DNA from: an uncultured Verrucomicrobiae bacterium
GTDB taxonomy: Bacteria > Verrucomicrobiota > Verrucomicrobiia > Limisphaerales > SIBH01
DNA: 64,000 bases
Assembly (NCBI GenBank): GCA_963760275.1
Contig: CAVXCM010000007.1
Coordinates: forward strand, 196,921 to 260,920
Direction: 5' to 3'
In this document: positions 1 through 64,000 of the stretch, piece after piece
Layout of the letters: every line of letters begins with the position of its first letter
Position numbering within the stretch: position 1 is the first letter of the stretch
Position numbers and translations under genes: made by a program
Notes under the pieces: generated by a model
Told to the model about the DNA's origin: nothing
Seen by the model: the letters and a program-made list of their open reading frames with translations, nothing else
Database searches by the model: none

Positions 1-7
1 TGCCTCC

Positions 8-1222
8 GTGCTGGAGAACGAGCCGAACCAATCGCCGGACAGCGCCAGCAAACTAGAGGTTCCTTTCGAAGTGTCGGGGCAATTCTCAGTTCCGGGCGAC
101 CGGGATTGGTACAGCTTTGAGGCGAAAAAGGGCTCGGTCTATTGGATCGAAGTTATCTCGCAACGACTCGGTCTTCCTAGCGATCCACTCGTTCTGGTGC
201 AGTACCTCAGTGCCAAAGGAGCGGTGGATGTCCTGGAATTGAACGACTCCGAGGCCAACATCGGGGGTCCGGAATTCAACGCGACACATCGTGATCCGAC
301 AGGACGCTTCGAAGCCAAAGAAGATGGAACCTATCTCGTCCAAGTGCGGAATTTGTTCAGCCAGCCTCGTGGAATTGCCTCACCGGTTTACTTTTTGTCG
401 ATTCGTCATCCCTCACCCGACTTCAGGCTTGTCGCTCTTCCCGCCACGCCGTTGCCCGTCAAGAAAGACGCAAAGGACGTCGCCGTCACTGCCACCGCTC
501 TTCGGCGTGGAGAAACACTTCCCATCAAAGTCATCGCGTTGAGACGGGATGGTTTTAATGGTCCCATCGACCTCACTGTGCAGGGCCTTCCGCCTGGAGT
601 TTCAGCGATGCCCGCGCGAATCGAAGCCGGGAAAACCTCCACGTTGATCTTCCTGCATGCCTCAAACGAATGCGCGTCCGCAGTTGCACCAGTGTTGATT
701 CGAGGCCATGCCATGATGGGAGTAGTCGGCCTCACCAATGACGCGCGGGCAGTGAGTGTCACGTGGACCGTCACTGATCCAGGAGCCGAACTTGTACAAT
801 CCCGCGCCAGCCACGAATACGTCGTAAGCACCATCGCCGAGATTTTTCCCGTGCGGTTGAATGCAGCGAACGGGTTGACGAACCACGCGATCACGGGAAC
901 TAAGATTAAGTTTCCTCTCTCCCTTGCCTCGGACGGGGAAATCACTGGACCGCTCAAACTCAAAGCGGTGGGAATTGCTGGCCTTGAATCGGCAAAAGAA
1001 TTTGAGCTGGATCCAAAATCCACCAATGCCGTTTACGAGGTCGATCTGGCGCAACAGAAGCTGGGACCTGGCACTTATACTTTTGCTTTGCAAGGGCTCG
1101 CCACGATGAAGGCAGGCAAAGGGGAAAAGAAACCAGTGGTTAAGGAAGGCACCATCCCGATCTACTCCACACCCGTCACCTTTAACGTCTCCGCCGCGAG
1201 CACGAATTCACCTGCGAAATGA
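8..1222 (+). CDS. PPC (pre-peptidase C-terminal) domain protein of PVC-type DUF1501/DUF1549 clusters, 5' partial
   Basis: ENEPN..., GDRDWYSFEAKKG and DP.GRFEAKEDGTYLVQVR motifs; ORF open at the window start; ATGA overlap with the next ORF. Confidence 0.7.
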   Translation: MLENEPNQSPDSASKLEVPFEVSGQFSVPGDRDWYSFEAKKGSVYWIEVISQRLGLPSDPLVLVQYLSAKGAVDVLELNDSEANIGGPEFNATHRDPTGRFEAKEDGTYLVQVRNLFSQPRGIASPVYFLSIRHPSPDFRLVALPATPLPVKKDAKDVAVTATALRRGETLPIKVIALRRDGFNGPIDLTVQGLPPGVSAMPARIEAGKTSTLIFLHASNECASAVAPVLIRGHAMMGVVGLTNDARAVSVTWTVTDPGAELVQSRASHEYVVSTIAEIFPVRLNAANGLTNHAITGTKIKFPLSLASDGEITGPLKLKAVGIAGLESAKEFELDPKSTNAVYEVDLAQQKLGPGTYTFALQGLATMKAGKGEKKPVVKEGTIPIYSTPVTFNVSAASTNSPAK

Positions 1223-4200
1223 TGAAGTTGTCCCCAAGTCTCCCTAATAACCGTTCACTACGCGATTTATCACCGCGTGCGCCAACTACCCGCGCCATTC
1301 GGCATCGCACCGGCCCGCGTGAAAACGGCGGCTTGTCACTTCGCTCCGAAGACGCCAGCGCCTCGGCGTGGGCTGCTGGGAACGCCGTCCTCCCGTTGTT
1401 TGTCCTGATTTGTTTTTCGTTGCTCGCGGCTAAGGCAGCGGATGTGCCGGTCAAGGCGATCCAAATTGCAAAGCTCAAGCGTTCGTCGACGGTGGATTTC
1501 GAAAGGGAGATACTTCCCATCCTGAAGAACAATTGCATTGCGTGCCATAACCAAACGAAGCCAAAGGGCGGATTAATCCTGGAAACTCCGCAAACCATCT
1601 TGAAAGGCGGCGACGCCGGGCCATCTGTCGTGGCCAGGAAACCGGCGGAAAGCTTGCTGCTTAAAGCAGCGGCGCATCAGGATCCGGAATTGATCATGCC
1701 ACCGCCCGACAACAAGGTCGCTGCCGTTGCCCTGAAACCGGGTGAACTGGGTCTCCTTCAATTGTGGATCGAACAAGGCGCCAAAGGGGAAGTTCGTCCC
1801 AGCGCCCCGATCGTTTGGCAGCCCATTCCGCCTGCGCTGCATTCCATCTACGCCCTGGCGCTCACGCGCGATGGCCAGTTTGCCGCCTGCGGCCGCGCCA
1901 ACCAGATTTTTGTCTACCACCTGCCCACCAGCAATCTCGTCGCTCGACTGCGCGATCCTCAGTTGCAAAAAACGAGCACTGGCCTTGCGTCGCATCGTGA
2001 CACGGTCAATTCGCTCGCGTTCAGTCCGGATGGTGAATGGCTGGCGTCGGGTGGTTATCGCGAGGTGAAACTCTGGAGACGGTCCAAGCCGACCCAGAAA
2101 TTCAAGCTACCCACGGGCAGCCATCTGGCCGCAGCTAGCGCTGATGGTCAATGGTTCGCCGCCGCCTCAACCAACGGCAATGTCCGGATTTTGGATCGAA
2201 CTGGAACGGAGGTTAAGAAATTTGCTCCTCTTTCCGAGCCCGTCACCAGATTGCAGTTCATCCCGGGCACTAATGTCCTCGCGGTTGTCCGGGGCAAAAC
2301 AGTTCAGATGCATTCGGTGCCTTCGGGTCATCTGCTTTCCCAAGCGGCTCTGCCAGACAGTGTCACCTCTCTCTGCGCCATCGGCGGGCGTTTGGCGGCT
2401 GTTTGTGGCGACAACGTGATTCGCATTTTAGCGCCCGGGACCAATGTGGCGGGGCTGATTATCACCACAGAAATGAAATCACCCTCGCCCGTCAAAGCCC
2501 TCGTTGCCAGTGCCATTTCTTCCAATCAATTCCTCGCAGGCAGTCCGGATGGAACGATCCGCTTGTGGGATGTTTCTCGGGCCGCGATTGCATCGGAATG
2601 GAAACACGGTGATGAGCTGGCACTGCTGGCGATGAGGCCAGATGGGAAATATTTCGCGAGCGCCGGCGGCAAGAGCGGCAAGCTCTGGCGCCTGGGCGAA
2701 TCCAATGCCGTCGGCCAACTAAACAGCGACGGGCCTGGCGCATTTCTGGTGGCCGAAACAGAACGCGAGGCTGCATTTGCCAAATCAGAAGTCGGCTATC
2801 GCAAGTCCACGTTGCAAGCGGTTGAAACGAACCTCACTTCAGCGCTTACCCGGCAGAAGACTGCGTCAGAAACAAACGCCCTGCTGGCGAAGGTGGCCGA
2901 AGAGAAGCAGACGGCTCTGACGAATGCGGCTCTCGCCGTCGCCGAGGCGGAAAGCGCCATTGCGGCTCTTGGCCCGGAAATCACCAAGGCATTGGAAAAT
3001 TTGACCGCCGCGGAGAAGGATTTCACCAATGCCACCGCCCACGCCAAGGCCGCGAAGGATGGTCAAGACAAAGCCAAGCTGGAAAAACTCATCGAAGAAT
3101 CGGTGGCGAAATCAAACCTTCTCGCCGAAGCCAAAGCTGCGGTGGAGGCATTGCCTGCGGAGACGAAAGCAAAACAAAAGACAGCGACGGATAAGCTGAG
3201 TTCCGCGAAGAAAGCTCTGACCAAGGCGGAGAAAGAATTCACAACTGCCGCACAGGTGCGATCGCTGAACGAGAATGAATTGAACCTGGCGACCAAGGGG
3301 GTGGATAAGACGAAGGGCGCCGTCAAAGATGCCAGGAGCTTGCTTGCCAGCGCCGAAGCCGCCTTAAAATCGGCGGAAGAAGCCGGCCGCAAGGCACGCG
3401 AGAAATTCGTTCAGCCGCAGCCAACCATTCAAGGGCTGGAGTTCTCGCCCGACAACCGCACGCTGTTTACCAGTCATGCGGATGGTTCGCTTCGCAGCTG
3501 GGGCGCGGAGTCTGGGCGCCCTCTAGCCACCACCACGCTCTCGACGACTCCGCCGAAAAGCTTTGTCATTGGAGCCGGCAATGTCGCCCTCGCGATAAAC
3601 GATTCCGGTGGGGCAGCCTGGGAGGTTGGAGCAAACTGGACTTTGACTCAGGTGATTGGAACCGGCGACGCGAATTCACGACTGGCCGACCGGGTAAATG
3701 CACTCCGCTTTACTTCCGACGGCAAACAACTCTTCACGGGTGGCGGCGAACCCACGCGGGGCGGCGAGATAAAAAGCTGGCGCATCCGGGATGGCGCTTT
3801 TCTCCGGGATTATCCCAACGTCCATAGCGATTCTGTATTCGCGCTCGATTTGTCCGCGGACGGGAAATATCTCGCATCCGGTGCAGCGGATCGATTTGCG
3901 CGGATTGTTGATTTGGAATCAGGGAAAGTTCTTAAGACGCTCGAAGGCCACACGCATCATGTACTCGGAGTCGCGTGGAAGCGGGACAATCGAACAGTCA
4001 TCACCACCGGCGCGGACAACGTCGCCAAAGTCTGGGACGCGACCACGGGTGAGCGACGCAAGAATATCGACGGCTTCGGGAAGGAAATCACGGCCGCGAC
4101 GTTTGTGGGCGTGAGTGACGAGGTCGTGCTTTGCGCGGGGGATGCACAAGTCGTTCTTATGAAGGAGAAGGGCGACAAAATTCGCTCGTTCACAGGAGCA

Positions 4201-4329
4201 ACGGATTATTTGTATTCAACGGCCGCCACGCCGGATGGAGAAATCATTGTTGCCGGTGGCGCGGATGGCACTTTACGTGCGTGGAACGGAAAGACCGGAA
4301 AGCTCATTGCTGCGTTTCCAAACCGTTGA
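1219..4329 (+). CDS. Planctomycete cytochrome c domain + WD40-repeat protein with a long coiled-coil insert (true start possibly ~150 nt downstream)
   Basis: VDFEREILPILKNNCIACH haem motif; many WD40 repeats (LAFSPDG, GHTHHVLGVAW); Ala/Lys/Glu-rich helical middle. Confidence 0.85.
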   Translation: MMKLSPSLPNNRSLRDLSPRAPTTRAIRHRTGPRENGGLSLRSEDASASAWAAGNAVLPLFVLICFSLLAAKAADVPVKAIQIAKLKRSSTVDFEREILPILKNNCIACHNQTKPKGGLILETPQTILKGGDAGPSVVARKPAESLLLKAAAHQDPELIMPPPDNKVAAVALKPGELGLLQLWIEQGAKGEVRPSAPIVWQPIPPALHSIYALALTRDGQFAACGRANQIFVYHLPTSNLVARLRDPQLQKTSTGLASHRDTVNSLAFSPDGEWLASGGYREVKLWRRSKPTQKFKLPTGSHLAAASADGQWFAAASTNGNVRILDRTGTEVKKFAPLSEPVTRLQFIPGTNVLAVVRGKTVQMHSVPSGHLLSQAALPDSVTSLCAIGGRLAAVCGDNVIRILAPGTNVAGLIITTEMKSPSPVKALVASAISSNQFLAGSPDGTIRLWDVSRAAIASEWKHGDELALLAMRPDGKYFASAGGKSGKLWRLGESNAVGQLNSDGPGAFLVAETEREAAFAKSEVGYRKSTLQAVETNLTSALTRQKTASETNALLAKVAEEKQTALTNAALAVAEAESAIAALGPEITKALENLTAAEKDFTNATAHAKAAKDGQDKAKLEKLIEESVAKSNLLAEAKAAVEALPAETKAKQKTATDKLSSAKKALTKAEKEFTTAAQVRSLNENELNLATKGVDKTKGAVKDARSLLASAEAALKSAEEAGRKAREKFVQPQPTIQGLEFSPDNRTLFTSHADGSLRSWGAESGRPLATTTLSTTPPKSFVIGAGNVALAINDSGGAAWEVGANWTLTQVIGTGDANSRLADRVNALRFTSDGKQLFTGGGEPTRGGEIKSWRIRDGAFLRDYPNVHSDSVFALDLSADGKYLASGAADRFARIVDLESGKVLKTLEGHTHHVLGVAWKRDNRTVITTGADNVAKVWDATTGERRKNIDGFGKEITAATFVGVSDEVVLCAGDAQVVLMKEKGDKIRSFTGATDYLYSTAATPDGEIIVAGGADGTLRAWNGKTGKLIAAFPNR

Positions 4330-4365
4330 GGAAGCCGGAGATTCGCGTCACTTGAGTATCAGTCG

Positions 4366-5814
4366 TCAGGCCAAAATTTCTTTCACCACATCCCCGCTCA
4401 CATCTGTCAGGCGGAATGGCCTGCCATCAAAGCGGTAGGTAAGTTTCTCATGGTCCAGTCCGAGTTGGTGGAGAATCGTGGCGTGAAGATCGTGCATGTG
4501 CACCTTGTCCGTTACGGCAAGATGACCAAAATCATCGGTTGCACCGAATGCGAAGCCGGGCTTTACGCCTCCGCCTGCCAGCCAGACTGTGAATCCCCCG
4601 GGGTTATGATCCCGGCCTGTGCCATTTTTCTCCGCGTACGGAGTGCGTCCAAATTCCCCGCCCCACCAGACGATTGTGTCCTCTAACAGGCCGCGTTGAC
4701 TCAAATCTGAAAGCAGGGCTGCCACCGGTTTGTCCACGGCGCGTGCGTGATCCGCGTGCTTCGGGAGGTTGGAATGCTGATCCCAGGCAGGGTTGGCGGT
4801 GTTGTCCCCATAATTGATCTGTACGTAGCGCACACCCGACTCACAAAGACGCCGCGCCATCAGACATTGGCGGCCGAAGCCATCCGTTTCCTTTTCCCCG
4901 ACGCCATACATCGCCAGCGTCGCCGGAGTTTCCTTCGCGAGATCCAGCACGCCGGGCGCATTGTTCTGCATTCGCCATGCAACTTCGTAGGAATTGATCA
5001 CTGCTTCCAATTCCGCATCACCTGGATTCTTCTTCAACTGCTCCGCATTCAACTCCTGGAATAATTCGAAGCGCCGAAGCTGCTCGGCGGGCGTCGCCCC
5101 GTTGTTGCCGATGTTGCGAATCAGCAAATCGTTCGCCGGCGCCCCGGCTTTGCCAATGGCCGTGCCCTGAAAAACAGGAGGCAGGAACGCGTTGCCGTAA
5201 TTACGGGCGCCGCCATTGCCTGTCGGCGGAGCGATCGAGACGAAACCGGGAAGGTTTTCATTCTCCGTGCCGAGGCCGTAATTGACCCACGCTCCCATGG
5301 AAGGGCGAATGAAGTTGGTCGAGCCACAATGCAGAAAGAGCGTGGCCGGCCCATGCGCCACTCCTTCGGTTTGCATGGAGTGAATGAAGCACAGCTCGTC
5401 CACGTGCCTGGCCATCTCCGGGAACAATTCGGATACCCACTGTCCGGATTGCCCATGTCGCTGGAACGCCCACGGCGATTTCAAGACACGCTGCGACGTG
5501 CCGCGCGCGCCGGTGTTGGCGATGTTGCGGGCGTCATCGAAGCTCATCATCTTGCCGTCCTGTTTTGCCAGAGTCGGTTTGAAATCAAACGTGTCCACGT
5601 GGCTCGGGCCGCCTTGCATGAAAATAAAGATCACGCGTTTGGCGCGCGGCTTGAAATGCGGAGCCTTGGGCGCGAGCGGGTTGAATGGTGCGGCACCCGC
5701 CCGTTCCGCCGCGAGGCCGGCAAGCGCAAGATAACCGAAGCCGCACGCCATCGACTTAAGGGCGTGTCGACGGGAGAAAAGTTTCGAATTCAGAGTGTGC
5801 TTACCCGGTTTCAT
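4366..5814 (-). CDS. DUF1501 (sulfatase-like) Tat-exported protein
   Basis: SRRHALK Tat motif, FMQGGPSHVDTFD, GEFGRTP, GRDHNP, HDLHATILHQLGLDH. Confidence 0.9.
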   Translation of the reverse strand: MKPGKHTLNSKLFSRRHALKSMACGFGYLALAGLAAERAGAAPFNPLAPKAPHFKPRAKRVIFIFMQGGPSHVDTFDFKPTLAKQDGKMMSFDDARNIANTGARGTSQRVLKSPWAFQRHGQSGQWVSELFPEMARHVDELCFIHSMQTEGVAHGPATLFLHCGSTNFIRPSMGAWVNYGLGTENENLPGFVSIAPPTGNGGARNYGNAFLPPVFQGTAIGKAGAPANDLLIRNIGNNGATPAEQLRRFELFQELNAEQLKKNPGDAELEAVINSYEVAWRMQNNAPGVLDLAKETPATLAMYGVGEKETDGFGRQCLMARRLCESGVRYVQINYGDNTANPAWDQHSNLPKHADHARAVDKPVAALLSDLSQRGLLEDTIVWWGGEFGRTPYAEKNGTGRDHNPGGFTVWLAGGGVKPGFAFGATDDFGHLAVTDKVHMHDLHATILHQLGLDHEKLTYRFDGRPFRLTDVSGDVVKEILA

Positions 5815-5827
5815 AAGCGCGTTTCAT

Positions 5828-8716
5828 TCAGTGGACGTATCGGAATTCCGCGGACACAAACAGCGCATGGATGAGGTCGGTCCACGCTTCGATGGGGTCC
5901 CCGTTCCGGCTCAATAAGTTCTTGGCTACATCGTGTTCACCAGAATCCGGCGCTCGTCCCAAGACCCACCGGTAGGCTCGCTGCAGCCGAGCAGGGTCAT
6001 CCACTTGATTTTCGGCGAGTAGACGAACAGCGGCACCCCTGGCCTGTTCTCGCACAAAGGGATGATTCATCAAAAACAACGCTTGCGGAGCGACGGTCGA
6101 AACGTTCCGCACCCCAGTAACAATGCTGGGATCGGCAAAGTCAAAAGCCTCAAAAATTTCCGGCAGGGCATTTCGGAAGGCCGGCACATACACACTGCGA
6201 CGAGGTTCTGCATATTGGAAGGCATAGTCCGCAGAAAGGTTCGCTCTGAACGAAGGCCCACCACGTTCCGCGCTCAGCTTTCCACTGATGGCGAGCATGC
6301 TATCGCGAAGATATTCCGCATCGACCCGCCGCCGATTTCCGCGCCATAAAAACCGATTCTCAGGATCGACTTCGGAGGGAATTGTCGCGCCGCCAATTGA
6401 ATGGTTGGAGGGTTTGCGGAGAACGTCGCTGGAGGCCAATTGATACGTCCGCGACAACATGATTTCGCGCACGAGCTCTTTGACAGACCAGCCCTGTTCG
6501 ATGAACTGCAGAGCGAGGTAATCGAGCAGTTCAGGATGCGACGGAATTTCACCCATGGTACCGAAGTTATCCGCCGTGCGCACCAAGCCGGCGCCGAAAA
6601 GCCAATGCCACACGCGATTCACCATCACGCGCGCCGTCAACGGATTCGACGGACTCGCGATCCAGTCCGCTAACTCGCGCCGTCCACTTTCCTTTTCGGA
6701 CACCGCAGGTGGCGTGTTCAACGTGGCTGCTTGAAGAAAACCACGCGGCACCGTGGCGCCCGGATTATGAACGCTGCCGCGCACATGAACGAACGTGTCC
6801 TCGATTTTTTCCTCTTCACGCACGGACATGACCAAGGGCCTGCGCGGCCCCGTCTCCTGTAACTTCTTTAGCTTATCTTCAAGCGACTTAAGCCGCACTG
6901 TAACCTTCGGCGCTTCCTTTTTTTCCACGGGCCGTCCCAAGCCTCCCGACCCCGTTGCGCTCCCGCTCGATTCCGCGGGAAGGAATTGCACAGCATCCGC
7001 AGTGACGTGGCCCGTGGTGCCCTGATTCGATACCAACGCGTAGCCAAAACCGTTGCCCTCGAAGGAAAAACGCCCCAATGAAACGAACCGTCCGTCGATC
7101 TCCGGCGGTTCCTGCTGGTTGACGTACACTGTCGTTTCGCCCTCCGCGTGAAATACCGTGACGGGTACATTGGTGGCGCGAGAAGTGCCGTGCTGGTAAG
7201 CGAAACGCACCTCGTAAGTTCCTCGCTTGAGTTCGGGCTGAAAAGTCAGCGTTTTCTCGCCCTTGCCTGTTAAATCGTCGTGAACGTAGCCATCCCCGAT
7301 GTAATGCCTGGAGAATTGTGAAACCTTCCACTTCCCCACGGCCTTGGCCTGCGCGCTGTCCACGACAATTCCTGGGAGCGCTTGAGCTGCGATAACCGCC
7401 GGCTTCGAATCGCTCGATGACTTTGGGTCGGAGGATTTTCCCGCCAATGCTTTAGCTGCCTCTTTGGCCGCTTTGATTTCTGATTGAAGGAAAGCGACCT
7501 GCGACTCGTGCGCCTGAAAGACTCGTTCCTGATCGGGAGAGACGGGCAGCGGATTCTCTATCCACCCGGAGACGTTCGCATTGGTGACCGTCTTCGTGTT
7601 TCGGAGGATGCCAGCCATCGCGTAATAGTCGCGGGTGGGAATGGGATCGAACTTATGATCATGGCAACGGGCGCACCCGATGGTTTGAGCAAGGAAAGAT
7701 TTCCCAATCGTGTCCAGTTGCTCATCCACAATGTCCATGCGCAGTTGAGCCTTATCCTGTTCCTCCAGGTTTGTGTTGCCCAACGCAAGGAAGGTTGTCG
7801 CAGCCATTCGCCTGCGCCTGACCTCAAGGCTCGAGGAGGAAAGCAGGTCGCCAGCGATTTGCTCCCGGATGAATTCGTCGTACGGTAGATCCTGATTGAA
7901 CGCATCGATGACGTAATCGCGATAGCGCCAGGCCTCCTTGAACACGAATCCGCGCAGGGTGACGGATTCACCAAAGCGCGCCACATCGAGCCAGTGCCGT
8001 CCCCAACGCTCACCAAACTCCGGCGAGGCGAGGAGTCTATCGACGACGCGAGCAAAGGCGCCGGGCGAGGGGTCTGTCTCAAATTCCAGCAGTTGTTCCG
8101 GCGTGGGCGGTAACCCGACTAAATCAAAGTAGGCGCGCCTCAGTAAAGTTGCAGGAGCGGCGTCGGGATTAGGGAGGACTGATTTGGTTTCCAGCCGCGC
8201 CAAGATAAAACGGTCCAGGCTTTTACGTGCCCATCTTGAATCGGATGGCTGAGGCGGCGCGACTTTCTTAAGCGGCTGGTACGCCCAGTGGTTCGTTTTG
8301 AAAGGTGACAGAGAGGTGCCCTGCGTTTGGAGATTTGTCCGGGGATCAGGCGCTCCCATTTTCACCCAATCCGTGAGAGCCGCGATTTCATTGGCGCTCA
8401 ACTTATTCTTCGGAGGCATCTGAAACTCGGGATCAGTCCACGAGATAGCTTTAATGAGCCGCGATTGATCCGGTTCGCCCGGCACTAGGGCGGGGCCACT
8501 GTCACCGCCATTCAACACGGCCGCCGAGTAGTCGAGGCGCAAGCCGCCCTTCTGTTTCTTCTCGCCGTGGCATTCGTAGCAGCGTTCCGCGAGCACGGGT
8601 CGAACGCGCTTTTCGAAAAACTCCAAACCATCCGGCGTGATGGCCGCAACCGAAGAAATCGATAGGGCAACGATTCCTGCCGTCAGCCAGGGAGATCTTA
8701 GACGCGCCGGGAACAT
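5828..8716 (-). CDS. PSCyt1/DUF1549/DUF1553 cytochrome c domain protein with an inserted golvesin/xanthan-lyase-like beta module
   Basis: FFEKRVRPVLAERCYECH, GERWGRHWLDVARF, CARCHDHKFDPI, NPLTARVMVNRVW; start taken at MFPARL. Confidence 0.9.
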   Translation of the reverse strand: MFPARLRSPWLTAGIVALSISSVAAITPDGLEFFEKRVRPVLAERCYECHGEKKQKGGLRLDYSAAVLNGGDSGPALVPGEPDQSRLIKAISWTDPEFQMPPKNKLSANEIAALTDWVKMGAPDPRTNLQTQGTSLSPFKTNHWAYQPLKKVAPPQPSDSRWARKSLDRFILARLETKSVLPNPDAAPATLLRRAYFDLVGLPPTPEQLLEFETDPSPGAFARVVDRLLASPEFGERWGRHWLDVARFGESVTLRGFVFKEAWRYRDYVIDAFNQDLPYDEFIREQIAGDLLSSSSLEVRRRRMAATTFLALGNTNLEEQDKAQLRMDIVDEQLDTIGKSFLAQTIGCARCHDHKFDPIPTRDYYAMAGILRNTKTVTNANVSGWIENPLPVSPDQERVFQAHESQVAFLQSEIKAAKEAAKALAGKSSDPKSSSDSKPAVIAAQALPGIVVDSAQAKAVGKWKVSQFSRHYIGDGYVHDDLTGKGEKTLTFQPELKRGTYEVRFAYQHGTSRATNVPVTVFHAEGETTVYVNQQEPPEIDGRFVSLGRFSFEGNGFGYALVSNQGTTGHVTADAVQFLPAESSGSATGSGGLGRPVEKKEAPKVTVRLKSLEDKLKKLQETGPRRPLVMSVREEEKIEDTFVHVRGSVHNPGATVPRGFLQAATLNTPPAVSEKESGRRELADWIASPSNPLTARVMVNRVWHWLFGAGLVRTADNFGTMGEIPSHPELLDYLALQFIEQGWSVKELVREIMLSRTYQLASSDVLRKPSNHSIGGATIPSEVDPENRFLWRGNRRRVDAEYLRDSMLAISGKLSAERGGPSFRANLSADYAFQYAEPRRSVYVPAFRNALPEIFEAFDFADPSIVTGVRNVSTVAPQALFLMNHPFVREQARGAAVRLLAENQVDDPARLQRAYRWVLGRAPDSGEHDVAKNLLSRNGDPIEAWTDLIHALFVSAEFRYVH

Positions 8717-8789
8717 GCCGTGGAATTTACGATGAAACAGCAACACAGGGAAGTCTGGACACACCGTACGGTGCGAACGGAATGGGAAT

Positions 8790-8822
8790 AAAAAAAGCCC
8801 GCCCCGCAATTGGGACGGGCTT
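8790..8822 (-). terminator. Rho-independent terminator after the LamG gene
   Basis: Minus strand aagcccgtccc-aattgc-ggggcgggctt hairpin followed by a T-run. Confidence 0.75.
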
Positions 8823-8839
8823 CGAGAAACTGCCCTGCT

Positions 8840-11800
8840 TCACGGTGGTGAGACGGGAACGGCGCGGAAGAAGGCTTGCGACCCGCGTGGGATCACATCT
8901 TCGAAATCAATCACGCCGCCTGGCCCAGCGGTGCGGCTCGCAATGGTCGTCCATGGTCCCGTGACTTGCGATGCGACCTGCAGGTTATACGAAGAACCGG
9001 CAGACAAACCTCGGAACTGCATCTGATATCCCACCGTGAACACAATCGAGGTGGACATGCCATTGAAACTGGCCGTGACCGTTGCGCTGCCAAGATTCAA
9101 AGCCCGCAACCCGGCAGAATCATTCGTCACCACCGACGAATCGCTGGATTGAAACACAACGCATCCCGAGGCAGTCAGGTCCACGTTGGAACGCGTAGTG
9201 AAATCAACCAGTGCACGGACCGGAATGGAGCGGCCAAATTGCACGTGGTTGGTGCCCTCTAACCGGAAAGCGGTCGGCTGACCCAGGATGTTGTCGGGGC
9301 CAATCGCCCGGTTGAAGGCGATTTCGTTGGTGCCAAGGATGCGGTCGTAAATACGGAATTCATTGTATTCACCCTGGAGGTTGGCATCACCCGTCCACGT
9401 GGAACGCCCGAGCCAGACGTTCACGTCGTTGATCTCGTTCATCGCAGCGACGGTATACATATTGGTCCGTTGCACTCCGTTCTCATGCACCGTGATTAAG
9501 CCGGTCGCTTCATTCCATGACACTACAAAGTGGATCTCCTGGTTGAAGTTGGTGATTGCGAAATCACGCCCCACTGTCCCGTGATCGGCCTGGTCGCGAT
9601 TGGTGACATCCACACGGCGCGTATTGATGTCGCCGCCATTTTGCGCTGAGTAGAAGAAGTAATCGATGCCTTCGCCGCCGCCTCCGGTGCCGGTGATCTC
9701 GCCGCCCATCCCGCAGCAAGGGCCGGTGGAGCCAAAGTCAAATATGCGTGACCAGGCACGATTGCCCGTCACCTTGACCCAACCTTCGAAGGTCACCTGC
9801 CCGCTGCCGCCGTTGTTGGTGCTGTTCGTTGAGAGCAGGCCATTCGGCAAGTCCACATAAGGCGCCGAGGCCGAACTTCCGCCCGGGAGAATCAATCGCT
9901 GGCCGGTGAAACTCGCTCCGGAGCCAATGAGCGTTCCGTTCGCCGTCCCCATGGCATCCGGGATCACTGTGGTTGGCGCTGCGCTGCCCGCAACGTTGTT
10001 AAACGTGTAGCGATGAACGAGGCCGGAAGGAATGTAGTTGAAGAAGCCAATCTCACTCCCTGCGATGATCTTGTTACGCAGGGGAGATTGATCCTCCAAA
10101 TCGGACACCGTCACCGTGATGAACTCGCACGGTAAGCTCCCATCCAATTGGAGGACTACTCGGGATTGGTCGGACAATTGCGTGACGGAGACCACATTGA
10201 TGGTTCCAGGCGGCGCGCCAGGGCTGGACACAGCAAAATTGGATGCTTCCGAGGCAGTGCCGACGGAGAGGGGTTCCGAAAACACCACCTCGATTTCGCG
10301 CGGCCCGCGTGCATTCGCGCTCACCAGCGTCGGAGGGATCGAGTCGATGATGACAGAGATTTGTGTGCTATTGGTCAACCCGCCGAGCACGACGCGCACC
10401 GTCGCCGTTCCTTCGTTCACCGTCCGAAGGACTCCATCCGGTGTGATATAAACGATGTTGGAATCGCTGGAGGAATAAATCGCGCATGGAGAGAGGGCGA
10501 GATTCTGCGTGCTTCCGTTGGAAAAGCCGGCCAACACCCGCACGGTGCCAACATTGTTCGTGTAAAAGACATTCGTGCTCGGAACGATCCTCAGTGAAGT
10601 GAGCGCACCAAAACTATTGTCTGGTCCGCCCCCGTTGTTCAGTCGGACTTCGGCGAGGGAGAGCACGTTGCTGTAAACCCGGAATTCATCATACTCACCT
10701 CGGATATTGTCGTCGCCCCGCCAATTAGAGCGGCCCAGCCAGACATTCACGTCATTGATGGCGCTCATCGGGTCATCGGTGAACGTGGTGGAAACCTGGT
10801 TCCCATTTTCATACGTGGTGATTTGGCCCGTAGCCTCGTCCCAAGTCACAACGAAGTGCGTCATCTGGTTGAACGACGTCGTGGCATGATCCACGGTGGA
10901 GATGCCGCCGCCGGCGGGATCTTCGTTCCGGAATTCCAAGCGACGATTATTGTTATCGGTTCCGATGGAGGCGGAGAGCATCAGATAATCGAGGCCAGCG
11001 CCGTTGTTGTTCGGGCCGCCCGGTCCTGTCACTTCGCCACCAACCCCACCGCCGATATCAGTCGATCCGATGTCGAAGATGCGTGACCAATTGAAGGTCC
11101 CGGTAATTCGAACCCAGCCTTCCAGGGTCAACTTTCCAGTCCCGCCAAGGTTCGTGCTGTTCGCGGAAACAATCCCGTTCGGAAGGTCGATGTAAGGAGC
11201 CACAAGGTCATCGCCGCCGCTTAAGGTCACGCGATCGCCCGTGAACGTGGTGGTGCCGCTTCCGTTGCGAACCACGCCCGGGGCGCCGCCAAGGGAATCC
11301 GGGACTGAAGCTCCCGTGGCGTTTGGATTTGGAGGCAAATTGAAGGTGTAACGACGTGCCAGGCCAGTGAGGCCATAATTGAAGAAACTGATACTCGTGC
11401 CAGCCGCAATCACATTGCCGGACGGCGATGCGTCGCGCACACCACTCACCGCGACCCGATATGATTCACATTCCAGCAGCGGGGCGTTGACCGTTAAGAC
11501 GACGCGGGAGGCATCATTCCCGAGGGCGGCGCCTGTCACAGACAACCCGCCGGGGCCGCTGAGAGTGTAGTTGGCGGCGTTGGTCGCGTCAGAGGGACGA
11601 ATCGCCTCAGAGAATACTAACTCGATCTGGGTGGAACTGTTCGCTCGCGCCTGCAACACGGTTGGAGGCGCTGTATCGCCCACCACCGTCAACGTCGCGA
11701 CGGAACTGGTCGCCACAAAACTGGATCCGCCGCTGAAGTTCGACGCCACGGCGTAGAATTGCGATCCGGAATCGCTCACCATGAGGTTCGTTTGCACCAT

Positions 11801-12778
11801 GGTGGTGCCGTTGGCTCCGGAAACGGCTGAATTGTTCTTGTACCATTGCAGCGCAATCGGCGGTTCCCCTTGAAGCGTGACGGAGAAACTCGCGGTCCGC
11901 GTCTCTTGCGTCGAAACGTTTTGAGGTTGAGTCAGGAAGATTGCCCGGCCGAGGTTGAACTCGTTTTTCTCCACTGCGTAATTGTTGCTAATCTGCGCCG
12001 CACTCAGGGCCTCGGCGTGGATGCGCAGCCTGCCCAAAGTGTGCGAGGCCCTTAACCCGCCCGTTACCGCCCCCGCCCCGTTATCGTATTGGGCTCCGAT
12101 GAGGATTGGAGTGCCTGCATGAATGCTCAAGGCCACGGCCTCGGAGTTCAGTTCGACACCATCCGAGTAAACACGCTGGGTTGTGCCGTCGTAGGTGTAG
12201 ACCAAATGATGCCAGACATTCGCGGCCGGAGCGCCGCCCCCGTTGAACCATCCCAAATCCGGAGCGCCCCAATGGCCGACAGCGCCCCATGCGCCGTTGG
12301 CACCGTAATTGAACGACATATTGGAACCGTCTGGTCCTCCGCGGAAACCCCAGGCCACGATTGTTTCCTCGTCCGGAATGTCGGGATTAAGGACCCACGC
12401 CTCAATCGAGCTGCTGGGATTCTCACCAACGATCGTATCCGGCGAATTCAACAATGCGCCGCCGGGCGAGGCCGCGTGTTGCAGAAAATCTCCGCCGTCG
12501 AAAACAATGCCGCGTGTGGCGTTGGTATTGGGTTGTCCAATGACAGGCGTGGCGACCGCTCCGCCGCGGGCCTCGAAGACGCCTCCCATCGTTCCGGTGT
12601 TGGTGATGGCGTTAAGCGGTCCGAAAGGCAGGGCAGTGGCGTTCACCTGCACCAACAACTCGCCTGCCACTTGCACCTGCGCTCGCGCAGTGGAAATCAA
12701 TCCAACCGTAGCTAAGGCGGCCGTCAGAAGGGGAAATGCCGACGAAGTAGTCCGATGAGTTTGGGTCGTCTGGAACAT
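8840..12778 (-). CDS. Large secreted protein with three LamG/ConA-like domains plus Ig-like repeats
   Basis: Signal peptide; WHHLVYTYDG and repeated WSRIFD(I/F)GST...VNVWLGRS..GD..GEY.EFR.Y blocks; Ig/Big-like SSSDS.V segments. Confidence 0.8.
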   Translation of the reverse strand: MFQTTQTHRTTSSAFPLLTAALATVGLISTARAQVQVAGELLVQVNATALPFGPLNAITNTGTMGGVFEARGGAVATPVIGQPNTNATRGIVFDGGDFLQHAASPGGALLNSPDTIVGENPSSSIEAWVLNPDIPDEETIVAWGFRGGPDGSNMSFNYGANGAWGAVGHWGAPDLGWFNGGGAPAANVWHHLVYTYDGTTQRVYSDGVELNSEAVALSIHAGTPILIGAQYDNGAGAVTGGLRASHTLGRLRIHAEALSAAQISNNYAVEKNEFNLGRAIFLTQPQNVSTQETRTASFSVTLQGEPPIALQWYKNNSAVSGANGTTMVQTNLMVSDSGSQFYAVASNFSGGSSFVATSSVATLTVVGDTAPPTVLQARANSSTQIELVFSEAIRPSDATNAANYTLSGPGGLSVTGAALGNDASRVVLTVNAPLLECESYRVAVSGVRDASPSGNVIAAGTSISFFNYGLTGLARRYTFNLPPNPNATGASVPDSLGGAPGVVRNGSGTTTFTGDRVTLSGGDDLVAPYIDLPNGIVSANSTNLGGTGKLTLEGWVRITGTFNWSRIFDIGSTDIGGGVGGEVTGPGGPNNNGAGLDYLMLSASIGTDNNNRRLEFRNEDPAGGGISTVDHATTSFNQMTHFVVTWDEATGQITTYENGNQVSTTFTDDPMSAINDVNVWLGRSNWRGDDNIRGEYDEFRVYSNVLSLAEVRLNNGGGPDNSFGALTSLRIVPSTNVFYTNNVGTVRVLAGFSNGSTQNLALSPCAIYSSSDSNIVYITPDGVLRTVNEGTATVRVVLGGLTNSTQISVIIDSIPPTLVSANARGPREIEVVFSEPLSVGTASEASNFAVSSPGAPPGTINVVSVTQLSDQSRVVLQLDGSLPCEFITVTVSDLEDQSPLRNKIIAGSEIGFFNYIPSGLVHRYTFNNVAGSAAPTTVIPDAMGTANGTLIGSGASFTGQRLILPGGSSASAPYVDLPNGLLSTNSTNNGGSGQVTFEGWVKVTGNRAWSRIFDFGSTGPCCGMGGEITGTGGGGEGIDYFFYSAQNGGDINTRRVDVTNRDQADHGTVGRDFAITNFNQEIHFVVSWNEATGLITVHENGVQRTNMYTVAAMNEINDVNVWLGRSTWTGDANLQGEYNEFRIYDRILGTNEIAFNRAIGPDNILGQPTAFRLEGTNHVQFGRSIPVRALVDFTTRSNVDLTASGCVVFQSSDSSVVTNDSAGLRALNLGSATVTASFNGMSTSIVFTVGYQMQFRGLSAGSSYNLQVASQVTGPWTTIASRTAGPGGVIDFEDVIPRGSQAFFRAVPVSPP

Positions 12779-13019
12779 TCGGATTTGATACCGAGATTAT
12801 TTTTGCGGAGCAACGATTTTGTGGCGGAGGCCTTGGCAATTGGTGCATCCCAACACTGCATTGTTTGGAGTTCCGCCGTGAGGCGGCCAGTGGATGTTGA
12901 CGCGTCGGACTCAATTCTCGTGGAAGGTGGGGGATTGCGAACGTCCCCGTCGCATCAGCCAGCGTTCCCCGTAAACCCGAGCTGTGGTGTCCAGACTGAA
13001 CGGTGCCTTCGTTTCTTGG

Positions 13020-13200
13020 TGTTCCTCTTGTTTAGACGCAGACGTAAAATCTAATCCTGTTGTGAAGTCCTCATTTCTCCCGGTGTTGGCAATCATCGCA
13101 TTCTTGCTGACAGCTGTTGAATCCAGCGCGCAAAGCAGCAATCGAATCGAGGTATCCGCGCGTGCTGTGCTCACCAACGATGCAATGCAACTCGGCGACG
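13020..13200 (+). repeat. Diverged 181-bp direct repeat, copy A (PEP-CTERM tail plus 5' end of the next gene)
   Basis: Ungapped similarity to 13855-14035, including the shared gcgcaaagcagcaatcgaatcgag. Confidence 0.85.
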
Positions 13201-13322
13201 TCTGACCGACTCGATGGCACATGACGTTGAAAACAGACTGTGCGCGCCAATTCACGGTGCTTTTCGTCGAGCAAAAGCGTTGTGTGCCGCGCCGGAATGC
13301 AAATAATGCCACCGATGCAGCC

Positions 13323-13955
13323 ATGAACTCATCTCCCCCCAAACAATATCGCGCACTGTTGCTCGCACTATTTGTGAGTGCCTTACTCAGCGCATTTGCA
13401 CTGAGGACGAACGGCCAAGGCCATCTCCAATTCGCAAATACCAGCGCCACGCGGCTCACAAATGCCCTCACCCTACAGCCCGCCCACGTCGGAATGGTAG
13501 TGGGCCTCTACATCTCGCTGGATATTAACGCACCGGATTCCGCTCTCATGCTCGGCACGCAAACAAATCTGTTTGCGCCAGGCCGCTTTAGCCAGTTCGT
13601 AATCCTCAGCAACGTTCCAGAATACTCTTTCATTCGCGCACAGGTGAGAGCTTGGTCGGAACAATATGGAACGTACGAACAGGCTGTCGCCACCGGTGAT
13701 CCCAGCGTTCTCGCCGGCGTTTCCAATCCATTCATAATCTCCGCCTCAGGAGGAACACTTCCCGTAGAAAATACGGCTCAGTTTATGGCACCTTTTCTTG
13801 TTACGCCCGTGCCGGAACCGAAGCCGGTTCTTTTACTGATGTTTTTTTTGGGGATGTTCCTTTTGTTTAGGCGCAGATGCCGAATGCAATCCTTTCATGA
13901 ACCCCTCGTTTCTCCCGCGGTTGGCAATCATCCCACTCCTGCTGACAGGCATTGA
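13323..13955 (+). CDS. PEP-CTERM sorting domain protein
   Basis: Signal peptide, QVRAWS motif, VPEP-hydrophobic-RRR C-terminus. Confidence 0.8.
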   Translation: MNSSPPKQYRALLLALFVSALLSAFALRTNGQGHLQFANTSATRLTNALTLQPAHVGMVVGLYISLDINAPDSALMLGTQTNLFAPGRFSQFVILSNVPEYSFIRAQVRAWSEQYGTYEQAVATGDPSVLAGVSNPFIISASGGTLPVENTAQFMAPFLVTPVPEPKPVLLLMFFLGMFLLFRRRCRMQSFHEPLVSPAVGNHPTPADRH

Positions 13956-14035
13956 ATCCAAGGCGCAAAGCAGCAATCGAATCGAGATATCCGCGCGTGC
14001 TGCGCTCACCAACGATGCGGCGCAACTCCGCGACG
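13855..14035 (+). repeat. Diverged 181-bp direct repeat, copy B
   Basis: Matches 13020-13200 at an offset of 835 nt. Confidence 0.85.
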
Positions 14036-14802
14036 GTTCGGGTCGCCCTTTTTCTGTGGCCAAGAGCGCCACCACGTCTCCGACCAACTCGTTTACCTTC
14101 GTGTCCGTGGAAGGAAGGCCGGACGAGACCGGGCCGCCCGACACTTACGGCGCAGTAGGTCTGGAGCATGTCTTGACGATCCTCAATCTCGACGTTCGGG
14201 TTCACTCGCGCGGCGGAAGCTTGCTCTACTCCAATTCGTTGCTTGGATTCTGGAATAACACGAATAGTTCGAGGGTCTTAGATCCTCGCGCCGCTTTTGA
14301 TCCCCTGGCTCAGCGATGGATCGTGATTAGCGCGGCCAACGCTCAACAAGCTTCGTCGCGGATCCTGATTGGCGTTTCGAAGGACAGCACGCCGACCAAT
14401 GGCTGGTGGACCTGGGATGTCAAAGCGGACACCGACAGTACATTGTGGGCGGATTTTCCGACACTCGGTTTCAACAAAGACTGGATCGTCGTTCAGGCGA
14501 ACATGGGATTAATTGCAGGAGGCGAACCCATCCATCGTTCCCATATTTGGGTGTTCAACAAGACGAGCCTTTATGCGGGAACGTTTCAAAGCCCGACGCT
14601 GTTTGTGCAGACAAATACACTCACCGCCGGTGGCGAATATCCCGCCGTCACTTATGACGAGTCGCTTTCGACTGTCTATCTTCTGCAAAACGTCAACGGG
14701 AGCAATGGCTGTTTGAGGCTCTATAGTATCACCGGGTCGATCGGAGAAGAAACGCTCAATGGCGTAGAGACACCGGTGTATATCAGGATTGGCGCGAGTT
14801 GA
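13897..14802 (+). CDS. Secreted hypothetical protein, probably C-terminally truncated
   Basis: Signal peptide; PPDT.GAVG..HV, DPRAAFD and WADFPTLG motifs; ends abruptly where the GH fragment starts. Confidence 0.55.
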   Translation: MNPSFLPRLAIIPLLLTGIESKAQSSNRIEISARAALTNDAAQLRDGSGRPFSVAKSATTSPTNSFTFVSVEGRPDETGPPDTYGAVGLEHVLTILNLDVRVHSRGGSLLYSNSLLGFWNNTNSSRVLDPRAAFDPLAQRWIVISAANAQQASSRILIGVSKDSTPTNGWWTWDVKADTDSTLWADFPTLGFNKDWIVVQANMGLIAGGEPIHRSHIWVFNKTSLYAGTFQSPTLFVQTNTLTAGGEYPAVTYDESLSTVYLLQNVNGSNGCLRLYSITGSIGEETLNGVETPVYIRIGAS

Positions 14803-15302
14803 GGAACGATTCGCTCAAAGATCCGCTCTTGCATGAGATCATCAAACTCGCCGATGTGGTGAGTCCCTGGACGGTGGGCCGCTACAAAACGCAGGCCGAA
14901 GTGACGCGGCACGAAACCAACGTGCTCAAGCCGGACCTTGCGTGGTGCGCAGCGGCGAAGGTGGATTACCTGCCAGTCGTGTTTCCCGGTTTCAGTTGGC
15001 ACAACATGAATCCCCGCAGCGCGCTCGACTTCATTCCGCGGCGGAAAGGCGAGTTTCTCTGGTCGCAGTTCATCGCCGCCAAGCGCGCCGGGACGCAGAG
15101 TGTTTACGTGGCGATGTTTGACGAAGTGGACGAAGGCACGGCCATCTTCAAATGCACGAATGACGTCCCGGTGGATGAACAATCGAAGTTCGTTACCTAT
15201 GAAGGCTTGCCGAGCGACTTTTATCTCAAGCTCACCGGCGCGGGTGGAAAGTTGATCCGCGACGAGATTCCGCTCGGCGAAAAAATACCAGCGCTGAAGT
15301 GA
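14799..15302 (+). pseudogene. C-terminal fragment of a GH71/GH99-like (xylosidase/arabinosidase-annotated) glycoside hydrolase
   Basis: ADVVSPWTVGRY, YLPVVFPGFSWHN, YVAMFDEVDEGTAIFK; N-terminal half absent. Confidence 0.7.
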
Positions 15303-15375
15303 GCGGCCGCAGCGACGTCAGCGCTGGGTTCGCCACGGGATTGTCATGAGCCCTCGAGTCTTTTAACTTCGTCGC

Positions 15376-16867
15376 ATGTCCCCAACCCCCATTCGCACTG
15401 TGGTTGTCCTGGGCGGCGGCAGCGCCGGCTTCATGGCTGCCATTACGTTGAAACGGAAACTCCCGCACTTGCGCGTCCGTGTGGTTCGCAGCCCGGATAT
15501 CAGCATCATTGGCGTGGGTGAAGGGACCACGCTGTCGTTCCCCAAACACTTCTTCGAATACCTCCGCCTCAAGCCCCAGCAGTTTTACGCTGAGGCCGAG
15601 CCGACGTGGAAGTTGGGCATCAAGTTCCTGTGGGGACCGCGGCGCGAGTTTTACTACACGTTCTCCTACGAGTTTCAGCAGCGCTTTCCAGAGTTGTCGC
15701 GCAACAACGGCTTCTTCTACGGCGAGGAATATAATTACGCCGGCCGAGCCTCAGCGTTCATGGCCCACGAAAAGGCATTCCCGCGGCGACCGGATGGCAC
15801 CCCCGAGTTCCACAACAATCACGCCTACCACATTGAGAACAAGAAACTCGTCGCCTGGCTGGAAAATGTTTCCCGCAGTTTGGGTGTGGAGATTACCGAC
15901 GCCACCGTGACGCCGGAACGGGGCGAGGCCGGCATCGCCGCCCTGGTCACGGAAACGGGCGAACGCATCACGGGAGAGTCTATACATCGACGCCTCCGGA
16001 TTTCGCAGTGAACTGCTGGGACGCGCTCTCGGCGAGCCCTTCCTCAGCTATGCCGATGCCCTTTTCTGTGACCGCGCGGTGATTGGCGGCTGGGCGCGGA
16101 CCGACGAACCGATCAAACCGTACACCGTGGCTGAGACGATGGACTCGGGCTGGTGCTGGCAGATCGAGCACGAGAATTGGATCAATCGCGGCTACGTTTA
16201 CGCCTCCAGCTTTATCAGCGACCAAGCTGCCCTCGATGAGTTTCTGAAAAAGAATCCCAAAGTCTCGAATGAGCCGCGCGTAGTGAAGTTCCGCAGCGGC
16301 CGTTACGCGCGCAACTGGGTGGGCAACGTGGTCGGCGTCGGCAATGCCGTGGGATTTGTCGAACCGTTGGAGGCCACGGCGCTGCAAATCATCTGCGTGG
16401 AAGCGAGCACGCTGGCCGACTCGCTCATCGACAGCCTCTGCGAACCGAACCCCACCCTCGCCACACTGTATAACGACTACAATTCACGCGCGTGGGATGA
16501 CATCCGCGACTTCCTCGCCGTCCACTATAAATTCAACACGCGACTCGACACTCCGTTCTGGAACGCGGCTCGGAATGACACAGCGCTGCACGGCGCGCAG
16601 TTCCTCGTCGATTTCTACCGGGAGAATGGGCCGAGCGTGGTGGCGGGCACACAATTGCTTCATCCTTCCAACTCATTCGGCATGGATGGCTACCTGGCCA
16701 TGCTGGTGGGTCAAAACGTACCGCACGCCAAACCCTTCACGCCGCCCGCCAAGGAGAAAGATATCTGGCGCAATCGTTGCAACACCTGGGCGACGGACGC
16801 GCGACGCGGATTGGACGTGAAGCAATGCCTCGAGGCCATCCGCAAGCCCGGCATGAAGTGGAGTTAA
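15376..16867 (+). CDS. Flavin-dependent tryptophan halogenase family protein (one frameshift near 15980)
   Basis: GGGSAG FAD motif, IGVGEGT, WKLGIKF, GWCWQI (WxWxI), FVEPLEAT; split over ORFs 15376-16011 and 16079-16867. Confidence 0.9.
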
Positions 16868-16975
16868 AGATCAAAGTGAACGTCGCGAATGTTCCCGATG
16901 CTGGCTCCACGTTCTTCCTCCTCGGCGCTGGCGAGTGTGGCGATAGTCACGCTGGCCCGTCGCCGTAACGCCTGA
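16868..16975 (+). pseudogene. Orphan VPDSG-CTERM-type sorting tail
   Basis: VPDAGSTFFLL, then with a 1-nt shift ALASVAIVTLARRRNA-stop; no upstream passenger domain. Confidence 0.6.
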
Positions 16976-17051
16976 ATCTCATCGATCACTAAAATGGGAA
17001 GGCCGCTCTTCGGAGCGGCCTTCGCCATTTTCACACCGAGCTTTCGCCGCT

Positions 17052-18583
17052 TCACAACACTCGAATGACAATCGCCGTCACGTCATCCATTTGCGGCGAC
17101 GCTCCGGAGAATTCACGCACAGCGCGATAAAGCGCATCGAGCACTTCCCGGGCAGGCTTGGCCACATTCTCCCGAACCACGTTCAACATTCGCTCGGTCC
17201 CGAAGAATGTCTCGTCCGGCGCCATGGCTTCCTCGATGCCATCCGTCAGCAGCAATATAACATCGCCGGATTGCAGTTGGACATTCACTGGGCTGCCAAA
17301 GGTGGCGGTTGGATTGATGCCCAGCGGCACCGCTGTCCGCTTGAGCAGCGTCTTGATCTCTCCGCCCGAACCAAGCACGTAGCCGGTGGGATGTCCCGCG
17401 CTTGCGTAGCAAAACGTGCGCGTCTTGGGGTCAATCTTTCCGAGGAACAAGGTCACGTAACGATCGTCCCCGATGTCCTCGGCCAGGATGCGGTTTGCCG
17501 TGGTGAGGATCTCGCCAATGTCTTCGAGGTTGGCCGCCAGGGTCCGCAGGTAGGCGCGTGTTTCCGCCATGAGCAGCGCGGGGCCGATGCCGTGACCCGT
17601 GACATCCGCCACGATGACGCCCAGGTTGCCGTTCATCATGGACAGGTAATCAAAATAATCGCCACCCGTCGCTTCGGCGGGGTACGTGACCCCAGCGATG
17701 TCGAAGCCGTCCAATGCCGGCGCACTCTTGGGGAAGAGGCGTTGCTGAATTTCGCGCGCCACCTGGAATTGTTCCTGGTTGTCCCGCAGTTGCCGCTCAG
17801 TGCGTTTGCGGGCCGTGATGTCGCGCACGAAGGCGACGTGCCGCCGTTCGCCGTGCATCTCCATGCTGGTGAAGCTCACTTCGATCACGATCTCGCGCCC
17901 ATCCTTGCGCCGCCCCACCGTTTCCACGACCCGGGGAATGTTCGCCTTATCGCCGGTGCGCAAATAGTTCTCGATGCCGCGCGCTTCTTCACTGCGCAAT
18001 TCATCCGGCAATAACGCGGCCAACGGTTGCCCGACGATCTCGTCCGGCTTGCAACCGAATACCGTTTCCACGGCAGGATTCACGAAGTGGATCTTGCTCT
18101 CTGAATCCATGAGCAGGACGGCGTCCGGGGAGGATTCCCAGAGCAGTCGATAGCGCAATTCGCTCTCGAGCAATTTCTCCCGCGCCTCGCGCCGTTCGCG
18201 CCGGTTTGCCGCCTCACGAATTTCCCGCTCGATGGCCGGCGCGAGCCGATTGAGATTTCCCTTCATCAGGTAGTCGTGCGCGCCGGCTTTCATCGCGGCC
18301 ACGGCGGTGGCTTCACCGATGCCACCGGAGATGATGATGAAGGGAAGGTCTAACTCGCTCTTCCTGGAGAATCTTTAGCGCCTCGGGCGCGCTGAATGTG
18401 GGAAGATTATAATCCGAGAGAATGATGTCCCAGCTTTTTGGCCGTCAGCGCCTTTTGCATCGCGTCCGCGACCTCAACGCGTTCAGACACGACCTCGTAG
18501 CCGCTTTTGCGGACGAGGCTCGTGATCATCTGAGCGTCGAACTCTGAATCTTCGACGATCAACACACGGAGCACTGGCTTCAT
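17052..18583 (-). CDS. Response regulator-PAS-SpoIIE/PP2C phosphatase (RsbU/RsbP-like), frameshifted in the REC domain
   Basis: MKPVLRVLIVEDSEFD start at 18583; AMKAGAHDYL, PAS domain, GGDYFD, VADVTGHG, TDGIEEA, DDVT. Confidence 0.85.
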
Positions 18584-18667
18584 AGCACGCGAAACAGAAA
18601 TGAAACTTAATGGAAGCCCGCCGCCGTTAACAAATGAAAAGGGACGAACTGCCTGAACCCATCGTAG

Positions 18668-19213
18668 TTAGCCTTCTTTGCGGAAATGGCACCCACGACA
18701 CAACACCGCCAGCCATGCGGCTCCCATCGCCAGCGCATACCCGGACGGCTCAGGAACGCCCGAGATGACGAAGCCTCCCACCTGGCCCGGGTTGGTGCCG
18801 AATAATTCCACGGGACCGGAGGAGGGAAAGACAGAGACAAAACCCACCGTGGACTGACCGAAATAAAGCGGATGGCTCGAAGCATTTTGGCCAAACAGCG
18901 TGGACCAGGCGCGCACTTGGAATGACACAGTCTGGCCGGGAATCCCCAAGGCCACGTTGCCTCCCTCAAAACGACCGTTGACGATCGTCGGGTTTGCCGC
19001 CACTGCCGCCAGGGACATCGTTTCCGCCGACTGGCCCAACGGCCCGGTGTAAAGCGCGAATTGAAACGTGTTGAAGCCCTGGATCACTCCCATCTGCCCG
19101 TTGAAATTCGAACTGATCAATGTCGTGGGCGTGTTGCCGAAATGAACCGTTCCCTGGGCGAAGGCTGAGGCAGAAAGAAGCAGGGCCACAGCCGCCCCCA
19201 CAATGAGTTTCAT
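18668..19213 (-). CDS. PEP-CTERM sorting domain protein
   Basis: MKLIVG signal peptide, AQGTVHFGN, FQVRAWS, VPEPSGYAL-hydrophobic-RK. Confidence 0.85.
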   Translation of the reverse strand: MKLIVGAAVALLLSASAFAQGTVHFGNTPTTLISSNFNGQMGVIQGFNTFQFALYTGPLGQSAETMSLAAVAANPTIVNGRFEGGNVALGIPGQTVSFQVRAWSTLFGQNASSHPLYFGQSTVGFVSVFPSSGPVELFGTNPGQVGGFVISGVPEPSGYALAMGAAWLAVLCRGCHFRKEG

Positions 19214-19437
19214 GGTGCCAAGACGAAGACAGAGGCCGCAGGAGACTGCAAGCGTGATGACACCTGTTTTTTCCACGCCCTCGAACCACCGCTCCCACCC
19301 GTTCTTCCCCACTCCATCCTCCGTCGTTCGCTCGGCGCTTCATCCGTGGTTCAACACACAGCCCAAGCACGCCGTTTGGTTCGGCCGGGAAACAACCGCA
19401 TCGCGAACCAGCCGCTCTCACGCTAGATTTCCGCGCG

Positions 19438-19833
19438 ATGGAGAATTCCAGCATCGAAGGAACGCGCGTGGACAAGTGGCTGTGGGCCGTGCGCCTGTTC
19501 AAGACCCGCTCGCTCGCCGCCAAAGCCTGCCGCGATGGCCAGGTGCTGATCGATGGCCATCCAGTGAAGCCCGCGCGCGAGGTCCGTTCCGGCGAAACCA
19601 TTACGGCCAAAGCCGCGGGCGTGAAGCGCACCGTAAAAATCCTCGCGGCGCCCGCCAGCCGCATTGGCGCCAAGCTGGTGCCGGAATTCATGGAAGACCT
19701 CACGCCGGAATCTGAATTTGAGAAGGCGCGCGAGGCCGCGCGTCCGCCGAAATTCTCCTGGAGCAAAGGCGTCGGGCGACCCACCAAAAAGAGCCGCCGA
19801 TTGTGGGAACAATTCGGCACCGAAAATCCCTGA
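19438..19833 (+). CDS. hslR: S4-domain ribosome-associated heat shock protein Hsp15
   Basis: RVDKWLWAVRLFKTRSLA...GRPTKK. Confidence 0.9.
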   Translation: MENSSIEGTRVDKWLWAVRLFKTRSLAAKACRDGQVLIDGHPVKPAREVRSGETITAKAAGVKRTVKILAAPASRIGAKLVPEFMEDLTPESEFEKAREAARPPKFSWSKGVGRPTKKSRRLWEQFGTENP

Positions 19834-19972
19834 ACATGTTCAAGCGCCAACCCGGCCCCCAATTCAGCCCCGGGTAGGGCACCGCTGTCTCAGCGCGCCG
19901 GGCCACACTGGAACCATCGTCACCGTCTCACTCCCTTCGCGTCCTTCGCATCTTCGCGCGAGCATTCCTCCC

Positions 19973-21523
19973 TCACCGCATCACCGGCAACCTCAGGCAC
20001 ACTGCCTCGCGATCGTTCCGGACCACCAGCAAGTCACCCGCGAGCGCAGGCGGGTTCCACGTCTTTGCGGAGAACACTTTGAAGCGCGCCACTTCCCGTT
20101 GCTCACGGGCGTCCGGCTCCACCAGCACGATGTCGCCGTTCTCCGCCGTCAGGAGAATCACGTCGCCCACCAGAATCATCTGGCCATGCCCGTAGCGATC
20201 GCCCTTCCATCGCAACTCGCCCGTCGCCAATTCCACACACACCAAAGCGCCATCATCCAAGCCGTAGAGGAACCCGCGATGTTGAAGGATGTTGGCGAAC
20301 TTCGATTTGAGCCGAATGGATTTCCAGACGCGCTGCGTGCGCCAGCGATTGTCCCGGAACGTCAGTTGTAGAAGCTCGCTGCCTGTGCCGTAGCCACTCG
20401 ACACCAGCAACGAATCCGTTCCGACCGCCAGCGGCGCCGCCACATGTGGATGCCCGCCGCGCCACGGATGTTGCCACAAGAGTTTCCCCGTCCGCTCATC
20501 ATGCCCGGCCACGGTCTCGTTGAAGGTGACGATCTGCGCCGGTTGATCGAGGAAACTCAATCGCACGGGCGAACTCCAGTGGGCGTTATCATTTCCCGCC
20601 GTCCAGAGGCGCGCCCCCGTCCGCTTATCGTAGGCGACGAGCGTGTGACCCGCCCCACCCACGACCACGATCACCGCCTTTTCGGTTACCAGTGGCGAAC
20701 CAGCCACGCCCCAATCCGGAACCTTCGCTCCATGTTGCGCCAGGACGTTCGTGGTCCAAATCACTTTGCCCGTTCCCAGCTCCAGGCAATTGAGCACTCC
20801 AGCTCCACCGATGGCATAAACGTGCTGGTCGGAAATCGCAGGCGTGGCGCGCGGACCTTCCCCCGCAATTGTCGTGGCATAGCGCGACTTATCCGCATGC
20901 GACCACACCTCGCGCCCCGTCAACAAGTCGTAGCACACCACAAGCTCTTCCTCGCCGCGCTGTTCCTGTGTAATCGCTCGGGCCCCTTCCACCGCGAAGC
21001 CCGACCACGCCGCGCCCACCCCATGACGCCACAATTCCACCGGCGGCGTTCGCTTCCAGTCACGGGCCAGTCGCGGTCCTGGCAAAACACCGTCTCGAGT
21101 GGGACCGAGGAACTGAGGATAGCGATTGGTGAGCTGGAGTCCCGCGGCATCGTTGGTGGGTGAACTCGGCGGAATCACCACGACCCTGGGTTGATTCCAA
21201 CGCCCTTCCACAATGGGAAACAAATCCCCTGTGACTCCCGTGATGCGCAGGCCGAACCGGCAAAACACCAGGACAGCCACCATCCCCACGAACACCGCCC
21301 ACCGCACACGCGCCGGCCACTTCGAACCAAACAAAACCCAGACCAAAAAACCCGCGAACGCCGCGAACAACAGGATGACCGTGCGGACCCATTGATCCTG
21401 CCGCTGGATATCGTGAAAGAACCACAACCACGCCAGCGCCACCGCGATCAAGCCAAGGTAAATGGCCAGCACCCGCAGGCCACGACGACGGGACGGCGGA
21501 GAAGTGGGAGCGTCGGCGATCAT
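19973..21523 (-). CDS. Membrane-anchored PQQ-like/BamB-type beta-propeller protein
   Basis: Three N-terminal TM segments, YPQFLGPTRDG, GPRATP, WNPPALAG. Confidence 0.85.
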   Translation of the reverse strand: MIADAPTSPPSRRRGLRVLAIYLGLIAVALAWLWFFHDIQRQDQWVRTVILLFAAFAGFLVWVLFGSKWPARVRWAVFVGMVAVLVFCRFGLRITGVTGDLFPIVEGRWNQPRVVVIPPSSPTNDAAGLQLTNRYPQFLGPTRDGVLPGPRLARDWKRTPPVELWRHGVGAAWSGFAVEGARAITQEQRGEEELVVCYDLLTGREVWSHADKSRYATTIAGEGPRATPAISDQHVYAIGGAGVLNCLELGTGKVIWTTNVLAQHGAKVPDWGVAGSPLVTEKAVIVVVGGAGHTLVAYDKRTGARLWTAGNDNAHWSSPVRLSFLDQPAQIVTFNETVAGHDERTGKLLWQHPWRGGHPHVAAPLAVGTDSLLVSSGYGTGSELLQLTFRDNRWRTQRVWKSIRLKSKFANILQHRGFLYGLDDGALVCVELATGELRWKGDRYGHGQMILVGDVILLTAENGDIVLVEPDAREQREVARFKVFSAKTWNPPALAGDLLVVRNDREAVCLRLPVMR

Positions 21524-21695
21524 ATTGTTCTGCGCGCGAAAGGAACGGGTTCAACCATTTCCAACAATTCACTCGCCCACCGGCCAAACGTCACGAAATA
21601 AATCCAGACCGATGAGACCGCGCAGCATTGAAACGGCAAAACGAAAAAGCCGGAACGATTTGCTCGCTCCGGCTTCTGTTGTTGCTGGGCCTGGC

Positions 21696-22310
21696 TTACA
21701 TCGCCATGCGCGAGATGGGGTCGCTCCAATCGCTGTAGCCGGTGCTCCCGCCGATGGCGCGAGCCTGCACCGTATACGTGATGCCGGGCGTAAGGTTCTC
21801 AATCAGGATAGGACGGGAATAAGTGAACAGTCCCACCAACTGCCACCCACTGGTCCCATAACTCATGCGCACCTCATAGGCGCGCGCCGTGGGCACGCGC
21901 TTGAGGCGCAAGCCGAGTTGGGTGCTCTGGGGATTATCCAAACGTTCCACTTCAGGCTTCACCAACACCACTTGCGTATGATTTGTGCGCACGGCATCGA
22001 AGCCCGAGGAGAGCAGCATGGCGAGGTCCTCCCCGGCGATGCTCTGCACATACGCCGCTTCCTGGCGAAGGCTGCTGAGCAGGAATGTCCGCGCCGCATT
22101 CTTGGCCGCGACATTCTGCCGGCCGCCTTGCATGGCGGCGGCGATCGCGTTGGCGAACACGGTGCGGGCCGCGGCGAGGCTCGCCATGCTGATGATTGGC
22201 GCGGCAAACGATTCGTTCCCTGTCATCTTTTGCACCACGTTATCCGCGAAGGAATTGAGCGGTGAGTCGGACAATCGGGCGAAGCCTAATGAAGTGCGAT
22301 ATGTAGCCAT
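21696..22310 (-). CDS. Fibronectin type III domain protein (helical N-terminus + FN3), no signal peptide
   Basis: C-terminal NLTPGITYTVQARAIGGSTGYSDWSDP; ggaaaggaaac SD-like sequence upstream. Confidence 0.8.
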   Translation of the reverse strand: MATYRTSLGFARLSDSPLNSFADNVVQKMTGNESFAAPIISMASLAAARTVFANAIAAAMQGGRQNVAAKNAARTFLLSSLRQEAAYVQSIAGEDLAMLLSSGFDAVRTNHTQVVLVKPEVERLDNPQSTQLGLRLKRVPTARAYEVRMSYGTSGWQLVGLFTYSRPILIENLTPGITYTVQARAIGGSTGYSDWSDPISRMAM

Positions 22311-22889
22311 AATAGTTTCCTTTCCAACCGAAGTGCCTGGAGCTTGATGCTAGGCTCGCCACACAGCGAATCTAATAAACGGTTGTTCCGGCCGGCTGCT
22401 GCCTTTTAGGGCGCAGTGGGTTGTGGCCTTGAGCCAACTGTTGCACAAATACCCGAGCACTGAGTGTGATGTCGCGGCGGTCTGGCCAATCTTAACCCCA
22501 TTTCAGGGGCTCAATCCGCCTGGGCAAGTGGGAAGGAATGTGAGATGAAACCTTCAGACCGGACAGGCAGGCAGGACAAGCTGCTGCTGAATCACGATGA
22601 AGAAATCCCGGTAGGACCTGACAGAGCGCCTAGCGTCTTTTCTTGTATTTCCTGAGGCACCGTTCCGCATATCGAATGCCAACACGGTTGGCTGCTGTCC
22701 ACGCCCCATTCTTCCGGACTCCTTCCTGAAAGGCAGGTAGCAATAGATCGGAAAATGTCCCACGAACGCGGGAAAGGTAATCTGCTTCCCGCTCGCATCG
22801 CGCCCCACTGTCACTCGCGGCGCCAACCCGGAAAACCATCGCGTGCTTGTCTCATGGAAAGACAGCCAACAGACACGCTGTCTCGTTTA

Positions 22890-23215
22890 GCAAGTCTGCT
22901 GACCGCGTTTGCAGACTTGCTGAGCGGCTGTGCAGACTTGCTGAGCGGCTGTGCAGACTTGCTGAACGACTGTGCAGACTTGCTGAACGGCTGTGCAGAC
23001 TTGCTGAACGGCTGTGCAGACTTGCGGAACGGCTGTGCAGACCTGCTGAACGGCTGTGCAGACCTGCTGAGCGGCTGTGCAGACTTGCTGAACGACTGTG
23101 CAGACTTGCTGAACGGCTGTGCAGACTTGCTGAACGACTGTGCAGACTTGCTGAACGGCTGTGCAGACTTGCTGAGCGGCTGTGCAGACTTGCTGAACGG
23201 CTGTGCAGACCTGCT
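22890..23215. repeat. 21-bp tandem repeat (gcagacttgctgaacggctgt) x14 plus degenerate flanking units
   Basis: Full units at 22911-23204 with few variable positions; 11-bp inverted repeat at 22889-22921. Confidence 0.95.
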
Positions 23216-23318
23216 CCCGACGTTTGCAGGCTTGGTGGGCCTCTGGGTAACGGGGCTCGACGCTCTGGCCAGGTTCGCAACGAACGGAAGGAGGTTGCCA
23301 GGTAGGCGATGCGGAGTT

Positions 23319-23384
23319 CGAATGCAGAAGTCCGAATTGCGATGTCCAGATTAGTTCGACATTCCAAATTCGTCATTCGTCATT
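23319..23384. repeat. 66-bp REP-like element with attcgtc heptamers, copy 1
   Basis: cgaatgcagaagtccgaatt...aattcgtcattcgtcatt; direct copy at 23547-23612. Confidence 0.8.
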
Positions 23385-23391
23385 CGCTTCG

Positions 23392-23540
23392 TTCGTCCTT
23401 GAGCAGCTGCTCCAGCAACTCGGCGGCGACGTTCTTGTGCTTTAGGCCGCGCACTTCGGCGAGGAATTGGTCGCTCAGGATCGAGATGTCCGGCTTGGAC
23501 AATCCAGCGGCGGTGAAGACGTCGATCACCTGGCCCTGGG
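23392..23540 (-). pseudogene. hsdR: Type I restriction subunit R C-terminal (DUF3387) fragment
   Basis: [47 protein letters not shown]. Confidence 0.8.
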
Positions 23541-23546
23541 GAAGTG

Positions 23547-23612
23547 CGAATGCAGAAGTCCGAATTACGAAGTTCAGCCAGTTCGGCATTCGCGAATTCG
23601 TCATTCGTCATT
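23547..23612. repeat. 66-bp REP-like element, copy 2
   Basis: Direct repeat of 23319-23384. Confidence 0.8.
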
Positions 23613-23614
23613 TT

Positions 23615-23685
23615 CCACTCCGTCACCACCTGCACCCAGCGCTTCTTGCCGTCTTCCTGTTCGAGGATGTTCTCCTGTCCGGCGA
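23615..23685 (-). pseudogene. hsdR: Second short HsdR fragment
   Basis: AGQENILEQEDGKKRWVQVVTE resembles the HsdR segment preceding DUF3387. Confidence 0.6.
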
Positions 23686-25741
23686 TTAGACAAACCGGCA
23701 GCGCTTAGCTCTGCGATGCACTCACGCACTAGTCTCTTTGCTTTGGGAAGGAACTTGTAGCTGATGCGCTTCGTTGGCTTGCCCGTCCTCCCGATCAACG
23801 GATGGGATGCCATGCTTTCGTACCGGCGATCATGAACTTCCGTCGCCAGTTCATAGGTCTTGGGAAACTTCCTCGCGAGCTTGCCCGTTGGTGCGTTCAA
23901 AACGCTACCGATATGGCCGAGGTTGTAGCCACCGACGGTTCCGTCGCTGCTGACAACGGCATCCAACAGCAGATCATCAAACACATCGAGGAAGTTGACG
24001 AAACCGGTGATGTTCACGCCGGAAGCGGCGACGGTCTCGATTGCCTGTAGTTCAGCCTGGTCATAGCGCGTTCCAAAAAGTTTACGCCAGTTCAGTGCTG
24101 GAATGCGGGAATCGAGTTTGCGGAGTGCGTGATTGATTCCGCAGTAGTTGGCCGTCGAGCGCTGAATGATCCCAAGCTCACGCATAATCAGTTCGGCGGA
24201 TTTGTTCCAACCCCGCCGTCTGCCGGGTGGCAGGTAGGCAGTTTCCATACCCTTCCATCCGGCGGCGAGTGCGGCATCTCGTCCTCGATCAGTCACTCCC
24301 GCCTCGACGATTTGTTGAGCGTGTTCCTGCCCAACTGAGACGGGCTGGCGGCATTGATCAGGGATGCACGAACCCACCACGCGGGCGCAACTTTGCAGGC
24401 ATAGGCAATCTGGCTGGCGGACAGAGTGCCGGTGCGAATCAGGAACCGGCCCGTGGCAACCTGCAGGTCGGCGTGCATACCCTTTGGAGACCACGATTTC
24501 TTCAACAGCCGTGCCATGGCCCTGTCCTCGGCGACTGGAAGGCGCCCATCTGCTGCGTCGATAAACTCTGCGCGCACGGATTGGTAAAGCGTGCTGGCTT
24601 TCACGAGCTCGACCAGCTTCGAGGCAGGCACACGAGGCAGCTTGGCGTAGCGTCGTAGGTAGTTGCAGACGCTCCGGTAGATTTCGGGGTGCTTCTCCAG
24701 AATCCGCCACAGCCGGGCGGTCAGAATCGTGCGGAGGCGTCGCGTGCGCTAGCAGATATTTGAAGCGAGTGGGGTTGCTGATTCGATAGCGCGGGCGTCA
24801 GTTCCTCGATGCGCGTTAGCAGCTTTTTCTGATCCGTAAAGTTGGTCTTGATCGCCGCTTCCGGCGGGTTGGACACAGACTTCAGCTCGTCCTCAATGTT
24901 GTGGACGCGGTGGATGCTGATCTTGCCACTTTGCGGGAACAGACCGACATCCTTGCTCATCAGATCGAGCGAAACGAGTAGGCGACGCAAGTCGTGCTCG
25001 TTCTTGGCGAAGAGTCGAATGTCGTCCACATAGCGGAAGTAGCGGAACATCGACGCCGGGGAGTCTTCAGCTCGTCGAGATGGACAAGCACGACTTCGGA
25101 GAGGAGGCCGGACGAAACGGTCCTTGAGGGATGCCGTGACCGTGGTGATGCCCGCTCGGTCGCGGTCCACTTCTCCAGCCACCGCGGCAACTTATGCAGA
25201 AGTCCGGGTCGAGGCCGAGCTTGTCGAGGAAGTGGCGGAGCACGCGGTGGTCGAGACTGTCGTAGCAGGCGGTGAGGTCGAAGCTGGCGGTATAGACGTA
25301 GCCGCCGCGAATGCGTCTCGGGCGTATTCGTTGAAGGCTTTGTAGCCGTCGCTCCATTTTCGGTAGAACCAGGTCGATGTCTTGCCGACGTAGAGGTGCC
25401 CGAAGACTTGTTTGATGTAACGTTGGTCGACTCGGGGCCAGCTTCTCCGCGATGAGGTTGACGGCTGCTTGATAAACGATCTGGTCTTCGACGCTGGGCA
25501 ACGAAAACGGACGGAGGATGCCGGAGGCTTTGGGGTGAAAAAGCTTGCAGGCCGATTCGGGTTCGTAGATGTCCGCTTTAGCCTGTCAGCGAGGTCATCA
25601 AGCAGCGCCTCCTCTGCGACGGCATACTGTTGGTAGAGCGGTCGGAAGTAGGACTTGTAGGAAGCGTCTGCATTCGACCGCAGCCAACGCCACGCTCGGC
25701 GGCAGGTTTTCTGGGTGACGCAGTTGGTTGAGGTCCGACAT
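23686..25741 (-). CDS. Reverse transcriptase, UG/Abi (AbiA-like) class: RT + helical region + putative HEPN; multiple frameshifts
   Basis: Reconstructed across frames: MSDLNQLRHPENL-RRAWRWLRSN, PKASGILRPFS, DQIVYQA, FYRKWSDGYKAF, FDLTACYDSLDH, GIPQG, YFRYVDDIRLF, C-terminal HDRRYESMASHP. Confidence 0.85.
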
Positions 25742-25851
25742 GCAAAGGCTCAGCCGTTGAAGATGCGGTCGAGTAGCAAGGGGTCAAGCGTTTCACATAG
25801 CTCTCCGCCTGAGCATCCCGGTAACGCTGCGCTGGAGAATAGTAGCACAGG

Positions 25852-27316
25852 CTAATTAGCATCTGGGATTTTAATCAGGTTCTCAACCGAACAAGCTAAA
25901 GCAGCTAACGATGATTTCACGGCGGCCGGGCCGAAAAACGCCCCGTCCTTGTGCATAACATCATTGAGTTCCGCAATCTGCTTGGTGCAGTTCGAAATGG
26001 CCCCAAGCAAATCAGAGGAGTATGGCAACCTCATTCCCGCAATCTTCTTCTTCAGTTTATTGGCGACATTATCCAGCAAATCACTGTGGCCTTTTTGCTG
26101 TTGATCGGGCGTTTCTTCATAGCAGCCCAGTCTCTTAGCGTGATGTTTCAGCGTTGTTTCAATCATGGCGCGGGTCAGCGCGGCACACGCGACTGGAAAC
26201 TCTCTATACTGCTGAAGCCTGCAATACTCGTAGAAAATAGCGGACGCCTTCTTGCCCACGTTTTTTCTCAGTGAAAGAATTTGCCGATCTGTGGGAGGGG
26301 TGTCGCCTCCTGGCTGGGTTAGGATCCATTGCTACCCTCGTTGCCAGATGTACTCCCAGCGCTGCCGCTATCACCCGGTTTCCCAGCTCCAGCGGGCTTG
26401 CTGCCCTTTGGCTCTGGGGTGGGCTGTGTTTGGCTTGGAGAAGCTGGTTTGAACCCATTCGGCAGGATTGATTTCCAGAACTCTTGCCGCGACTCTTCGT
26501 TGTTTGCAGACCTACGGGTAAATCCGCCTTCAAGTGTTGACTTTGCAAATCCAAGATATGCGCGATGGATGACTTCCACGACCTCACGGTTGTTAGGAAC
26601 TTGATACACGCCATCAGAATCCCAGGGCGAATCCGAGCATCTTTGGAAATGCAGAAAACGATGTTGTTACGCGCTCAAAATTGGTGATGCCATCATCTTC
26701 AAGCTGGAAGTCCGGAATGTGGATCATCATTGCTTCGTAGAGCAGCCATATGTTGATCTCCTTGCGGATTTCAGTCTGTGTAGCTCCGGTGACCTCGGCG
26801 ATGTCCTGAATGGACTGTCCAGCCTTGTGATTGTCGTAGTGAGATGCATAGCGAGCTAATGTTTCCCACTCGCGAGAACCTTCATTGTGCGCCCGATACA
26901 CAATTCTCTTGGCGTCGCTAATACTCGAAGTCACCCAGTATCTGATTTTGCCAGGAACCAATCCTTTGAGCTTCTCGCAGTCAGCGCGGAGACCATGCCG
27001 AGTGCTCGGCACGAGGGTGAGGTCATGGATCATCTTGAGCGCCGCGACTCGCCTATTGCCGTCAATAACCACAAGCTGCGATTTCCCTGGAGCCTTGAAC
27101 ACTACTGGGATTTCATTGTTTAGATATCCTCGGTCTGCCAATAGGTGCTTGATCACTTGGCTTGGAGACTGCGAACCCATCCTGCACAGTCTTTCGATTA
27201 GCTCTTTCTCAGATGTGCCACCAGGGTGGAGACGCAGGCGCGGGATTTAGTCGATGAGCAAGGCGCAAAGTTGCGACGCTGACTTCACGGGAGCTGATTT
27301 GGCAGAACTCTTTCAT
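25852..27316 (-). CDS. ParB/Srx-like N-terminal domain protein with a HEPN-like C-terminal helical domain (frameshifted)
   Basis: NPR.., VVIDGNRRVAALK, proline-rich linker, FPVACAALTRAMIETTL...LNDVMH; joins ORFs 26614-27180, 26319-26609 and 25852-26259. Confidence 0.65.
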
Positions 27317-28193
27317 TTGATTGCGGATTGTGATGGGAATTTCAGTTTATCAGCGAGGGTTATAAATTCCCTCCTTCTACCTTTGTTCGCGAGTGCGTGG
27401 TGCGTGTGAATCGTTGTGTGCTGGTGTTGCTTGTAAAGTTCCAAAATCTCCGGGCAGAGGTCATAGCTCAGGACCCATGATTGATCGTGGAACTCATCAG
27501 GAAGTCACGGAGAGCCTCGTGGTCGCTGTGCGTGTATGCGTTCAGATAAAGCTCCGCAGCCTTGTGGTAATACGGTGGGTCCAAGTAAACAAAATAGTCT
27601 TCCAGCGTTTCCGCAGCTCGCCGGAGGAGTGTGATCGCATCCATGTTTCGTGCTGTGATCCGGTGCCGGTTCTCGTGTAGGAACTTGACCTTTGCTTTCA
27701 GTGCCGGTCGGTGGAAGCGACAGTCTATTGAGTAGCTGCCGGATTGGTCATAGCCGCCGATCGGCCCCCCGCAGCGCTTAATGACTCCTGACACGCAAGT
27801 TCGGTTAAGGTAAAAAGCCGCAAATCCAAGCTCAAATCCCCGTGCCCGTCCCCTCAAAATGCGGCGTTGGTTGTGCCATTCTTCGACATCGAGCTCAACG
27901 GTCTGTATGAGCTCCATGAACCGTTCACCCTCAGTTAAAGCTGCCTTCCAGAACCAATAGACTGCCGGGTCTTTGTCATTGAGTGTAACTGAGCACTGTA
28001 CGCCAGTGCGTAGTAATTCGAGAGCGGCGCCTGCACCCCCTGCATATGGCTCTAGATAATGGCATCCGTTCAATCCGTTCAGTTCGATTACCGCCGCTAG
28101 GTAAGGGGCGAAAGATCGCTTTCCGCCGGGATACCGCAGCGGGCTGATATGCCTCTGCAACTGGAGGGCGACGTATTTTTCAGGCGGGCTCAT
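27313..28193 (-). CDS. Dam/D12-class N6-adenine DNA methyltransferase (frameshift near 27475)
   Basis: SPLRYPGGK, EPYAGGAG, YLNRT, YLDPPYY; continues as WVLSYD...SAIK-stop with an ATGA overlap into the ParB-like gene. Confidence 0.9.
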
Positions 28194-28426
28194 TGCTTCA
28201 TCGGTTCAGTCGGTTGTCCGGCCTGGTGTGCAAACCGACCTGACAATTTTGGAAATGCCGCGAGATGCGCGGTCAGTAGTGCGCCCGCGCCCGCGTCCAG
28301 CAAGCGCACCGTTCGCGGAAGCGGGCCGAACATGGAAGCCATGAAGCCAGCTACCGGCGAGGCGGTAAGGAACTGTCCGAGTTCCTCATGCCTTTCATTG
28401 GGGTTGGCTGTGGCCACAAGTCTCAT
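28190..28426 (-). pseudogene. N-terminal remnant of a BsuBI/PstI/Eco57I-type methyltransferase
   Basis: LGQFLTASPVAGFMASMF...RLLDAGAG, after which similarity is lost. Confidence 0.65.
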
Positions 28427-28452
28427 GTCTTTATGCTACCAAACTGAGGTCC

Positions 28453-28610
28453 GTGGTGGATGAAGTGCTGCACGCAGGCGAAGTTGGCGTTGCCCTTGGG
28501 CGGCAAATCATTTCGACACCTCACCCCGGCCCTCTCCCCGTTCGAGGCGGAGAGGAGAAGAAGCGCACGTCGGCGTCCTTGCGGAACCAGTCAGAGTGGT
28601 TGAAGGGCGA
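28453..28610 (-). pseudogene. hsdM: HsdM motif IV region fragments interrupted by a palindromic repeat
   Basis: PFNHSDWFRKDADVR (28562-28610) and PPKGNANFACVQHFIHH (28453-28503). Confidence 0.75.
28519..28555. repeat. REP-like palindrome cctcaccccggccctctccc...ggagagg
   Basis: Imperfect hairpin cctctcc...ggagagg inserted between hsdM pieces. Confidence 0.6.
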
Positions 28611-28617
28611 TATTGGC

Positions 28618-29764
28618 TCAGAATTCTTCATCATCGGCGAAATACTCTGCAGTTTTTTGGAGGAAGTCTGGCTTCAGCGAAGTCGCGAGGCCGAGCTTCC
28701 GAATTCCGTCCAACTTTTCCATCAACTTCGAGAAACTGATGAATCCGCAGACCTTCGCGAGGGGCTTTTCACGAAGGGCAAATGTCGGGCGTAGAATCTC
28801 CTGCTCGACTTTGTCCTGTCGTTCCTCCGGGGCGACTAGAAATAAATTGATTTCAAGGTTCGGCTGCAATGCGAGGAGGTCGCTCATGCGAAGCAGGCCA
28901 GAGTAAACCGCCGTGGTGCATTCGACCTCAAATGCGGCGACGATGGAGTTCCCCTTGAGCCAGAGTCCATCGATCGACTCGATGGTGCGGTTGGTCGCTT
29001 CGTTGAATTGGGTGGGCGACTCGGTGACCATGCGCGGAAGTTCGCCGAGCGTCTTGCCCTGCCATTTCTTGGAGCGGTCATTGCGCGCGACCCAGAGGTC
29101 GAAGCCCATGTCTACGCCCAAGGTGAGAAGGTTGTATTGAATCTCAGTGTGGCGTGTCGTCGCTGTTGCCTCCTGCTCGGTCGTGAAGTCTGGCTTGCCC
29201 GTTTGCTCTTCGGGTTCGTCGGATTCAGGGACGCTGACCTTCGTCGCGACTGTGGTTTTTCCTTTCTTTTGCTCGGCAGTGTAGAGGGGTTTGCGTGCGA
29301 GCTTCTTGGGGTCGACGGGGCGAGCGATGGGGTTGGTTTGCGCCTGTTTGAGAAGGGAGCCGGATAAGCTCGCCGTCCTTGGGATTCGTAAAGCGGTTCG
29401 GGCTGGAACGGACGAATGCCTTGAATTTACCTCGGTCTTTTCGGCCAGTGTAAAAGGCAACTTTACCCTCAAGCTCCATCATCGGGACTCCGTGTTCTGG
29501 GTTGAGTTGGATGAGTGGCTTCACCTCGAAGCGAATGGGAAATCTTCATCACCCCAAATCTTCGACTGGTCGTCGGTCGCTCGCACCACTTCCAAAGCGC
29601 CCACCCAGCGCATTACTCCAGTGAGGTAGCAGAGGAGAATGTCACCGGGTTGAACTTTCGCCGCAGCATTGCGCATTCTCTTGCGGAACCCGGAGATTCT
29701 TCAGCCCGGACTTTTGGAACTCGTTCCAAGTAGTGCCAGTGAAGAGGTCGAGCCAGTAGTTCAT
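28618..29764 (-). CDS. EVE/PUA-like domain + PD-(D/E)XK nuclease (putative modification-dependent restriction), frameshifted
   Basis: MNYWLDLFTGTTW, VQPGDILLCYLTGVMRWVGALEV; C-terminal HTEIQ..L..LG, IDGLWLKGNSIVAAFEVECTT.VYSGLLRM.DL. Confidence 0.8.
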
Positions 29765-29789
29765 AGGTCAGTTCATTTCAAATTTCCAA

Positions 29790-30114
29790 AAGAGCTGGCC
29801 GGGGAGGGCGACCATGCAGTCCACGAGGTCGGCCTCGATGAGGGCGCGGCGGATGGCGTCAGCGTGCTCGGGGCGGAAGTTGGCGGTGATGGCGGATTTG
29901 CAGAAGCGGGGGATGTCGGCGTGATCGTGGTGGGGTGAGACTCCGTCGAACCCTAACTTCTTTCCCGGCCCGCTTCTTTGATCAGGGTTCGAGAGACTCT
30001 CACCCCACCAGGTAAATGACCACGGCAAGCGTGGTAGATGGAGACGCTTTTATGGATGGTGGCGGTGCTGTTGTTTTGCGAGTTATTGCTGGCTGTGGAT
30101 TTTGGGCGGGCCAT
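29790..30114 (-). pseudogene. hsdM: Mosaic of HsdM fragments (N-terminus plus scrambled internal pieces)
   Basis: MARPKSTA...STA; ADIPRFCKSAIT / ANFRPEHAD / IRRALIEADLVDCMVALPGQLF. Confidence 0.7.
29929..30009. repeat. Inverted pair of REP-like units (ggtggggtgagactccgtcgaaccc); further copies at 30280-30303, 32130-32153 and 32166-32189
   Basis: 29929-29953 and 29985-30009 are near reverse complements. Confidence 0.8.
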
Positions 30115-30251
30115 GTGCGTCCGCTGAAGTTGCCAAAGTGCGGAAGCAGGCGGCAAGGGAAAGTCATTCTTCGTAGTGGGTTGTTGTCATTCAGGAGGCG
30201 GGACGGTTTCGGGCGGGCCAGCATCGTTCTCTTCCTCTTCACTTCTTCTTT

Positions 30252-30493
30252 TTCAAGAGTGTGAGGAAGGCTCGCGGGTGGCTCGACGGAGTCTCGCCCC
30301 ACCTACACTGCTTTCGGGTCGGTGGCGGGTTGGCATTCTGATTTGCGCATGCATTGTGGGCGGGTAGGAATCGCCAGTTTGACACGAATATGAATTCGAA
30401 ACTTTTCAGCAGTGTTGTTGCTGTCACGTTGTGCGCACAGTGGGGGCTGGATGCCGCCAGTTTTGATTGGCCTCAATGGCAGGGACCGAATCG
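30252..30493 (+). repeat. ~240-bp direct repeat, copy 1: upstream region and first ~35 codons of the 32276 propeller gene
   Basis: Near-identical to 32106-32379 ([34 protein letters not shown]). Confidence 0.95.
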
Positions 30494-30603
30494 AACTGGA
30501 AGAGCATTCTCATCGCCCGCTGGACGGGGAATTGATCCGCGCGTTGCACCATGATTTCTGCGGCGATCTCGTGCCGGACATTTATGACCGGCGGCTGTCG
30601 CAC

Positions 30604-30822
30604 TTACCGGAAGTCGTCCACGCTCAGGCCACTGCCTTCGATGATGCTTTTCAAGGTGCCGATCGGAATCGGTTTGTTCCCGTGCATGGCCACGATCACC
30701 TGCCGACCATTGGCGTGACGCCATTTCTGGTGGCTGCCTTTCTGGCTGACTTGCGCGAAGCCATTCCTGCGCAGAACACGAACCACGTCGTTCGCGTTGC
30801 AGACTGGGAACCGAACGCTCAC
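30604..30822 (-). CDS. hicA: HicA family toxin
   Basis: LRRNGF..VSQKGSHQKWRH...V.MHG.KPIPIGTLKSI; GTGA overlap with the hicB stop. Confidence 0.9.
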   Translation of the reverse strand: MSVRFPVCNANDVVRVLRRNGFAQVSQKGSHQKWRHANGRQVIVAMHGNKPIPIGTLKSIIEGSGLSVDDFR

Positions 30823-31022
30823 GTGAGCGCGACTTCCAACACTTTGGCCCCGGCAGGAAGCGGCTCGGGCGATGGCTCGAACCACAAGTCCAATGCTTCC
30901 TTCGCGTTGCGCACCGCTTCCTCTTCCGTGTCACCGGCAGAAGCGCAGCCCGGCAGTTCGGGGAAAACGGCGGACCAGCGTTTGGTTTCGGAATCGTGTT
31001 CGACAACGAGCCGGAGTTTCAT
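30819..31022 (-). CDS. hicB: HicB family antitoxin (short, no DNA-binding domain)
   Basis: WSAVFPELPGCASAGDTEEEAVRNAKEAL. Confidence 0.9.
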   Translation of the reverse strand: MKLRLVVEHDSETKRWSAVFPELPGCASAGDTEEEAVRNAKEALDLWFEPSPEPLPAGAKVLEVALT

Positions 31023-31076
31023 GCGATCAGGGTACGGAAGGTGGAATTAAGCCGCAAGCCAATGAATTGAAAGCCT

Positions 31077-31976
31077 ATGAGCAATGCCCCGGTTCAAACG
31101 CAGGCCGGACTTGAAGCGCAACCTCCGTTGCCGGTGCGTCGTTTGCACAACTTCATCTATTGCCCGCGGCTGTTTTATTTCCAGTGGGTCGAAAACATTT
31201 TCCAGGAGAACGCGGACACGGTGGCGGGCAGTCACGCGCATCGCAACGTGGATGCGCCGTCGAAGCTGGAGGACGCCAAGGAACTCGGCCTGCCGGAAGG
31301 GGCGAAGATTCGCAGTCTCAAGCTGGAGAGCGAAGCGCTGGGGCTGGTCGGCGTGGTGGACATTGTCGAGGGCGGGCCGGAGGGCGCGGAGGTGCTCGAT
31401 TACAAGCGCGGCTCGGCGCGGCGGAACGCGGAGGGCGAACGCGAGGCGAAGGAGCCGGACGCCATCCAGGTGGCCGCCCATGCGCTGCTCCTGCGCGAGC
31501 ACGGGGTGAACGCGGTGCGCGGCGCGATCTATTACGCGGCGGACAAGCGGCGCGTGCCGGTGGATTTCACGGAGGAACTGTTTGGCAAGGTCACGAAGGC
31601 CATCACCGATGCGAAGCAGACGGCGAGCAGCGGGCGCTGTCCGCCGCCACTCAAGAATGATGCGCGCTGCCTGTATTGCTCGGCGTATCCGGTCTGTCTG
31701 CCGAATGAAACGCGCTGGTGGGCACAGGCGCGGAAGGAGGCGGTGCCGGAGCCGCAGTTACACTTTGCGTTCAGCCCGCCAGCGGAAGATCGATTGCGCG
31801 AACAGATTCTTGAGGCGCTGGATTTCGCCGCGGAGTCGGGCCTGCGCGTTGGTCAGGTTCACAAAGTTCGTCCGCGCAGTCGCCGCAATTCCGAAGAGCG
31901 TGAGGCGGCCACTCAGGTTCGGCGAGATACGTGTCAGTATCCAGGCGCGCAGTCGCCGCAATTCCGAAGAGCGTGA
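31077..31976 (+). CDS. cas4: CRISPR-associated Cas4 (N-terminal part of a Cas4-Cas1 fusion, Cas1 lost); the ORF runs on into the array
   Basis: LHNFIYCPRLFY, GVVDIVE, LDYKRG, Q...ALLL, CLYCSAYPVCLP (4-Cys Fe-S cluster). Confidence 0.85.
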   Translation: MSNAPVQTQAGLEAQPPLPVRRLHNFIYCPRLFYFQWVENIFQENADTVAGSHAHRNVDAPSKLEDAKELGLPEGAKIRSLKLESEALGLVGVVDIVEGGPEGAEVLDYKRGSARRNAEGEREAKEPDAIQVAAHALLLREHGVNAVRGAIYYAADKRRVPVDFTEELFGKVTKAITDAKQTASSGRCPPPLKNDARCLYCSAYPVCLPNETRWWAQARKEAVPEPQLHFAFSPPAEDRLREQILEALDFAAESGLRVGQVHKVRPRSRRNSEEREAATQVRRDTCQYPGAQSPQFRRA

Positions 31977-32053
31977 GGCGGACTCATTCAGGGCCGTGCG
32001 GTTGTTCATGTATCCGGCGCGCAGTCGCCGCAGTTCAAAGGGTATGTGGCAGT
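31873..32053 (+). CRISPR. Mini/relic CRISPR array: two identical 36-bp repeats plus one degenerate repeat, spacers of 36-37 bp
   Basis: cgcgcagtcgccgcaattccgaagagcgtgaggcgg at 31873-31908 and 31946-31981, degenerate copy from 32018; adjacent to cas4. Confidence 0.75.
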
Positions 32054-32105
32054 GCTCCCTTCGCTGCTGCCTTCGCCCTTCGCGGAAATTATGCCGTTGC
32101 TGCAA

Positions 32106-32379
32106 TTCAAGAGTGTGAGGAAGGGCGTTGGCTCGACGGAGTCTCGCCCCACCCACGCCGGACTTGGCTCGGCGGAGTCTTGCCCCACCTACACTGCGTT
32201 CGGGTCGGTGGCGGGTTGGCATTCTGATTTGCGCATGCATTGTGGGCGGGTAGGAATTGCCAGTTTGACACGAATATGAATTCGAAACTTTTCAGCAGTG
32301 TTGTTGCGGTCACGTTGTGCGCGCAGTGGGGGCTGGGTGCCGCCAGTTTTGATTGGCCTCAATGGCAGGGACCGAATCG
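32106..32379 (+). repeat. Direct repeat, copy 2 (contains one extra REP unit)
   Basis: Matches 30252-30493. Confidence 0.95.
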
Positions 32380-33979
32380 GGACGCGCATTCGAAGGAGAC
32401 CGGCCTGCTCACGGCGTGGCCGAAGGATGGCCCGCCGCTCGCCTGGAAGGTGAAGGCGCTCGGAGGCGGGGACAGCACGCCGTCCGTGGCGGCCGGCCGA
32501 ATCTACGGCATGAGCCATCGCGGCAATGACGAAATCGTCTGGGCACTTTCAGAGAAGGATGGCAGGGAAATCTGGGCGGTGCGAATCGCTCCGGCGCAAC
32601 CTCAGAATTGGCCACAGTCCAAAGAGGGCCCGAGCGCGACTCCGACGGTGGACGGAGACCGGCTGTATGTGATGGGGCTCGCCGGCAATGTGGCCTGCCT
32701 CCAGGTGGCGGATGGCAAGGTGCTTTGGCAGCGAAACCTGGTGGCGGATTTCAAGGGGCGCAGTCCGATGTGGAGTTTCCGGGAGTCGCCCCTGGTGGAT
32801 GGCGACAAGGTGATTTGCACCCCCGGCGGAGAGGAAGCCACGATGGTCGCGTTGAACAAGCGGACGGGCGAGACGATCTGGAAAAACCAGGTGCCGGACC
32901 GTGCGGCTGCCAGCCCGACACAAACTCGCGGGCCGGGCGGCAATCGCCCCCCTGCGATGCAGACGGATTTGGTGCTCTCGACGCTGGACAAGGACCAGAG
33001 CAAGGACCTCTCCGCCGATGAACTCACGGCAGCACCGACCGTTCTCCTGACCCTGGACAAGAATCAGGATGGAAAACTTTCCGAGGATGAAGTGACACCG
33101 GCAAGCGCAGGCGGCGACGGACAAGGTGCGACTCGCCGTCGCCGCGGCCCGGGCATCATGCGGATGATCAAGGCGCTCTCGGCGCTGGATGCAGACGAGA
33201 GCGGCATGATTGAAGACGCCGAAATCAAGGGCGCGGTGGCGGCGTTGAAAAAGCTGGATGGCAACGGCGATGGCACATTGACGGAGGATGAGGCGGGCAT
33301 GAAATCGATGAGCCCGCCGAACACGGGAGCGGCGTATTCGTCCGCGATCGCGATCGACTTCGGAGGGCAGCGTCAGTACGTGCAACTTCTGGCCATGACG
33401 GTCGCCGGAGTATCCGCGGCGGATGGCAAGTTGCTGTGGCGTTATGACAAGCCGGCGAATTCAATGCGGATTAATATCTCAACGCCCATTTATCACGACG
33501 GCCATGTGTTCGCGGCGACGGCGTATGGCGCGGGCGGTGGACTGGCGAAATTGGTGAAGAAGGAGAACGGCGAGTTTGCCGCCGAAGAGGTGTGGTTCTC
33601 CAAGTCGATGGAGAATCATCATGGCGGCGTGATCCTTCATGACGGGGCGTTGTTCGGCGCGAACGGCGGCAACGGCGGCGGCTACCTGGCGTGCCTCGAT
33701 TTCAAGACGGGCGAGGTGCTGTGGAACGAGCGCGACGCGGACAAACGCCGCGTGACCAAGGGCTCGGTTGCCTTCGCCGATGGCCGAATCTATTACCGCA
33801 CTGAGGAGGGTCCGATTGTTCTGATTGAACCCAGCCGCAAGGAGTATCTGGAGCGCGGACGGTTCGACCAACCCGACCGCACGGACAAGCCCGCCTGGGC
33901 GCATCCCGTCATCGCGAACGGCAAGCTCTACATCCGGGATCAGGACACGTTGTTCTGCTACGACGTGAAGGCGAAGTAA
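32276..33979 (+). CDS. PQQ-like beta-propeller protein with an inserted EF-hand region
   Basis: [51 protein letters not shown] and [13 protein letters not shown]. Confidence 0.88.
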
Positions 33980-34017
33980 CGAGGGGGCGGAGTTCCGCGC
34001 GGGAAGCCGGGTGTTGA

Positions 34018-34476
34018 GTGGCTCGCGCGGACAGTTCGATGGGGCACGGAACAATTCACCGGGCGGAGGCTGTCCATGATGGTTCCATGCACGGAACCAG
34101 CCTCCTGCTTACGACCGAGCGCGACGCGACCGTTTCCCTCGAGGCCGATGGCAAACATATGAGCGTTTCTGTCTCGTCTGCGGGGAAGCCTCCTTACGAA
34201 GCGAAGCTGGTCTTGGCGGCCGGCGCAGCCGCATCGGACTCCTCTCACGCCGAGTCCGCGCAGGTCTTACTGCGGGTCGAGAGTGGCGGTAGCAATGTTG
34301 GGGCTCCCGCGACCTATCCAATGCCAGCCGGTGCGAAGCTGAATGAGTTTTTTACCTCCTCCGTTTCACCCGGAACATATCCACTCGACACGCCGCTAGT
34401 GGTCGGAACTCTTAACGCAAAGCCGAATCCTACTTACAGTTCGAAGCTCTCCGAAATAATACGCAACGACTCCTGA
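34018..34476 (+). CDS. Hypothetical protein or fragment
   Basis: 152-aa ORF with no recognised motif. Confidence 0.3.
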   Translation: MARADSSMGHGTIHRAEAVHDGSMHGTSLLLTTERDATVSLEADGKHMSVSVSSAGKPPYEAKLVLAAGAAASDSSHAESAQVLLRVESGGSNVGAPATYPMPAGAKLNEFFTSSVSPGTYPLDTPLVVGTLNAKPNPTYSSKLSEIIRNDS

Positions 34477-34630
34477 GAAACCAGACGCGTAAGTCATGGG
34501 TTAGGCACAAGTTGGGGAATTCATGAGGCGGTCGGGTCTTGCCGGCGGACAGCTTCCTTCTCTTCATCTTCGCCTCTTCTTTTAAGAAGACCTTCCCGTG
34601 GACCACCTCCCCCCAATCGCACCCGCTCTT

Positions 34631-35851
34631 TTACGGAACCTGCGGGAGAAAACCTTCCTTCGTTAGACGCGCGCAGATGCGGCCGACATGTTCGCGGTCG
34701 CGACTTTCAATCACGCAATGAACCACCACCTGGGAAATGTCGTCGCCCGCAAAGGCTCGGTCGTGTTCCACGTCCCGCACGCTGGCACCTTCTTCGGCGA
34801 GGATGGAAGCGAAGCGGGCGAGTCCACCAGGACGATCGCTGATGTGCGCAGTGATGCGGCAGAGCCGGCCATCCGCCGCGAGGCCTCGTTCGAGGATGCG
34901 GCCGAGCATGTTCGTATCGATGTTGCCCCCGCAAAGCGGCAGCACGACTTTTTTACCACGCAAGCTCCGGCAGCTGTTCCGGCGAGCAAGGCAGCGAGGG
35001 GCGTGGCGCCCGCGCCTTCGACGACTGTCTTCTCCAACTCCACCAAGCGCAACACGGCGAGCGCAATCTGGTGTTCGTCCACGGTCACGGTCTTGTCCAC
35101 CCGCGTTCGAGCGAGGGCGAACGCGTTATCGCCCACCCGCGGCACCGCCAGGCCATCGGCCAGAGTGGGTTCGATGTCGATGGCAATGGGCGCGCCATGT
35201 TGCAGCGCGGCATCGAAGCTGGCGGCACGCTCAGCTTGCACGCCGATGATTTGCACCTGAGGCTGGAGCGACTTCACCGCGAGCGCCACACCGGCGATCA
35301 ATCCTGCGCCGCCAATCGGAACAAGGATGGCATCGCAAGTCGGGCACTTGCTCCAGGATTTCCAGGCCCATGGTCCCCTGCCCCGCGATGATGGCCGGAT
35401 CATCGAAACCGTTGATGTAAGTGAGCTGCTCCTCGCGCACGAATTGCATCGCGTGCTCGCGGGCTTCGCCGATGTCGTGCCCGTGCATCAACACGCGCGC
35501 GCCCATGCGTTCGCAGGTGCTGCACTTTCATGAGCGGCGCGAACTTCGGCATGACGACCGTGACAGGGACCCCGAGCAATCTGTCCGTGATAGCTGAGCG
35601 CGGAGGCGTGGTTGCCGGCGGACGCGGCGATGACGCCGCGCCGTTTCTGTTCGGGCGCTAAGCAGCAGCAAGGCATTGCGCGCGCCGCGTTCCTTGAAGC
35701 TGCCGGTGCGTTGCAGGTTCTCGAACTTGCAGAAGATTTCGCAACCGGTGATTTCCGAGAGCGCGAGCGACGGAGTGCACGGTGTGCGCAGCACGGCGTC
35801 ACGGATCCGGCCGGCGGCGCTGGTGATATCCTCGATAGAGACCGGTTTCAT
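34631..35851 (-). CDS. ilvA: Threonine ammonia-lyase with C-terminal ACT domain (several frameshifts)
   Basis: KFENLQRTGSFKERGA, ASAGNHA, IIAGQGT, PIGGAGLIAG, VEGAGA, CGGNID, DRPGGLA. Confidence 0.85.
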
Positions 35852-35924
35852 TCCAGGAAGAGAAAAACGTTTTCCGCGACGGGGCAACGAGAGCGAATGC
35901 GCTGAAGCCGTATTCGGGTCACGA

Positions 35925-37283
35925 CTAAATCCGTCTCGAAGTAACGCGTCTTCTCCCAATCGGTGACGGCATTATCGAACGCGCTTACTTCCAGTCGCGC
36001 GGTGTGAACGTAGAAATCCACCACCTCATCGCCCAACGCGGTGCGCGCGAGTTTGCTTTGGTCCAGCAGATCAGCCGCTTCGCGCAACGAGCTGCGGCAG
36101 CGAAGGCAGCTTGTTCATCGACGTAGGCGTTCCCGCGATAGTCGTCGCCGCAATCCAGGTCTTCCTCGATGCCGGCACAGCCCGCGATCAGCGTCGCTGC
36201 GAACGCGAGGTAGGGATTGGCATCGGCGCCCGGCATCCGGTTCTCGATGCGGAAGGAGCTGCCGTGCCCCACGACACGAAAACCGACGGTGCGGTTGTCA
36301 TGCGACCACGCCAGCTTCGTCGGCGCCCAACTGGCAGACTGGTAGCGTTTGTAAGCGTTGATCGTCGGGGCGAAGAAATAACAGAGCTCGCGCGAATACT
36401 TCATCAGGCCGCCGAGAAATTGACGGAACAGCTTCGAGCCGCACTTCTTCTCAGCATCCCAGAATGAACTTTCCTCCCCGCGCCACAGGCTGGTGTGAAT
36501 GTGGCAACTGCTGCCGGGCTCGTTCACGGACGGCTTGGCCATGAAGGTCACGGACTTGCCGTGCTGCATGGCGATTTCCTTCACGCCTTGCTTGAAGAGG
36601 CTGTGCATGTCGCCGACGCGCAGCGGCTCGTTGTAGATGAAATTGATTTCGTGCTGTCCCCGGCCCCACTCGCCCTTGCTCGATTCGACCGGCACTCTCG
36701 GCGGCCAGCATCTCGTTGCGAATCTGCCGGAAGAGCGACTCATCCGGCCGTCGGCTGCATGATGTGATAATCGATGCGGTAATCGCTGGAGGGCTGCAGG
36801 TTCCGATAGCCGCCCGTGAACGCGTCGTGATACGTGGTGTTGAAGAGAAAGAATTCCAGCTCGCTCGCGATATTGCACGTCAGACCCGCGTTGCGGCCAA
36901 GCCGCTCCAGTTGAGCGCGCAGAACCGAGCGCGGCGCCTCCGTCCACCCGGCTGGCCATCTGCGTGATGAAAATCACAAATCACCAGCGCGGTCGCGTTC
37001 TGCCAGGGGAGGATGCCGCAAGCGTCTCCAGGTCGGGACGAAACTCGAAATCGCCAAAACCCTTTTCCCAATTCGCGAGTTGAAAGCCGGTCTGCGGCTC
37101 CATCTCGATGTCCACGGTCAGCAGATAATTGCAGCCGTGCGTGCCGTGTTCCGCCACCGTGTCGATAAAGTCGCGCCCGGTGAAGCGTTTGCCCATGAGC
37201 TTCCCCGAGACGTCCGGGAACGCCACAATGACCGTGTCGATTTCACCGCTGTCCACGCGGCGACGCAAATCCTGGAGTGTCAT
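35925..37283 (-). CDS. Glutamine synthetase-like protein (gamma-glutamyl-amine ligase type), frameshifted
   Basis: IDTVIVAFPD..GKLMGKR, ESSKGEWGRGQHEIN, TFMAKP, GSSCHIH, DNRT, RIENRMPGADANPYLA. Confidence 0.85.
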
Positions 37284-37395
37284 GTTTGAGGAATGGAAAT
37301 GAGATGGAGACCAAACGAACCCGTGCAGGAAGCAGGAGGAGGCTCCATGCCAATTCGAAATTCCTTCATCCTCAGGCTCATAACGCGCTGCTGCT

Positions 37396-38835
37396 TTAAT
37401 CGGCGATGTAAATGTTCTTCAACTCGGTGTAGCCTTCAAGCGCGGCCATGCCCAGGTCGCGCCCGATGCCGCTTTGCTTGAAGCCGCCGAAGGGCGCTTC
37501 GACGTGCACGCTGGAATGGGAGTTGATGCTCAGCACCCCGCTCTCCACGCGCCGGGCCACGCGCAGCGCGCGCTTCAAGTCGTTGGTCCAAATCGATCCG
37601 CTCAAGCCGTAGGGCGACGCGTTCACCTCGCGCAACATCTCGTCTTCGTCGTCAAAGGGCCGGATGCACACGACGGGCCCGAAGACTTCCTCGCGCCAGA
37701 CGCGGTCACCGGTTTCCACCTCCAGCAGCACGGTCGGCTCCAGATAAAACCCGCGCGGCAATGTGCGGCCGCCGCCACAGGCAATGCGGCGCCCTGTGCT
37801 GCCTGGCTTCGTCGATGAACTTCTCGGACGTCTCACGCTGGCTCGCCGACACGAGCGGGCCGACTTGGGTGGATTCGAGGTCCGGCGCTGCCACGCGCAC
37901 TTGTTTGGTGGCGCGGACGAATCGTTCCACGAATTGATCGAACACCGGGCGTTCCACAAACATGCGGCTGCGGGCGCAACAATCCTGGCCGGTGTTGGCG
38001 AAGACGCTCATCGGCGCACTGGATGCCGCCTGCTCGAGATCCGCGTCCGCAAACACGATGTTGGGCGATTTACCGCCCAGTTCCAGCGAGACGCGCTTCA
38101 GATCGTGTGCCGCCAGTGGCCATGATGCGTTTGCCGACCTCCGTGGAGCCAGTGAACGAAATTTTGCGGATGAGCGGATGTTGCACCAACGCGTCACCGA
38201 CCTCGCGGCCCGCGCCTGGCACCACCTGCAACACGCCGGCAGGCAAGCCCGCTTCAGCCGCCACCTCGCCCAAGCAGCAGCGCGGTCAATGGCGACTGGC
38301 TGGCGGGTTTCAAGACGACACAATTTCCCGCGGCCAGGGCCGGCGCGACTTTCCAGCAGGCGATGGGGAAACGGAAAATTCCACGGCACAATCGCCGCGA
38401 CGACCCCCATCGGCTGCCGCAGCGTGAAATCAAACCCGCCGCGGGAAACGGGAATAGTTTGTCCGCCGAACTTCGTGACGGCGCCGGCGTAGATATTCGA
38501 AGATGCGGGCGCCGAGCGCAACTTCATCGCGTGCATCGCTGATCGGTTTGCCGATGTTGCGAGATTCAGACTGCGCGATGACTTCCGCCTTCTGGCGAAT
38601 GAGCGTGCGCCATCTTGAAAAGAATTTCCGCCCGCTTGCCAGGGTTGAGATCCCGCCAGGTTTGCTCGAAGGCGTGGTGCGCTCCGGCCACCGCGGAATC
38701 AATGTCCGAACGATCGGCCGCGTGCACTTCGACGAAGACTTCTTCCGTGGCGGGATTGACTTGCGAGAGCCGCGTCGCGCCGTGGCCGGTGACGAATTCC
38801 CCGTTGAGGAACAGATGCGTCTGGAACTGGCTCAT
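37396..38835 (-). CDS. Aldehyde dehydrogenase (frameshifted)
   Basis: [53 protein letters not shown]. Confidence 0.88.
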
Positions 38836-39993
38836 AGTGCCGCGCGATAAAGAGCCTTCAAGTCATCGCGATTCACCGGCACGGGATTGGTCAGGTGACA
38901 GGCATCATCGAACGCCTGATCCGCGAGCGCATCCAGTTGCGCTTCCTTCACGCCGTATTGGTGGAGGGAGTGTTTGACCCCGAGGTCGCCGATGAACTTC
39001 TTGATGAACTCGATGGTGCGGAAATCCGCCACTTCATCGGGAACACTCGCCACTTCCAAACCACACGCCAATCCCGACGCGGCGATAGAGCCCAACTTGC
39101 GCTGGGCATTGAAATGCATGACGTGCGGCAGGCAAACGGCGTTCGCCGTGCCGTGGTGCATGGCGGCCAGTGACGAGAGAGGATGAGCCAGGGAATGCGT
39201 GGCACCGAGATCCTTTTGGAAAGCCACGCCTCCCATCGCCGCGGCCACCAGCATGTGACCGCGCGCTGTCATGTCGTGTCCGTGTTCCACGGCGCGGGGC
39301 AGTGACTCGGACTATCAGCCGCATGCCTTCGAGCGCGATGCCATCGCACATGGGATTAAAGATCGGCGACGTGAACGATTCGATGCAATGCGTCAGGGCA
39401 TCGATGCCAGTCGCGGCCGTGAGATGCGGCGGCAGATCGCGGGTGAGGTCGGGATCGAGAATGACTAGTTTGGCCAGCAGCCGTGGCAGGAACAAGACGG
39501 CCTTTCGATGGGTGCCGGTGAGAGTGATGACGGAGCTTCGGCCCACTTCGCTGCCCGTTCCGGCCGTGGTGGGAATGGCGATGCAACGTGGCAGGCCGTT
39601 CCAATCATCGTTGAAGTTGAAATCCTTCAGCTTCAGGTCGGGCTTCTTCACCAACAGGCGCAAGGCTTTGCCGACGTCCAGCGCACTGCCGCCGCCAAAG
39701 GCGATGACCGTGTCACATTTCGCTTCACGAAATGTTTTGGCTGCCGCCACGACATCTTCCTCGAACGGGTTGGAGTGAACGTTATCAAACAATTCCCATG
39801 TCTTGCCGAGGTTGGCGCGGCCCAGATGATTGGCGAGCAACTCAAAGGCGGGGGTTTGCGCGAGGGCTTTATCCGTCACGACGAGCGCGCGCCGACCGCC
39901 CATTTGTCTCAGCCGGGCCGGCAGCTCAGCGCAAGCGCCAACACCATAGAGGATTGCGGTTGGAAACGAGAACGAAGCCAGATGTCCGGGCAT
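38832..39993 (-). CDS. Iron-containing alcohol dehydrogenase (frameshifted)
   Basis: GGGSALDVGK, IPTTAGTGSEV, GIDALTHCIES, HSLAHP, HHG.AN. Confidence 0.88.
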
Positions 39994-40247
39994 GGGCGAG
40001 AAGTTACCCGGATTGAGTTGGCGTGCACTGAAAAAATGATTTGAGACTGCAACGATGCCTGCCATTCGGCAGGCCTGGACGTTCGATGGGCCAAGGCCAG
40101 GCAGCCGTGGCAAAGCGCAGCAAGCGCGGGCTCCTTCCGCAACCAGGAGACGCCGTAAGTTGCGTCAGCATAGTCAGTTCTCAGTTGCAATCCACACTTG
40201 ATGCCACCTATAAAGCGCGCCCAGAAACGGTCAAACACCTTAACAAC

Positions 40248-41267
40248 ATGAAAAAATTCCTACTCCTTACACTGCTATCTCTTCTCTTGTCTTTCGCTTC
40301 CGCGCACGCCGTTGCCGCGTTGCCGGGATTCGAATCGTTGCGCGCAGAAACGCTCACGCAGCTCACGATCGCCAGCAACAACGTCGCGAACGAGATCGAC
40401 GTGAAAGCGAACCAGAGTTTGATCAAGACGCTCCAGGGCGCGCTCAAGCTCATCGACAAAACAAAACCCGATTACGGTTCTGGAGCGCGCGCGCTGGGCA
40501 GCCTGACCAAAACATACAATCGCACCACGGTTTCGAATGCCTTCCACCCTGTGCTCGAGGGGACGTTCAACTCCTACATCGCGTCTCTCAGGTCGGACGC
40601 CAACCAATTGCAATCCCGCCTCAACTCCACCTTCCCTGGCAAGGCTCGCACCTCGGCGGAAACCAGCATGACCCGTTTGGTCGCCGCCATTGATGCAGCC
40701 GAAACGACAGCGGACCTCGCCGCGGCCATCAAACTCCTGGCCACGGCGGGTAAGAGTTTAGGTGCGGCCCAGAAGGCGGTGGTGAAGGCGGAGAATGCTC
40801 CGTTGCCGCCGGCTCAATACCGCGCCACCATTACCGGCGCGCTGTTTGGAACATTCAATTTTACGCCCAATCCCAAGGAGGCCATCGCCGCCGTTTACAA
40901 TGCGCCGGTGAACCAACTCATCATCAACGGAGTGAGCGGAACGACGAGCGGCAGCGGATTGAACACCAAGGCAACGACGAGACAGCTGGCCATCACCATT
41001 CCCAACCTGACGGACGGAACGACGACGTACGAAGTGGGGAATGGCGGCGGCAAAGCGTTTGTTCTCTACACAATCGTCCGCGGTGGAATCAACGGCTCCG
41101 ATGGGGCTGATGGTTACCAGGCGACCAGCGGAACATTGACCGTGACAGTGAACAAGGCGGCTCGTACGGCCGTGGGCACGTTCAGTTTCAACGCTCCTGG
41201 TTCAACTAACCCGTCCAGCGTCGCGAGCACGTCGAATGGCACGTTCTCCGTCGTCTGGCGGGAATAA
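40248..41267 (+). CDS. Secreted hypothetical protein (helical N-half, beta-rich C-half)
   Basis: MKKFLLLTLL signal peptide; clean ORF followed by a terminator. Confidence 0.7.
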   Translation: MKKFLLLTLLSLLLSFASAHAVAALPGFESLRAETLTQLTIASNNVANEIDVKANQSLIKTLQGALKLIDKTKPDYGSGARALGSLTKTYNRTTVSNAFHPVLEGTFNSYIASLRSDANQLQSRLNSTFPGKARTSAETSMTRLVAAIDAAETTADLAAAIKLLATAGKSLGAAQKAVVKAENAPLPPAQYRATITGALFGTFNFTPNPKEAIAAVYNAPVNQLIINGVSGTTSGSGLNTKATTRQLAITIPNLTDGTTTYEVGNGGGKAFVLYTIVRGGINGSDGADGYQATSGTLTVTVNKAARTAVGTFSFNAPGSTNPSSVASTSNGTFSVVWRE

Positions 41268-41283
41268 GCTTCGGTTTTAATGC

Positions 41284-41312
41284 AGCCGCCCGGTTCGCCG
41301 GGCGGCTTTTTT
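41284..41312 (+). terminator. Rho-independent terminator between convergent genes
   Basis: agccgcccgg-ttcg-ccgggcggct-ttttt. Confidence 0.85.
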
Positions 41313-44244
41313 ATTTCCGCGCCTCGGGTGTAGCCGTAATCACCACTCGCTGGCCATCACGCAGCACGACGATCTGCATCGGCTGCCCGATCTTCACGGC
41401 GTCCAGGGCGTAGGTATAATCATAAATGTTGGCGATCTTCTGTCCGCCAAACTCAACGATCACATCACCGCCTTTCAGGCCTGCCTTTTCCGCCGGGCTG
41501 CCCCCGCGCACACCGGACAGCTTCACCCCCGGCACCTCCGTGGCGTAATCTGGAATCGTTCCCAGATAAGCGCGCAGATTTTCGCGACCGCCCGTCCCCT
41601 GATCCTTCGAAGCCACTTTCACGTAATCAGGCCGCTCCGGGGCGTTGGCGAGGTCGAGCACCAGTGCGCGCGCGAATTTAGCCACACGTTCCAACCCCTC
41701 GTAGTTCACCTTGTCCGCCGTATCAGTGGGGCGGTGGTAATCCTCATGGCTGCCGGTGAAGAAACTGATGACTGGAATGCCGCGCGGATAAAACGCGGTC
41801 ACGTCCGTGGGCAAATAAGGATCTTCCTGGAGCACGAGGTTGAAACCAGCCGCCACGTTGCGCTTCTCGATTAAACGCTTCCAAACAGTCGAAGAGCCAA
41901 CCCCCTGCAGCATGAGCTTGTTCTCCCGCAATCGGCCCACCATGTCGAAGTTCACGTAAGCGACGATGTTGCTGAGCGGAACCGGGGAGCGCTCGGCAAA
42001 GTGCGAGGAGCCAATCAATCCCAGCTCTTCTCCGGACCAAAGCGCGAAGATAATGCCCCGCTTAAGCAGAGCCGGATTGGCCTCTTGCTGCGCCCGCAGT
42101 GAGCGAGCCATCTCCATTACCACGGCCGTGCCCGAAGCGTTGTCATCGGCGCCGGGATGCACCCTGTTTTCCTCCCCTGCCCGCTGCATCGCACCGCTCT
42201 CGCCAAACCCGAGGTGATCATAGTGCGCGCCCACCATCACATACTCGCGCGAACCCTCCGCCGGCAGGACCACCACTACATTCCGGTCTGATTTGCGGAT
42301 GTGCTCCACGGCGGTGGTGACGGAAACGGTGACGTTGGAAATGTCCAAGCTGCCTTCAGCATGCGGATCTTCCTTGTCGAGCTGCGACTGGATCGCCGCC
42401 AGGTTTTTGCCCGCACTGGCGAACAAAGCGGCGGCCACGTTGGTGGTCACGGAGGCGGCGATGATGCCCGAACCTCCACCCGCAGAATCAGACGACAATG
42501 CGGCGAGCTCACCGGCATTGGGCGAATTGGGACCCGTCACGAAAAGAATGGCCAACGCGCCGCGCTCGCGGGCGATCATCGCTTTGTAGCGCAAGCCAGC
42601 GTAGCGATTCAGCTCCTGACGCCGCTTCGCCTCGACTTCCTCGGGGACGTATCGCAGCGCCAGCACGATCTTGTTCGAGACATCCAAGCCTGCGTACGAA
42701 TCGTAGCCTTCCGCACCTTTGCCGGGCACCGCCAGTCCGTAGCCGACAAATACGACCGATGCCGAGACGGTTCCATTGCTGGTAAAGGAGAGTGGCCGAA
42801 AATCTTTCTCGGGATTGAAGGAAGAGCTGTTCGAGGAACTGCCGTCGCTGGCGGCCATCGTCAGGTTCAGCCGATTCTGATTGGTAAGGACACGCACGCC
42901 GGCGTTGAACTCAAATGCCTGGAAGGAGGAGTTACTGTCACCCATCGATGTGAGCCCGCTTGCGCGAAATTGTTGCGCGATGAACTCTGCCGACTGACGC
43001 GCGCCATCGCTGCCCGTCATCCGCCCCGCAAATGTGTCCGACGCAAGGGTCCGCACATGTTCACGCAGATTCGCCAAAAGCGATTGCGCCCCATTGGTAC
43101 TGGATGGAACGGTAGTGTTGGAGGATGCGGTCTGTTCTGGCGCGGCGCCCCGGCGGGGAGCGGAGGCCAGCGCTCTTTGAGCTGCAACGTGATTCCAATC
43201 AGCGAGAAAAATCTGCGACTTCCCGTCCGTGCCTCGCGTGGAGGTCCAAGTAAGGCGCTTTCCGTCCGGCGAGAACGAGGGCAAGCCATCGAATCCATCC
43301 GAATATGTCACCCGCACCGGCTCGCGTTCGCCTCGGGCATCGACAATGAATAGCTCAAAATTCGCAAAGCCATATTTGTTCGCCGTGAATATCAGGTAAT
43401 CACCCGACGGATGAAAAAAGGGAGCCCAGGACATGCACCCGAACTCACTGAGGCGTTGCACGTCCGATCCGTCCAGCTTCATGGTGAAGACATCGGCGAT
43501 CACCCCATTCGTCTCGAAATGCCGCCAAACGATCCGCTGGCCGTCCGGCGAGAAAAAGGGGCCACCGTCATAGCCCGGTGAGTAGGTCAGCCGGCGCTGT
43601 TCGGAGCCGTCAGCATTCATGATGTAAATTTCTCCGAAGTAGGCGGGATCCGTTTCGAGACGTTTCAAATCTCCGGCGGAAAGGCTGTTGGTCGGATACG
43701 CATCGCGCAACGAGCTGAAGACAATCTTCTTTCCATCAGGCGAGAACGCGCCCTCAGCATCGTAGCCGGGCGATGAGGTCAATCGTCGCAACTGGGAACC
43801 GTCCCGCCGGGCGATAAAGATATCCATCTGGTCGTCGTAATCCCACGAGTAGCGCTTTTCTTTTCCGGAAGCGCGGAATTGAAACTCCGCCTTTTGCCGT
43901 TCGCGGGCATCCGGGTCCAGATGGGTCGAAGCAAAGACCACTTCATCCGTGCCCGGCCGGAAAAAGCCACACGTGGTTTTGCCCGTGCCGGGAGAGACGC
44001 GGCGCGTGTCGCCGGTTTCCATATCGAGCGTGAAAATCTGGTAGAATGGATTCTGCGCGTCCCGCTCGCTCTGGAAAATCAGCGCCCGACCATCCGGCGA
44101 GAAATAACCTTCACCGCTGCGTTTGCCTTCAAACGTGAGCTGCCGGGCTTCAGAAAGAAAAACCGACTCCCCGCTGTCCGGCGCCGACCATCCCATGCTG
44201 GCAATCCCCAAGATTATCAAAGTCCAAAAAGTTCTGATCGTCAT
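41311..44244 (-). CDS. M28 family peptidase with N-terminal TolB/PD40 propeller, PA and PDZ domains
   Basis: GEGYFSPDG repeats, GAHYDHLG, GADDNASG, SGEELG, NFDMVG, YH.PTD, GSPAEKAGLKGGD. Confidence 0.9.
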   Translation of the reverse strand: MTIRTFWTLIILGIASMGWSAPDSGESVFLSEARQLTFEGKRSGEGYFSPDGRALIFQSERDAQNPFYQIFTLDMETGDTRRVSPGTGKTTCGFFRPGTDEVVFASTHLDPDARERQKAEFQFRASGKEKRYSWDYDDQMDIFIARRDGSQLRRLTSSPGYDAEGAFSPDGKKIVFSSLRDAYPTNSLSAGDLKRLETDPAYFGEIYIMNADGSEQRRLTYSPGYDGGPFFSPDGQRIVWRHFETNGVIADVFTMKLDGSDVQRLSEFGCMSWAPFFHPSGDYLIFTANKYGFANFELFIVDARGEREPVRVTYSDGFDGLPSFSPDGKRLTWTSTRGTDGKSQIFLADWNHVAAQRALASAPRRGAAPEQTASSNTTVPSSTNGAQSLLANLREHVRTLASDTFAGRMTGSDGARQSAEFIAQQFRASGLTSMGDSNSSFQAFEFNAGVRVLTNQNRLNLTMAASDGSSSNSSSFNPEKDFRPLSFTSNGTVSASVVFVGYGLAVPGKGAEGYDSYAGLDVSNKIVLALRYVPEEVEAKRRQELNRYAGLRYKAMIARERGALAILFVTGPNSPNAGELAALSSDSAGGGSGIIAASVTTNVAAALFASAGKNLAAIQSQLDKEDPHAEGSLDISNVTVSVTTAVEHIRKSDRNVVVVLPAEGSREYVMVGAHYDHLGFGESGAMQRAGEENRVHPGADDNASGTAVVMEMARSLRAQQEANPALLKRGIIFALWSGEELGLIGSSHFAERSPVPLSNIVAYVNFDMVGRLRENKLMLQGVGSSTVWKRLIEKRNVAAGFNLVLQEDPYLPTDVTAFYPRGIPVISFFTGSHEDYHRPTDTADKVNYEGLERVAKFARALVLDLANAPERPDYVKVASKDQGTGGRENLRAYLGTIPDYATEVPGVKLSGVRGGSPAEKAGLKGGDVIVEFGGQKIANIYDYTYALDAVKIGQPMQIVVLRDGQRVVITATPEARK

Positions 44245-44397
44245 GACGGCGAACTTTAGTGCGACAGGATTGAACTGTCAGCGGGAGAAAAAGTGCACGC
44301 CGACTTCGCCCCGCTGAAGGAAGAAGGACAGCTTCACGAACCAATTTTTTCTTTTGTCCCTTTTGCGGCGGCCTTCATTCTCCTTTCAATGTCACCT

Positions 44398-45333
44398 ATG
44401 CGCCGGGCCGTCATCGACATCGGAACGAACTCTGTGAAATTGCTGGTCGCGGATGTGACGAAGGATTCCGTCACGCCCTTATTCGAAGAGAGCGAGCAGA
44501 CACGACTTGGCAAAGGTTTCTATGAGACCCACGTGCTGCAATCCGACGCAATCCTGCATACGGCCAGTGCAGTCACGCGCTTCAAGAAGATTGCCAGCAC
44601 TCACCAGGCGGAATCGATTCGAGTCATCGCCACAAGCGCAGCCCGCGACGCCATCAACCAGCAGCAATTACTCGATGCGATCCGGCAAGGTGCTGCTTTG
44701 GAAGTGGAAATCATTTCCGGTGAGCAAGAGGCAGAGTGGGTTTACCAAGGGGTGCGCTCGGATCCCAACCTGGCGGGCCAACGACTGCTCATCCTCGATG
44801 TGGGTGGCGGCAGTTCCGAGTTCATCATTGGCCGTGACCGCCAGCCTGAATTGAGCCGGAGCTTTTCTCTGGGCAGCGTGCGTTTGATGGAACAGGTGCG
44901 CCCGTCCGATCCACCGACCACGGCAGAGCTCGGCCGGTGCCGCCGTGAACTGCGCGACTTTATGCGGGAGAAAGTTCAGCCAGCGATTGGCCCTGCTCTC
45001 GAAAGCGGAAACGCGCGGACTCGTCTTATCGGAACCGGCGGTGCTGCCACAATCCTCGCGCGCATGGAATTCGCCCTCGACAAATATCAGCGTCACAAGA
45101 TTGAGGGTGCGTGCATTCCTCTGGGCTCGATCGTGCGATGGATGGAAAAACTTTGGTCGATGCCGTTGGCCGAGCGAATGCACATCGTAGGCTTACCGAA
45201 AAAGCGCGCAGACGTCATCCTGACAGGGATGGCTATTTACGAAGCTGTGCTGACGCACTTTGGATTCGGCGAATTACACGCCAGCACGCGGGGCCTGCGT
45301 TTCGCCGCCGCAATTCAGAACGTGCCTGCCTGA
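44398..45333 (+). CDS. ppx: Ppx/GppA family exopolyphosphatase
   Basis: IDIGTNSVK, ATSAARDA, ISGEQEA, DVGGGSSE, RADVI. Confidence 0.88.
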   Translation: MRRAVIDIGTNSVKLLVADVTKDSVTPLFEESEQTRLGKGFYETHVLQSDAILHTASAVTRFKKIASTHQAESIRVIATSAARDAINQQQLLDAIRQGAALEVEIISGEQEAEWVYQGVRSDPNLAGQRLLILDVGGGSSEFIIGRDRQPELSRSFSLGSVRLMEQVRPSDPPTTAELGRCRRELRDFMREKVQPAIGPALESGNARTRLIGTGGAATILARMEFALDKYQRHKIEGACIPLGSIVRWMEKLWSMPLAERMHIVGLPKKRADVILTGMAIYEAVLTHFGFGELHASTRGLRFAAAIQNVPA

Positions 45334-45404
45334 CATCCTCCGGCCGAAGGAAAATAATACCGGCGGGCGTTAATACCGGCGGGCGTCCGTAAAACAGCCA
45401 TGTT

Positions 45405-46169
45405 TTACCGCGCTGCGGGTGCCTTCAAGTCCGCAAAGATCCGGTTTGCTTCGTCCAAGGTTTCTTTGGAACCGATGTCGAACCAAGTCCCTGGAACGTT
45501 CCACGTATAGAACGGCGTTCGCGGATACATCCACTGGACCAGGCGGCCGGGTTGATCAGGATTGTTCCCTTCGGCGATATACTGGCGAATTAGTGACAGG
45601 GAGGATTTGGGATAATAGTACAGCGCAATGCCGGTGAGTGTGCTCTGGGGTTGCTTTGGCTTTTCCTCAAAGAACGTGATGCGCCCGTCCCCATCCATTG
45701 TGATGGCGTTGTACTTTTTGATTTCCTCGAGATTCCCAACGTCGTAAACGGCAAGGACCGGCGCGTTCTTGCTGCGGCAGAACTTTCCAAATTCTTCGAG
45801 GCTTTGGCTGAACAGGTTATCGCCCGCCACCACCATCAAGTCGTCATCCACTTTCTCGCGTTCCAGGACCAGGTTCAGGTCGCCAATTGCGCCCAGCTTG
45901 TTGGAGTCATCGGTTGAACCGTCGTTGATGATCGTGAAGTTAAGCTTGGCTTTGCGGGAGCGATAATCGTCAGCCCATTGCTGGAATTGCGCCGCGAACT
46001 TGGCGTTTGTGACAACGTAGACGCGATCAATGCCGGGAATGGGCGCGATGTTGTCGATGACATGTTCGATCATCGGTTTGCCCGCCACGTCGAGCAATGG
46101 TTTGGGCCGCGTGAGTGTCAGCGGATAAAGTCTTGTGGCGTAGCCGGCAGCTAAAATCAGTATTTTCAT
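45405..46169 (-). CDS. Sugar-phosphate nucleotidyltransferase
   Basis: ILAAGYATRLYPLT..PKPLL, FEEKP, WFDIG. Confidence 0.88.
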   Translation of the reverse strand: MKILILAAGYATRLYPLTLTRPKPLLDVAGKPMIEHVIDNIAPIPGIDRVYVVTNAKFAAQFQQWADDYRSRKAKLNFTIINDGSTDDSNKLGAIGDLNLVLEREKVDDDLMVVAGDNLFSQSLEEFGKFCRSKNAPVLAVYDVGNLEEIKKYNAITMDGDGRITFFEEKPKQPQSTLTGIALYYYPKSSLSLIRQYIAEGNNPDQPGRLVQWMYPRTPFYTWNVPGTWFDIGSKETLDEANRIFADLKAPAAR

Positions 46170-46199
46170 TTTCCCTTAACTTCTCCTTGCGGCGGTATT

Positions 46200-47975
46200 C
46201 TATTGCTCGAACAAGCTCGGCGCAACTGACCGCACCAACTTCTGGGAACGATCCATAATCTCCGTGCCGGATTCAGAGTTCAGTGCCGCGTGCGCGATTT
46301 CCTTCGCCTCACTCATCTTCACTCGTCGCAGCAGATATTTAATTTGCGGGACAGCCTGGGGCGCCACGCTCAGCTCATCCACCCCCAGCCCGAGCAACAG
46401 CGGAATCATCAACGGGTCACCGGCCATTTCCCCGCACACGCCCACCCAGATGCCCGCTGCATGAGCTGCGTCGGTGGTCATCTTGATCAAGCGCAGGATG
46501 GAAGGGTTCGTCGGTTCGTAGAGGTGCGCAATCTTCTCGTTCAACCGGTCCACGGCGAGCGTGTACTGGATCAAGTCATTGGTGCCTATGCTGAAAAACT
46601 GAACCCGTTTCGCGAGGGCATCGGCCATGAGCGCGGCGGAGGGGATTTCGATCATCACGCCCACCTCCATCTTCTCATCGAAGGGGATGCCCTCCCGACG
46701 CAACTCATCACGATAAGTTTCCAGCAGGGCGTTCGCCTGGATCAACTCGTCGAGGCAGGAAATCATGGGATACATGATCTTGATGTTGCCCTCGACACTG
46801 GCGCGAAGAATGGCGCGGAGTTGGGCTCGAAACACATCCTTCTCCTGCAGACAAAAGCGGATGGCTCGGTAACCGAGAAAAGGATTCATCTCCTTCGGCA
46901 CGTTGAGGTGCGACATGAACTTATCGCCTCCCAGATCCAGGGTGCGAATGATAACGGGGGCGGGCTTCAAGGCGGCTGCCGCGGCGTGATAGGCCTCATA
47001 CTGCTGCTCCTCAGTCGGCAACGTGTCGCAGTTCAGGAAAAGGTATTCGGTGCGAAATAGGCCAACTCCCTCGGCACCACTGGCTGTCACAGCGGCCGCA
47101 TCTCCCGCTTGCTCGATATTGGCGGAGAGCGTGATGCGCACACCGTCCAGCGTCACCGCGGGCTTATCGATGGTGTCCCTGAGTTTTTCTTCGAGGCTGA
47201 CCTGGCGCCGTACCAATTGACCGTATTCAAACAGCGTTTGATCAGTCGGGTTGATGATCACCTGGCCGTGATACCCATCCAGCAGGGCATACTGCCCATC
47301 CTTCAACTCGGTGCTCGCTCTCCCCAAACCCACCACCGCGGGAATGCGAAGCGAGCGAGCCATGATGGCGGTATGCGACGTTTTGCCGCCGACATCCGTG
47401 GCGAAGCCGAGAACATTTTTCTTGTCCAACATCGCCGTGCGGGAAGGCGACAAATCATACGCAACGATGATGTAGGGTTCCCTCAGGTGCTTGAGATCCA
47501 GCTCCTGATAAGTGCCCATCAGATTCTGGAGCAAACGCTCGGTCACATCCCGCATGTCGGCTGCCCGCTCGCGAAGATATTCGTCGTCAATTGCTTCCAG
47601 AGTCTTGGCATACTTTTCCGCGACTTGGGCAAATGCGTATTCGATGCTGACCTTCTCCTTGGTGACGAACCGTCCGACCTCGTCTAACAGGGTGGGATCT
47701 TCGAGCACGAGCAAATGCGCATCGAAGATACTGGCGTCCTTCGCGCCCATGCCTTCATTTACTTTTGCCTGGACCGCATGCAATTGCCGGCGCGTTTCCG
47801 TCACTGCCTGCTCTAAACGCGTCATCTGGCGGGGAATGTCCTCATCAGAAATTTCGCGGCGAGGCACGGAATCGATACGGCTGTCACCCAGCAGAAGAAT
47901 TTTCCCACGGCAGACCCCGGGAGACACGGCAATGCCGTGCAAAACCTTTTCTCCCTCGCTTCCGGTGTCTGGCAC
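46200..47975 (-). CDS. ptsI: Phosphoenolpyruvate-protein phosphotransferase (PTS enzyme I)
   Basis: GGKTSHTAI, GLFRTE, RTLDLGGDK, NPFLGYRAIR, SIGTNDL, CGEMAG. Confidence 0.93.
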   Translation of the reverse strand: MPDTGSEGEKVLHGIAVSPGVCRGKILLLGDSRIDSVPRREISDEDIPRQMTRLEQAVTETRRQLHAVQAKVNEGMGAKDASIFDAHLLVLEDPTLLDEVGRFVTKEKVSIEYAFAQVAEKYAKTLEAIDDEYLRERAADMRDVTERLLQNLMGTYQELDLKHLREPYIIVAYDLSPSRTAMLDKKNVLGFATDVGGKTSHTAIMARSLRIPAVVGLGRASTELKDGQYALLDGYHGQVIINPTDQTLFEYGQLVRRQVSLEEKLRDTIDKPAVTLDGVRITLSANIEQAGDAAAVTASGAEGVGLFRTEYLFLNCDTLPTEEQQYEAYHAAAAALKPAPVIIRTLDLGGDKFMSHLNVPKEMNPFLGYRAIRFCLQEKDVFRAQLRAILRASVEGNIKIMYPMISCLDELIQANALLETYRDELRREGIPFDEKMEVGVMIEIPSAALMADALAKRVQFFSIGTNDLIQYTLAVDRLNEKIAHLYEPTNPSILRLIKMTTDAAHAAGIWVGVCGEMAGDPLMIPLLLGLGVDELSVAPQAVPQIKYLLRRVKMSEAKEIAHAALNSESGTEIMDRSQKLVRSVAPSLFEQ

Positions 47976-48137
47976 GACTTATGAATACTCAGAGGGACGC
48001 AATCTGGAAAGTCGTTTCGCTCAAATCACCCAACCAACCCTCAACTCCGAAGCGTTCGCATCGCCAAACCTTGCTTTGATGGCGAGCTTCAAACCATTGC
48101 GATTGAGTTCCACGGGCGAGCTCTTTAGGGTGGCGTC

Positions 48138-48581
48138 GTGCGTTGGCTAAGCTTTTCTATATTCATCATCCTCGCGTTCTCTGGCGTGTCGAACGCGCAA
48201 TCCGATAAAATTGTGAAAGTGCTGCCGCACTTTCTCGATGCCAAGGGACGCGCCTCCCTCAGTCCCAGCCTGTTCGACCGCGATGCTTACCAGAAACAAC
48301 TCAGGGACAATCCGGAGAAACGCGCAGCGCTGAGATTTGATGTGCAATGGAAGGCGAGTTATTACCCGGACCTCGTGCTACGTGTTGAAGCGAAAGGCGG
48401 CCGGGGTCTCGGGAACGTCCTTACGCTCGATCAACCGGTGAAACCGGGCGTGGCCAGTAAATGGAACGCTCTCACCATCAGCGGAGGACAATACGAACAG
48501 TTCGGTGAATTGATTGCGTGGCGCGCCACTCTCCTGCACGGAACCAACGTCGTGGCGGAACAGAAATCCTTTCTTTGGTAA
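48138..48581 (+). CDS. Secreted hypothetical protein
   Basis: Signal peptide; KVLPHFLD..GR..LSPSLFDRDAYQ; SFLW end. Confidence 0.7.
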   Translation: MRWLSFSIFIILAFSGVSNAQSDKIVKVLPHFLDAKGRASLSPSLFDRDAYQKQLRDNPEKRAALRFDVQWKASYYPDLVLRVEAKGGRGLGNVLTLDQPVKPGVASKWNALTISGGQYEQFGELIAWRATLLHGTNVVAEQKSFLW

Positions 48582-48766
48582 CGCACTTTTTCGGCTCGGC
48601 GGGGGTCATTACGTGCGTTGCTCAAAGCGCTCCGAGTGAAAATTGCCGGCAGCAGTGTCAGGCATTCAACCCCGGCGAATGGGCGGGCGCTCAGTCCGAC
48701 TTGAAGGTTCCCTCAAAAAAAACAGGCGGGCTTGTTGGCCCGCCCGTCATCAAATCCCATCGATCG

Positions 48767-48871
48767 TTAAGCCTTCTTCTTTTTCGTCTTTGCCTTGGCA
48801 GTGGCTTCCTTGCGTTTGTTGTAAGCCACCCGGCGTTTCCGTTTTTCCACTTTGTTGTACTGCTTGCCCAT
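48767..48871 (-). CDS. Small lysine/arginine-rich protein (34 aa)
   Basis: MGKQYNKVEKRKRRVAYNKRKEATAKAKTKKKKA; followed by a hairpin and T-run at ~48715-48747. Confidence 0.6.
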   Translation of the reverse strand: MGKQYNKVEKRKRRVAYNKRKEATAKAKTKKKKA

Positions 48872-48916
48872 AGTTGCTTTACTTTGATTCGTTGATCCGT
48901 TTGCTTGCTCGAAACT

Positions 48917-49459
48917 ATGAAGAGTCATTCGCGCGTGTTCAATGGCTTTCTCGTTCTCCTGGTATTGACCCTCGCGACTGGTTGCGCCACGAGCGAAGAG
49001 CGGAAGCGCAAGAAGCAGATCAGCACCTTGCGGATTCACGTGGAATCGGATCAACAGTCGGACCATTCGTCCGCTATTTCAGTCATCCGCAGTGCGCCTG
49101 TGCTGATCAACGTCGAGCGCGAACCCGTCCTGACCGAGAACAATGTGGTCGCCGCCCTGATCGTGGAGCAACCCGGCGGGTTCGCCCTTGAAATCAAGTT
49201 CGATCGTCAAGGCAGTTGGATTCTGGAGCGCACAACGGTAGTCAACCGCGGGAAACGAATGGCCATCTTCAGTGACTTCGGTCACGCGCGCTGGCTCGCA
49301 GCGCCCCTCGTCACCAGCCGAAATCAATCTGGCATGTTGAGATTTACTGCGGACTGCACCCGCGAGGAAGCCGAGCGCATCACGCGTGGTTTGAACAACG
49401 CCGTGCGCAAGGCTGAGCGGCGCGACAACTGGCCGTTTCCCGGCTCCATCGATAAATAG
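48917..49459 (+). CDS. Lipoprotein with a SecDF periplasmic-head-like domain
   Basis: LATGC lipobox; IKFDRQG...T..NRGKRMAI...AAP. Confidence 0.6.
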   Translation: MKSHSRVFNGFLVLLVLTLATGCATSEERKRKKQISTLRIHVESDQQSDHSSAISVIRSAPVLINVEREPVLTENNVVAALIVEQPGGFALEIKFDRQGSWILERTTVVNRGKRMAIFSDFGHARWLAAPLVTSRNQSGMLRFTADCTREEAERITRGLNNAVRKAERRDNWPFPGSIDK

Positions 49460-49477
49460 AATTCCACCGTCCCAACA

Positions 49478-50479
49478 ATGAAGTTACTGGCACTTTCGAT
49501 TTTAGCCTTCGCCGCCGTGGCCGCCTGTGCCCAGCCCTTTCGACTGCCCACCGCGAACCGCGCTCTTTTCGAAAAAGGCGGGGAAGAAAGATATTTCGTG
49601 GGAACCATCGGGCGGCCCTGGCCCAGCGGCACGTTCGGTTGCGTGAGGAGCGACGGCTACCAAATGCATGAAGGCCTCGACATCCGAGCGATAAAACGTG
49701 ACCGGCGCAATGAACCACTGGACCCAATCCTGGCTTCCGCAGATGGAACCGTCGCTTACATCAATAAGCGGTCCGGCACTTCCAATTACGGCAAATACGT
49801 TGTGGTGCGGCATTCGATCGAGGGCCTGGATATCTTCACGCTCTATGCGCATGTCAGTGACTTCGCCAGTGGGTTGGCGGTGGGCAAGGCGGTGAAGGCA
49901 GGCGAAGTCATTGCCACCATGGGCCGCACCACCAATACCCGCGAAGGCATATCCAAGGATCGGGCTCATCTTCACTTCGAGATAAATTTACGACTGAGCG
50001 ATAATTTCTCGGCGTGGTACAAGAAGGAACATCCCAAGGAGAAGGATGACCATGGGATGTGGAACGGAATGAACATGGTGGGGCTGGATCCTCAGCTCGT
50101 ATTCCTGGCGCAGCAAACCCACGGACCCAAGTTTAGTCTGCTGAAGTTCATTCAGGACAGGCCCGAGCTGTGCAGGGCGCTGATTCGGGACGCGAACTTT
50201 TCCTTCGTGAAGCGTTATTCTGAATTGATTCGCCCCAATTCCATCGCGCAGAAGGAAGGCACGGCTGCGTGGGAAATCGCGTTCGACTTCAACGGGGTGC
50301 CAATACAACTTACCCCACGAGCGGCGAGCGAATTCAAATGGACCCAAAGGTATAAGTTACTCTCCGTCGACGCAACGCAGCAGGAAAAGAATCCTTGCCG
50401 AAAACTGGTGACCCGCCGGGGAAACAAGTGGGAGCTGACGAACCAAGCCATCACGTTCCTGAATTTGCTGACACAATAG
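49478..50479 (+). CDS. M23 family metallopeptidase
   Basis: HEGLD, ADGTV, YGKYVVVRH, LYAH, HLHFEI. Confidence 0.88.
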   Translation: MKLLALSILAFAAVAACAQPFRLPTANRALFEKGGEERYFVGTIGRPWPSGTFGCVRSDGYQMHEGLDIRAIKRDRRNEPLDPILASADGTVAYINKRSGTSNYGKYVVVRHSIEGLDIFTLYAHVSDFASGLAVGKAVKAGEVIATMGRTTNTREGISKDRAHLHFEINLRLSDNFSAWYKKEHPKEKDDHGMWNGMNMVGLDPQLVFLAQQTHGPKFSLLKFIQDRPELCRALIRDANFSFVKRYSELIRPNSIAQKEGTAAWEIAFDFNGVPIQLTPRAASEFKWTQRYKLLSVDATQQEKNPCRKLVTRRGNKWELTNQAITFLNLLTQ

Positions 50480-50591
50480 TTGGGTTCCCACCTCCGGCGA
50501 TTCGATCGCGAAGCGGTTTCCCGTCATATAGCGAAATGGATTTTTTGCGCTATGCTTCCGCGGAAAGCTTGCTTTCAACCAAGGAGGTTCG

Positions 50592-51461
50592 ATGCAGAAA
50601 CAAGGAACGAAGAAACCGTTGCGCCCGGCCCAGGAGCAAAAGGATCGCCCGGGACACGAATTCAAGATGCATCCGCAGCCCGAGGCGGAAACAACCGAGT
50701 ATCGAGGTAGCGGAAAGTTGGACGGCAAAACGGCCATAATCACGGGCGGCGATTCAGGCATCGGCCGAGCCGTGGCCATCGCCTTCGCCAAGGAAGGCGC
50801 CGATGTTTTGATTTCCTACCTCGACGAACATCGGGACGCCAAAGACGCGAAAAAGCTCGTGGAGCAGGAAGGAAAGCGTTGTGAAATCCTGCCCGGCGAC
50901 ATCGGCGATCCTAAAACGGCCGACAAGCTGGTTCGCCTGGCTCTGAAGGCATTCGGTCGCATCGACATCGTCGTCAATAACGCCGCGGAGCAGCATCCGC
51001 AAAAAGACATCCGCAAGATTTCGCCAAAGCAATTGGAGCGGACGTTTCGCACCAACGTCTTTTCCTTCTTTTATCTCACTCAAGCTGCCCTGCCCCACTT
51101 GAAGAAGGGCAGCAGCATCATCAATACGACGTCTGTAACCGCGTATCGAGGCAGTCCCGAATTGCTCGATTACTCGTCCACGAAAGGCGCCATCGTAGCT
51201 TTCACCCGCTCGCTTTCCCATGCGTTGGTGGAAAAAGGCATTCGGGTAAACGCCGTCGCCCCCGGCCCGATCTGGACACCGCTGATTCCCTCCACCTTTC
51301 CCGGCGCCAAGGTGGAGACGTTTGGGTCTGACACGCCGATGGGTCGTTCCGGCGAGGCCAGCGAAGTTGCACCGTGCTTCGTTTTTCTTGCCTCAAACGA
51401 TTCGTCGTATGTGACGGGGCAGGTCTTGCATCCAAACGGTGGTGAAATCGTGAATGGATAA
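50592..51461 (+). CDS. SDR oxidoreductase (general stress protein YdaD/YhdF-like)
   Basis: TGGDSGIG, NNAA, YSSTK, NAVAPGPIWTP. Confidence 0.9.
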   Translation: MQKQGTKKPLRPAQEQKDRPGHEFKMHPQPEAETTEYRGSGKLDGKTAIITGGDSGIGRAVAIAFAKEGADVLISYLDEHRDAKDAKKLVEQEGKRCEILPGDIGDPKTADKLVRLALKAFGRIDIVVNNAAEQHPQKDIRKISPKQLERTFRTNVFSFFYLTQAALPHLKKGSSIINTTSVTAYRGSPELLDYSSTKGAIVAFTRSLSHALVEKGIRVNAVAPGPIWTPLIPSTFPGAKVETFGSDTPMGRSGEASEVAPCFVFLASNDSSYVTGQVLHPNGGEIVNG

Positions 51462-51473
51462 CGTCGGGGCGCC

Positions 51474-53267
51474 ATGAGTCTCCAACGCTACAAGCAGAAA
51501 CGGAACTTCGGCGACACACCGGAACCTGAAGGGAAGGTGCTCAAGCGCAAGATGCCCGAGTTGCTGTTTGTCATTCAAAAACATTCAGCCAGCCACCTGC
51601 ACTACGACTTCCGCCTTGAATTGAATGGCGTGCTCGTTTCATGGGCGGTGCCCAAGGGAATTCCCACGAAAAAGGCGGACAAGCGTCTCGCCATGCATGT
51701 GGAGGATCATCCCATCGACTATGGCGATTTCGAAGGCGTCATCCCCGAGGGCAATTACGGCGCGGGAAGCGTCATGGTTTGGGATACCGGAGTGTGGGAG
51801 CCACTGGAGAGCGCGCCTGATCGGGCGCTGGAGAAGGGCAAGTTAAAGTTCATCCTACGCGGCAAAAAGTTGAACGGCGAGTGGACGCTCGTCCGCATGC
51901 GTGCCCGCAGCGCGGCAAGCGGGAAGGACGAATGGCTGCTCATTAAGAGCGGCGAGGATGTCGCTCCCATTACCGCCAAACGCGATGACCAATCCGTCCT
52001 GACTCGCCGGACGATGGCGCAAATCGCGGGACAAAAAACGCGAACGTGGAAATCGAATCGCGAAACAGATTCAAAAAAAAAGTCCTTCAAGGAACGCATC
52101 GCCGCGGCGGCACAACAACGGGGAGCCCAACGCCACTCCGAAAACGGAGCGAGTCCCCAGCGCGCCAAAAAAAACGTCGCTCCGGCAGTGACGTCAAATG
52201 ACCTGCTCGACAAACCTTCGCAGACTACTCCCAAGGCTTCAGCGCAAACCGGTGCGGTAACGTGGGAGAAGTGTCCGGTGGAATCTCCAAAGTTCATCAA
52301 CCCGATGAAAGCGGTGCTCGTGAACACCCTGAGTCCACAAGAGGACTGGCTGTTGGAACTCAAGCACGATGGGTATCGGGCGCTCGCGGTCAAGGACGGT
52401 GGTCGAGTCGAACTTTTCTCACGCAATCAGAAAAAACTCACCGCTTCGTTCCCGACCGTAGTCCGCGCCATTCAGAAACTCTCCCCTGATAAACTGGTCC
52501 TCGACGGAGAGATTGTCGCGTTGGACGAGCGCGGCCATGGGTCCTTCCAATTGCTCCAGAATCATGAACGCATTTCCGATCCAGGGACCTTGGTTCTTTA
52601 CGCGTTCGACTTGCTCAATTTCAACGGGCGAAACATCCGCGCCCTCCCCCTGGCGCAACGACGCGGATTACTCGAATCCCTCATGACCAAGGCCGATGAA
52701 CCCCTCCGCTTTTCGGTAGCTCTCCCTGGTGCACCCAAGATCGTCTTGACGGAAATCAAGCGTCTCGGATTGGAGGGCCTGATCGCAAAGAAGCCCGACT
52801 CACCGTATGAAGCAGGCCGCCGTTCCAATGCGTGGGTGAAAATAAAATGCCTCAACGAACAGGAATTTGTCGTTGGTGGCTATACGGCGCCCAAAGGTTC
52901 GCGGGATCATTTTGGCGCTCTGCTGGTCGGCTACTACGAGAGTGGTCAACTTCATTTCGCCAGCAAGGTTGGAACGGGTTTCACCCAAGCCACACTTCGT
53001 GACCTGTTCAAACAATTCAAACCGTTTCATCAAAGCGCTTGTCCGTTCATCAACCTCCCGACCAAACGCTCCGGGAAATTCGGCCAAGGCGTCAGCGCCG
53101 CCGAGATGCGCAACTGCACCTGGCTGAAACCAACCCTGGTGGCTCAAGTCCGCTTCACGGAATGGACCGGCGACGGCGGCCTGCGCCATCCTGTATTTCT
53201 GGGTCTTCGATCAGACAAACGCGCCGAGGAAGTCGTTCGTGAGGTGGCCATCGTGCAGTCGGGTTGA
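51474..53267 (+). CDS. ligD: NHEJ DNA ligase D (phosphoesterase + ATP-dependent ligase, no polymerase domain)
   Basis: HLHYDFRLE, SWAVPKG, EDHP; ELKHDGYR, EGLIAK, WVKIK, GTGF, LRHPVF.GLR. Confidence 0.9.
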   Translation: MSLQRYKQKRNFGDTPEPEGKVLKRKMPELLFVIQKHSASHLHYDFRLELNGVLVSWAVPKGIPTKKADKRLAMHVEDHPIDYGDFEGVIPEGNYGAGSVMVWDTGVWEPLESAPDRALEKGKLKFILRGKKLNGEWTLVRMRARSAASGKDEWLLIKSGEDVAPITAKRDDQSVLTRRTMAQIAGQKTRTWKSNRETDSKKKSFKERIAAAAQQRGAQRHSENGASPQRAKKNVAPAVTSNDLLDKPSQTTPKASAQTGAVTWEKCPVESPKFINPMKAVLVNTLSPQEDWLLELKHDGYRALAVKDGGRVELFSRNQKKLTASFPTVVRAIQKLSPDKLVLDGEIVALDERGHGSFQLLQNHERISDPGTLVLYAFDLLNFNGRNIRALPLAQRRGLLESLMTKADEPLRFSVALPGAPKIVLTEIKRLGLEGLIAKKPDSPYEAGRRSNAWVKIKCLNEQEFVVGGYTAPKGSRDHFGALLVGYYESGQLHFASKVGTGFTQATLRDLFKQFKPFHQSACPFINLPTKRSGKFGQGVSAAEMRNCTWLKPTLVAQVRFTEWTGDGGLRHPVFLGLRSDKRAEEVVREVAIVQSG

Positions 53268-53330
53268 ACCGGGTTGGTTTGCGCGTTCACCGATGTGGTC
53301 CGACGGTGGGAAGCAGGAGGATCCGAATTT

Positions 53331-54020
53331 ATGAAATCATTGTTCAACCTGGTAAGCGTGTGCGTCACGATTTTGCTCGTTGGATGCGCGACGCAAAACC
53401 AAGTCGCCAGACAGGAAGGCCGGGGCTCGAGGCAAATCTACGCGACGCCATTCGACCAGACTTGGCGCGCCGCGATCGACGCCGCGCAGGACGGCGACTT
53501 GGAAATTGTTTCTGCCGATCGAGCTCGTGGTTACATCGCGGCCAGACGAGGCGTCAGGGCGCATACGCTCGGGGAAAACGTCGGCGTCTGGGTCAAAGAG
53601 GTGACACCCACCCAAACGGAGGTGGAAGTGGTCAGCCGCCAGGCCGGGCCACCGGTCATGTGGCTAAAGAATTGGCAGAACGAAATCCAGCGGGCCATCG
53701 CCGCCAACTTGACGCGCGAGGGTTACGGCGGAGCGCCCGCCACGGCCGCGATTGAAAGTGGGGCCGCCTCTTCCCGCGCGGTTGCTCCAGATAGAATTCA
53801 AGACTCGCCTGGAGACCCCGCGGTAATGCGGAACGAAATTGATCAGCTGCGACGTGAACTGGATGTTCTCCGTACGCGGCAGGAAGGCGGAAACCGCGCC
53901 CTGTCCGCCGAAGTGGATGAGACGAAAAGACGAATTCTCGAACGTCAAATGGAACGGCTGCGGGAGGAAACGAAGGTTCTCGAAGGACGGCTGCTGGAGT
54001 TGGAACGACAACTGAATTGA
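53331..54020 (+). CDS. Lipoprotein with a C-terminal coiled coil
   Basis: LLVGC lipobox; heptad-rich C-terminus. Confidence 0.6.
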   Translation: MKSLFNLVSVCVTILLVGCATQNQVARQEGRGSRQIYATPFDQTWRAAIDAAQDGDLEIVSADRARGYIAARRGVRAHTLGENVGVWVKEVTPTQTEVEVVSRQAGPPVMWLKNWQNEIQRAIAANLTREGYGGAPATAAIESGAASSRAVAPDRIQDSPGDPAVMRNEIDQLRRELDVLRTRQEGGNRALSAEVDETKRRILERQMERLREETKVLEGRLLELERQLN

Positions 54021-54023
54021 GAA

Positions 54024-55295
54024 TCAAGTCGGCTTCCTACTGGTGACAGGTGTGGCGCTCCACTCATTAAGCGCCCGCTCGCCAAGCGTGGGACTCAACT
54101 GAAGCAGCTCGAGGGCTTCGCCAATAAGATATAGGGAACCAGTCACCACGACGTACGGATCGCGCGAACAGGAATCGAGGGCGTCGCGCAAGCAGCCAGC
54201 CACTTCCACCTTGGCAGCGGGGTTCGCCTCCCGACAAGACGCCGCGAGCAGTTCAGGCTGGGCCGTCCGCTCGCTATTGACGGGCATGACCACCAGGCGC
54301 GCTGCCAACGGAGCCAGAATGCGGCAGACCTGTTCCCAATTTTTATCGTTTAGCAACCCCAGGAGCAGCGTAAGACGATGACCCGGCACGAAGTGGCGGA
54401 GCGTTGACGCGAGGGCAGCCGCGCCGGCGGGATTATGGGCTCCATCCAGAATAATTGTTTTCCCGTCGCGTTCATGCATTTGGAACCGACCGGGCCAGGT
54501 TACGGTTTGCAAACCAACCGATTGTGCCGCCGACGGCACCGGCACGAGTTTCTGCAAGACCTCAACCGTTTTCAGCGCCAACGCCGCATTCGTCTTTTGG
54601 TGATCTCCGTGCAACGCAGTGAACACATCCTGCGAAGCGACAACATGCACAGGCGCATTCAACCGCGCGGCATTAGCACGAATAACAGCGAGGGCTTCCG
54701 GCGAATCTGTCGCAGTCACGACAGGAACGCCTTCTTTGATGATGCCTGCTTTTTCCGCCGCGATTTTTTCGAGGGTATCACCCAGCCACTTCTCGTGGTC
54801 GAATTGCACGTTGGTGATGACACTCACGAGGGGCATTACGATATTTGTGGCGTCGAGTCGCCCACCCAGACCCGTTTCCCAAATCACCAGGTCACAGCCT
54901 TGTTCAGCGAAATAACGAAGCGCCATGACCGTGACTACCTCGAAGAACGTCGGGTGATCGTTGGACGGAAATTCTTGCAGCCATTCCCGCGCATCCCCGA
55001 CCAAACGCACCACATCGCTTTCGCTGATTAATTCGCGATTGACCTGAAAGCGCTCACGGAAGCTCACTAGATGCGGGGAGGTATACAGACCCACGCGCCG
55101 ACCACTGGAGCGGTAAATGGCTTCCAACATGGCGCAGGTGGAGCCTTTGCCGTTGGTCCCCGCCACGTGAACGAATCGCAACTGGTCTTGTGGGTTGCCC
55201 GCAAGCTCAGCCAGGCGCCGGACGCGCTCGAGACCGAGCTGAGCTCCAAAAACCTGGAGCGAAGACAGAAAGGCGATGGCGTCCTGATACGACAT
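54024..55295 (-). CDS. folC: Folylpolyglutamate synthase/dihydrofolate synthase
   Basis: HVAGTNGKGST, TSPHL, ETGLGGRLDATN, WPGRF, DGAHN. Confidence 0.93.
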   Translation of the reverse strand: MSYQDAIAFLSSLQVFGAQLGLERVRRLAELAGNPQDQLRFVHVAGTNGKGSTCAMLEAIYRSSGRRVGLYTSPHLVSFRERFQVNRELISESDVVRLVGDAREWLQEFPSNDHPTFFEVVTVMALRYFAEQGCDLVIWETGLGGRLDATNIVMPLVSVITNVQFDHEKWLGDTLEKIAAEKAGIIKEGVPVVTATDSPEALAVIRANAARLNAPVHVVASQDVFTALHGDHQKTNAALALKTVEVLQKLVPVPSAAQSVGLQTVTWPGRFQMHERDGKTIILDGAHNPAGAAALASTLRHFVPGHRLTLLLGLLNDKNWEQVCRILAPLAARLVVMPVNSERTAQPELLAASCREANPAAKVEVAGCLRDALDSCSRDPYVVVTGSLYLIGEALELLQLSPTLGERALNEWSATPVTSRKPT

Positions 55296-55357
55296 TCAGC
55301 CGGGAAAATTGGCAGCAAACGTCATTGGAGGCGATGCAAAGATTACGCTGGAACAGT

Positions 55358-55936
55358 TCAAACGCGATACAAGCCTGCCTCGTGTATCACCTCTGCCACC
55401 CCGGGAGGGACCAGGTGGTCCACGCGCAGCCCGGATCGGACACGCGCTCGAATCTCAGATGAAGAAAGTCGGATGGGCCAGCCGCCGAGCACACGGATGC
55501 GAAATGATGCAGGTGAGGCTGCAGGAACCTCACCCGGACGTGGGATGACAACGAATTCAACCAATCGGGCAAGCTCATCTGCCTCACGCCACTTGGGCAA
55601 CGTGGGCACGTGGTCGGCTCCGATGAGGTAAGACAACTCGGTTTGCGGGAAGCGAGCGGCATACGCACGGACCGTTTCGATCGTGAAGGAAGTTCCGCCC
55701 CGTTGAATTTCCTGATCGTCGATCTCGCAGTTCAATCTTCCGGCCAACGCCAGTCGAAGCATGCGCAAGCGTAATGTCGAGGGCGTGGGAGGGCTCTCGG
55801 GTTTGAAAGGTGATTGCGCGGCCGGAATGAAGAACAAGCGGTCAAGAGCCAGTTCCTCACAAGCCGCTTGAGCGACGAGCAAGTGCCCGATGTGTACCGG
55901 GTCGAAGGAACCACCAAACAGACCGATGCGTTTCAT
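55358..55936 (-). CDS. nadD: Nicotinate-nucleotide adenylyltransferase
   Basis: GGSFDPVHIGH, LIGAD, SSSEIR. Confidence 0.93.
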   Translation of the reverse strand: MKRIGLFGGSFDPVHIGHLLVAQAACEELALDRLFFIPAAQSPFKPESPPTPSTLRLRMLRLALAGRLNCEIDDQEIQRGGTSFTIETVRAYAARFPQTELSYLIGADHVPTLPKWREADELARLVEFVVIPRPGEVPAASPASFRIRVLGGWPIRLSSSEIRARVRSGLRVDHLVPPGVAEVIHEAGLYRV

Positions 55937-56002
55937 GGCGCGGAGTTAATCAGGAAGAGCAAACCGGGCGAAGACTTTCGTGGCAGTGCCCGCGGTGGCA
56001 GA

Positions 56003-56401
56003 TCAAACCACGCTCGATCCAACCGGTGATTCACGCCATCTCACCGTCATAATGACGGCGTCCTCCTCGACGAACCACGTGTGCTCCGCATCTGTCCCCC
56101 AAATGGTGTAATCGCCAGCTTCCTGCAATCGATGCTCGCGAATTTCTCCGGATACATCACGAAAACGCAGCATGAACTTTCCCGAGATCAGCACGCTCAT
56201 CGTCGTCTTATCCGAACACGCTGCCCAGGCGGCCCGCCCTTCGCCCGCGCGATGTTTACCCCACTTGATTTCAACGGAGCTCGATTGGCGCAGGCCAAAG
56301 TCCGCCGGCGGTTGGCTTTTGGACCACGCGCGCAGATCTCCCACGAACCATTGGCCGAAAGCCCGTCCGTCCAAGTGCGCGTTGCCCGCGTGAATTTGCA
56401 T
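56003..56401 (-). CDS. Cupin-like hypothetical protein
   Basis: WFVG, VEIKWG.H, LISGKF, GDY.IW....HTW. Confidence 0.6.
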   Translation of the reverse strand: MQIHAGNAHLDGRAFGQWFVGDLRAWSKSQPPADFGLRQSSSVEIKWGKHRAGEGRAAWAACSDKTTMSVLISGKFMLRFRDVSGEIREHRLQEAGDYTIWGTDAEHTWFVEEDAVIMTVRWRESPVGSSVV

Positions 56402-56463
56402 GGAGAATCAGTGACATGAACCCGAAGCCGCGTCAAAACCGCGGGCGGGCGCGTCCGAAGAAA

Positions 56464-57834
56464 TCAATTTTGAAGCTGCGCTTCACACGCGCGGAAACGC
56501 TGTGCGAGGAATTCTTGTTCCGACTTGGTCTCCGCCAGTTGCATCGATTTGCGAAAATAGCCGGCCGCCGCGAGCGGATCATTCAATTGCGACTCCAGTT
56601 CGCCCAGTACGGCATAGAGGAGGTAGTAGGAATCCAACTTCTCGCGATCCTGTATGGCCGCGACCGCATCCAACCCCGCCTGCGCACCGTGAACCTTGGA
56701 GATGACAATGGCGCGATTCAACGCGGCTACTGGTGAATGATCGGCCTCAACCAACCGATCGTAGAGCGACAAAATGTGTGGCCAATTGGTGGATTCGTAA
56801 TCAGAAGCGGTACAGTGGCAGGCGGCGATGCCCGCCTGTAGATGATACTGTGTAATTTCGTCGCCTGCCGCGGAACGTGCGAAATGGTAAAGCCCACGCG
56901 CGATCATGCGCTGATCCCAGAGCGTGCGATCCTGTTCCTTAAGTCGGAGCAAATGCCCCTCGGCATCCAGCCGCGTCGGAAGACGCGCCGCGCTTAACAA
57001 CATTAGCGCGAGGAGTGCATGAGTTTTTGGCAAATCGCCCACCGGGTGCGCCACCAACAAGGCCGCGAGCCGAACCGCATCCTGACATAGCTCCTCGCGC
57101 ACCAGCCTTTCTCCGCTCGAAGCCTTATATCCTTCGTTGAAGAGCAAGTAGATGGACTGCATCACGCCCTCAAGGCGGCTGGGCATTTCTTCGCCACCGG
57201 GAATCTCGAAGGGAATTTGCAACTCCTGGATTCGCTGACGGGCCCGGGTCAATCGTTTCGCAATGGCGGCTTCCGTCGTCAGAAAGGCCTTCGCAATTTC
57301 AGCTGGGCTGAAACCGCACAAGGTCTTCAGCGCCAGCGCAGTCTGGGATTCCTGCGGGATGGCTGGATGGCAGCAGGCGAACATGAGTCGCAGTCGCCCG
57401 TCCTTGATCTCATCGTCGAAACCCACTTCGTTCGTGACGCTCGAATCACCAGACCATTGTTCAACCAGCGACGTAATCTCCGGCTGCTTTTCGTGGAACA
57501 GTTTTTCGCGACGAAGCAAATCCACCGCGAGGTTTTTGGCTGTCTGGGTAAGCCAGGCCGGCGGATTTTTGGGGACTCCATAGAATGGCCAGGTGCGTAG
57601 CGCGCGCACCAGCGCTTCTTGAACGACATCCTCAGCCATTTGGAGACGGTCCAATCCGAAGATCCCCGTCAGAACTGACACAAGCTTGCCCGCTTCCTCG
57701 CGAAACAAGTGCTCCGTCAGTCGGGAAATCTCGTGCGAGGATTGGTTGCCTCCGGCGGGATGGTCGCCGGATGCGCTCGCCATGAACCTGCCGCCTGCGC
57801 TTAGGACTGCATTTTGTTGAACCCCTAAATCCAT
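56464..57834 (-). CDS. ECF sigma factor with C-terminal DUF6596/TPR extension (ECF42-like)
   Basis: AEDVVQEA, RLMFACCHP, YLLFNEGY, QDRTLWD, YHLQAGIAACH, LNRAI. Confidence 0.9.
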   Translation of the reverse strand: MDLGVQQNAVLSAGGRFMASASGDHPAGGNQSSHEISRLTEHLFREEAGKLVSVLTGIFGLDRLQMAEDVVQEALVRALRTWPFYGVPKNPPAWLTQTAKNLAVDLLRREKLFHEKQPEITSLVEQWSGDSSVTNEVGFDDEIKDGRLRLMFACCHPAIPQESQTALALKTLCGFSPAEIAKAFLTTEAAIAKRLTRARQRIQELQIPFEIPGGEEMPSRLEGVMQSIYLLFNEGYKASSGERLVREELCQDAVRLAALLVAHPVGDLPKTHALLALMLLSAARLPTRLDAEGHLLRLKEQDRTLWDQRMIARGLYHFARSAAGDEITQYHLQAGIAACHCTASDYESTNWPHILSLYDRLVEADHSPVAALNRAIVISKVHGAQAGLDAVAAIQDREKLDSYYLLYAVLGELESQLNDPLAAAGYFRKSMQLAETKSEQEFLAQRFRACEAQLQN

Positions 57835-57848
57835 CGCGTGATGTGTTT

Positions 57849-58274
57849 CTAGTTAACAGCTCCAACAAGCTGATTGCTGCCAGTGGAAATATCCAACAGC
57901 CGGGCACGCACCACGCACATATCCGCGACGGGACGCACTTCCACGACGCAGCCGTATTCGAGTCCTGGGCATTCTTGGGCAATGGCGACCGCTTCGTCTT
58001 CACCAGAAACTTGCAGGTAAAAGTAGCCGCCAATGGCTTCCTTCGATTCGGCGAATGGACCGTCCGCGACGGCGCGGCCATTCTTCCCGGAAACAATCTT
58101 TCCCTCGTCCTGAAGCGGATGTCCGCCCAGACATTTGCCCTCCTTTTTCAAACGATCAAACCACGCGTACCAATCGGCCACGACTCGTCCGCGCTCTTCG
58201 AGCGTTAATTCCTTATCCCAGTTAGTTCCACGGAAAAGCAGCATGTAATCGGACTTGGGGGCGGGTGTGCTCAT
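57849..58274 (-). CDS. YciI/DGPF family protein
   Basis: YMLLFRG, DGPFAESKEAIGGY, VEVRP. Confidence 0.9.
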   Translation of the reverse strand: MSTPAPKSDYMLLFRGTNWDKELTLEERGRVVADWYAWFDRLKKEGKCLGGHPLQDEGKIVSGKNGRAVADGPFAESKEAIGGYFYLQVSGEDEAVAIAQECPGLEYGCVVEVRPVADMCVVRARLLDISTGSNQLVGAVN

Positions 58275-58302
58275 AGTATTTGTGTTCGTGTTTCGTTTTT
58301 CG

Positions 58303-58710
58303 TTAAGCAGTCGCCATGGAAAGTTGTTTCCGCACTCGCTGAAACGTCGGGCATTCCTCGGCGATAGGCCGGACTTCGATGATTCCACCGTACTCCAGGC
58401 ATGGACAGCTTTGGGCGATCAAGGTGGCGTCATTCAAATCCCCGGCGCTTAGAATTAAATAGCCGCCCACCGCTTCTTTGGATTCAGCGAATGGCCCGTC
58501 CGCAACCAGCTGGCCTTTGCGTCCGGAAACGGATCTGCCCTCTTCGCCCAACGGTTGGCCTGCCTTGATGATTCCTCGTTGGTGCAATTCATCAAACCAG
58601 CCCATGAGCTTGCCCATGGCTGCCTGAATTTGTTCGGGGGAAAGTCCTTTGTCCCAATTCGTCCCGCGGAACAACAACAGGAAATCGGATTTTGTATCTG
58701 GCTCATTCAT
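58303..58710 (-). CDS. YciI/DGPF family protein
   Basis: FLLLFRG, DGPFAESKEAVGGY, IEVRP. Confidence 0.9.
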   Translation of the reverse strand: MNEPDTKSDFLLLFRGTNWDKGLSPEQIQAAMGKLMGWFDELHQRGIIKAGQPLGEEGRSVSGRKGQLVADGPFAESKEAVGGYLILSAGDLNDATLIAQSCPCLEYGGIIEVRPIAEECPTFQRVRKQLSMATA

Positions 58711-58750
58711 AATTCGTCCTTAGTCACGAAATGCGAGTCGCACTTCAATG

Positions 58751-58783
58751 ATACAACGAACGAGCCCGGCAGTTGAGGACGAC
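58751..58783 (-). promoter_or_regulatory. Putative ECF-sigma promoter upstream of the YciI-YciI-sigma operon
   Basis: Minus strand gtcgtcct-N11-ctcgttcgttgtat; equally spaced match at 61526-61558. Confidence 0.6.
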
Positions 58784-58832
58784 TTTAATTAAGAAAACTG
58801 TCCGTTGGGCAACCAAAGTTCCGCCAAAGCGC

Positions 58833-59057
58833 TTATCCTTGGGAAAGTTTCTTCCGCTCAGTGCCGCTCGCTTCACGAAAATCACTCAGCTTTCCCTTTT
58901 TGAAGCTGCCATCAGCCAGCTTCAACGTGATTTCCGGCGGCCAGCCGGCTTTCGCCTCAATGACGCTCTCCACGACGCCGAGGACACCGGAAGCACGATG
59001 GACCATTGTTTCACCGACATAGCCCTGGCCCGTCGCAGATGTTTTGGATTTTCCCAT
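58833..59057 (-). CDS. Small hypothetical protein (SH3/KOW-like possible)
   Basis: 74-aa ORF with natural composition, same strand as neighbours. Confidence 0.55.
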   Translation of the reverse strand: MGKSKTSATGQGYVGETMVHRASGVLGVVESVIEAKAGWPPEITLKLADGSFKKGKLSDFREASGTERKKLSQG

Positions 59058-59127
59058 GACAAGACGACTATGAAGGAGGCTCCGGGGCGTTCAATGACCG
59101 AATCGGCCCAACCCCCAGCGAACAAAT

Positions 59128-59165
59128 GAAAAAGCGCCCCAACGAAGTCTCGTTGCGGCGCTTTG
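59128..59165 (-). terminator. Rho-independent terminator
   Basis: aaagcgcc(c)caacg-aagtct-cgttg(c)ggcgcttt hairpin with a T-run on the minus strand. Confidence 0.65.
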
Positions 59166-59179
59166 AAAAGAGCCAGGCG

Positions 59180-59305
59180 CTAGCGCTTCTTGCCAGCCGC
59201 GGTCTTAGCCACTTCAGCCTGCTTCTTCGCCTTGGAAGCGGAATCGTTCTTGGATTGCTTCTGTGTGGCTTTCTTGTTCACGGACTTTGGTGATCGGTCG
59301 CCCAT
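59180..59305 (-). CDS. Small basic protein (41 aa)
   Basis: MGDRSPKSVNKKATQKQSKNDSASKAKKQAEVAKTAAGKKR; gagaa SD-like sequence; terminator downstream. Confidence 0.6.
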   Translation of the reverse strand: MGDRSPKSVNKKATQKQSKNDSASKAKKQAEVAKTAAGKKR

Positions 59306-59479
59306 AGTATTCTCAATTTTGATTTAACTCGTCCGCGGAATAAAAGTTTCTCCGAGGGCGTGCGTGACGTTGACGGCACACGCCATTCCGAGTCAAACGA
59401 GAAGCCAATTCTAAATGGAGATTCCGACACACATCAAATCGTTCAGGCGTTGGTTCAACGAGCCCGGGACGCTCGACGA

Positions 59480-59776
59480 CTAGCCCCCTGCCATGGCTCC
59501 CACAATCAGGAAGGGCTCGGCTCCATTTCGCACGGGTTGAGGAAGCAGCGCCTCCGTTGGTTCAAACGACAGGTCTTCTTTGCATGCGAAGAAACGGACG
59601 AATGGACGACGTTTCGCCGTGATGTGATCTCGAATGGTTCCTCGCAACATCGGGTAGCGCGCCTCCAGCGCATCAAGCACCGCTCCCAACGTGATCGGTT
59701 CCGGAATCGCCAACGCCACCTCGCCTTCCACGCGCGCGAGCGTTCGCAAATGAAATGGCAATACCACCCGGATCAT
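59480..59776 (-). CDS. MoaD/ThiS ubiquitin-like protein
   Basis: [19 protein letters not shown]-terminal AMAGG; ATGA overlap with the upstream gene. Confidence 0.88.
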
Positions 59777-60939
59777 CGCAGCGTCTGGACTTCGACGGAC
59801 AGCACTCCGGGCAGGTCGCGGACGATGGGATTCCACGAATTGCCACCATCCGGCGAGCAATACACCTGACCACCGGTCGTGCCAAAATAGACACCGCTCG
59901 GTTCAAGCGAATCCACCGCCATGGCGTCGCGCAGCACGTTCACGTAGCAATCCTTCTGCGGCAATCCTTTCGTCAACGCTTCCCACTCGTTGCCACCGGT
60001 CCTGCTGCGATAGACACGCAGCTTGCCATCCGGCGGAAAGTGTTCCGAGTCGCTCTTGATCGGGACCACGTAGATCGTTTCAGGCTCGTGGGCGTGAACC
60101 TCGATGGGAAATCCAAAGTCGCTTGGGAGGTTGCCGCTCACCTCACTCCACTGATCGCCGGCGTTGTCGCTGCGCATGATGTCCCAGTGCTTTTGCATAA
60201 AGAGCACCTCCGGTCGGGAGGCGTGCATCGCTATGTGATGCACGCAATGCCCGACATCGGCATCCGGGTCGGGTAACTCGTAGCCCGACTTCAATCCGCG
60301 ATTGATCGGGCGCCAGGTTTGCCCGCCATCATCGGTGCGGAATGCGCCCGCCGCAGAGATGGCAACGTAGAGTCGCTTTTCGTTCTGGGGATCGAGAATG
60401 ATCGTATGCAGGCACATGCCACCAGCGCCGGGTTGCCAGAGATGGCCCTTGGCGCCCCGCAAGCCAGGAAGCTCCTTCCAAGTCCGTCCACCGTCCGAAG
60501 TCTTGAACAACGCCGCATCCTCCGCCCCTGCAAAGGCTGTGTCGGGATCAGTCAGTGACGGTTCAATATGCCAGATGCGTTTGAATTCCCACGGATGCTG
60601 CGTGCCGTCGTACCACTTGTGGGTTCCCACCTCCCCTTCGTAAACGAACTTGTTGCTTTCGGCTCGCGGCATGCCATCGACACTCTTCAGCTCTTCCGCA
60701 CTGCTGCCGGGTGTGTTCCACGTTTGGCCACCGTCGTCCGAACGCTGGATAATTTGCCCAAACCATCCACTCGACTGCGAGGCATAGATGCGGTTGGGAA
60801 CAACAGGCGAGCCTTTGAGATGATACATCTCCCAACCAGCGAAATGAGGGCCGCTCACTTCCCAACTCTGACGCTTTCCATCGGCGTTCAAAATGAAAGC
60901 GCCCTTCTTTGTGCCGACCAACACGCGAACTTTGCTCAT
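59773..60939 (-). CDS. BNR/Asp-box beta-propeller (sialidase-like) protein
   Basis: Repeated S/T-D-D-G-G-x-T-W Asp-boxes; [10 protein letters not shown]. Confidence 0.88.
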
Positions 60940-61042
60940 GGATTATTCCTGTATTTGAATTTGGATCGTGAGTCACTCCCCGTCGGGTCCAGTCGAAGGG
61001 GATGAGTGAACTCACCTGTTTTCCCAGTCACCATCGCCGTCG

Positions 61043-61486
61043 TCAGCTGTGTTGTTGGCCCGATGGCATGACGCTGATCATCCATCCCACTCCGAACCGA
61101 TCCTGGACCATCCCGAAACGCGGCGACCAGAATGTCCGCGCCATGGGCATTTGGACCTGGCCACCTTCGGCCAGCGCCGAAAAAGCACGGTCAGCTTCAG
61201 GTTCAGTCGGGACGGAAAACGACAGCGCGAATCCATTGAAGCGGGGACTGTTTGCGCCACACCCATCCGAGGCCATCACCGTCGTCTCACCGACTCGGAA
61301 GCTTACATGCATAATTTTTTTCTCAGATCCTGGCGGGACCATGCCCGGTGGATGCGGTTCCGGGCTCTCGTCGTAACGCATCAGTATCTCTACTTCTGCA
61401 CCAAGTGCCTTACGATAGAACTCAATAGCCTGCTCGCACACCCCGTTAAAGAATAGATACGGTTGGACAACGCCTTTGGTTTTCAT
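61043..61486 (-). CDS. VOC/PhnB family protein
   Basis: QPYLFFNG.CEQAIEFY, IMH, MASDG, TFWSPRFGMVQDRFGVGWM. Confidence 0.9.
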   Translation of the reverse strand: MKTKGVVQPYLFFNGVCEQAIEFYRKALGAEVEILMRYDESPEPHPPGMVPPGSEKKIMHVSFRVGETTVMASDGCGANSPRFNGFALSFSVPTEPEADRAFSALAEGGQVQMPMARTFWSPRFGMVQDRFGVGWMISVMPSGQQHS

Positions 61487-61525
61487 AGTCACTCATTCCA
61501 TCTCCGAACATTTTAGGTTTCCTCA

Positions 61526-61558
61526 ATACCACGAATGAGAAACCCGAATCAGGACAAC
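61526..61558 (-). promoter_or_regulatory. Putative ECF-sigma promoter upstream of the VOC-BNR-MoaD genes
   Basis: Minus strand gttgtcct-N11-ctcattcgtggtat. Confidence 0.6.
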
Positions 61559-61585
61559 TATCGTAAAATATTTCGCCCACCCGCC

Positions 61586-62032
61586 TCAGCCCGGCACAAC
61601 CCGCGCGCGGAGCATGGGTCGAAAAGCGCTGCGATAAGCCCAGGCCAGGTACAACTCCATGACCAACACCACTATTGCGATGCCCGTCCCTTTTGGCGCG
61701 AGGAACAGGTGAAACGTTAGAATGCCGACGAGAATCGGCGCCAGCAGAGCGAGAGCGAGAGGTACGAAACGATTGGCCAGGAGCAATACACCCACCAGGA
61801 GTTGAGTCCCGGAAACCAGTTGCATCATGTAACCCGTATTCATGAGAGCGATGGCAAACGCCACGGCCCCTTCAGGCATGGGATCTTTGGGTTCAGGAAT
61901 GAATCGAAGGAAGCCGTTCAGCCCGAAGACAAGGAACATTAATCCCATCAGGACTCGAACAACTGTGGGCACATGACGACGCCATGATTTCGCGCTTTCG
62001 CCCTGCGAGTGTGCATTCGTTTCTTCTGTCAT
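61586..62032 (-). CDS. DoxX family membrane protein
   Basis: RVLMGLMFLVFGLNGFL, TGYM, LLLANRFVPLAL.LLAPI, FHLFL. Confidence 0.85.
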   Translation of the reverse strand: MTEETNAHSQGESAKSWRRHVPTVVRVLMGLMFLVFGLNGFLRFIPEPKDPMPEGAVAFAIALMNTGYMMQLVSGTQLLVGVLLLANRFVPLALALLAPILVGILTFHLFLAPKGTGIAIVVLVMELYLAWAYRSAFRPMLRARVVPG

Positions 62033-62063
62033 AGTTCCCTCAGCCCATGCCCCGGGACAGTTG

Positions 62064-63251
62064 TTACGTTTCCCTGAGCGCCGCGGCAATGGGCAATCGC
62101 GCCGCACGGATGGCGGGGAAGATGCCGCCCAGCAAACCGATGCACGCCGCCCACACAATGGCGCTGACGAGCAGTGCGGGAGTGACGGCGAACGCAAAGG
62201 TGACCTGGCTGAAGGTCTGCCAGTTTATCGTCGCCGTCTTGAAACCATCAAAGGCAAGATACGCGGCGGCCGCGCCAAGCGCGCCACCGATTAGTGCGAG
62301 AGGATCGATTCGAACAGGATGGAAAGGATCACCGGGCTGGAGCCGAAGCCGAGCGCGCGCAACGTGGCGATCTCGCGGGTGCGCGCGGCGACCGCGCTGT
62401 ACATGGTATTCAACGCGCCGAAGAACGCCCCGAGTGCCATCAGTGCCGCGATGCCGACGCCAATGGTCTCGATGAACGTCGTCAGCATCGTCGATTGTTC
62501 GGCCAAAAACTCCGACTGACGCATGGCTTGACCTTAAGCTGCGGATTCGTGGTGAGCGCATCCTTGAAGGCTTGGAATGCCGAGGCGAGGACAGCCGGGC
62601 GTACACGGACTGGAAGGTTTCGGCGCGATTATACGCCGGCTGGAGAACCGCCGCGTCCGTCCAGATTTCCGATTCCGCGGCGCCGCCGCCGCCCGAGAAA
62701 ATTCCGACTACGGCCCAATCGTTCTGGCCGATGCGAAGGCTTTTCCCAACTTCCAGACCTGAGAAGGCGCGCGCCGCCCCGGAGCCGACGATGACTTCGT
62801 TACGGCCCGACGCAAAAGTCCGCCCCTCCACGATCTTCACGTCCCCGCGAACATCCATGGCGGCCTCGCCCACTCCGCGAAACGGCACGTTGGCATCGGT
62901 GCCGGTCGATCGTTTCGGCAGATTGATGATTACAAATAACTCAGCCGAGGTCATCGGCCCGCCCGCCCCGCGAGCCACGCCCGGCGAATCGGCGATCAAA
63001 CGCGTTTCTTCGCGGGACAGTCCGCTGGTCATCTCACTGTCAGCACCGGTGCGCAGAACGATTGCCACATCTTCGGCGCCGGACACCGTCATCGCCGCGC
63101 GAAACCCTTCCGCGATCGACAGTACACCGACGAGGACGGCGACGACGCCAGCAATGCCGGCGGCGGCGGTAAAAGCGGCGCCTTTGCGCTCGGGGATGGT
63201 GCGCAGATTGAAGGCGGTTATGGAGCCGATTTGGGAGATCCAGTTGATCAC
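62064..63251 (-). CDS. ABC transporter permease (FtsX/MacB type), frameshifted
   Basis: GIAGVVAVLVGVLSIAEGF, GRNEVIVG, GALNTMYSAVAARTREIATLRALGF, GGIFPAIRAARLPI. Confidence 0.85.
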   Translation of the reverse strand: MINWISQIGSITAFNLRTIPERKGAAFTAAAGIAGVVAVLVGVLSIAEGFRAAMTVSGAEDVAIVLRTGADSEMTSGLSREETRLIADSPGVARGAGGPMTSAELFVIINLPKRSTGTDANVPFRGVGEAAMDVRGDVKIVEGRTFASGRNEVIVGSGAARAFSGLEVGKSLRIGQNDWAVVGIFSGGGGAAESEIWTDAAVLQPAYNRAETFQSVYARLSSPRHSKPSRMRSPRIRSLRSSHASVGVFGRTIDDADDVHRDHWRRHRGTDGTRGVLRRVEYHVQRGRRAHPRDRHVARARLRLQPGDPFHPVRIDPLALIGGALGAAAAYLAFDGFKTATINWQTFSQVTFAFAVTPALLVSAIVWAACIGLLGGIFPAIRAARLPIAAALRET

Positions 63252-64000
63252 GCGTTCCTCCTCAGTGCCACGGCGATTCGCAGGCGCATGGCTTGAACGG
63301 CCGGAATGATGCCGGCAATCAAGCCAAGCGCGAATACGATCCCCACGCCGACGAAAACATAGCGCGCGGGCAGATAAAAAACGGGCAGCATGGCAGGCAC
63401 GGGGCTGCCGAACGAAGTGACCAGCTTGGCAACGCCCAGTCCGGCCAGGCCACCCACTGCCGCGATCAGGCACGACTCGATTAGCACCAGAGCCATGACG
63501 AGTTCATTGGTAAACCCCATCGCTTTGAGCACGCCCAACTCTTCCGTGCGCTCACGGACGGATTGCACCATCGTGTTGCCGACGACCAGGAGAATGGTGA
63601 AAAACACGGCGCTGAGTATGGCGATGAGAATCTTGCCGATGTCACCGATCTGTTGGGCGAAGCCCTGCATAAAGGCCCCTTCCGGCTCGGCCTTGGTTTC
63701 GTGAGGCGAGTTGGCGAATTCCGAATCAATCGCCCGTGCCACTTCCTCGGCTCGCGCCGGATCACTTACTCGAACGCCGTACCAGCCCACCAATCCTTTA
63801 CCTTCGGCTCGTCCTTCATCGAAGTAATCGTAGCGAAAATAAAAGCCGGACGTGTCGGTGCCTTTCTTCGCGCCCTCATAAATACCAACGATCTCAAATT
63901 CCCAGGGGCCGTCCCCTTGCCGGGGCCAGATGGGCGACATCAGCGGAATGCGGTCCCCGATCTTCCATTGGAACCGATCGACAAGCGCGCGCCCAACGAT
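63248..64000 (-). CDS. ABC transporter permease (FtsX/MacB type), 5' partial
   Basis: NTMVQSVRERTEELGVLKAMGF, GIIPAVQAMRL. Confidence 0.85.
   Translation of the reverse strand: MVGRALVDRFQWKIGDRIPLMSPIWPRQGDGPWEFEIVGIYEGAKKGTDTSGFYFRYDYFDEGRAEGKGLVGWYGVRVSDPARAEEVARAIDSEFANSPHETKAEPEGAFMQGFAQQIGDIGKILIAILSAVFFTILLVVGNTMVQSVRERTEELGVLKAMGFTNELVMALVLIESCLIAAVGGLAGLGVAKLVTSFGSPVPAMLPVFYLPARYVFVGVGIVFALGLIAGIIPAVQAMRLRIAVALRRNA

Follow-up and report, generated by a model that had tools for sequence, protein, structure and literature searches.

The 64,000-nucleotide stretch analysed here, hereafter the window, carries a helix-bundle and FN3 gene on the reverse strand, together with a predicted leader, a sigma-54-type promoter motif and a 21-bp tandem array (Table 1).

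Table 1. Positions of the features at the FN3 locus (window coordinates)
Feature	Position	Strand	Remarks
Intrinsic-terminator-like hairpin closing the cassette	21645..21677	-	pattern match
FN3 gene, 204 aa	21696..22310	-	three-helix bundle ~1-108 + FN3 112-204
Predicted 5' leader	22311..22655	-	start inferred from sigma-54 motif; conserved blocks in close relatives
Possible second leader hairpin near ribosome-binding site	22350..22374	-	unsupported: 53/500 shuffles reach paired fraction
Predicted 5'-proximal leader stem-loop	22600..22644	-	75% of cells paired vs 69.5% shuffled
Sigma-54-type promoter motif	22667..22681	-	-24 GG 22680-22679, -12 GC 22668-22667; ~210 nt from array
Degenerate gene-proximal unit	22890..22910	.	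central four bases inverted about the unit's own dyad
Array core	22911..23204	.	14 near-identical 21-bp units
Two degenerate distal units	23205..23246 (23205-23225, 23226-23246)	.	12 and 14 of 21 matches

The FN3 gene is preceded by a purine-rich ribosome-binding site at about 22318-22323. An earlier note on this DNA had described it as a gene without a signal peptide, and both points are borne out: 334 homologues were retrieved in the first search, an FN3 fold was assigned to residues 112-204, and inspection of alignment A1 by eye revealed no signal-peptide-like N-terminus. The AlphaFold model of the 204-aa protein shows an FN3 domain preceded by a three-helix bundle. As modelled, the FN3 fold of the C-terminal domain is certain (Z 14.2, rmsd 1.4, 88 aligned), and Pfam places FN3 below its cut-off in this protein. 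The bundle resembles those of talin and FAT at a generic level (Z 9.1, rmsd 3.1, 95 aligned), and Foldseek returned no match for it below E 0.001. The fold matches of the protein include no DNA-binding protein, while a library of viral structures yielded FN3-only matches. The family is unnamed in NCBIfam, PADLOC and PHROGs, and its Atlas clusters are nameless; at 50% identity it falls into no fewer than 359 clusters (E up to 1e-30), which include long multi-FN3 proteins. The protein is not strongly basic, since the mean K+R and D+E counts are 8.0 and 9.0 in the bundle and 8.8 and 6.5 in the FN3 domain; R74, R82, R135, R166 and R184 are 90-100% conserved in close homologues. Twenty N-terminally extended database proteins were rejected as fusions, since most look like upstream start calls; a few of them enter array frames.

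The window array was described by TRF as having a period of 21, 14.6 copies and 94% matches. Four columns of the unit vary (7, 11, 14 and 17), with 10 variant bases in total. Five of the six frames are stop-free, stops being confined to the QTC*TAV frame, and 8 of the 10 variants are synonymous in both the LCRLAER and the SASLHSR frame, which amounts to one observation rather than two because these frames share wobble positions. The unit count, the variable columns, the open frames, the synonymous count and a perfect 11-bp inverted repeat (22889-22899 / 22911-22921) are all as the earlier note stated. An ATG-led ORF (22755-23354, +) also runs through the array, and 8 of the 10 variants are nonsynonymous in its frame. 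The dyad axis of the unit pairs positions 1-10, 2-9 and 3-8 and is perfected by 6 of the 10 variants; the palindromy of this array taken by itself is not significant (0.58 versus 0.52, p 0.17). The window array is a recent, homogeneous expansion. Its inverted repeat follows from the four-base central inversion in the degenerate gene-proximal unit, in register with the 21-bp grid, and template switching may have caused this spacer inversion. The terminal hairpin of the earlier note thus exists as a perfect inverted repeat but is not conserved, as such 11-bp repeats are present in 19 of 78 arrays and at the gene-proximal end in only 3. Beyond the array, a 74-aa fragment of the C-terminus of a type I restriction subunit is bracketed by two short elements (23310-23402 and 23540-23620), which are related to each other and contain 7-bp repeats and a hairpin.

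Across loci, the array heads a conserved stand-alone cassette in which a 21-bp-period array, a sigma-54-type promoter motif, a 5' leader, the helix-bundle and FN3 gene and a terminator follow in that order. A total of 190 loci, including that of the window, was collected; 169 are full-length, and 151 remained after the removal of identical genes. Linkage was scored where, within the 800 nt upstream of the gene, the match at lag 21 reached 0.5 or more across 126 nt. Such a signal was observed upstream in 68% of 104 loci and downstream in 3% of 114, compared with 0% of 62 far-upstream and 3% of 66 far-downstream flanks, and no lags other than 21, 42 and 63 are prominent. The earlier note had named in advance, as a test of its undescribed FN3 and repeat module, the enrichment of 21-bp arrays near FN3 homologues; among the 82 loci with both flanks, the array lies upstream in 62 and downstream in 2, and the module is thereby supported. 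After clustering at 60% protein identity, the corresponding figures are 17 and 1 of 28 clusters. The same period test was passed by 5 of 3000 800-nt windows drawn at random from the genome that contains the array described here. The association extends to more distant paralogues. In one set, all nine loci with at least 190 nt of upstream DNA carry an array (outside these nine are a locus with 65 nt upstream and a partial gene, which is negative), and in a second set of 16 the array was found upstream in 11 and downstream in none; one of these positives is a 7-bp repeat at a locus already counted, and two of the negatives carry 41- and 22/44-bp arrays instead. The median array is 13 units long and lies at a median distance of 235 nt from the start codon. 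No description of an array and FN3 cassette was found in the open-access literature searched. Arrays with single-base register shifts occur at L068, L070, L081, L095 and L100, where one frame stays open across the shifts.

The distribution of the cassette family is patchy, and most searched genomes are without a match. Relatives of the FN3 protein belong mainly to Verrucomicrobiota, with Atlas clusters also in Bacteroidota, and the number of cassette copies per genome ranges from none to 11. In phylum samples, matches were obtained in 8 of 301 genomes, four of them solely via FN3 domains of long proteins, and in the phylum of G361 in 1 of 251. No match was found among 72,556 plasmids, and viral contigs yielded a single 30-residue match. 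In 9 of 9 congeners, the orthologous beta-propeller gene has no cassette upstream of it. The genome of the window holds a second paralogue (L017, C2:265693-266304), which is 46% identical and has a sigma-54 motif; its 21-bp array is strongly decayed and of unrelated sequence. The same genome contains three orphan arrays (C2:1323184-1323459, C2:1479915-1480205 and C3:125-421, with periods of 21, 42/43 and 41 bp) with no FN3 gene or sigma-54 motif nearby, two of which adjoin restriction- or toxin-like fragments. The first of them also reads as an ATG-led KKEMASL heptad ORF. At L029 of this genome (C8:159837-160745), the 3' fragment of an FN3 gene abuts a four-helix-bundle-like ORF that begins with a 7-bp x 34 repeat, which suggests that an insertion may have destroyed a cassette.

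The nearest neighbours of the cassette are unrelated between loci and include no constant regulator; an enhancer-binding protein is encoded within 4 kb at only 5 of 151 loci, and no recombinase travels with the cassette among the nearest neighbours. Upstream, 4 of 72 nearest neighbours match PADLOC, and downstream 3 of 82, as raw counts. The copy in the window borders a defence island, and the earlier note had placed the array between an RT locus and the FN3 gene. The array does lie between the two, but the RT fragments (24721-25501) start about 1.5 kb from it, with a further ORF (23601-24710) intervening, and are outside the cassette. No RT was detected among the 72 upstream and 82 downstream nearest neighbours; the RT link is not conserved, and the RT of the window belongs to the adjoining island. 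Neither a conserved RT nor the adenine-specific mutagenesis of a DGR was found, the substitution spectrum of the arrays being flat, and linkage to a DGR, retron or DRT is not indicated. The island itself (23601-28193) comprises a UG19-class RT in at least two frames (24721-25182 and 25067-25501), PD-Lambda-5 A in pieces and the PD-Lambda-5 B methyltransferase, and is followed by a type II REase-like ORF (28618-29472); many of its genes are split, possibly by assembly errors. Further on, at 31077-32036, a Cas4/Cas1-fusion-like N-terminus is interrupted by three 36-37-nt repeats with a 73-nt period, which resemble a mini CRISPR array written into the gene. At other loci, a small co-oriented family of collagen-like or fibre-like genes follows the FN3 gene (7 of 151 loci: L012, L021, L026, L028, L030, L072 and L091, with a related collagen match in L079), while a divergent, very large secreted protein with no family match at its N-terminus is encoded upstream of the array at L041, L044, L046, L052, L053, L069, L154 and L183.

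What is conserved in the arrays is the period and the symmetry. Among 114 loci, the period is a multiple of 21 in 93 and 20/40, 41, 61, 62, 65 or 83 in 6, with none in 15; in the set of 16 distant paralogues, periods of 22/44, 65 and 41 also occur. The period is helical (20-22 bp and sums thereof) and not bound to codons, and the units share with iterons and centromeres a phasing by helical turns, at 20-22 bp and multiples. Complementarity about the best axis is 0.52 compared with 0.41 in the null and exceeds the null mean in 78 of 82 arrays, while a mirror control is flat. Dyad-perfecting variants were counted 702 times where 509 would be expected (wrong-axis control 0.99 +/- 0.04), dyad-paired columns are less variable, and jointly swapped pairs are in excess (92 versus 66). 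Pairs of two wobble positions are about as complementary as other pairs (0.57 versus 0.59). The dyad is actively kept in the arrays. Template switching has been described to homogenise arms and invert spacers (PMC8604942), and selection could produce the same signature.

The letters, on the other hand, are not conserved. Where two proteins are less than 80% identical, the identity of their consensus units is 0.46-0.59, with a shuffled level of 0.46, and the value is just 0.59 even between proteins that are 70-80% identical. Arrays of paralogues in the same genome are no more alike (0.47, 36 pairs) than those of different genomes (0.47, 19 pairs); sites of one activator would be expected to share a dyad sequence, which these same-genome arrays do not. 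A weak family-wide consensus is nevertheless present (4.1 bits versus 1.8 in the null).

The earlier note had described a region of about 600 bp without a convincing ORF between gene and array. This description is better replaced by a spacer of ~210 nt, the sigma-54-type motif and a predicted leader of ~345 nt. The motif in the window points toward the FN3 gene and scores 16.2 with a matrix built without it, a score of 15 being reached by 28 sites in the genome. Across loci, it was found on the gene strand of 65 of 128 upstream regions, with 3 antisense occurrences, compared with 2 of 126 downstream and 4 of 68 far-upstream controls; it combines the -24/-12 elements of a sigma-54 promoter with orientation toward the gene and enrichment over controls. 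Among 90 array loci, the motif lies between array and gene in 55, where the array is mostly 30-300 nt upstream of it, is absent in 30 and lies upstream of the array in 5. It is clade-limited, being present at 1 of 16 further distant loci, and the invariable position upstream of a sigma-54 promoter that marks a UAS is not observed (55/90; 1/16). At L061 and L170, the motif is upstream of the array, which would place the array inside the transcript. A single match to the RpoN box on contig C6 presumably indicates that the host encodes RpoN.

The window's copy of the leader holds an insertion of ~100 nt relative to close relatives, and as a whole it does not fold better than shuffles (z +1.1). 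Covariation of its 5'-proximal stem-loop is weak, with 14 of 500 shuffles reaching it. For long leaders, RNAalifold gave no consensus structure and the first 110 nt have no folding excess (mean z +0.09, n 21). Short leaders, in contrast, are more stably folded than their shuffled versions (mean z -1.5, n 55; reverse strand -0.8, upstream -0.6), and in 23 loci, which were picked by eye from these 55 and scored with the structure of one member, 14 of 16 pairs of a stem-loop at the same position as that of the window change on both sides. The covariance check proposed in the earlier note accordingly gave a strong signal in the short-leader relatives but a weak one in the long-leader clade of the window. 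The short-leader stem-loop is a candidate for a new cis-RNA motif, judging from this covariation; Rfam had no match in L044 or in three further short-leader loci tested. Bulged examples are found at L044:3930-3992 and L135:2094-2160. The terminator-like hairpin is supported by its position alone, because 2 such patterns were found against 2.3 expected in shuffles.

In principle, the array might act as peptide, as RNA or as DNA, or have no function. It is distinctly improbable that the array is translated, perhaps on both strands, to give a heptad peptide by which the FN3 protein's three-helix bundle is completed, although several observations speak for such a peptide. Of 82 arrays, 62 have a stop-free frame on the gene strand and 45 have one on the opposite strand, compared with 36 and 33 in column-permuted nulls; consensus units contain stops at 5 of 68 loci in each shared-wobble frame compared with 15-25 in the other frames; third-position GC is 0.55 versus 0.44; the bundle resembles talin and FAT bundles that bind helical peptides (Z 9.1 or less); and the window has its ATG-led ORF. 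However, in the 68 arrays with at least six in-register units that were used for the coding and RNA tests, pN/pS is 0.88-0.98 in all six frames and codon positions are equally variable, and no excess of synonymous or conservative substitutions was found in arrays. The stop-poor frame is poor in all pyrimidine-purine (YR) steps, so that CG, CA and TAY are as rare as stops, and this triplet frame is tied to the dyad (57 versus 7 of 68 loci; 24 versus 3 of 28 clusters), which keeps translation at roughly one tenth of the total weight. The strand and register of the open frames differ from locus to locus, many of the frames listed are without a start codon, and their flanks are unconserved; no start codon was found for the frame of the window that matches the family, and most of the window variants alter the amino acid in the ATG-led frame. 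One conserved frame with a start codon and purifying selection, as in a coding heptad-repeat gene, was not observed. Together with the non-triplet periods and the position of the array upstream of the predicted promoter, these findings speak against the heptad peptide envisaged in the earlier note. Its RNA element fares worse, and a structured non-coding RNA is very improbable. Arrays do fold better than column-permuted controls at 64 of 68 loci, yet the opposite strand does so at 63 of 68, the array in the window is outdone in folding by its controls, G-U is more frequent than A-C in only 33 of 68 arrays, indicating no strand bias, unit-local covariation is absent (0.581 versus 0.578 +/- 0.003) and Rfam gave no match, whereas the leader hairpin of relatives does covary. 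Since there is no G-U excess, both strands fold equally and the arms do not covary, the symmetry is a property of double-stranded DNA. A neutral minisatellite would account for the rapid turnover of sequence and for the orphan arrays, but is scarcely credible given the one-sided linkage, the low chance level in random windows and the conservation of period, side and dyad.

The array probably has a non-coding role as double-stranded DNA, and of the three mechanisms in the earlier note, phased protein-binding sites fit best. The reading tentatively preferred here, which is possible rather than probable, is that the array is a platform of non-coding double-stranded DNA for a protein dimer that would control the promoter. 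Its weakly palindromic units recur every two helical turns, and a dyad repeated in this way brings all symmetry axes onto one face of the helix. The dimer, most likely of the FN3 protein that the cassette itself encodes, would coat this face over ~270 bp and thus control the predicted sigma-54 promoter. With many weak sites and cooperative contacts, spacing would presumably matter more than letters, while slippage would homogenise each array and template switching and/or selection would maintain the dyad. The FN3 protein is preferred as the binder because the array follows its gene across promoter types and neighbourhoods, because no regulator travels with the array and because paralogous arrays in one cell share no consensus. 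What counts against this assignment is that the protein is only modestly charged, that array letters drift fast and that orphan arrays exist. The low array identity between closely similar proteins is hard to reconcile with a strictly sequence-specific pair, and the dyad-tied, stop-poor and YR-poor triplet frame is not predicted by an own-protein platform. It is also conceivable, if unlikely, that each helical-bundle/FN3 paralogue polymerises on its own array, which would give up to eleven orthogonal, co-diversifying pairs per genome serving as autoregulated sensors or decoys in inter-genome conflict.

The same platform might instead be bound by a low-specificity host factor, either a sigma-54 enhancer-binding protein or a nucleoid protein, the array then being an unusually long enhancer. 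Sigma-54 promoters need an upstream activator, and the array is mostly located at a suitable distance from the motif, with only A/T-rich words and no other conserved activator site between the two; the weak family consensus and the RpoN-box match in the genome point the same way. Such a binder is nonetheless somewhat unlikely, as the motif is absent from 30 of 90 array loci and nearly all of the further ones, paralogous arrays of one genome have no common consensus, and of 144 strong sigma-54-like sites in the genome only that of the window has a strong array upstream. Moreover, no phase lock of the dyad to the promoter was found at 10.5 bp (R 0.07, n 43); the R of 0.41 at 10.8 bp belongs to one of seven periods tried, with kin included. 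Quite unlikely is a role as DNA structure alone, or as a recombination or template-switch hotspot that moves or duplicates the cassette, with the symmetry largely a mutational by-product. The excess of dyad-perfecting variants and swapped pairs is a signature of template switching (PMC8604942), and the inverted spacer of the window's terminal unit, the missing cassette in all nine congeners, the up to 11 paralogues per genome and the orphan arrays are in keeping with this. On the other hand, intrinsic curvature is not favoured because the A-tract signal at 10.5 bp is below the null (0.041 versus 0.062), complementarity of 50-60% would be weak for cruciforms, no recombinase accompanies the cassette, and a by-product leaves the 20-22 bp period, the median of 13 units and the fixed side and distance (235 nt) unexplained.

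An element that conserves spacing and symmetry rather than letters is invisible to motif and homology searches, and the presence of unrelated arrays at each paralogue of one genome is predicted by no known class of regulator. If the platform is bound by the cassette's own protein, it would represent a new DNA-binding fold combination with a set of orthogonal operators; if the paralogues form orthogonal pairs, bacteria would be using the FN3 fold in a new way, to bind DNA, and the arrays would make up a natural library of phased operators that are orthogonal to one another; and if the binder belongs to the host, PVC bacteria and Bacteroidota would have a new kind of enhancer that is read by shape. 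At 1.6 kb, the cassette is compact and self-contained, so that a single protein and a single 300-bp DNA would suffice for a direct test.

With respect to known systems, the array works like a phased operator, iteron or centromere but lacks membership features of each. Sigma-54 enhancers of the NtrC-type UAS consist of one to three sites of conserved sequence that serve one activator. The arrays resemble them in having dyad sites at enhancer distance upstream of a -24/-12 motif (55/90 loci), and differ in that their sequence is unconserved and a third of the loci are without the promoter motif. Plasmid iterons and type I-III centromeres (R6K, P1, sopC, parC and tubC) are built of tandem units that each span some two or four turns of the helix, and the cassette likewise combines tandem phased units with an adjacent gene whose product could bind cooperatively and autoregulate. 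However, neither the Rep gene and plasmid or second-chromosome location of an iteron origin nor the NTPase and centromere-binding protein genes of a partition centromere were found in the nearest neighbours and the plasmid search: no Rep, ParA/ParM/TubZ or ParB gene lies beside the array and none of the 72,556 plasmids carries the cassette. The helix-bundle and FN3 neighbour, the dyadic units and the up to 11 unrelated copies per genome are further differences. Unlike a CRISPR array, the units are head-to-tail and have no unique spacers. The 204-aa protein has the FN3 fold of animal FN3 modules and an antiparallel helical bundle that resembles those of talin/vinculin/FAT (PDB 2x0c, 5w93 and 3f7q), although at a level that a commonly occurring arrangement would also reach, and no Pfam family scores above cut-off. 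Expanded paralogues, an intracellular Ig-fold domain and proposed roles in conflict are shared with the Ig-fused HU-HIG systems of Bacteroidetes (PMC5499826), whereas the FN3 cassette is without an HU domain and the available part of that source mentions neither fibronectin nor a DNA array. A precedent in the DNA is offered by BvgA~P, whose dimers occupy weak sites 22 bp apart, two turns on one DNA face (PMC7250471). BvgA is an established response regulator and its sites do not form a tandem repeat, while the FN3 arrays consist of 10-20 homogenised units, have no known regulator and differ in sequence at each paralogue. As at Pptx and Pfha, the FN3 arrays would offer several weak dimer sites, centred two turns apart upstream of a promoter and poorly predictable from sequence.

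Follow-up and report, generated by a model that had tools for sequence, protein, structure and literature searches.

The window, as we denote the whole 64-kb stretch of DNA analyzed here, carries the remnant of a type I hsdMSR operon in which full-length genes predicted to function in anti-phage defence are interspersed with hsd pieces and hairpin repeats. The eight hsd pieces, all on the minus strand, retain about 510 of ~6,100 bp (~92% of the host operon is deleted at this locus), in line with the initial annotation, according to which most of the restriction-modification (R-M) coding sequence is gone; the order of elements that it gave for the minus strand was also recovered, with all elements present as stated. 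The fragments align to HsdM and HsdR, no hsdS was found at this locus, and the set of whole hsdM, hsdS and hsdR genes that makes up a functional type I R-M system is missing. An intact hsd operon elsewhere did not materialize: in the 70%-complete source genome, neither HsdM nor HsdR of this subfamily was found whole.

All features described below are on the minus strand, except for REP1, REP2 and the tail array, to which no strand is assigned. The hsdM pieces start with codons ~1-20 (30055..30114), which match the start of a longer hsdM remnant at C2:1320.8 kb, followed by codons ~451-463 (29882..29920; 87-94% nucleotide identity to intact alleles), ~262-271 (29859..29885; a by-eye reading against L063 and L071, missed by BLAST), 358-379 (29788..29858; 97% nucleotide identity to an intact relative, and also present in the short-read contig X1) and, as identified by sequence alignment, 290-305 (28562..28617), which is out of order, and 315-332 (28453..28505). 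The two hsdR pieces encompass codons 790-813 (23619..23685), which begin 1-2 nt past the stop codon of the reverse transcriptase (RT) gene, with an identical junction in X1, and 872-926 (23386..23538; sequence alignment). The scaffold, previously described as scrambled, is so only in hsdM, where the piece order is 1, 451, 262, 358, 290, 315, whereas the hsdR pieces are colinear. The 50 nt upstream of the hsdM start together with the first codons (30096..30164) comprise a head that is conserved in four loci of this genome and is probably a promoter for the cargo; a consensus promoter scan of this region found no site, and a comparison with 300 genomes detected no conservation of the head beyond this genome (3 weak matches).

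Three families of repeats separate these pieces. The description of the repeats as palindromic is borne out for REP1, an inverted pair (29928..30010) with a fold z-score of -5.0 that occupies the equivalent position in the paralogous locus at C2:1484 kb, but not for REP2 (28519..28557), which folds no better than shuffled sequences (z = +0.9). Association with hsd is a general property of REP3 and holds for REP2 within this genome, where both of its two arms lie in hsdM remnants, but REP1 occurs mostly elsewhere (3/14 arms in hsd heads). REP3, initially annotated as a 66-bp repeat, is actually a ~73-nt hairpin of mirror-image arms built of 7-nt units, with freely varying arms, and its two copies in the locus are 86% alike. 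The first copy (23540..23612) replaces hsdR codons 814-871, with a right joint identical to that in the genome G101, and the second (23312..23384) was delineated by repeat comparison. Across genomes, the coding sequence that REP3 replaces ranges from about 15 to about 800 nt; ordinary intergenic DNA is almost free of REP3, and weaker REP3-related hairpins occur commonly between the genes of these genomes. An Rfam search for structured RNA yielded no match beyond one chance hit, the 20-nt core of REP3 has no exact match in viral contigs, and the sole matches in plasmids (2 records) are to hsdR itself.

The cargo begins with a gene encoding an EVE-like domain and a type II restriction endonuclease (REase)-like nuclease (28618..29764; 3 frameshifts), an assignment made in part on the intact homolog from G017, and without a counterpart in X1. 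In G017, this gene is preceded by a stub that we take to be DndC-like. Further along lie a 5' stub (~50 codons, aa ~3-52) of a BsuBI/PstI-type methyltransferase (28190..28426), assigned by homology, and a Dam-family methyltransferase gene (27313..28193), the start codon of which overlaps the stop codon of the stub and which has one frame change near the 3' end. The Dam-family protein resembles PD-Lambda-5 B (HMM E-value 2.6e-80 with the window sequence), and the adjacent gene, originally called ParB-like (25852..27316; 3 frameshifts; intact homologs of 485-488 aa), resembles PD-Lambda-5 A (E-values of 1e-24 to 1e-26, obtained on the intact homologs P0085/P0087). Thus, the adjacent A and methyltransferase B genes with HMM matches that typify PD-Lambda-5 in the accessible text of Vassallo et al. 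2022 (PMC9519451) are both present, although for A the similarity is remote (E about 1e-24). The last gene encodes a reverse transcriptase (23686..25741; 12 frameshifts, no stop) with intact 686-aa homologs that are 86% identical; like the UG19 RTs in the consulted portion of Mestre et al. 2022 (PMC9226505), where the defence role is a prediction only, it matches over its length, with UG19 as the full-length best model (E = 3e-166, residues 4-682 of the homolog) and the YVDD catalytic motif present in the window. Only 4/21 UG19 loci have hsd neighbours. On homology grounds, the PD-Lambda-5-like pair, the UG19 RT and the EVE-like nuclease are predicted anti-phage genes. As in R-M-embedded cargo, known or candidate defence genes lie between hsd genes on the same strand; the host hsd genes themselves are in scraps.

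The four genes were reported as full length, which they are, but they are not open in the assembly, with about 19 small frameshifts (RT 12, PD-Lambda-5 A-like 3, EVE 3, Dam 1) that are probably assembly errors. Frameshift-aware alignment of the RT, PD-Lambda-5 A-like and EVE genes gave 18 frameshifts and 0 in-frame stops, which disfavours true pseudogenes; X1 differs from the window by 22 small indels, and one other homolog has an open frame. Indel-rich patches of this assembly, which likewise speak against true pseudogenes, reach even the ribosomal protein operon and secY, and 5/44 within-genome REP3 pairs have at least 30 identical bases in common, as would be the case if the shredded, scrambled scaffold itself resulted from misassembly of mixed strains. 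We consider this reading highly improbable, and reject it for the scaffold, given that the RT-hsdR joint, the short hsdR gap and the methyltransferase stub are all found in X1, an independent contig of ~90% identity, identical joints occur in other assemblies, the joints outside the REPs overlap by merely 0-11 nt, and 0/44 within-genome REP3 pairs share 54 bases. The artefact explanation holds for the small frameshifts only.

The pattern of shredded hsd genes punctuated by REP3 is order-wide. In 37/42 REP3 copies from 15 genomes, one or both sides adjoin hsd, and among the loci picked by REP3 sequence alone, 15/17 map to hsd. The joints, mapped for matches of at least 40 nt and at least 79% identity (among the REP3 matches left out are the 50-nt G078:C251, without a clear hsd neighbour, G037:C284 and G016:C11), are clustered: there are 24 left joins at 15 sites, compared to 21.2 expected (P = 0.0004; for three left maps of a second type I family, the reference itself came from one of those loci), and 22 right joins at 13 sites, one of which (aa 200) is a mis-mapped flank of the second family, compared to 20.3 expected (0/20,000 draws); because related loci are not independent, the P values overstate the clustering. 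The left and right joints nearly coincide at hsdR ~488 and in the second family, as expected of near-clean insertion sites.

The breakpoints, the recurrence of which the initial annotation had put forward for examination, recur across genomes and families with nucleotide precision and in new combinations of left and right joints, and shared junctions are found beside different cargo. Left hsdR 702 is paired with right 727, 754 or 872; right 573 is preceded by left 505, 524 or 809, the last pairing being a backward jump (in G260); right 872 is preceded by 813 here and by 702 in G101; and in G037, hsdR 637 is linked through one REP3 copy with the second type I family. The left and right flanks of single REP3 copies pair no better than shuffled ones (P = 0.17, 21 copies). 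The new pairings fit crossovers within REP3, a reading that is well supported by the compared joints, and the recurrence of scrap-hairpin joints in new pairings across families suggests that the scraps are likely recombination points. This part of the proposal that the fragments and REPs are recombination handles is therefore supported; that the pieces are used as handles for cassette-like exchange of cargo is what we infer.

Several scaffolds are shared by loci with different cargo. In X1, which is ~10% diverged from the window, hsdM 358-379 is followed by 91 nt and then the methyltransferase stub, without the EVE module. The paralogous locus at C2:1484 kb matches 257/288 nt of the head, the REP1 pair and the hsdM ~451 joint, and its cargo differs, consisting of an AAA ATPase and a zeta gene. 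A similar methyltransferase stub in G008 sits before Dcm and a BsuBI/PstI REase. Stubs of the hsdR 5' end form direct repeats around cargo in G009, G061, G088 and this genome (G000, C2:1480 kb); in G088, the stub copies have a private insertion in common. Identity between alleles is 92-93% over the first 90 nt of hsdR versus 73-80% over the next 90 (4/4 pairs). The hsdM pieces around the EVE gene do not overlap, that is, there is no direct target repeat here. Intact hsd operons hold cargo in the same slots, so that exchange may precede decay. A metagenome scan for the locus recovered 1 uninformative locus, and the single run listed in a sequencing-run search (share 0.07) represents a relative, not the strain.

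With about even confidence, we propose that the hsd scraps and hairpins act as crossover patches for homologous recombination that reshuffle the scaffold and probably swap the predicted anti-phage genes without an integrase. Under this scenario, hairpin insertions and microhomology deletions would inactivate hsdM and hsdR; selection would retain the cargo along with the head that probably drives its transcription; crossovers within REP3, intra- or inter-allelic, would re-pair old left and right joints; and cargo would be gained by single-crossover integration or tandem duplication at a stub, which could produce both the permuted hsdM order of this locus and, in relatives, cargo surrounded by repeated hsdR 5' stubs. 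A strong rival, to which we assign a modest probability, is passive decay, whereby hsd was inactivated, heptamer hairpins accumulated, and nested deletions, some between REP3 copies, removed the rest, with the cargo spared by selection and the scraps remaining as inert passengers. Shared joints may be inherited by descent, intramolecular deletion between two REP3 copies accounts for most forward pairings without exchange, and neither a crossover point within a stub nor a circular intermediate was observed. At 30-70 nt, the pieces are short for RecA to recombine them efficiently. Passive decay is further consistent with the collapsed scaffolds without cargo in G010, G013 and G020, many one-off microhomology joints, and the reduction of unrelated defence genes to stubs, such as that of cas4 in the window. 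However, it does not readily account for a pairing that runs backwards along hsdR (G260) or joins two families (G037), for a permuted hsdM order together with an EVE module that X1 lacks, or for tandem hsdR 5' stubs around cargo, and leaves the near absence of REP3 from ordinary intergenic DNA without explanation.

The near-exclusive occurrence of REP3 in hsd genes of two families, the nucleotide-exact joints and the near-clean insertion sites could also point to a dedicated, hsd-targeted enzyme (a hairpin recombinase, four-helix-bundle or DUF559 protein) that would recognize REP3, cut the hsd genes at fixed sites and move segments in an integron-like manner. A four-helix-bundle gene flanked by REP3-related heptamer arms lies inside hsdM of G078, and a DUF559 gene lies between REP2 arms in hsdM at C2. 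We view this explanation as quite unlikely, considering that, among 30 fetched loci of PF05635 four-helix-bundle genes, 1 has a nearby type I gene and 0 have a full REP3, and that the shuffled-level pairing of flanks, the freely varying arms and the lack of REP3 in viral contigs and in plasmids outside hsdR do not fit it. No integrase was detected nearby: the 8 genome-wide matches to tyrosine recombinases (PF00589) all lie away from the four loci, and none of the window ORFs of at least 230 aa is an integrase. The suggested link to a RAYT transposase is unsupported because the four Y1 genes carry other flanking palindromes; no RAYT with a matching REP was found in this incomplete genome, and RAYT was rejected as the mobilizer.

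The work of Sibley and Raleigh from 2004 is reportedly a reference on the enterobacterial immigration control region (ICR). According to a review (PMC12707154), the ICR resembles the present locus in its variable restriction and defence content, and an integrase is named for a neighbouring hotspot, in contrast to the ICR; the ICR is a single site between conserved housekeeping anchors, whereas the genomes studied here each have several such sites, and what these share is internal hsd scrap and hairpin. The survey of defence genes in type I R-M systems by Payne et al. (bioRxiv 10.1101/2024.01.29.577857), in the part available, kept only pseudogene-free systems; these likewise have co-oriented defence cargo inside the hsd operon, but the host operon here is ~92% deleted and hairpin-punctuated. 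The long target duplications described by Furuta, Abe and Kobayashi in 2010 (PMC2853133) also place direct repeats around R-M-linked inserts without mobile-element genes, and these target repeats often include a start or stop codon; in their case, it is the R-M system that was inserted, whereas here R-M gene pieces are the repeats, and an empty allele of this locus was not identified. Direct repeats of this kind are formed by hsdR 5' stubs, in relatives as well as at C2:1480 kb, and none are present at this locus.

Heptamer-repeat hairpins include the cyanobacterial STRR and those of PF05635 four-helix-bundle cassettes. Repeats of this class are treated in MacGregor 2015 (PMC4679880), and mirror-image arms of 7-nt units are the trait that REP3 shares with them. 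Unlike other heptamer hairpins, the REP3 subfamily is found almost only at hsd pieces, where it replaces coding sequence. Hairpins punctuate arrays with defence cargo in integrons/CALINs and REPIN-RAYT systems as well. The locus is not integron-like because repeats do not delimit the cargo genes one by one: none was seen with REP3 directly on both sides, the hairpins part hsd pieces rather than genes, there is no integrase, and reading the sequence against the attC consensus revealed neither core boxes at the hairpin ends nor a site after each gene. In contrast to REPIN-RAYT, a cognate RAYT was not found. Our literature search, which covered few subscription journals, found nothing on hairpin-delimited hsd fragments.

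The locus addresses the question of how genes turn over in chromosomal defence islands without an integrase or transposase, and the hsd/REP3 system records this turnover at the nucleotide level, with named candidate crossover sites. Because loci like this one escape screens for embedded defence genes that are restricted to intact host systems, new defence genes could be sought with hsd scraps and REP3 as baits. Confinement of a repeat to a single gene family calls for a targeting mechanism, and we regard as unlikely the possibility that REP3 is a hairpin element aimed at type I hsd genes that disables restriction, cuts the operon into standard pieces and creates a platform for integrase-free, cassette-like exchange of defence genes in at least a dozen bacterial families. 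At its tail, the locus ends in a 21-nt tandem array (22910..23215) identified by repeat search; two other hsd remnant loci of this genome are tailed by unrelated 21/42-nt arrays.

Intact HsdM, HsdS and HsdR from genomes of the same order, used as queries, recovered the hsd pieces of the window locus and their order as listed in the initial annotation, with nucleotide identities of up to 97%. What is left of the operon amounts to eight pieces, ~514 nt in total, versus ~6.1 kb, and hsdS was not found at this locus with the same-order HsdS query. The description of the scaffold as scrambled holds for hsdM, whose pieces are permuted (by codon position 1, 451, 262, 358, EVE gene, 290, 315), but not for hsdR, whose pieces are colinear. 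The reported 66-bp repeat is likewise real, but is actually a ~73-nt hairpin of mirror-image heptamers, denoted REP3. No whole HsdM or HsdR of the window's subfamily was found in the source genome (G000; 4.85 Mb, 15 contigs, 70%-complete), which carries two frameshifted type I systems of other families. The window corresponds to C7:196921-260920 of this genome; gene style and the nearest named relatives of the reverse transcriptase make Verrucomicrobiota its probable phylum.

None of the four cargo genes, initially described as full-length, is open in the assembly: there are 12 frameshifts in the reverse transcriptase (RT), three in PD-Lambda-5 A and three in the EVE gene, without in-frame stops in these three genes, and one more frameshift in PD-Lambda-5 B. 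Because the same assembly also breaks secY and genes that we take to encode ribosomal proteins, errors in the consensus probably account for the cargo frameshifts, and the genes themselves are likely intact. Heavily frameshifted ribosomal protein, secY and pilus genes lie at C13:707000-716000 and C2:1386000-1392000 of G000; these regions are patches of consensus error and call for caution with other pseudogene findings in this genome. PADLOC assigned the RT to UG19 (E 3e-166, scored on a 686-aa homolog, 86% identical); the Dam-like gene was classed as PD-Lambda-5 B and the ParB-like gene as PD-Lambda-5 A. The first cargo gene is weakly EVE-like at the N-terminus and REase-like at the C-terminus, and the MTase stub derives from a type II methyltransferase that relatives pair with a BsuBI/PstI-type REase. 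An EVE nuclease homolog in a relative, G017 (L027 8285-10382), follows a palindrome of the REP2 family and a truncated, presumably DndC-like gene, and in a Planctomycetaceae assembly (L045 175-3071), an internal hsdR piece, from residue 671, lies ~10 nt or less after UG19. PD-Lambda-5 broadly protects E. coli (PMC9519451), and a defence role is predicted for UG19 (PMC9226505).

The main junctions of the window locus are common to an independent assembly, since X1, a 5,064-nt contig from one public run that is ~90% identical to the locus, and an adjoining 298-nt record match its joints. X1 comprises, in order, the hsdR 790 piece, RT, the PD-Lambda-5 pair, MTase stub, 91 nt and hsdM 358-379; the adjoining record leaves at most ~86 nt for the hsdR 813-873 gap, versus ~180 in the intact gene. 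The EVE gene is absent from X1 between the stub and hsdM 358-379, and therefore the variable part is the EVE module, together with the hsdM 290-332 pieces that it carries out of order. The loose X1 end upstream of hsdM 358 has a 28-nt match to G087, a relative whose cargo differs. That the scaffold is an artefact appears highly improbable.

Four loci of G000 have a 69-nt head in common. The locus at C2:1484 kb matches the window at 257 of 288 nt, through the head, the REP1 inverted pair and the joint that leads on to hsdM ~451; its scaffold fuses to the final codons of hsdS, and its cargo, a PDC-S06-like AAA ATPase and a zeta gene, lies between hsdR 5' stubs. This scaffold forms a single 128-codon frame that stops 15 nt short of where the cargo begins, and the MTase stub stop overlaps the next start codon both in the window and in the relative G008, which may hint at retention for expression. 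The locus at C2:1321 kb retains a larger share of hsdM and the last 26 hsdR codons; it also contains DUF559 flanked by REP2 arms, a REP3 copy and GASH cargo. None of the eight tyrosine recombinase hits genome-wide is near the four loci, and the suggested link to a RAYT found no support, as the four Y1 genes of G000 carry other flanking repeats. In L015 (G000 C2:363000-371700), this head lies ahead of a type I system of another family that is frameshifted and carries a four-helix-bundle gene and a DRT4/6-like RT. The HsdM of that system shares 98% identity with one in G260, which belongs to a different family.

Among the best 150 of 187 matches of an HsdR search across 71 genomes, matches of at least 70% identity occurred in at least 15 genomes, with a full-length frame in two. 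Loci were inspected in 14 of these 15: in 12 genomes, a stub or an internal deletion lies clear of any contig end, one locus is only cut by a contig end and one is intact; the loci were chosen for looking broken, so that counts are informative only per genome, and intact genes may be masked by contig ends. G010 has four cargo-free hsd pieces within 350 bp; G012 has hsdM 1-53, KilA-N and then hsdR 1049-1072; in G006, a backward hsdR-to-hsdM fusion with an 11-nt overlap precedes a Cas9-like gene. Passive decay of the hsd scaffold is a serious, though less favoured, alternative. Fic, RhuM, HipA, Dcm-REase pairs, type IIG enzymes, DprA and JAB are among the cargo identified in a scan of 42 ORFs. 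Direct repeats of hsdR 5' stubs (~30-90 codons) bracket cargo in G009, G061 and G088, as insertion with target duplication would produce (PMC2853133). G080 (L095 8197-10860) encodes an open 887-aa HsdR in which an insert bounded by REP2 arms replaces residues 105-410.

A scan that scored only three candidates per genome detected REP3 in 15 genomes, from 12 families, among 301 of the order. All three copies in G000 lie inside hsd genes, and automatic mapping placed 37 of 42 copies in hsd on at least one side, in a set mixing loci reached via hsd and via REP3; among loci chosen by REP3 match alone, 15 of 17 map to hsd. Weaker relatives, matching the left arm only, are ordinary intergenic hairpins. 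In G078, five REP3 copies divide hsdR into pieces that are 25-45 codons long and remain colinear, and hsdM contains three related hairpins and a four-helix-bundle gene. Joints coincide to the base: the left joint at hsdR nt 2111 in G037, G078 and G101, the right joint at nt 1714 in G078, G087, G125 and G260, and the right joint at nt 2614 in the window and G101. Clustering exceeds a uniform draw (left, P = 0.0004; right, 0 of 20,000) but, because the relatives are not independent, shows reuse by descent rather than independent targeting. A dedicated enzyme acting on REP3 is unlikely.

One left joint pairs with three right joints, and one right joint with three left joints, one of them from downstream; one G037 copy connects a second type I family to the window's hsd family. 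Crossovers within REP3 most simply account for these re-paired joints. An assembler using long words is unlikely to have created chimeras, because none of 44 within-genome REP3 pairs shares 54 bases, but five share 30 or more.

The scaffold is destroyed, the cargo is full length and REP3 is almost confined to hsd; REP3 joints are reused in new pairings, and cargo differs at shared junctions. We give about even credence to the reading in which hsd scraps and hairpins act as recombination handles. The scaffold would be reassorted by crossovers in REP3 and short conserved hsd patches, and cargo would be gained at a stub, by duplication or by integration through a single crossover. A circle with hsdM 290-379 and the EVE gene, integrating at the resident 358-379 and then trimmed, would yield the window order, as would tandem duplication with loss. 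The window also encodes a LigD-type ligase (51474-53267); a contribution of LigD end-joining repair to microhomology deletions is speculation.

The window locus works like embedded-defence hotspots (10.1101/2024.01.29.577857) and ICR-type hotspots (PMC12707154), but lacks the intact host of the former and the single anchored site of the latter. By the tests applied, the locus is neither an integron nor a REPIN-RAYT system, and no description of hairpin-delimited hsd fragments was found in the literature searched.

Next to the locus, a ~230-bp unit, comprising the upstream region and 5' end of a PQQ-repeat gene, is directly duplicated (30279-30509 and 32165-32391; 94-97% identical), with hicAB, a cas4 stub and a CRISPR-like remnant between the copies and REP1 at both ends. 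A Cas4-like ORF continues directly into a pair of identical 36-nt repeats, spaced 73 nt apart, and a partial third (31077-32040); this is a collapsed CRISPR-Cas locus beside a collapsed R-M locus. Tandem arrays of period 21 or 42 lie just downstream of the three same-family hsdR remnants of G000 (window 22910-23215; C2:1323188-1323455; C2:1479956-1480205); they are three of the six strongest arrays of the genome, with unrelated units, and G002 and G078 have comparable arrays after hsdR. A 204-aa fn3-like gene follows the hsd remnant in the window (21696-22310) and in G005 (L066 507-1121), and in G001, G008 and G009, hsdR is followed by members of another small gene family.

What the first reader, a model, noticed from the sequence alone, without database searches (positions are those of the whole stretch)
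23686..25741. Hidden ~680-aa UG/Abi-type reverse transcriptase with a HEPN-like tail, invisible as a single ORF
Seen: joining several frameshifted pieces gives RT motifs (PKASGILRP, DQIVYQA, FDLTACYDSLDH, GIPQG, RYVDDIRLF), a long helical region and a C-terminal R-x6-H (RYESMASH) motif. The upstream gap is only ~110 bp and has a TTGACC-N16-CATCTT promoter-like signal, leaving little room for a retron or DRT2-like ncRNA. Known: AbiA-type UG/Abi RTs combine RT, alpha-helical repeats and HEPN, and act in anti-phage defence. Inference: a stand-alone RT-HEPN defence gene, possibly of an uncharacterised clade in Verrucomicrobia.
Basis: partly seen in the sequence, partly recalled or inferred. Interest (0 to 1): 0.8.

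Follow-up and report, generated by a model that had tools for sequence, protein, structure and literature searches.

The report
Assembly-broken UG19 defence reverse transcriptase gene
This is a gene for a reverse transcriptase fused to a helical region and a predicted HEPN (RNase-type) domain, from an already catalogued family (UG19-large) of likely anti-phage enzymes; it looks shattered here most likely because of sequencing errors, so it is a real but ordinary member of a known kind that appears still untested.

Summary
The hidden gene is real. Window 25741-23686 (minus strand) aligns at 85% identity over 679 codons to intact 686-aa proteins, with 12 frameshifts, a 13th indel at the stop and no nonsense codons. 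The breaks are most likely assembly errors: rpoB in this genome is broken at the same density, and a relative's contig differs at 11 of the 12 sites and the stop. The family is UG19-large (PADLOC 553 bits, next family 171), catalogued in 2022 as predicted defence; my searches found no test of it. It is neither AbiA nor Verrucomicrobia-specific. The tail model's best structural matches are HEPN domains, AbiA's among them, at modest Z (7.5-8.7). R-x6-H is kept in 58 of 58 and 73 of 80 relatives. The proposed promoter likely lies in a relic of the hsdS 3' end. Likely mechanism: protein-primed, untemplated ssDNA synthesis controlling a HEPN RNase. Against that, AbiA's equivalent motif was dispensable. 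The scan has reported UG19-large on other DNA several times.

The parts
23686..25741 (-). UG19-large reverse transcriptase gene, 686 codons in relatives; read here across 12 frameshifts plus one indel at the stop
   Evidence: indels matched by contig X1
24845..25741 (-). RT domain (about residues 1-300; boundary approximate): motif A FDLTACYD 25282, GIPQG 25135, YVDD within 25035-25009
   Evidence: conservation
24170..24830 (-). alpha-helical repeat region (about residues 306-525; boundaries approximate)
   Evidence: AlphaFold2 model of relative P0001; aligns with the helical domains of DRT6, AbiK, DRT4, Abi-P2 and AbiA
23688..24152 (-). C-terminal HEPN-like domain, 155 aa, unbroken in the window
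   Evidence: model pLDDT 95; structure search
23802..23825 (-). R-x6-H motif RYESMASH (R641 and H648 in P0001 numbering), preceded by H638
25852..28193 (-). upstream PD-Lambda-5 system: A (25852-27180, in pieces) and the B methyltransferase (27468-28193); a neighbour, not part of the RT unit
   Evidence: PADLOC; the RT next to the 3' part of PD-Lambda-5A also on contig X1
23391..23684 (-). two relics of a type I hsdR C-terminal region (23684-23618 and 23535-23391) directly after the RT stop

Best explanation
The gene is a UG19-large reverse transcriptase, likely intact in the living strain, that likely defends against phage as a single protein: its RT would make protein-primed, template-free single-stranded DNA, and its predicted HEPN tail would act as a latent RNase switched on during infection. 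Shown: family membership, three-part architecture by model, an intact YVDD, a near-invariant R-x6-H, and defence neighbourhoods. Inferred from class 1 relatives (AbiA, AbiK, DRT4, DRT7): tyrosine priming and untemplated synthesis. Inferred from HEPN biology: a homodimer whose two R-x6-H motifs form one RNase site. Weakest step: that a phage DNA-binding protein or a dNTP change acting on the tethered DNA unlocks the RNase, as reported for the effectors of DRT1 and DRT4.
For: Family: RT_UG19 553 bits over profile 3-559 of 562, next UG21 171 bits; window pieces also score UG19 best; 35 UG19 rows form one branch, SH-aLRT 98. Intact in life: frameshift density 5.8-6.3/kb against rpoB 5.8-7.1/kb. 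X1's 18 gap letters plus the one unresolved site give 2061 nt, exactly 686 codons and a stop. pN 0.10-0.19 against pS 0.67-0.84 in all three domains. Class 1 fold: DRT6, AbiK, DRT4, Abi-P2 and AbiA align over 388-447 residues, group II RTs over 233-270. Tail: best matches AF0298 HEPN Z 8.7 (rmsd 3.3, 120 aligned), SO_3166 Z 7.8, AbiA Z 7.5, Csm6 Z 6.9, sacsin HEPN Z 6.8. R641 and H648 are 2 of only 4 tail columns conserved at 90% or more across relatives of 24-48% identity. Defence: 26 of 107 adjacent ORFs hit PADLOC against 3 of 113 control ORFs.
Against: In AbiA, the closest tested architecture, the matching motif (RNSNPVSH) showed no RNase activity in vitro, and R581A, H588A and the double mutant did not reduce defence (PMC11077055). 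HEPN Z-scores are below the tool's caution level for helical bundles (about 13). Foldseek ranked vinculin tails first, with no hit at E<=0.001, and no HEPN family in Pfam matched any of the 57 tails at E<=1. No invariant priming tyrosine was found: the linker matching AbiA's has Y in only 22 of 80. On Z alone the RT core is closer to group II RTs (22.4) than to DRT6 (18.2). X1 is a relative about 91% identical, not this strain.
Confidence: 0.45

Rival explanations
1. AbiA-like: the same defence RT, but the HEPN domain only dimerises the protein or binds nucleic acid, and the tethered ssDNA itself blocks phage replication or recombination proteins.
For: AbiA's HEPN mediates dimer formation, is needed for polymerase activity, and its R/H residues were dispensable for defence. 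AbiA is among the top four fold matches of the tail. AbiA and AbiK escape mutants map to single-strand annealing proteins (PMC13064643 passage).
Against: A pure scaffold does not explain why R and H are kept in 73 of 80 divergent relatives while tail columns average 37% conservation. The AbiA tests used few phages in a surrogate host.
Confidence: 0.32
2. The gene is a real pseudogene in this strain, in a decaying island.
For: The flanks hold type I R-M relics. A same-genus genome holds a truncated, broken copy (L002). No reads of this strain were found.
Against: The essential rpoB is equally broken (9 pieces; 22-27 frameshifts). There are no nonsense codons, and the substitution pattern is purifying.
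Confidence: 0.08
3. Not a phage-defence gene: mobile cargo that stabilises its island or R-M operon, for example as an addiction module, or acts in DNA repair.
For: It often lies directly behind hsdS (7 of 58 loci), and its spread across phyla is patchy. Defence has only been predicted for UG19.
Against: Neighbours span many unrelated defence systems (AbiEii, Argonaute-SIR2, DISARM, SoFic, dGTPase, R-M). Tested class 1 RTs are defence enzymes.
Confidence: 0.08
4. An RNA-templated system with an unrecognised ncRNA inside or downstream of the gene.
For: Only the upstream gap and Rfam were tested; an internal or novel RNA would be missed.
Against: 16 of 41 same-strand upstream gaps are 31 bp or less. 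There is no Rfam match at E<=1 in 22000-31000, and the fold is class 1.
Confidence: 0.05

Closest known systems
UG19-large, class 1 UG/Abi RTs (Mestre et al. 2022, PMC9226505; PADLOC PDLC03756 RT_UG19)
   Same: Full-length profile match. RT plus alpha-repeat plus a fused C-terminal domain, which the paper calls unknown, noting very distant HEPN homology in the same sentence as UG19-small's partner cluster 1465. Predicted defence, not among the groups tested.
   Different: Nothing at family level. Added here: fold-level support that the fused tail is HEPN, with a near-invariant R-x6-H.
AbiA of Lactococcus (PDB 8OZ7; Gapinska et al. 2024, PMC11077055)
   Same: Order RT, helical, HEPN; RYVDD; an R-x6-H motif ending in SH; fold matches for the RT-helical part (Z 17.3, rmsd 4.7, 388 aligned) and for the tail (Z 7.5, rmsd 3.4, 122 aligned).
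   Different: 12-14% identity; fails TIGR04499. The linker that carries AbiA's priming Tyr298/Tyr303 has no tyrosine in P0001, and one in only 22 of 80 relatives.
DRT4 (UG15), DRT6 (UG12), AbiK, Abi-P2, DRT7 (UG10)
   Same: Class 1 RT plus helical fold, aligned over 397-447 residues (DRT7 not among the listed rows). Protein-primed untemplated synthesis is reported for these.
   Different: No HEPN tail; trimers or hexamers where reported. DRT4's RNase activity is dNTP-dependent and DRT4 has no HEPN domain.
UG22 with a separate HEPN gene; type IX retrons with HEPN (named in PMC9226505)
   Same: An RT paired with a HEPN domain.
   Different: Separate genes and different RT clades (UG22 scores 114 bits against 553).

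Membership tests
UG19-large | RT belongs to the UG19 clade | tested here: met
   PADLOC 553 against 171 bits, full profile covered (on intact relatives); window pieces best for UG19; one branch in the tree
UG19-large | alpha-helical repeat domain after the RT (class 1) | tested here: met
UG19-large | extra C-terminal domain fused rather than a separate gene | tested here: met
   686-aa relatives; the tail lies in the same gene
UG19-large | defence-island association | tested here: met
   26 of 107 against 3 of 113 ORFs; PD-Lambda-5 adjacent in the window
class 1 UG/Abi RTs | [quoted passage not shown] | not testable with these tools
   catalytic D156, D241 and D242 conserved; activity needs the bench
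HEPN superfamily | HEPN helical fold | tested here: met
   ranks 1, 9, 13 and 14 are titled HEPN and rank 4 is AbiA; ranks 2, 3, 5-8 and 10 are HEPN-type from recall. Z 6.8-8.7 is modest, so the call rests on the enrichment plus the motif; Foldseek was not significant
HEPN superfamily | R-x4-6-H motif, conserved | tested here: met
   58 of 58; 73 of 80 with spacing 6
HEPN superfamily | dimer with a composite RNase site; RNase activity | not tested
AbiA family | TIGR04499 score above cut-off | tested here: not met
   12.8 bits against 250
Group II intron RT/maturase | TIGR04416 above cut-off; branches with intron RTs | tested here: not met
   79 bits against 300; separate from 8 group II RTs in a quick tree
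Retron RT | retron RT clade and upstream msr-msd | tested here: not met
   NF038233 28.5 bits against 235; retrons form their own branch; gaps too short in many relatives
DGR RT | template and variable repeats, Avd, DGR clade | tested here: inconclusive
   no labelled DGR RT was in the tree and repeats were not searched; the DGR RT structure aligns over 276 residues only; the 686-aa architecture and UG19 score argue against it
Class 2 DRTs (DRT2, DRT9) | RT without an extra domain plus an upstream ncRNA | tested here: not met
   Drt2 35 bits against 390; no Rfam match; upstream gaps

The most novel reading that the evidence does not exclude
UG19-large is a one-chain sensor-effector in which DNA made by the RT gates a catalytically active HEPN RNase. 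Unlike AbiA, whose HEPN residues were dispensable, it would be a class 1 RT with a working fused HEPN nuclease, spread between phyla as a passenger in type I R-M operons.
Probability: 0.35. Interest if true: 0.6.

Novelty: new member of a known kind. Interest (0 to 1): 0.27.

Why it matters
How untemplated DNA made by class 1 RTs stops phage is still open, and AbiA left the role of a fused HEPN unexplained. UG19-large is a compact single gene with two separately mutable active sites, so it allows a direct test of whether RT-made DNA controls an RNase. This copy adds little: it is damaged in the assembly, and intact homologues exist, some in named isolates (Ramlibacter aquaticus L067, Caballeronia choica L078, Polynucleobacter sp. 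L084, Clostridium arbusti L087).

Tried and rejected
Promoter reading of TTGACC-N16-CATCTT: rejected as a finding. The hsdS-relic reading rests on DNA similarity to L025 that extends 35 bp upstream of the start and on frame and position matching hsdS ends in L021, L028 and L037. The peptide test alone was weak: 9 of 500 shuffles reached the score for the best case, L021, and 11-287 of 500 for the other seven; L028's best alignment was not at the C-terminus.

Sequence searches of the tail gave nothing useful: Pfam, NCBIfam, PDB sequences and ESM Atlas (79, low recognition, unnamed clusters only). Foldseek on the tail had no hit at E<=0.001 (58). Rfam had no match (69).

No AbiA-family or labelled DGR sequences were obtained for the tree (one search found no AbiA member in 4 genomes). 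The tree is the quick version, on 269 columns; group II RTs were not resolved as one branch. In one search two rows were opposite-strand shadow ORFs and were dropped.

Run X2 held only short pieces; those shown (three at 98-99% identity) cover no frameshift site. No run held half of the region. No priming residue was identified: Y127 and Y36 are 58 of 58 in the closer set but 50 and 55 of 80 in the divergent set; Y134 (75 of 80) and Y387 (71 of 80) are candidates only.

Literature: searches for UG19, DRT11-15 (97) and RT-HEPN (102) found no experimental study of UG19. Most subscription journals are outside the library. Mestre's Supplementary Tables S2 and S3 were not held and may say more on the tail.

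Full report
Observation. A search with the unbroken C-terminal piece returned 84 relatives among 2813 candidates, most of them 685-686 aa with an RT domain. A frameshift-aware alignment to the best one, P0001, matched 679 codons at 85% identity, with 12 frameshifts and no nonsense codon. The family's stop corresponds to a TAA at 23688-23686, one base out of frame.

Are the breaks real? Three lines say they most likely are not. First, rpoB in the same assembly is in 9 pieces, while it is whole in 3 of 3 same-genus genomes. It carries 22-27 frameshifts in 3.8 kb (5.8-7.1/kb) at 93-94% protein identity, and the next gene 8-9 in 1.4 kb. The RT gene has 12-13 in 2.06 kb (5.8-6.3/kb). Second, a 5064-base contig from public run X1, a relative about 91% identical, has indels of the predicted sign and net size at 11 of the 12 sites and at the stop. 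The twelfth site (25702) lies in a 94-base stretch that did not align. X1's 18 gap letters plus that one site bring the gene to 2061 nt, exactly 686 codons and a stop. Third, substitutions against L021, L022 and L025 fall mainly at third codon positions in all three domains (pS 0.67-0.84, pN 0.10-0.19). No reads of this strain were found, so intactness is inferred, not shown.

Family. Four window pieces score best on PADLOC RT_UG19. Four intact relatives score 544-563 bits over the whole profile, against 162-179 for UG21. NCBIfam models for group II intron, retron, Drt2-5 and AbiA RTs are all far below cut-off. In a quick tree of 72 RT cores, the 35 UG19 rows form one branch (SH-aLRT 98) apart from 8 retron and 8 group II RTs; P0001 stood in for the window, and AbiA and DGR references were absent. 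Mestre et al. 2022 (PMC9226505; abstract, passages and section 28 read; of the supplements only the tree file was held) define UG19-large as a class 1 RT fused to an unknown C-terminal domain. They mention very distant HEPN homology for the associated domain, predict a defence role, and did not test it. My searches found no later test.

Distribution. A scan of species-representative genomes confirmed 88 relatives and returned 80 loci; 58 of the 80 hold an intact full-length gene, and the rest are cut by contig ends or split. The closest clade mixes Verrucomicrobiota, Actinomycetota, Planctomycetota and Pseudomonadota. Among 300 sampled genomes of the host's order the best score was 185 bits, with no full-length match. 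By DNA, 1 of 60 relatives held a broken fragment of the gene. The gene is therefore rare, mobile cargo and not a lineage marker.

Architecture. The AlphaFold2 model of P0001 (pLDDT 85.5) shows an RT domain, an all-helical region of about residues 306-525 and a separate tail. Class 1 enzymes align across the RT and helical region (DRT6 Z 18.2, rmsd 4.3, 440 residues; AbiK 447; DRT4 431; Abi-P2 397; AbiA 388). Group II RTs have higher Z (to 22.4) but cover only about 260 residues. The window's own 155-aa tail folds at pLDDT 95. Against 48,161 chains, the best matches were AF0298 HEPN (Z 8.7, rmsd 3.3, 120 aligned), SO_3166, Roquin, AbiA (7.5), YutE, Csm6 and sacsin HEPN. That SO_3166, Roquin, YutE, Csm6, SsR10 and TT1696 are HEPN-type is recalled, not stated by the call. 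These Z values are below the tool's caution level for helical bundles, and Foldseek gave no significant hit. The HEPN call therefore rests on the run of HEPN proteins at the top plus the motif. R641 and H648 are present in 58 of 58 intact relatives. They are present together with spacing 6 in 73 of 80 representatives of 24-48% identity (the 80 are those of 640-820 aa among the 149 new proteins). They are 2 of only 4 tail columns conserved at 90% or more.

Context. In the window the gene follows PD-Lambda-5 A and B and a type II restriction-enzyme-like gene, and is followed by relics of hsdR. Across the 58 intact loci no partner gene is constant; type I R-M genes recur most, in 11-12 of 80 loci. 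26 of 107 adjacent ORFs (21 of 58 loci) hit PADLOC at 1e-20, against 3 of 113 control ORFs from 12 arbitrary stretches of 6 genomes of the host's order. ORF calling was mechanical, kin are not independent and the controls are not taxon-matched. hsdS lies directly upstream in 7 of 58 loci. Of 41 loci with a same-strand upstream ORF, 16 leave 31 bp or less (10 had an opposite-strand ORF and 7 had none in range), and Rfam finds nothing, so an upstream ncRNA is unlikely. The window's 110-bp gap ends in a short frame like the hsdS ends of L021, L028 and L037 and the gap of L025. The proposed promoter lies inside it and is weak. Read-through from PD-Lambda-5 is the simpler guess for expression.

Mechanism. 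The class 1 RTs studied so far prime on their own tyrosine and make untemplated ssDNA: AbiA (PMC11077055, passages, section 19 and part 1 of section 21), DRT4 (PMC12783706, passages) and DRT7 (bioRxiv 2026.02.16.706125, passages). In DRT1 and DRT4 the DNA product is reported to control an effector (bioRxiv 2026.10.27.754916, passages). I commit, at 0.45, to the same logic here: RT-made DNA gates a dimeric HEPN RNase. The main rival, at 0.32, is AbiA's case, where the same R-x6-H motif gave no RNase activity and its mutation left defence intact (also PMC13064643, passages). The exceptional conservation of R and H favours catalysis or nucleic-acid binding but does not prove it. No priming tyrosine could be singled out, and the dimer was not modelled.

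Verdict. A real gene, most likely intact in the organism, and a new member of a catalogued but apparently untested group. Earlier notes of this scan, consulted after my own assignment, report UG19-large in other genomes; they are not evidence. Interest 0.27.

Noticed in passing
window 25852-28193 (-): PD-Lambda-5 A and B anti-phage pair directly upstream; A is in pieces, and contig X1 shows indels at 25846 and 25931, in or just after A's 3' end.
   Followed up: partly
window 23311-23385 and 23536-23612: Two copies (86% alike) of a roughly 70-bp repeat that flank and separate the hsdR relics; a similar sequence lies at the matching place in L004.
   Followed up: partly
window 28280-28609 and 29750-29897 (-): Short relics of restriction-modification genes shared at 78-100% DNA identity with L027, which also has the RT followed by an hsdR C-terminal piece, as does L025; this suggests a shared ancestral island.
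   Followed up: partly
window about 22900-23220: A 21-bp tandem repeat of about 14 copies, open in all six frames.
   Followed up: no
window 30604-31022 (-) and 31077-31976 (+): A HicA-HicB toxin-antitoxin pair and a Cas4-like nuclease gene near the far end of the island.
   Followed up: no
L002 (G009:C109:98-711): A broken, truncated UG19 fragment in a same-genus genome, 74% DNA identity to the window.
   Followed up: partly
L049:4631-9539: UG19 gene wedged between hsdS (gap -1) and hsdM (gap 2) inside a type I R-M operon.
   Followed up: no
P0103 (815 aa); P0118 and P0168: P0103 has about 120 extra N-terminal residues; P0118 and P0168 match only to about residue 550 and appear to carry a different tail.
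   Followed up: no
L022:10531-11937 (-): A second, unrelated 468-aa RT 2.4 kb from the UG19 gene.
   Followed up: no
G000 whole assembly: About 6-7 frameshifts per kb in rpoB; any 'hidden' or 'split' gene reported from this genome should be presumed an assembly error first.
   Followed up: yes
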